NCBI GenBank assembly: GCA_028282585.1
Contig: JANQHR010000069.1
Span: forward strand, 1-10,914
Source of the DNA: Bacteroidales bacterium
GTDB taxonomy: Bacteria > Bacteroidota > Bacteroidia > Bacteroidales > UBA12077
Direction of reading: 5' to 3'
Length of the DNA stretch: 10,914 nucleotides
In this document: positions 1-10,914 of the stretch, one piece after another
How the letters are laid out: each line of letters opens with the position of its first letter
How positions within the stretch are numbered: the stretch's first letter is position 1
Made by a program: the position numbers and the translations under genes
Notes under the pieces: model-generated
Told to the model about the DNA's origin: nothing
Database searches by the model: none
The model's input: the letters and a program-made list of their open reading frames with translations, nothing else

Positions 1-2703
1 AGCACATAAATATTTGTCTCCTTTTTTATCTTCTCTTGATATTACTGAAGCGGTTTCGATATTTGGGTAACTTAAAATACAACTCTCAATTTCTCCCAAT
101 TCAATCCGAAAACCTCTAATTTTTACCTGGTTATCTAAACGCCCTAAAAATTCAATATTACCATCTGGTAACCAACGTGCCAAATCTCCGGTCTTATACA
201 ATAATTCTCCTTCTTTATAAGGATTAATAATAAATTTATCTCTTGTTAATTCCGGTTTATTTAAATAACCCCGTGCTAAACCATCGCCCCCAACAAGTAA
301 TTCTCCAACAATACCTATGGGTTGTAATTGCATATTGTTAAAAATATAAGCTGTAGAATTGCTTATGGGTTTACCTATAGGAATGTTATGGTTATATTCT
401 TTTTCTATTTTAAAGGTGGTTGAAAATGTTGTATTTTCTGTTGGACCATAACCATTTATTATGACTAATTGATTGTTCCGGTTTCTGATTCTTGAAATAT
501 GTGTACTAGATAATACGTCTCCTCCTACCAATAAATATGATAGATTATCAAAAATCGATTCATTTGTGTCTACTAATTGATTGAATAAATTTGATGTTAA
601 CCATAAGGTGGTAATATTATTCTTAGTTATGTAATTTTGTAATAAATCGCCATTTAAGATCACATGGTCTTTTGCAATAAATAAAGTTCCCCCGTTTAGT
701 AAAGCAATCCAAATCTCAAATGTTGTTGCATCGAATACTAATGCGCCGGTCATCAATACTTTGTGATTGAAATTCGTTGGAATATAATTCGTATTCTTTA
801 CTAAACGGACAACACTCTTATGGTCAATCCCAACGCCTTTAGGTTCTCCGGTAGAACCAGATGTAAACATAACATAAGCTAAATCACTAGTATTCCTGCC
901 TAAAGATTTAAAATCATTACTAGAATTGTTAACTTCATCACTATCAATTATAACTGTTGTCCCTTTAAATGAATAATCAAATTGAGTATCTCTGCTTGTC
1001 AATAATATTGAAATTCTACATTCCGATATTATTTTTCCAATTCTTTCTGAAGGATACTTGTGGTCAATTGGTACGTAAGTACAACCTGATTTTATGATTC
1101 CAAGGATACCAACAATCATTTCCGAAGAACGGCCTGTTATAAAACCAATTAATTGATTCTCTTTTACTCCCTTTTGAACTAAACAATTAGCAACTTTGTT
1201 TGCTTTGGAATTTAATTCACTATAAGTATAGGACGAATTATCATCAATTAATGCTAAATAACCAGGTATTTGCTCAACCTGCTCCTCAAAAAGTTCATGA
1301 ATGAGTTTATCTTTAGGGTAAGATTGTTTTGTATCATTAAAATCATGTAACAACTGTTGTTTCTCTGACTCTGAAAGAATATTTAAGCTTTGGACATTTG
1401 AGCCGATGTGGTAAATTATTGATTCTAATATGCTTAAAAGATGTTTGCTAATGCCTTCAACTTGATACTCTGCTAAATTTGTAGTAGAATAATTAAAATG
1501 TATTTCAATTTCTTCACTTACTAAAGCAGTGATAGTTAATTTATAATTGGTAGTTTCCTGAACCGAGAATGATTTTACTTTTAAATTTTCATTACCTTTA
1601 ATATATTTTCTTTCGATAGGATAATTTTCAATTACAAATATTGACTCCAGTAATTCATCTTCTTTGTAACCTGCGTAACTTAAAATTTTTTGTAAAGGTA
1701 CATTTTCGTATATTGTTCTATCTCTTAATTGTATTGCATTGTTTTTAATATCACTAATTAAACTTCCTGTTTGAGAAAATTTCAATCGAATTGGAATCGT
1801 ATTTATAAACAAACCTACGATTTCTTCAATCCCATTTAACTTAATATTTCTTCCTGATACTGTAGTCGCAAATAGAACATCTGTCTTATTGGAATATTTA
1901 GTTAATAAGATTCCCCAAGCATTATATAAAATATCAGCTCTCGTTAATCCGTATGATTTACATATATTATCAATTTGTTTAACTTTATTTGAGCTAATTA
2001 ATAACTTAACACTCTCTCCGCTATCCTCATCAGATAAAGAATTTTTATTGACATGAAAACAATTTCTTCTTTCATAATTATTTAAATAATCTTTCCAAAA
2101 CTGTTTACTTTTTAAATCTATCTCCTTATTTATATTAATAAAATATTTAAATGGTGTTTTTTGGATATTTATTACTTCTTCTCCATTTACCAACTTATTA
2201 TAGTTTGATAAAAACTCTTTAAGAATAATAGCATTACTCCATCCGTCATATATAATATGATGATTGCTTATTAACAAATAATATTTATTAGAATCAACTT
2301 TGCATAAAGTTAAACGGAAAGGTACATCCCTTAGATCAAACCTTTCAGAGTAATCTTTACATTGAATATTATGGAATTCTGTTACAGAACCTCGACCTTC
2401 TTTTTTTGTTAAATCAAAATAGCGAAAATCAACATCATGCTTTTTTAAGATTATTTGAATTGGCTTATTTAATTTTTCCCATCTAAATACTGTTCTTAAC
2501 ATTTCATTAGATTCAATAACCTTATACCAGGCTTTCCTGAAATAATCAACATCTATATTTCCTTGAATTTCTAATGATAATTGAACAAAATATAAATTAC
2601 TGAATATATCTTTCAAATAATGAAATAAGATTCCTTCTTGTAAAGATGTCAAACTAATAATATTATCAACATTAGCTTTATCCAACTTATAACTCTTATT
2701 CAT
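1..2703 (-). CDS. Nonribosomal peptide synthetase 2, truncated by the window edge: N-terminal COM acceptor, DCL-type condensation domain, adenylation domain (predicted Val)
   Basis: ATG at 2703-2701; the segments I translated by hand stay in one frame down to position 1 (901 codons). N-terminus MNKSYKLDKANVDNIISLTSLQEGILFHY; C-domain core SNHHIIYDGWS (~2236-2268); A-domain motifs LAYVMFTSGSTGEPKG (~835-882), FDATTFEIW, NGYGPTENTTFS, YKTGDLARW, GRLDNQVKIRGFRIELGEIE. Missing from the ORF track, presumably because its stop codon lies outside the window. Confidence 0.95.
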   Translation of the reverse strand, partial: MNKSYKLDKANVDNIISLTSLQEGILFHYLKDIFSNLYFVQLSLEIQGNIDVDYFRKAWYKVIESNEMLRTVFRWEKLNKPIQIILKKHDVDFRYFDLTKKEGRGSVTEFHNIQCKDYSERFDLRDVPFRLTLCKVDSNKYYLLISNHHIIYDGWSNAIILKEFLSNYNKLVNGEEVINIQKTPFKYFININKEIDLKSKQFWKDYLNNYERRNCFHVNKNSLSDEDSGESVKLLISSNKVKQIDNICKSYGLTRADILYNAWGILLTKYSNKTDVLFATTVSGRNIKLNGIEEIVGLFINTIPIRLKFSQTGSLISDIKNNAIQLRDRTIYENVPLQKILSYAGYKEDELLESIFVIENYPIERKYIKGNENLKVKSFSVQETTNYKLTITALVSEEIEIHFNYSTTNLAEYQVEGISKHLLSILESIIYHIGSNVQSLNILSESEKQQLLHDFNDTKQSYPKDKLIHELFEEQVEQIPGYLALIDDNSSYTYSELNSKANKVANCLVQKGVKENQLIGFITGRSSEMIVGILGIIKSGCTYVPIDHKYPSERIGKIISECRISILLTSRDTQFDYSFKGTTVIIDSDEVNNSSNDFKSLGRNTSDLAYVMFTSGSTGEPKGVGIDHKSVVRLVKNTNYIPTNFNHKVLMTGALVFDATTFEIWIALLNGGTLFIAKDHVILNGDLLQNYITKNNITTLWLTSNLFNQLVDTNESIFDNLSYLLVGGDVLSSTHISRIRNRNNQLVIINGYGPTENTTFSTTFKIEKEYNHNIPIGKPISNSTAYIFNNMQLQPIGIVGELLVGGDGLARGYLNKPELTRDKFIINPYKEGELLYKTGDLARWLPDGNIEFLGRLDNQVKIRGFRIELGEIESCILSYPNIETASVISREDKKGDKYLCA

Positions 2704-2726
2704 AACTGACTGATTATTTTATAACT

Positions 2727-2777
2727 ACAAGCATTAAAACTTCCGTTATAATATTTATAAGAATAATTTTAGCTTGT
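2727..2777 (-). other. Long imperfect intergenic stem-loop between NRPS-1 and NRPS-2
   Basis: Minus strand ACAAGC-TAAAA-TTATTC-TTATAA-ATA-TTATAA-CGGAAG-TTTTA-AT-GCTTGT pairs end to end with small bulges; no U-tract follows. Confidence 0.55.
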
Positions 2778-5700
2778 TAAAAAAGGCTTTCTAATTCTTC
2801 TTCACTTAGTTCAACCGTATCAAAATCTGAAGGCGTAAAATGAATCTCAGTATTATTGGACAGATACAGAAAAATCCCATTTATATTTCTTTCAATTCCC
2901 TCTCTTATGACAGTTAATTCATGATAATCTAGCATACTTTTATTACAAATAATATCGATAATTAACTTTCCATCTATTATAAAACTATTCACTTCTAGAT
3001 TAGTAGTAAATTCATTTTTATTCGAGATATCTTCTCCGGTATAATCATTTATAAATGAGAATAGGTCATTTGACAATTCCTTTCCAAACTGTCCCATGTA
3101 GTTAAATCTAACTTCGGATCTTCTCTTAGTTAATTTATTAAATTTTTTATTGATATATTTTAATACTCCATACCCTAAACCGTTTTTAGGGATGTTACGT
3201 AACTGCTCTTTTACAAGCTTTAATATATCATTAATATTATTACTATTTAAAATAAATTCTACAGGATAAATTGATGTAAACCACCCTATAGTTCTTGACA
3301 CATCTATACCCTCAATTATCCGACCGTAACTTTCCGTGTCAATTATAAATGTATCTTTATTGTAATGTTCTCTTAATGTTTTTAACAAAGAACTTATTAA
3401 CAAAATTTGAATATCCGTACCATACGATATATTGGCATCTTTTAGTAAATAATCTGTCTTTTCTTTATCAATTATAATTTGAGACCTAGAACCCTCTCCT
3501 CTAAAAGGTGTTTTATTTTCTTTATAGTCAAATAGCTTAAGTTCCTTTTCTTCAATTCTGTTCCAAAAATTGGACTGATCCATTAATTCGTTAGAACTTG
3601 CATATTTATTAATTGCATTCTGCCAATCAATAAGATTTGCGGTTTTTTGAGGAAGATAAAAGGTTCTTTTCTTTTCTAAATTCAAATATATGGTGTACAA
3701 GTCTTCTAATAGTATTCTCCACGACAATCCATCTATTACCAAATGATGAGAAGTTATCAATAATCTATCGGCTTTGCCATTCTGTCTTATAATAGCAGCT
3801 TTTATTAATAAAGTATTCGTGATATCAAATTTAGATTTAATTTTTATTCCTAAGCTTTCAATTTCATCCTTATGATTAATAAAATATTCATCAACTTCAA
3901 ATGGCTGATTAAGATATTCATTATTGAAATACATTAATCTGCTTTTCGGATTGAAATTCATTCTTAAACCATCATGGTGCTCAATAATTTTATCAAATGT
4001 TTGTTCCAGAAGGTTTCTGTTTATATTCCTCTTAAATTCCAATAATAAGGATTGATTATAATAATTTTGATCTTTAAAATTCTGTTCAAAGAACCATTTT
4101 TCAATTACACTTAATTTTTTTTCTCCTGTAACAATTCCTTGATCATACTCTTCATTTGATTTTTTTACGCATTTACATATTTGTTCGATGGATTGATTTA
4201 CAAGAATTTCGTTTGCCAATAATGAATAACCTTTATTATATAAACGCGATGTAATTTGAACTGCTTTTATGGAATCTCCTCCTATCTGAAAAAAATTATC
4301 ATCAATTCCTATTTCATCAACATTAAGAACTTTCTGAAATATTTCCACCAGCAGTTTTTGAATTTCATTTTCTGCTGCGCGAATCTCTTTTCCTTTTTTT
4401 AATAAATTTAATGACAATAGTGCTTCTTTATCTACTTTACCGTTACGAGTTAAAGGAATATTATCAATATTGAAAAAAGCATTAGGAATCATGTAAGATG
4501 GCAAACGGTTTTGAATATGATTTCGCAAAGCATTCTCACAGATATCAGTTTTTGAAGTATAGTATGCAAATAATTTATATATACCATCAATATTGGATTG
4601 TATAACTACAGTTGATTTAATATCCTCAAATTCCAGAATACATTTTTCAATTTCACCTAATTCGATTCGATAACCATTTATTTTAACTTGATGATCTGAT
4701 CTTCCAAGAAACTCTATTTGCCCGCTTTCATTAAATCTTGCCAAATCTCCAGTTTTATACAACTTTTTTTCTGATAGCTCAGAAACCGTTATAAACTTAT
4801 CATATGTTAAACTTTTTTTACTATGATAACCTCTGCCTACACCTAAACCTCCTACAAAGATCTCTCCAGTTATTCCTCTTGGAACAGGATTATTATATTT
4901 ATCCAATAAATAAATATGAACATTATCTGCTGGTTTCCCAATTGGAATAGATTTATTATATTTTTCTTTATGTTTAAATTTATAAATCATACAACCAACT
5001 GTAGTTTCTGTTGGTCCATATTCATTAAATATCTCGATCCTGTTATTAAACATACAAGAAATTTCATTTGCCAATTCAGATGCCAAATCTTCTCCTCCAA
5101 CAATGAATCTCTTAAGATTTTTTATATTTTCAGGATTAATTTTATGATCATCCCTTATCAGCTTTAAGTGCGAAGGTGTAAGTTTTATTACTCCTACTCT
5201 ATCTTCTAATAGTACCTGCTCAATTAATAAATTTCGATCATTTTCTTGATAAATAAAAATAGAATTACCGGTTACTAGAGGTAGAAATAGGGAAGTAACG
5301 GTTAAATCAAAAGCCACTGAAGTAAATAATGGAAAATGAACTTTTTCATTTTTAACATATTGTTTTTGAGCCCACCAAATATAATTCAATAAATTTCCAT
5401 GCTCAATCATTACTCCTTTTGGTTGACCAGAAGTACCTGATGTATAAATCATGTAAGCTAAATTGTTTGACTTAATATTTATTTTATATTCAGGTAAATT
5501 CAAATCATACTTATTTAAATCATCAACACATATTATTTTATCTTTTGAGAATTCATTTAAAATATTCTTGTTAGATTCTTGAGTCGCTTTTGTAGTAAGT
5601 ATTAAAATGGGGTTACAATCATCTAATATGTACTTTTTCCTTGATTCCGGGTAATTTATATCAACCGGAACATATGCCCCCCCTGCTTTAAGAATTGCTA

Positions 5701-8700
5701 AAACCGATACTACAAATTCAATAGATTTATCCATTAAAATCGCTACAAACGCCTCATTTTTGACACCCTCATGTACCAATATTTTTGCTAATTCATTAGC
5801 TTCATTATTTAGTTCCATATATGATAATTGAACATCTCCACAAATAAGAGCTTCTGCATCTGGATTATCTAAAGATCGATTTTCAAATAATTCATGAATA
5901 AGTACGTCGGGATTATCTGAGCCTGTTTTATTATATTCTGAAATTAATCCAATCTTTTTCTTATCGGAAATAATATCAATATCCTTAATATTAGAACCTG
6001 GATTATCAATTATACTTTTAATAATTTGTATAAAATATTCAGAATATTCTTTAATAGTGCCTTCTTTGAATAAAGCAGTAGAATATTCAAATGTAAAATC
6101 TATATTCTCATTCTCAAATAATTCTAAACTAATATCAAACTTTGAAGTTTTCTGATCTACCGGAAAATAAGATATCTCGAATTCGTTATTAGAAAATGTA
6201 GGAAAAGTCATATTTTGATATACAAACATAGTATCAAATAATGAATTATTCTCATCTGAAGATTTATGATTAAGAAGGTTTAATAACTCATTATATGGCA
6301 AATCTTTATTGTTCATTGACTGGACAAATTCCTTATTAATATCATTTAAATATTGAATAAACCGGGTATTTCCTTTCGGGTAAAATCTTATTGGTAAATT
6401 ATTTACAAACATTCCCACAGTTTCAATAAATTTACCATGATTTCGACCTGCTTCAGCAATACCTATTATCATATCCTCTTGTCCAGTAATTTTATGCATT
6501 AACAATGAATAGCATGCAAAAAGAATTACAGATTTTGAAACTTCTGTTTTCCGAGAAAGGTCTTCAATAGATCGATTAAGGTTTGAACCAAGACTACCAT
6601 AAAATCTGGCTCCATCATAATTGCTTGTATTTACTTTCGGAAAATCATACGGTAAGTCTAATTTAGGAACATCATCACTAAACTTATTCAACCAATAATT
6701 TTTAATCTCTTGATTAATTTTGCTATTCAAAAATTTCTCTTCCCAAAGCACAAAATCTGCATACTCATATTCTATTTTTTCTGTTTTTCTATTTTGTACC
6801 AGATTTAAGTAATCATGAATTATTTTAATAAGAGAACTACCATCTGCAACAATATGGTGAATATCAAATAACAATACAGTTACATTATTAATAAATGCAT
6901 ATTTCAAACGTATTAATGGCAAAATTTCTAAATTAAAAGGTGTTACATAATTTAATACCTGTTTTTCAAACCTCTCGTCGCTTCTTAACTTCATTTCTTC
7001 AAATGAAATAACAGATTCATTATGAACATATTGATATGGTTTACCATCCTCAAAATGAAATGTTGTTTTAAAAATATCATATGCATTAATTAATTCGATT
7101 AAAGCGTTCTTTAATCTATTAATTTCAACTTCACCCTTGAGAATAAAACCTTGGGGAAGATTATAAGCAAGCGATAGTTTATTCAATTGATAAAAATAAA
7201 ATAACCTATTTTGTGCATGAGATAATCTAAATCTTTTATTTTCATTACGTTCAATTTTATACGATTCTATGTTCTTCTTACTTTGAGCAAGTTTGGAAAG
7301 TCCTTTTATTGTTTTTATTGTATATATATCTTCCAATGATATATCCATATTCAACTCCCCTCGAAGTTCTGCAACCAACTGACTAGCTTTTAAAGAGTTT
7401 CCTCCAATAGCAAAAAAGTCATCTTCAAGGTTTATATCTTTTCTACCTAATATCCTCTGCCAGATTTGTAAAACATTTTTTTCAGAATTACTTAATGATT
7501 CTATAACTCTTTCCTTTCTTTCTTTCTTAATTAACACGTTCAATCTAGATATAATATCAACATAATGACCATTTTGGTAATTTTGTAAAAGTTTATACCG
7601 TTGAATTTTTCCACTAGTTGTTTTTGGAATTCCTTTTACAGGAATAACATGATCTAAATGTATTCCAACCTTCTTATTAATAACTTCAATACATGACTTT
7701 CTAATACTGACAAAACTTTCAAGCATTCCTCTATACAAAATAAATGCAATTATCTCGTCTCTTGATAAACTAGAATTATAATTTCCGACGATTACAACTT
7801 TCCCTAATTCAACTTCTTTGACCTGTTCTGCAATTCTTTCCAGATCATGAGAATAGTAATTTTCTCCATTCACAAATATGATATCTTTCTCTCTTCCGAC
7901 AATATATAGCTCACCATACGTATCCTTAAACCCCAGATCTCCTGTATCCACCCAACCATCATTTGTGACTAATCTTAAAGTATCCTTTTGATTATTATAA
8001 TAGCCCGAAGTAACATTTTTACCTTTTATTTGGATTCTTCCCACATAACCATTCTCCAAAGCTTTATCTTCTCTATTAACAAGGCGGATATAAGTATTTT
8101 TAATTTGTTTTCCAACACTTACAAATTGAATACTTGAATTATTTTGATCTGTATGGATAATTTTTTCACCAATATTCAAGTGATTTCTATCTACATGAAC
8201 CGAAAATATATTTTTCTCTGGTTTAGAAAAAGATACAGCAAGACTCGCTTCCGCTAAACCGTATACCGGAAATATAGTATTATCTTTTAATCCATAGCTT
8301 TTAAAGTAATTGTTAAACTTTTGACATATTTCTTTAGATATTGGTTCAGCTCCATTAACAATTATTCGCAAGCTTGATAAATCAATGTTGTGATTTTTTT
8401 CTGGCCTGAAATGTTTTAATAAATATTGGTAGCCAAAATTAGGAGAAGAAGTAAATGTAATTTTATAATCGGCAATTTTCCTAAGCCAAAGTGAAGGATT
8501 TCGCATAAATAGCTCAGTGGGCATTATAAAGTGATTCCAACCTTTATAAAGGGGTGTTAGATGAAAGCCTATAAGCCCCATATCATGTGTCAAAGGCATC
8601 CAGCTATAAAACTTATCTCCCTCCTGAGGACTATAAATTCCATGATGTATTGACTCTATATTAGTATATAAGTTCTGATGAGTTAAAATAACTCCTTTTG

Positions 8701-9214
8701 GATTTCCTGTCGATCCAGATGAAAATTGTATATATGCTATATCATTTTCAGTAATCTCCTTTATTTCTCCTTGTACATTACTGTCGGAATCATCTGTTAA
8801 AATAAGTCTATCTCTTATCAAGTTTTTAAGTTCTTGATCTAATTTAACATTCTTAGAATAATTCTCGTTAGTGGTTATTAGATAAGGAGAATATAAAACT
8901 TTGATTATATTTTTTAATTTTTCCTTTAAATCTTCGGTTAAAGCATAGTTAACAGGAACAGGAATAATTCTTCCCAATATACAAGCCCAAAATGTCTCAA
9001 TAAATATATTAGGCTCTTGTAATTGAAATACCAGTTCGTCCCCCTCATTAATACCAAACTGTTGTAATCTTCCCAAGGTAAAAATAGCCCTCTTATTCAA
9101 TTCTTCATAAGAAACAAATGAATCATTACCAATACTATTGATATACGTAATGCCTTTATTAGAACAATTACCTAATCTCAAGAAAATATTCTGTAAGTTA
9201 TTTTGAGAAGTCAT
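2777..9214 (-). CDS. Lipopeptide-initiating NRPS, ~2145 aa: FAAL (fatty acyl-AMP ligase)-ACP-C-A(Asn)-PCP-E-COM donor
   Basis: FAAL motifs IQFSSGSTGNPKG, SWMPLTHDMGLI, YGLAEAS, TGDLGF, PKTTSGKIQR; carrier GGNSL; C core HHIVADG; A motifs YTSGTSGQPKG, FDLTVTS, NEYGPTETTVG, NGKVDK; PCP GGDSI; E motifs HHLVIDGLSWRILLEDL, SRTIGWFTSIYP, GLGYGVL, FNYMGQF; C-terminal TPSDF plus acidic tail. The start is placed at Met16 of the tracked ORF (ATG 9214-9212, MTSQNN). This removes the overlap with upxY and matches where MycA-type FAALs begin; the tracked start at 9259 is less likely. Confidence 0.95.
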   Translation of the reverse strand: MTSQNNLQNIFLRLGNCSNKGITYINSIGNDSFVSYEELNKRAIFTLGRLQQFGINEGDELVFQLQEPNIFIETFWACILGRIIPVPVNYALTEDLKEKLKNIIKVLYSPYLITTNENYSKNVKLDQELKNLIRDRLILTDDSDSNVQGEIKEITENDIAYIQFSSGSTGNPKGVILTHQNLYTNIESIHHGIYSPQEGDKFYSWMPLTHDMGLIGFHLTPLYKGWNHFIMPTELFMRNPSLWLRKIADYKITFTSSPNFGYQYLLKHFRPEKNHNIDLSSLRIIVNGAEPISKEICQKFNNYFKSYGLKDNTIFPVYGLAEASLAVSFSKPEKNIFSVHVDRNHLNIGEKIIHTDQNNSSIQFVSVGKQIKNTYIRLVNREDKALENGYVGRIQIKGKNVTSGYYNNQKDTLRLVTNDGWVDTGDLGFKDTYGELYIVGREKDIIFVNGENYYSHDLERIAEQVKEVELGKVVIVGNYNSSLSRDEIIAFILYRGMLESFVSIRKSCIEVINKKVGIHLDHVIPVKGIPKTTSGKIQRYKLLQNYQNGHYVDIISRLNVLIKKERKERVIESLSNSEKNVLQIWQRILGRKDINLEDDFFAIGGNSLKASQLVAELRGELNMDISLEDIYTIKTIKGLSKLAQSKKNIESYKIERNENKRFRLSHAQNRLFYFYQLNKLSLAYNLPQGFILKGEVEINRLKNALIELINAYDIFKTTFHFEDGKPYQYVHNESVISFEEMKLRSDERFEKQVLNYVTPFNLEILPLIRLKYAFINNVTVLLFDIHHIVADGSSLIKIIHDYLNLVQNRKTEKIEYEYADFVLWEEKFLNSKINQEIKNYWLNKFSDDVPKLDLPYDFPKVNTSNYDGARFYGSLGSNLNRSIEDLSRKTEVSKSVILFACYSLLMHKITGQEDMIIGIAEAGRNHGKFIETVGMFVNNLPIRFYPKGNTRFIQYLNDINKEFVQSMNNKDLPYNELLNLLNHKSSDENNSLFDTMFVYQNMTFPTFSNNEFEISYFPVDQKTSKFDISLELFENENIDFTFEYSTALFKEGTIKEYSEYFIQIIKSIIDNPGSNIKDIDIISDKKKIGLISEYNKTGSDNPDVLIHELFENRSLDNPDAEALICGDVQLSYMELNNEANELAKILVHEGVKNEAFVAILMDKSIEFVVSVLAILKAGGAYVPVDINYPESRKKYILDDCNPILILTTKATQESNKNILNEFSKDKIICVDDLNKYDLNLPEYKINIKSNNLAYMIYTSGTSGQPKGVMIEHGNLLNYIWWAQKQYVKNEKVHFPLFTSVAFDLTVTSLFLPLVTGNSIFIYQENDRNLLIEQVLLEDRVGVIKLTPSHLKLIRDDHKINPENIKNLKRFIVGGEDLASELANEISCMFNNRIEIFNEYGPTETTVGCMIYKFKHKEKYNKSIPIGKPADNVHIYLLDKYNNPVPRGITGEIFVGGLGVGRGYHSKKSLTYDKFITVSELSEKKLYKTGDLARFNESGQIEFLGRSDHQVKINGYRIELGEIEKCILEFEDIKSTVVIQSNIDGIYKLFAYYTSKTDICENALRNHIQNRLPSYMIPNAFFNIDNIPLTRNGKVDKEALLSLNLLKKGKEIRAAENEIQKLLVEIFQKVLNVDEIGIDDNFFQIGGDSIKAVQITSRLYNKGYSLLANEILVNQSIEQICKCVKKSNEEYDQGIVTGEKKLSVIEKWFFEQNFKDQNYYNQSLLLEFKRNINRNLLEQTFDKIIEHHDGLRMNFNPKSRLMYFNNEYLNQPFEVDEYFINHKDEIESLGIKIKSKFDITNTLLIKAAIIRQNGKADRLLITSHHLVIDGLSWRILLEDLYTIYLNLEKKRTFYLPQKTANLIDWQNAINKYASSNELMDQSNFWNRIEEKELKLFDYKENKTPFRGEGSRSQIIIDKEKTDYLLKDANISYGTDIQILLISSLLKTLREHYNKDTFIIDTESYGRIIEGIDVSRTIGWFTSIYPVEFILNSNNINDILKLVKEQLRNIPKNGLGYGVLKYINKKFNKLTKRRSEVRFNYMGQFGKELSNDLFSFINDYTGEDISNKNEFTTNLEVNSFIIDGKLIIDIICNKSMLDYHELTVIREGIERNINGIFLYLSNNTEIHFTPSDFDTVELSEEELESLF
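2780..4140 (-). other. Epimerisation domain plus C-terminal COM donor; approximate bounds
   Basis: LSVIEKWFF, HHDGLRM, HHLVIDGLSW, ESYGR (variant of EGHGRE), SRTIGWFTSIYPV, VKEQLRNIP, FNYMGQF, TPSDFDTVELSEEELESLF. Confidence 0.88.
4165..4375 (-). other. Peptidyl carrier domain of the type preceding epimerisation domains; approximate bounds
   Basis: DDNFFQIGGDSIKAVQI; GGDSI (4271-4282 region) is typical of PCPs that serve E domains. Confidence 0.9.
4420..5900 (-). other. Adenylation domain of NRPS-1, Stachelhaus code DLTKIGEVGK (Asn); approximate bounds
   Basis: Code read by manual alignment to GrsA: FDLTVTS (D,L,T), VIKLTPS (K), FIVGGE (I,G), NEYGPTETTVG (E,V,G), NGK (K). DLTKIGEVGK is the established Asn code. 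Confidence 0.88.
5960..7225 (-). other. Condensation domain of NRPS-1 (couples the acyl chain to Asn); approximate bounds
   Basis: LSHAQNRLF...YNLP, HHIVADGSS (~6839-6859), VGMFVNNLPIR, SKFDISL, FEYSTALFKEGTI. Confidence 0.9.
7280..7490 (-). other. Acyl carrier (thiolation) domain of NRPS-1; approximate bounds
   Basis: IWQRILG...DDFFAIGGNSLKASQL with the phosphopantetheinylation Ser (~7394-7405). Confidence 0.9.
7570..9214 (-). other. FAAL domain of NRPS-1 (MycA/ItuA-like acyl-AMP ligase); approximate bounds
   Basis: FWACILGRIIPVPV, SWMPLTHDMGLIG, MPTELFMRNPSLW, SSPNFGY and GREKDIIFVNG closely resemble the mycosubtilin/iturin N-terminal ligase as I recall it. A FAAL-type insertion (HVDRNHLNIGEKIIH...) follows YGLAEAS. 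Confidence 0.85.
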
Positions 9215-9246
9215 TGACACTAGCCTTTTTACATAGCATAAAATAA

Positions 9247-9768
9247 CTATGAATAACACATTTTAACACTTTCTATATAGTTTGAAGGTACATTAATAAT
9301 TAATGATTGCTTTAATGAAACTATTTTAACTGCAAACCTTTGGCTTCCACGCTCTTCAAGTAAAACCCCCTCCAGTCCGCATAAAGGACCTTCGTTGATT
9401 AACACCTTAGTTCCTATTTTTAAATCATCACTAACTTCTACAGTAGACTTCTTACTTATAATATAGTTTATCTGATCTATTTCTTTTTGCTTTATAAAAA
9501 CAGGATCTTTACAAAATGTGACGCAACTAATAACCTTTGGTGTCTTTAGTATATCAAAGATTTTATTACGTTCAATATTCACAAAAATATAATTGGGAAA
9601 TAAAGGAACTTGTAAACGTTTCTTTCTGTCACTCCAGTTTTTAACTATCCAATGTAATGGCAAAAAAGTTTCATAACCTTCTCTTTGTAAGTACTTTTGC
9701 ACCTTTCTTTCAAATTTAGGATAAGTGTAAAAAACGTACCACTTCTTTGTAAAAAAAATAGAATCCAT
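9247..9768 (-). CDS. upxY: UpxY-family (NusG paralogue) transcription antiterminator, 173 aa
   Basis: NGN domain: KWYVFYTYPKFERKV...FLPL...WSDRKKRLQVPLFPNYIFV (the WSDRKK..PLF segment is characteristic of Bacteroidota UpxY-like proteins). KOW domain: GTKVLINEGPLCGLEG. First gene of the operon; 32 nt separate it from the likely NRPS start. Confidence 0.9.
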   Translation of the reverse strand: MDSIFFTKKWYVFYTYPKFERKVQKYLQREGYETFLPLHWIVKNWSDRKKRLQVPLFPNYIFVNIERNKIFDILKTPKVISCVTFCKDPVFIKQKEIDQINYIISKKSTVEVSDDLKIGTKVLINEGPLCGLEGVLLEERGSQRFAVKIVSLKQSLIINVPSNYIESVKMCYS

Positions 9769-10066
9769 AAGTTACTTTAATAAAATTAACCAGGTTAAAC
9801 TTTTTCTTCTTATAGCAATTTCCAGACATAGAAATCCCATTAGAGCTTTTATTAAAATCCCTTAAAGTATCATCTATACGTTCAAAAAACAGAAAGAGGG
9901 TCTATTGCTATGTAAGCTAATAACAATTCTCGAATTATATCAGTATTGGAGAAAAACCAAGTTAATAAAAGAAGAATTCAATTTGTAGGCTACACAGTCA
10001 ATAAATTAGAGTTATAGTTTTTGCTTATATTCTTAAACAAAACGCCTAATATTAATTTCAGGACAC

Positions 10067-10075
10067 AGCTTCGCT
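10067..10075 (-). promoter_or_regulatory. Candidate ops-like pause / antiterminator loading site (AGCGAAGCT)
   Basis: The minus (non-template) strand reads TTATA-AGCGAAGCT-GTGTCC: a GC-rich mini-hairpin (AGC-GAA-GCT) in an AT-rich leader ~300 nt upstream of upxY. It resembles the GCG...AGC core of E. coli ops (GGCGGTAGnnTG). Confidence 0.5.
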
Positions 10076-10127
10076 TATAAAACTCACAAAACTGGTTCAT
10101 TTTAATAAAGCAAATAAAGTTTATATA

Positions 10128-10157
10128 CGAAAATAAAAATTTTAATTTAAATTTCAA
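10128..10157 (-). promoter_or_regulatory. Putative Bacteroidota housekeeping-sigma promoter for the upxY-NRPS operon
   Basis: Minus strand: TTG (10157-10155), 19-nt spacer, TATTTTCG (10135-10128). One mismatch to the TTG-N19-TAnnTTTG (-33/-7) consensus; it would start transcription ~45 nt upstream of the ops-like site. Confidence 0.4.
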
Positions 10158-10174
10158 TGTTATCAAACTAAAAC

Positions 10175-10200
10175 TATAACTTTTTAACAAAAAAGTTATA
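10175..10200. repeat. Perfect 11-bp inverted repeat (TATAACTTTTT-AACA-AAAAAGTTATA); operator or hairpin
   Basis: Read directly: arms 10175-10185 and 10190-10200, 4-nt spacer. Confidence 0.7.
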
Positions 10201-10238
10201 TATCCATAACATTTATATAGCATGGTAAGTGCATAACA

Positions 10239-10246
10239 CAAACTTA
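10239..10246 (-). promoter_or_regulatory. Alternative -7 promoter box (TAAGTTTG)
   Basis: Exact TAnnTTTG match on the minus strand, but no TTG/TTTG at the expected -33 spacing. Confidence 0.25.
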
Positions 10247-10610
10247 AAATGTATTTTATAATACGTCTGTGATAAAGTAGTTAGTCTTATTTTAAATCCC
10301 TATTCAGAATATTTATTATTCTAATGAGTAAATTATCAACAAAAGTTGGTATTAAAAATTTAATCAAATTATCATATAAAATGTATTTAGCAAGCTATTT
10401 GGATACTTCATATGAAACATTTTCTAACATGTTGCTATCTTATATTCTTTATCTACATGAAATTGTTTAAAATATAGTCCTTACAACATTTCATTATCTC
10501 TTAACCAGATCGAGAAACTATTTAATGGACGCATAATGCTTTTAAAATAAATTTGATATAGTTCTGTTTAAGCGACCATAATTTAAATGTTATACTAAGA
10601 TAATTCAGAT

Positions 10611-10648
10611 ATAATAACATTCGCTTTACATTATAATATTCTTCGCTT
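10611..10648. repeat. Imperfect direct repeat, 22-bp period (ATAATAnnnTTCGCTT x2)
   Basis: ATAATAACATTCGCTT (10611-10626) and ATAATATTCTTCGCTT (10633-10648); 13/16 identical. Confidence 0.5.
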
Positions 10649-10869
10649 ATTGAAACACCACTAATGTATAATAATTTATAAAAAATTGATTGTAAAGTTC
10701 TTACAAATTAATTTCAATTCTTACAAGCTCCACTACAATCTCAAAACTCTAAAAAACAAAATTAATCACTTGATCTAATCTTTCTTTTTGATTCTAGCTA
10801 CCCATTTTTAGTACTTATGTGTTTATTTATAAAATATCTTTACTATTATTGTATAGATTTTAGAATAAA

Positions 10870-10914
10870 ATGAATTTTCAGGGAATAAATAAAAATAAAC
10901 AAGTTATGGATAAG
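10870..10914 (+). CDS. Possible N-terminus of a divergently transcribed gene (truncated by the window edge)
   Basis: The frame from ATG 10870 is open to the end (MNFQGINKNKQVMDK). The second ATG at 10906 follows an A-rich stretch (AAAAATAAACAAGTT) typical of Bacteroidota translation starts. Too short to identify. Confidence 0.3.
   Translation, partial: MNFQGINKNKQVMDK

Follow-up and report, generated by a model that had tools for sequence, protein, structure and literature searches.

An asparagine-coded, fatty-acid-loading synthetase as the probable head of an N-acyl-D-asparagine prodrug pathway in Bacteroidota

[quoted passage not shown] To our knowledge, acyl-D-Asn leaders mark compounds toxic enough to need masking by their producer, and the cases known to us are colibactin, zwittermicin, xenocoumacin, amicoumacin, paenilamicin and edeine. 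The window, that is, the whole stretch of DNA analysed (10,914 nucleotides), is one whole contig, and the ORF list places its NRPS genes on the minus strand. We estimate a probability of about three in four that it encodes the first part of an N-acyl-D-asparagine prodrug pathway. Its features are as follows.

9247 to 9768, minus strand: UpxY-family (NusG-like) transcription antiterminator (Pfam NusG, 1.9e-22; NCBIfam antiterm_UpxY, 142 bits, cut-off 100)
2777 to 9259, minus strand: starter NRPS P0001, FAAL-ACP-C-A(Asn)-PCP-E, 2160 aa as listed (Pfam, NCBIfam, phmmer)
7562 to 9127, minus strand: FAAL domain, P0001 residues 45-566 (NCBIfam fatty acyl-AMP ligase match)
7280 to 7489, minus strand: first carrier domain (ACP), residues 591-660, motif FFAIGGNSLKA (best Pfam PP-binding stretch 596-656)
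5954 to 7231, minus strand: starter-position C domain, residues 677-1102, motif HHIVADG (Pfam Condensation 677-1102)
4430 to 5884, minus strand: A domain, residues 1126-1610, code DLTKIGEVGK, Asn type (Pfam and code read-out)
4145 to 4354, minus strand: PCP, residues 1636-1705, motif FFQIGGDSIKA (Pfam, phmmer)
2780 to 4114, minus strand: E domain, residues 1716-2160, motifs HHLVIDG, ESYGR, GWFTSIYP and FNYMG (second Condensation-family stretch)
1 to 2703, minus strand: 5' part of the second NRPS, P0002, C then A, ORF open at the contig end (Pfam, phmmer)

In P0001, Pfam finds AMP-binding, PP-binding and Condensation-family stretches, two of each kind, and the domain map was drawn with phmmer. 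The earlier note had described this protein as carrier-C-A-PCP-E, and the order was right but incomplete, because 7490 is where the first carrier starts and the same ORF continues upstream with the overlooked FAAL. The FAAL stretch is matched by NCBIfam PRK09192 over residues 47-566 with 410 bits, which is under that model's cut-off of 600, and FadD32-type NCBIfam matches cover it as well. The ACP motif GGNSL is kept in all ten heads that cover the region and the PCP motif GGDSI in 11 of 11; the GGDSI carrier and terminal E domain reported before are thus both present, with E-domain motifs that are intact here and conserved across heads. In a tree internal to the cluster, this E domain pairs (100/100) with the only other E domain of the assembly line.

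The ten specificity positions of the A domain, placed by what we take to be the Stachelhaus scheme with motif landmarks taken from the sequence itself, read DLTKIGEVGK, exactly as had been claimed. The identical ten residues stand in ZmaO of the zwittermicin pathway, as read from the ZmaO-P0001 alignment, and DLTK[IV]GE[VI]GK is found together with the fused FAAL-ACP in 11 of the 11 Bacteroidota heads examined. The domain is accordingly read here as predicted to be Asn-specific. Asn would not be exclusive to the leader, since two further modules of the cluster carry Asn-type codes.

The gene that follows, P0002, does begin with a C domain (residues 16-448), as expected from the earlier reading, and its A domain (473-898, code DAFWLGGT..) is broken off by the contig end. 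This C domain groups (100/99) with the one other in the cluster that comes after an E domain, and may be of the post-E (DCL) type, as far as can be suggested by a tree that is internal to the cluster, has long branches and includes no DCL/LCL reference set. On the other side, the antiterminator gene lies immediately 5' of the starter NRPS and overlaps its annotated start, a GTG at 9259; ATG at 9214 is the likelier start, because alignment with the orthologues of P0001 begins only at residue 16-22. Orthologues of the antiterminator (60-64% identity) adjoin the head on its upstream side in two related genomes, G006 and G016, and antiterminator-like genes stand immediately 5' of three of seven heads in distant Bacteroidota.

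If the head makes a leader, a peptidase that removes it should be sought, and a ZmaM/ClbP-type fusion is indeed encoded in the same genome, on contig C124, where it closes an NRPS/PKS cluster that is cut off at its 5' end by the contig border.

C124:34610-37684, strand not given: ZmaM/ClbP-type peptidase fused to an ABC exporter, P0004 (PF00144 and PF00005)

P0004 starts with a signal peptide, followed by a beta-lactamase fold (44-345) that contains SxxK and the Tyr motif; three TM helices and the ABC ATPase (825-957) make up a half-transporter of the cyclic-peptide type, and TIGR01194 matches it with 340 bits (cut-off 286). The zmaM gene was located by means of a published primer, and its product is 38% identical to P0004 end to end (1021 columns). 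A full-length ClbP sequence matches at 2.4e-43, extending into the TM helices. The structure model of P0004 (pLDDT 89.6) has full-length ClbP as all of its best four PDB fold matches, with TM-scores of 0.78-0.79 (query) and 0.85-0.87 (target), and superposes on it including the three-helix membrane domain. At ClbP-equivalent positions P0004 keeps E92, S95, K98, Y186, K240, N257, N331, W460, W466 and P468, the set reported by Velilla et al. to mark prodrug peptidases, while equivalents of K235 and D387 are not conserved in the P0004-ClbP alignment as read. Both the peptidase and the ABC domain are present in 117 of 120 P0004 homologues among the matches listed.

We infer the head-to-tail link in this genome, since the window is a whole contig. 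The high end of C124 begins within a PCP, and the low end of the window stops about 86 residues earlier, in an A domain, so that the proposed join would run from window position 1 to C124 position 121020. The two ends share no sequence overlap, and a metagenome scan found no contig bridging them. The part on C124 comprises about 13 NRPS modules beyond those of the window, plus a single PKS module, and the full assembly line would count about 15 A domains with one KS-AT module. Glycosyltransferase and B12-radical-SAM domains are also present in it, and three genes of the cluster, for a 3-hydroxyacyl-CoA dehydrogenase, an FkbH-like HAD phosphatase and an acyl-CoA dehydrogenase, would serve an unusual PKS extender.

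Other genomes show how head and tail are distributed. Among 40 relatives the head occurs only in G003, G006 and G016, and the tail in those same three; P0001 is 55-57% identical to their full-length orthologues, and its homologues in five further Bacteroidota genomes reach 38-41% identity. In G006 the 18 condensation matches are confined to two places, where the contig with the head ends and where the contig with the tail begins, which by elimination would put both in one cluster. All five long-contig Bacteroidota genomes show the pairing directly: each of seven heads shares contig and strand with one of seven tails, at a distance of 0.85-94 kb. Identity is 55-72% for head and tail genes but only 30-45% for the middle modules, and the pair is conserved in four or more Bacteroidota lineages. 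The guess of a Bacteroidota host, made from the letters alone, fits both the UpxY-family antiterminator and the Bacteroidota names of the nearest homologues; some homologue names may point to Acidobacteriota.

These observations support the prodrug reading of the earlier note, with a ZmaO-like, Asn-coded head that co-occurs with the tail and is linked to it in relatives. The computational checks suggested in that note all favoured its reading, and its refuting condition of a genome that lacks a D-Asn peptidase homologue does not apply here. Because an acyl-D-Asn head and a matching exporter-peptidase share one genome, the cell probably makes its antibiotic in masked form, by analogy with Bacillus and zwittermicin. 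In the pathway that we propose, the FAAL would adenylate a free fatty acid and load it on its own ACP, the starter C domain would couple it to PCP-held Asn, and the E domain would turn Asn into D-Asn. The N-acyl-D-Asn unit would then be handed to module 2, predicted to activate Val, and the chain would pass through the approximately 13 NRPS modules and the PKS module of C124. P0004 would export the capped precursor via its ABC half-transporter, and its periplasm-facing, ClbP-like S12 peptidase would be the putative enzyme cutting after D-Asn, freeing the amine of the active compound and releasing N-acyl-D-Asn.

The product could instead be an ordinary lipopeptide that keeps acyl-D-Asn when mature, with P0004 serving only as exporter and its beta-lactamase-fold domain having another role or none. 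FAAL-ACP-C starts usually lipidate the peptide, and the residue at the ClbP 188 position is Asn in this lineage. P0004 shares this Asn with a 97%-identical protein from another assembly; P0005 has it too, whereas Thr stands there in the ten other Bacteroidota members examined and in ZmaM. According to Velilla et al., Asn at position 188 is the general S12 state, D-Asn recognition in ClbP involves E92, Ser/Thr188, N331, W460 and W466, and the S188N mutant of ClbP keeps its D-Asn specificity and loses activity. We nevertheless regard the lipopeptide as unlikely, as P0004 retains the catalytic triad with the other four leader-recognition residues and resembles ZmaM over its whole length, the Asn-type code is found in every head examined, and head and tail stay together although the middle modules between them are unrelated. 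It is very improbable, in our view, that P0004 acts on a different D-residue, the cell wall or some other substrate, as a PBP-like resistance or housekeeping protein unrelated to a leader. The genome does encode 21 further S12 paralogues, and the top PDB sequence match of the soluble domain is an S. aureus FmtA-like protein (2.9e-57), above ClbP; however, the FmtA-like protein lacks an N331 equivalent in the alignment as read, the ClbP match extends over the TM helices and comes top by fold, and P0004-type proteins always lie within NRPS clusters, adjoining or 3' of an Asn head. None of the 21 paralogues has Glu at E92, and only two have Asn at N331.

The gap between the contigs also leaves room for a head from some other NRPS locus that was not assembled (with C148, C97, C25 or C31), the peptidase then serving another pathway. 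The assembly has four 3'-open NRPS ends against fewer 5'-open ones, those of C148, C97 and C25 could in principle precede C124, and contamination of the genome is estimated at 3.9%. Base composition argues for the proposed join: the NRPS genes of the window have a GC content of 0.284, at the mean of the C124 NRPS 3-kb windows (0.287 +/- 0.013, maximum 0.335), whereas C148 (0.336) and the NRPS part of C97 (0.333) sit at the upper limit of that range or slightly beyond it. Since, in addition, tblastn finds in this genome no FAAL joined to NRPS domains other than that of P0001, P0004 is its sole ZmaM-type tail, and the two are linked in every relative whose contigs permit a test, we consider a separate locus quite improbable.

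With the prodrug pathway as the preferred reading, a wider suggestion can be offered tentatively, at somewhat less than even odds: the antiterminator, the FAAL-ACP-C-A(Asn)-PCP-E head and the ClbP-ABC tail, with small conserved neighbours, may form a portable self-protection cassette, attached to many unrelated assembly lines in Bacteroidota and possibly, from homologue names, in Acidobacteriota. This would imply a large hidden family of masked antibiotics, and the product here could represent a novel scaffold: a glycosylated, amine-terminated peptide-polyketide of about 15 residues whose C-methyl groups would come from B12-radical-SAM domains located inside adenylation domains. In Bacteroidota the masking logic appears in the form of a conserved head-tail pair, with heads consistently fused to FAAL-ACP and middle modules that vary by species. 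The Asn-coded head with the fused peptidase offers a handle for genome mining, and a chemical one is offered by free N-acyl-D-Asn or by the acyl-D-Asn boronate inhibitors already published; both could aid antibiotic discovery in a phylum from which few natural products have been characterised. A literature search found no characterised Bacteroidota example of an acyl-D-Asn prodrug pathway, in agreement with the earlier note, and the published survey of ClbP homologues puts most of them in Firmicutes and some in Proteobacteria and Actinobacteria.

Of the known systems, zwittermicin of Bacillus cereus, from another phylum, is compared first. ZmaM and P0004 have the same architecture (signal peptide, S12 peptidase, TM helices, ABC ATPase), and ZmaO is 32% identical to P0001 residues 676-2160 over 1537 aligned columns in a collinear C-A-PCP-E, the C and E domains each aligning with their counterparts. 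The zma cluster shares with that of C124 the 3-hydroxyacyl-CoA dehydrogenase, FkbH-like HAD phosphatase and acyl-CoA dehydrogenase, and G003, of the same genus as our genome, has Dap-synthesis and carbamoyltransferase genes resembling those of zma. ZmaO, however, with 1498 aa against the 2160 aa of P0001, lacks FAAL-ACP, position 188 of ZmaM is Thr and not Asn, and the zma assembly line is far smaller, without B12-radical-SAM and glycosyltransferase domains. In colibactin biosynthesis of E. coli, ClbN has the C-A-PCP-E order of P0001 and is reported to make N-acyl-D-Asn from acyl-CoA, where P0001 has its fused FAAL-ACP. ClbP stands alone at about 500 aa with no ABC fusion; its catalytic and most of its D-Asn-binding residues are conserved in P0004, but it has Ser at position 188 and His at 257, where P0004 has Asn at both, and colibactin is unrelated to the product predicted here.

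FAAL-ACP-C starts are the usual route to lipidation of the first residue in non-ribosomal peptides, and FAAL-initiated lipopeptide synthetases, which keep their lipid tail, share with P0001 the N-terminal FAAL-ACP followed by a C domain. Unlike in those, the lipidated D-Asn here would come from a ZmaO-like C-A-T-E unit with a leader peptidase alongside. The difference from the Firmicutes and Proteobacteria systems is that the lipid would be activated in cis by the fused FAAL-ACP, which is absent from the Firmicutes heads examined, and the peptidase lineage of this genome differs in having Asn, not Ser or Thr, at ClbP position 188.

The window is one complete contig, C126, of 10,914 bases. The genome to which it belongs (G000; 4.89 Mb in 173 contigs, 31.9% GC, estimated contamination 3.9%) contributes three long ORFs in this stretch, all of them on the minus strand:

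window 9768..9247, minus strand: UpxY-family NusG-like antiterminator, 173 aa (profile matches)
window 9259..2777, minus strand: starter NRPS P0001, 2160 aa (ORF and domain profiles)
window 2703..1, minus strand: second NRPS P0002, first 901 residues, cut off by the contig end (ORF and domain profiles)

Pfam, NCBIfam and phmmer mapping resolved P0001 as FAAL(45-566)-ACP(591-660)-C(677-1102)-A(1126-1610)-PCP(1636-1705)-E(1716-2160). The carrier-C-A-PCP-E order described in the earlier note is thus correct, and its interval begins exactly at the first carrier, but the FAAL, which lies in the same ORF (7562-9127), had been missed. The A-domain specificity residues were read again as DLTKIGEVGK and the PCP preceding the E domain does carry GGDSI, both as claimed before, while the E domain keeps all of its HHxxxDG, ExxxGR, GWFT and FNYxG motifs. 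ZmaO, the zwittermicin starter NRPS, is a C-A-PCP-E protein without FAAL-ACP; it aligns with P0001 residues 676-2160 at 32% identity, and its ten code residues, read off this alignment, are identical to those of P0001. P0002 opens with a C domain, which in a tree of 18 C/E domains pairs (100/99) with the cluster's only other C domain directly after an E domain. This pairing is what would be expected of a C domain of the D-donor-accepting type, in a tree that is an internal comparison within the one cluster and has long branches.

With the listed GTG start at 9259, P0001 would share 13 bases with the antiterminator gene. Since orthologue alignments begin only at residue 16-22, translation more likely starts from the ATG at 9214. 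Upstream of the antiterminator, 1.1 kb of AT-rich sequence (window 9769-10914, GC about 0.25) holds no ORF longer than 83 aa and none that is convincing, and Rfam gave zero matches anywhere in the window; this segment is presumably a leader or promoter region running to the contig end.

The ClbP/XcnG/ZmaM-like peptidase that the earlier note proposed to look for is encoded elsewhere in the genome, fused to an ABC transporter and matching both ClbP (the colibactin peptidase) and ZmaM (the zwittermicin peptidase-ABC protein). Pfam Beta-lactamase gave 22 matches in the genome, the top one in a frame of about 1030 aa on another contig, C124:

C124:34610-37684, minus strand: P0004, 1024 aa, with an N-terminal hydrophobic leader, a beta-lactamase fold (44-345), about nine hydrophobic segments and an ABC ATPase (825-957)

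P0004 scores above the cut-off for TIGR01194 (cyclic peptide export ABC transporter), and among PDB sequences its residues 32-460 match full-length ClbP, membrane helices included (2.4e-43). The AlphaFold model of residues 1-490 (pLDDT 89.6) has full-length ClbP structures as its four best fold matches, with 459-466 aligned columns. ZmaM, whose gene was placed on a B. cereus plasmid by means of a published primer, aligns with P0004 end to end (38% identity, 1021 columns).

According to the available text of Velilla et al. (PMC9889268), prodrug-activating peptidases strictly conserve N331, W460 and W466 (ClbP numbering), share a highly conserved E92 unlike the wider S12 family, conserve K240 and P468, carry His or Asn at position 257, and have Ser or Thr at position 188, where the wider S12 family has Asn. 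In P0004 the equivalents E83, S86, K89, Y180, K232, N249 (position 257), N319, W446, W452 and P454 are all present, and among the 21 other S12 paralogues of the genome none has Glu at E92 and two have Asn at N331. The equivalent of position 188 is Asn182. This residue is real, because the 97%-identical counterpart in another assembly also has Asn there; Thr occupies the position in 10 other Bacteroidota members examined, in ZmaM and in 6 of 7 further fused homologues, and is at least 90% conserved in a 26-sequence alignment. In the ClbP S188N variant, as the same available text describes it, the D-Asn substrate was still the only one cleaved, at a reduced rate (PMC9889268).

Whether the head (P0001) and the tail (P0004) belong to one cluster depends on the join between the window and C124, whose NRPS/PKS region extends from about 42 kb to the contig end at 121,020, entirely on the minus strand. 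The last ORF of C124 has an open 5' end and begins inside a PCP, P0002 breaks off at about position 429 of the 485 of its A domain, and joining the two would need a gap of about 86 residues. Neither the window start nor the C124 end shares a suffix-prefix overlap of 15-300 bases with any contig, and a scan of metagenome contigs in which P0002 was the query brought up just two distant loci (28% and 20% identity) and no bridge. The join is not forced, since other NRPS fragments with open ends are present in the genome on C148, C97 (8049-10508), C25 (2407-4026) and C31, which represent a second NRPS locus or else foreign contigs. Their GC is 0.30-0.34 (C148 0.336, NRPS part of C97 0.333) versus 0.284 for the two window NRPS genes, and the C124 NRPS region has 0.287 ± 0.013, with a maximum of 0.335 in 3-kb windows, so that base composition argues for the window-C124 join. 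Additionally, the tblastn search of the genome turned up a single FAAL that is fused to NRPS domains.

Co-occurrence in other genomes bears on the same join. Among 40 relatives searched (24 of the same genus), full-length tail orthologues (64-67% identity) were found only in G003, G006 and G016, and for the first 1110 residues of the head, too, orthologues (55-57%) were found only in the same three, which are kin and hence non-independent cases. Every one of the 18 condensation-domain matches in G006 falls either at the end of the head contig or at the start of the tail contig, and therefore these two ends must meet. Between species, the head, the antiterminator, the tail and the small tail-side genes (S51-type peptidase, metallophosphoesterase, MBL-fold protein, thioesterase, PPTase) are 50-72% identical, and the middle NRPS genes 30-45%. 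G006 and G016 do not show strict synteny gene by gene, as orthology is limited to the head and tail genes.

Five long-contig Bacteroidota genomes picked from 80 loci (Chitinophaga varians, Chitinophaga sp. Ak27, Pedobacter cryoconitis, a Chryseobacterium MAG and a Sphingobacteriales MAG) contained seven head homologues (38-41% identity), six of full length (2134-2212 aa) and one split in two frames, and seven fused peptidases. For every head there is a tail on the same contig in the same orientation, 31-94 kb downstream in six cases and 0.85 kb upstream in one. The split head, one of three in the Sphingobacteriales MAG (G042:C2:5525500-5532300), consists of overlapping frames of 863 and 1368 aa and is due either to a frameshift or to misassembly. 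The code DLTK[IV]GE[VI]GK is present in 11 of 11 heads. The heads next to ZmaM-like genes in four Firmicutes genomes lack FAAL-ACP and are C-A-PCP-E proteins of 1499-1577 aa; Pseudoalteromonas, the fifth genome in that search, yielded no match at the threshold applied. G000 and two same-genus relatives (G006, G016) have an UpxY-family antiterminator gene immediately upstream of the head; in the distant Bacteroidota one adjoins 3 of 7 heads, three more are within about 10 kb of either a head or a tail, and none was found in the Chryseobacterium MAG. Positions of these genes are:

G006:C1:301887-302405, UpxY-family antiterminator
G016:C152:19172-19690, UpxY-family antiterminator
G042:C2:5532437-5532919 and 2200695-2201180, UpxY-family antiterminators
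G044:C39:26076-26561, UpxY-family antiterminator

The cluster also occurs in a small form in the same-genus relative G003 (G003:C34:1-20000 and G003:C9:20000-32154). After the head come SbnA/SbnB-like diaminopropionate genes, a carbamoyltransferase, an FkbH-type cassette and only a handful of NRPS domains, and the tail is on a different contig; the gene content resembles zwittermicin biosynthesis.

C124 contributes 13 further A domains, a second E domain, one KS-AT-KR module, several stand-alone radical-SAM enzymes, an aminotransferase and a MacB/FtsX-type permease. The KS-AT-KR(-DH-like) module (C124:96644-110937, minus) adjoins genes for a 3-hydroxyacyl-CoA dehydrogenase, an FkbH-like HAD protein, a methyltransferase and an acyl-CoA dehydrogenase, which look like a hydroxy/methoxymalonyl-ACP extender cassette of the type that the zwittermicin cluster likewise has. 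A GT4-type glycosyltransferase domain (residues about 887-1198) lies within an NRPS, flanked by a PCP and the C domain that comes after it (C124:88027-95223, minus). A radical-SAM and B12-binding block interrupts three A domains between the core motif A2 and A3 regions:

C124:110954-116254, minus strand: interrupted A domain, with a second interruption further on
C124:82924-87870, minus strand: interrupted A domain
C124:70993-79812, minus strand: interrupted A domain

A literature search at the level of listings found no description of radical-SAM domains embedded in A domains.

Of 8000 candidates scored, 485 were homologues of P0004 with E ≤ 0.001. Among the matches listed (the best 120 of 485), 117 of 120 have both the peptidase and the ABC domain, those with names are annotated as cyclic peptide export ABC transporters, and the sources include Marinifilaceae, Bacteroidales, Cyclobacteriaceae, Aquimarina, Dokdonia and Fulvivirga within Bacteroidota, and Aminicenantes and Acidobacteriota outside it. 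The available text of the ClbP survey places most prodrug peptidases in Firmicutes and some in Proteobacteria and Actinobacteria (PMC9889268). No characterised acyl-D-Asn prodrug pathway of Bacteroidota was found in literature mostly from outside subscription journals and without supplements, and by term matching 'prodrug', 'D-Asn' and 'ClbP' are absent from the accessible text of three Bacteroidota natural-product papers (PMC12181424, PMC9248904, PMC12677607).

Every computational test available supports a prodrug pathway, in which P0004 would cut an N-acyl-D-Asn leader off the NRPS product on export, and we consider this probable (roughly 0.75); its weak points are the contig gap, the Asn at position 188 and its purely computational basis. 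The logic would be the same as that of ZmaO/ZmaM. Unlike that system, the present one has a fused FAAL-ACP loader and belongs to a different phylum, and its head and tail form a conserved cassette around diverse assembly lines.

Follow-up and report, generated by a model that had tools for sequence, protein, structure and literature searches.

Specialised paralogues of NusG are known to switch operons that are long and costly. For antibiotic clusters, LoaP (Bacillota) and TaA (Myxococcota) are, to our knowledge, the only such switches demonstrated, and the natural-product clusters of Bacteroidota that we know of are mostly silent or in uncultured organisms. The UpxY proteins of Bacteroides fragilis (UpaY-UphY) act as a hierarchy of eight on capsule operons in which they stand first, and their opsX sites combine a GCGNAGC core with an upstream part. 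In PMC11685472, such sites together with about 30 nt upstream are described as experimentally shown UpxY pause and recruitment sites. PMC12691694 names UpxY simply as the Bacteroidetes family, and PMC7593976 mentions two B. fragilis UpxYs without UpxZ and places divergent, specialised paralogues of NusG in about half of Bacteroidota. RfaH from Escherichia coli is recruited by a 12-nt ops, is encoded away from its targets, serves several operons and has a C-terminal domain that is helical when free. LoaP from Bacillus velezensis is encoded beside the very long difficidin and macrolactin PKS operons to which it is dedicated, according to PMC12691694; it binds a UNCG-tetraloop RNA hairpin and acts on intrinsic terminators. 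TaA from Myxococcus xanthus is a NusG paralogue within the myxovirescin antibiotic cluster, as described in PMC7593976 and PMC12691694.

We analysed a UpxY-family gene, called Y below, that stands ahead of NRPS genes in a Bacteroidales genome. Our search of full-text literature found no paper linking a UpxY-family factor to an NRPS or PKS cluster, though a listing in survey supplements or in Goodson et al. 2017 is possible. The locus combines a predicted role of the LoaP and TaA type with a build of the UpxY and RfaH type, and it does so without UpxZ. The conserved arrangement is real; the functional role is one that the sequence suggests.

Gene layout and family assignment

The window, meaning the whole stretch of DNA that was analysed, is one complete contig of 10,914 bp (C126) from a genome of 4.89 Mb in 173 contigs (31.9% GC, 98% complete). 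Because the window is this entire 10.9-kb contig, the remainder of the cluster is absent from it. The 14 sequencing runs found to contain the stretch (checked for positions 8000-10914) are all DNA from coral, reef or marine metagenomes, with no RNA run among them. All genes in the window lie on the minus strand:

1..2703, minus strand: NRPS gene 2 (condensation-adenylation...), which runs off the contig end; from Pfam domains
2777..9214, minus strand: NRPS gene 1, 2145 aa from the first ATG at 9214; from Pfam domains and orthologue lengths
9215..9246, minus strand: 32-nt spacer from the TAG stop of Y to NRPS gene 1; direct sequence reading
9247..9768, minus strand: Y, a UpxY-family NusG paralogue of 173 aa with a TAG stop; NF033644 142 bits, Pfam NGN 80 bits
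9769..10063, minus strand: leader from the ops-like element to the Y start codon; no conserved ORF, Rfam family or terminator-like site
10064..10088, minus strand: ops-like leader element TGTGAGTTTTATAAGCGAAGCTGTG, GCGAAGC core at 10068-10074, 306 nt upstream of the Y start codon; from the leader alignment
10089..10914, minus strand: ORF-free upstream region of 22-29% GC, presumed to bear the promoter; from the ORF list and base composition

NRPS gene 1 can be read from a first GTG at 9259 (2777..9259), which would make it overlap Y. The start at ATG 9214 gives 2145 aa, matching the orthologues in four related genomes (2144-2147 aa in G025, G006, G016 and G003). The Pfam content of the protein (two AMP-binding, two PP-binding and two Condensation matches) is arranged as an acyl-ligase-like AMP-binding domain, a carrier, a condensation domain, an adenylation domain, a carrier and a second condensation-family domain. 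A 73-nt spacer separates NRPS genes 1 and 2. The 1,146 bp upstream of Y hold no credible ORF, and ORF-free stretches of about 1 kb also precede Y in G006, G016 and G003. A TTG ORF at 9990-10241 was rejected, as a 7-nt indel breaks its frame in G025, which is 97% identical.

Profile comparisons place Y in the UpxY family. It scored 142 bits against the UpxY model NF033644 (cut-off 100) and covered model positions 1-164 of 164. All other models stayed below their cut-offs: RfaH TIGR01955 (85.4 bits against 144.5) and NF006534 (65 against 124), LoaP NF033641 (68.4 against 125) and NusG TIGR00922 (43.7 against 135.7). UpxY was also the best-matching model for 34/34 members of the close clade of Y, which includes one protein at 97% identity and 32 at 52-68%; the next relatives reach at most 47%. 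Mean column identity in this clade is 68%, with 18 invariant residues. The Pfam NusG NGN domain covers residues 8-100 of Y with 80 bits, and the motifs WSDRKK (residues 45-50) and PLF (55-57) show little or no variation when 31 and 34 relatives are aligned. By these sequence measures, Y is a member of the UpxY family and not a LoaP, an RfaH or a housekeeping NusG.

In the AF2 model the NGN domain is confident (pLDDT 80-97), and about 97 of its residues superpose on RfaH at 1.8-2.5 A. The C-terminal domain was modelled as beta strands at low confidence (pLDDT 45-67), in contrast to the helical free form of RfaH, and gave no Pfam KOW match. The best PDB sequence matches of the clade profile were 8f5g, titled 'NusG-RNA complex' (E 6e-15), followed by RfaH (2e-11).

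The genome contains three NusG-type genes. Y is one; a second UpxY-family gene on contig C91 heads a polysaccharide operon with Poly_export, a GNVR/AAA_31 Wzc-like kinase, sugar-nucleotide enzymes and NeuB; and contig C41 carries a NusG-like gene. As the C91 copy heads a classical Wza/Wzc capsule operon, the organism has a capsule-type UpxY and, separately, the NRPS-linked Y. A quick IQ-TREE of 91 rows split off NusG (97*), with Y outside this housekeeping clade and the C41 gene grouping with E. coli NusG (97*). E. coli RfaH formed a long lone branch.

These results bear out much of an earlier, sequence-only reading of the window. It had described a NusG paralogue of UpxY lineage at 9247-9768 with a WSDRKK..PLF motif, and the ORF, the NGN domain and the motif positions are confirmed. 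It had put this gene 32 nt from a giant co-oriented NRPS gene, and the distance to ATG 9214 is exactly that. It had seen no upxZ or sugar gene between the two, and the ORF list of the window shows no ORF of at least 60 aa that would fit there. The UpxZ family PF06603 was not found anywhere in the 98%-complete genome, while a positive control from B. thetaiotaomicron matched. Y shares with the B. fragilis UpxYs both the curated family and the first place in a presumed operon. It differs from them in the missing UpxZ and in its downstream cargo, which consists of NRPS genes here, and of NRPS, PKS, transporter and tailoring genes in relatives, rather than of a capsular or exopolysaccharide operon.

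Co-inheritance and the leader element

We asked how closely Y and the NRPS genes are linked among relatives. Orthologues of Y (at least 60% identity) are present in 5 of the 37 genomes of the genus, namely the window genome (G000), G025, G006, G016 and G003. Orthologues of NRPS gene 1, scored over the first 600 residues (62-98% identity), are present in exactly the same five. The two genes are adjacent and on the same strand in all five carriers, with a gap of 14-32 nt in four and of 1.3 kb in G016. These carriers are kin and so do not count as five independent observations. The order seen in the window, with Y as the first gene ahead of a co-oriented NRPS gene 1, is kept in G025, G006 and G003, and the Y reading frame is intact in five lineages. 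A UpxY-type match of some kind was found in 29 of the 36 other genomes of the genus, mostly at about 32-34% identity to Y. An order-wide sample of 401 genomes contained only three outside the genus that reach 40-41%. Genomic context covers five lineages of the 34-member clade. A sixth locus, L134 from a metagenome, has a leader element and a Y protein identical to those of G003 and is counted with that lineage; the other relatives from species-genome contigs all have at most 41% identity to Y.

The co-oriented array in G006 spans about 37 kb and includes three NRPS genes. Its first part encodes an unknown 599-aa protein, a thioredoxin-like protein, a MacB/FtsX permease and a 3149-aa NRPS, and its later part a B12/radical-SAM enzyme, a U32 peptidase, another NRPS, a KS-AT-KR-ACP PKS and an oxidoreductase. 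The G003 cluster has one NRPS gene, followed by genes for a PLP enzyme and an ornithine-cyclodeaminase-family protein and, further on, a carbamoyltransferase-like protein, a hydroxyacyl-CoA dehydrogenase, an ECF sigma factor and a MacB/FtsX permease. A tmRNA gene adjoins the G006 cluster; no second copy of the tmRNA 3' end was found as an island border in that genome.

When the sequences ahead of Y at the five loci are aligned, conservation is essentially confined to the ops-like element, and the leaders are otherwise unalignable. In a k-mer comparison of the leaders, nothing but this block rose above the AT-rich noise. Its distance to the Y start is 306 nt in the window genome, 309 nt in G025, 102 nt in G006 and 156 nt in G003. 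In G016 it is absent before Y and present in two copies downstream, one between Y and NRPS gene 1 and the other after NRPS gene 1, ahead of the next genes. The element in G016 sits before the NRPS side instead of Y and so stays with the cargo genes. The 4.9-Mb window genome has no second copy of the element; the closest other 22-mer differs at four positions and has no core. The Y system differs from that of B. fragilis in having one predicted target site per genome, as opposed to a hierarchy of eight, and a far longer leader (306 nt).

The core of the element connects it to described ops sites. The B. fragilis PSE ops, CTGCGAAGCATA (PMC11685472), has the core GCGAAGC, identical to that in the window. 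The window core fits the GCGNAGC of the consensus YGCGNAGCR, with flanking bases A and T, not Y and R, and an upstream part accompanies it as in opsX. The same source quotes the RfaH ntDNA hairpin sequence as GCGGTAGC, and the recruitment signal of RfaH and the Y element have a GCG..AGC stem in common. The putative pause hairpin at the window element is weak (-2.8 kcal/mol in G000), and the leader matches no Rfam family. From its sequence and conservation, the 25-nt element is probably an ops-type recruitment signal for Y. It had escaped the sequence-only reading, and its presence strengthens that reading's idea of an antiterminator for the NRPS genes.

We surveyed a further 160 UpxY-family loci, of which species genomes and metagenomes contributed 80 each; apart from L134, none exceeds 41% identity to Y. 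They come from Bacteroidota, Ignavibacteria, Calditrichaceae, KSB1, Balneolales, Rhodothermales and Acidobacteria-type contigs. Among the 153 loci with at least 150 nt of upstream sequence, GCGNAGC occurs within 400 nt upstream on the sense strand in 56 and on the antisense strand in 10. An upstream box (TGTAAGTGAC, TGGGACT and variants) precedes the core by 13-14 nt in 46 of 55 GCGNAGC-bearing leaders (L134 left out), and the consensus of the two-part element in UpxY-family leaders is cccTGtaanTgAcggGGCGAAGCTgTa. The median distance from the GCGNAGC element to the start codon is 87 nt, compared to 306 nt in the window. This family-wide consensus may prove more broadly useful than the single locus. 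The signal is not shared by every family member: GCGNAGC is absent from the short leader of the C91 capsule-type factor.

The upstream box often pairs with an arm further upstream (GTCAC/GTGAC, CTCAC/GTGAG, GTCCC/GGGAC), with covariation judged by eye. In the clade of Y the paired arms are AAAAC(C)/G(A/G)GTTTT. Folding z-scores against shuffles had a median of -0.3 across the family and fell below -1.5 in only 5 of 54 leaders. A hairpin at the ops-like elements is possible.

Proposed mechanism and rival explanations

The conserved linkage and the leader element argue that Y is probably an ops-recruited processivity factor, encoded in its own NRPS operon and dedicated to it. RNA polymerase would start in the AT-rich upstream region, transcribe the leader and pause at the ops-like element (10064-10088, minus strand). 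There, the NGN domain of Y would read both the upstream TGTGAGT box and the GCGAAGC mini-hairpin exposed on the non-template strand, and Y would displace the housekeeping NusG on the polymerase. The modified complex would then resist pausing and Rho-dependent release across tens of kilobases of very long genes. We infer the pausing, the binding, the start site, the co-transcription and the effect of Y on distal expression. Since the Y gene comes first behind its own ops-like element, such a circuit would reinforce itself. This placement differs from that of RfaH, which is encoded apart from the operons it serves.

We found no intrinsic-terminator-like site in the window (0 found and 2.2 expected from shuffles, with 10.9 kb of the cluster scanned), including the 32-nt spacer between Y and NRPS gene 1 and the leader at 9769..10063. 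Antitermination in the LoaP sense would therefore have no visible substrate here. Rho is encoded in the genome (649 bits, cut-off 509). With no intrinsic terminators and with Rho present, Y is likely to help by suppressing pausing and Rho-dependent polarity over very long genes, in the manner of RfaH and UpxY; a LoaP-like read-through of terminator hairpins is less likely. A role like that of RfaH in long, horizontally acquired operons, working against Rho, is plausible for Y. The sequence-only reading had proposed a Bacteroidota counterpart of LoaP. This fits the predicted role, in that both would serve a secondary-metabolite cluster, but not the signal, which looks like a DNA ops of the UpxY and RfaH type and not like the RNA hairpin of LoaP. 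The two factors also belong to different families by HMM and to different phyla; TaA, from yet another phylum, was likened to Y by description.

A mechanism closer to that of LoaP, in which the KOW domain binds a nascent hairpin in the leader RNA and intrinsic terminators within the cluster are then bypassed by the complex, would account for the similar role, and the best PDB match of the clade profile is the NusG-RNA complex 8f5g. In addition, PMC11685472 attributes a LoaP-like KOW charge to some classes of B. fragilis UpxY. We nevertheless regard this mechanism as very unlikely: the LoaP model gives Y 68 bits against a cut-off of 125, the scanned 10.9 kb hold no terminator-like sites, and what is conserved is a GCGAAGC core of the DNA type rather than a stable hairpin. 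The 25-nt element could instead be a promoter or the operator of another regulator, with Y recruited otherwise or acting generally. Its 5' half, TTGTGAG, resembles the tail of the Bacteroidota -7 box; in G016 its two copies stand ahead of separate groups of genes, as promoters would; and the G003 cluster contains the ECF sigma factor gene. Yet no proper TAnnTTTG box overlaps the element. The one TAnnTTTG match upstream of Y lies at 10239-10246 and has no -33 TTTG partner, and a sigma-70 promoter scan found 84 sites against 72 expected with a model that is uninformative for Bacteroidota. A two-part element with an invariant GCG-AGC core also recurs before UpxY-family genes across phyla with different promoters (46/55) and is strongly strand-specific (56 sense against 10 antisense), and its core is that of ops sites verified experimentally in PMC11685472. 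A promoter or operator is an improbable identity for the element.

Another explanation is that Y controls only itself or acts elsewhere, that the NRPS genes have their own promoter, and that adjacency reflects shared horizontal transfer. The 1.3 kb between Y and the NRPS gene in G016 would fit this, and the patchy distribution (5/37) and the tmRNA gene by the G006 cluster fit an island with unrelated passengers. Against it stand the 32-nt spacer without a terminator, the strict co-occurrence with adjacency kept down to 60% protein identity, the lack of another element copy in the genome, and G016 itself, in which the element lies on the NRPS side as control of the NRPS genes predicts. Such a passenger role is unlikely. 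That Y is a degenerating, functionless NusG paralogue in a chance neighbourhood is barely credible given its intact frame in five lineages, the 68% mean column identity and 18 invariant residues of its clade, and the conserved leader element. The reading of Y as a dedicated, ops-recruited factor is the one that we prefer.

If this reading is right, Y is a likely on-switch for the cluster, and expressing it while retaining the 25-nt element would be a route to heterologous activation. A UpxY-type factor and a recognisable ops signal heading NRPS and PKS clusters would also extend the principle of control by NusG paralogues to Bacteroidota. We tentatively raise a wider idea, which is rather less likely to be true than false. 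The factor and its ops-like element may be a portable 'processivity cassette' moving along with the secondary-metabolite clusters of Bacteroidota, and the two-part signal (a hairpin box and GCGRAGCTGT) may be a common recruitment code of the UpxY type in the FCB group and Acidobacteriota instead of a Bacteroides peculiarity. The regulon of any such paralogue could then be read from sequence, and providing the matching factor could turn on silent NRPS and PKS clusters. G016, with the element before NRPS genes and the factor gene apart, would be a natural example of action in trans.

Related loci and the origin of Y

We compared Y to its relatives on two trees. In a FastTree of 278 rows, the close clade and L134 form one group with a support of 94. 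Its neighbours are L009 (Prolixibacteraceae, with a gene for an AraC-type HTH protein following the factor), two genomes of the same order, L040, with a PKS, and L100, from the same genus, with a ketoacyl synthase gene following. The quick IQ-TREE joined the clade of Y with L009 and L203 on a starred branch (97*). On the trees, Y lies inside the UpxY radiation of the FCB group. LoaP and TaA sequences were absent from the trees; LoaP was compared by HMM only. The sequence-only reading had proposed that Y was recruited from a capsule lineage. The trees lend this no support, as their deep forks are weakly separated and do not say that a capsule factor was the ancestor, and the nearest tree neighbours are not capsule loci.

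The NRPS/PKS label requires six changes on the quick IQ-TREE, two of them forced by starred branches. Placing the close clade with L027, L126 and L037 in a single clade gave p = 0.042 in an AU test, for a group named post hoc on a quick tree.

NRPS or PKS genes are co-oriented behind the factor in 6 of the 123 surveyed loci (of 160) that have at least 1.5 kb of downstream sequence:

L027 and L126: NRPS/PKS behind the factor, including in both loci a gene similar to NRPS gene 1 (2077-2165 aa)
L037: NRPS/PKS behind the factor
L040 (Aquimarina sp.): PKS behind the factor, in an ORF of at least 3238 aa
L134: NRPS/PKS behind the factor
L159: NRPS/PKS behind the factor, weakly

We typed the wider cargo by grouping the first downstream genes of 101 loci by similarity and annotating one representative per group. 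Most were polysaccharide genes, in a sample that was chosen by likeness to Y and is not a neutral census. The first gene encodes Poly_export in 12 loci, a GDP-mannose dehydratase in 10, a GH15 hydrolase in 9, an unknown 161-aa protein followed by capsule genes in another 9, a sugar transferase in 6, an exosortase in 4, an NRPS-like AMP-binding/carrier protein in 4, SLBB in 3, a flippase in 3 and Wzc in 2. The neighbourhoods of the closest homologues, to which the sequence-only reading had pointed, are NRPS-linked in five lineages, while most of the wider sample carries polysaccharide genes. The same numbers qualify its proposal of the factor as a marker for mining similar clusters. With six of 123 loci leading to NRPS or PKS genes and most others to polysaccharide genes, the marker is useful only with the neighbouring genes. 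In the Puia and Mucilaginibacter loci, NRPS genes lie upstream of the factor gene, on the opposite strand.

Leader elements inside and outside the window

The window carries a second copy of the ops-like leader element found ahead of the UpxY-family factor gene heading the NRPS operon. This copy lies about 565 nt from the intact element, on its upstream side.

10638-10655, minus strand: TTTCAATAAGCGAAGAAT, a degenerate version of the leader element in which the core has decayed to GCGAAGA

The same copy has decayed further in the 97%-identical G025, a carrier of the factor and NRPS genes from the same genus. Because of this further decay, the copy in the window looks like a relic of the leader element.

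The element is placed differently in G016, another carrier from the genus.

L117:8238 and L117:15982 (G016:C152): two copies of the ops-like element within the cluster

One copy precedes the first NRPS gene and the other precedes the genes that follow it, and the leader of the factor gene in L117 lacks the element. The presence of two sites within the cluster and none before the factor gene suggests that the G016 factor acts in trans, at two entry points.

The source genome (G000) also encodes a UpxY-family protein of the capsule type.

G000:C91:54081-54575, minus strand: capsule-type UpxY gene

Upstream of this gene are metK and then a hairpin, and a TATTTTTG box is located about 40 nt ahead of the start. 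The leader does not contain the GCGNAGC core. The capsule-type UpxY may use another recruitment signal.

Surroundings and possible product of related clusters

The G006 cluster, which combines the factor gene with NRPS and PKS genes, lies directly downstream of a tmRNA gene, about 480 nt from the factor gene.

L086:590-1009 (G006:C1): full tmRNA gene, RF00023, 149 bits

tmRNA genes are classic insertion sites of islands. A search of the G006 genome for a second copy of the tmRNA 3' end found none that would mark the borders of a putative island. Read by eye, the DNA upstream of the factor leader in G003:C34 (L119, ~18400-18800, and L121) translates as a putative IS3-type transposase fragment.

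The single-NRPS cluster of G003 contains a gene for a PLP-dependent enzyme adjoining an ornithine-cyclodeaminase-family gene (L119:8128-10155, G003:C34). This pair resembles SbnA/SbnB-type diaminopropionate synthesis, and the product may therefore contain an unusual diamino acid.

Other genes behind UpxY-family factors

A further paralogue is found in G028, from the same genus as the window.

L100:1-2052: UpxY-family paralogue locus in G028

Ahead of the factor gene, at a distance of 41 nt, stands a GCGGAGC leader element; the gene after the factor codes for a beta-ketoacyl synthase. In the tree, this factor clusters with an Aquimarina factor that stands ahead of a giant PKS.

A GCGGAGC leader element also accompanies the UpxY-family factor of a Balneolales MAG, behind which a phage-tail-sheath-like protein is encoded (L014:6624-8951). 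Contractile injection systems may represent a further cargo type for the family. In nine loci (L016, L021, L023, L025, L026, L041, L045, L052 and L129), from eight named Cyclobacteriaceae or Cytophagales genomes and one metagenome contig, the first gene after the factor codes for a GH15/trehalase-like hydrolase instead of a polysaccharide export protein. The corresponding gene in one Chitinophaga locus (L011) is GT20 trehalose-phosphate-synthase-like.
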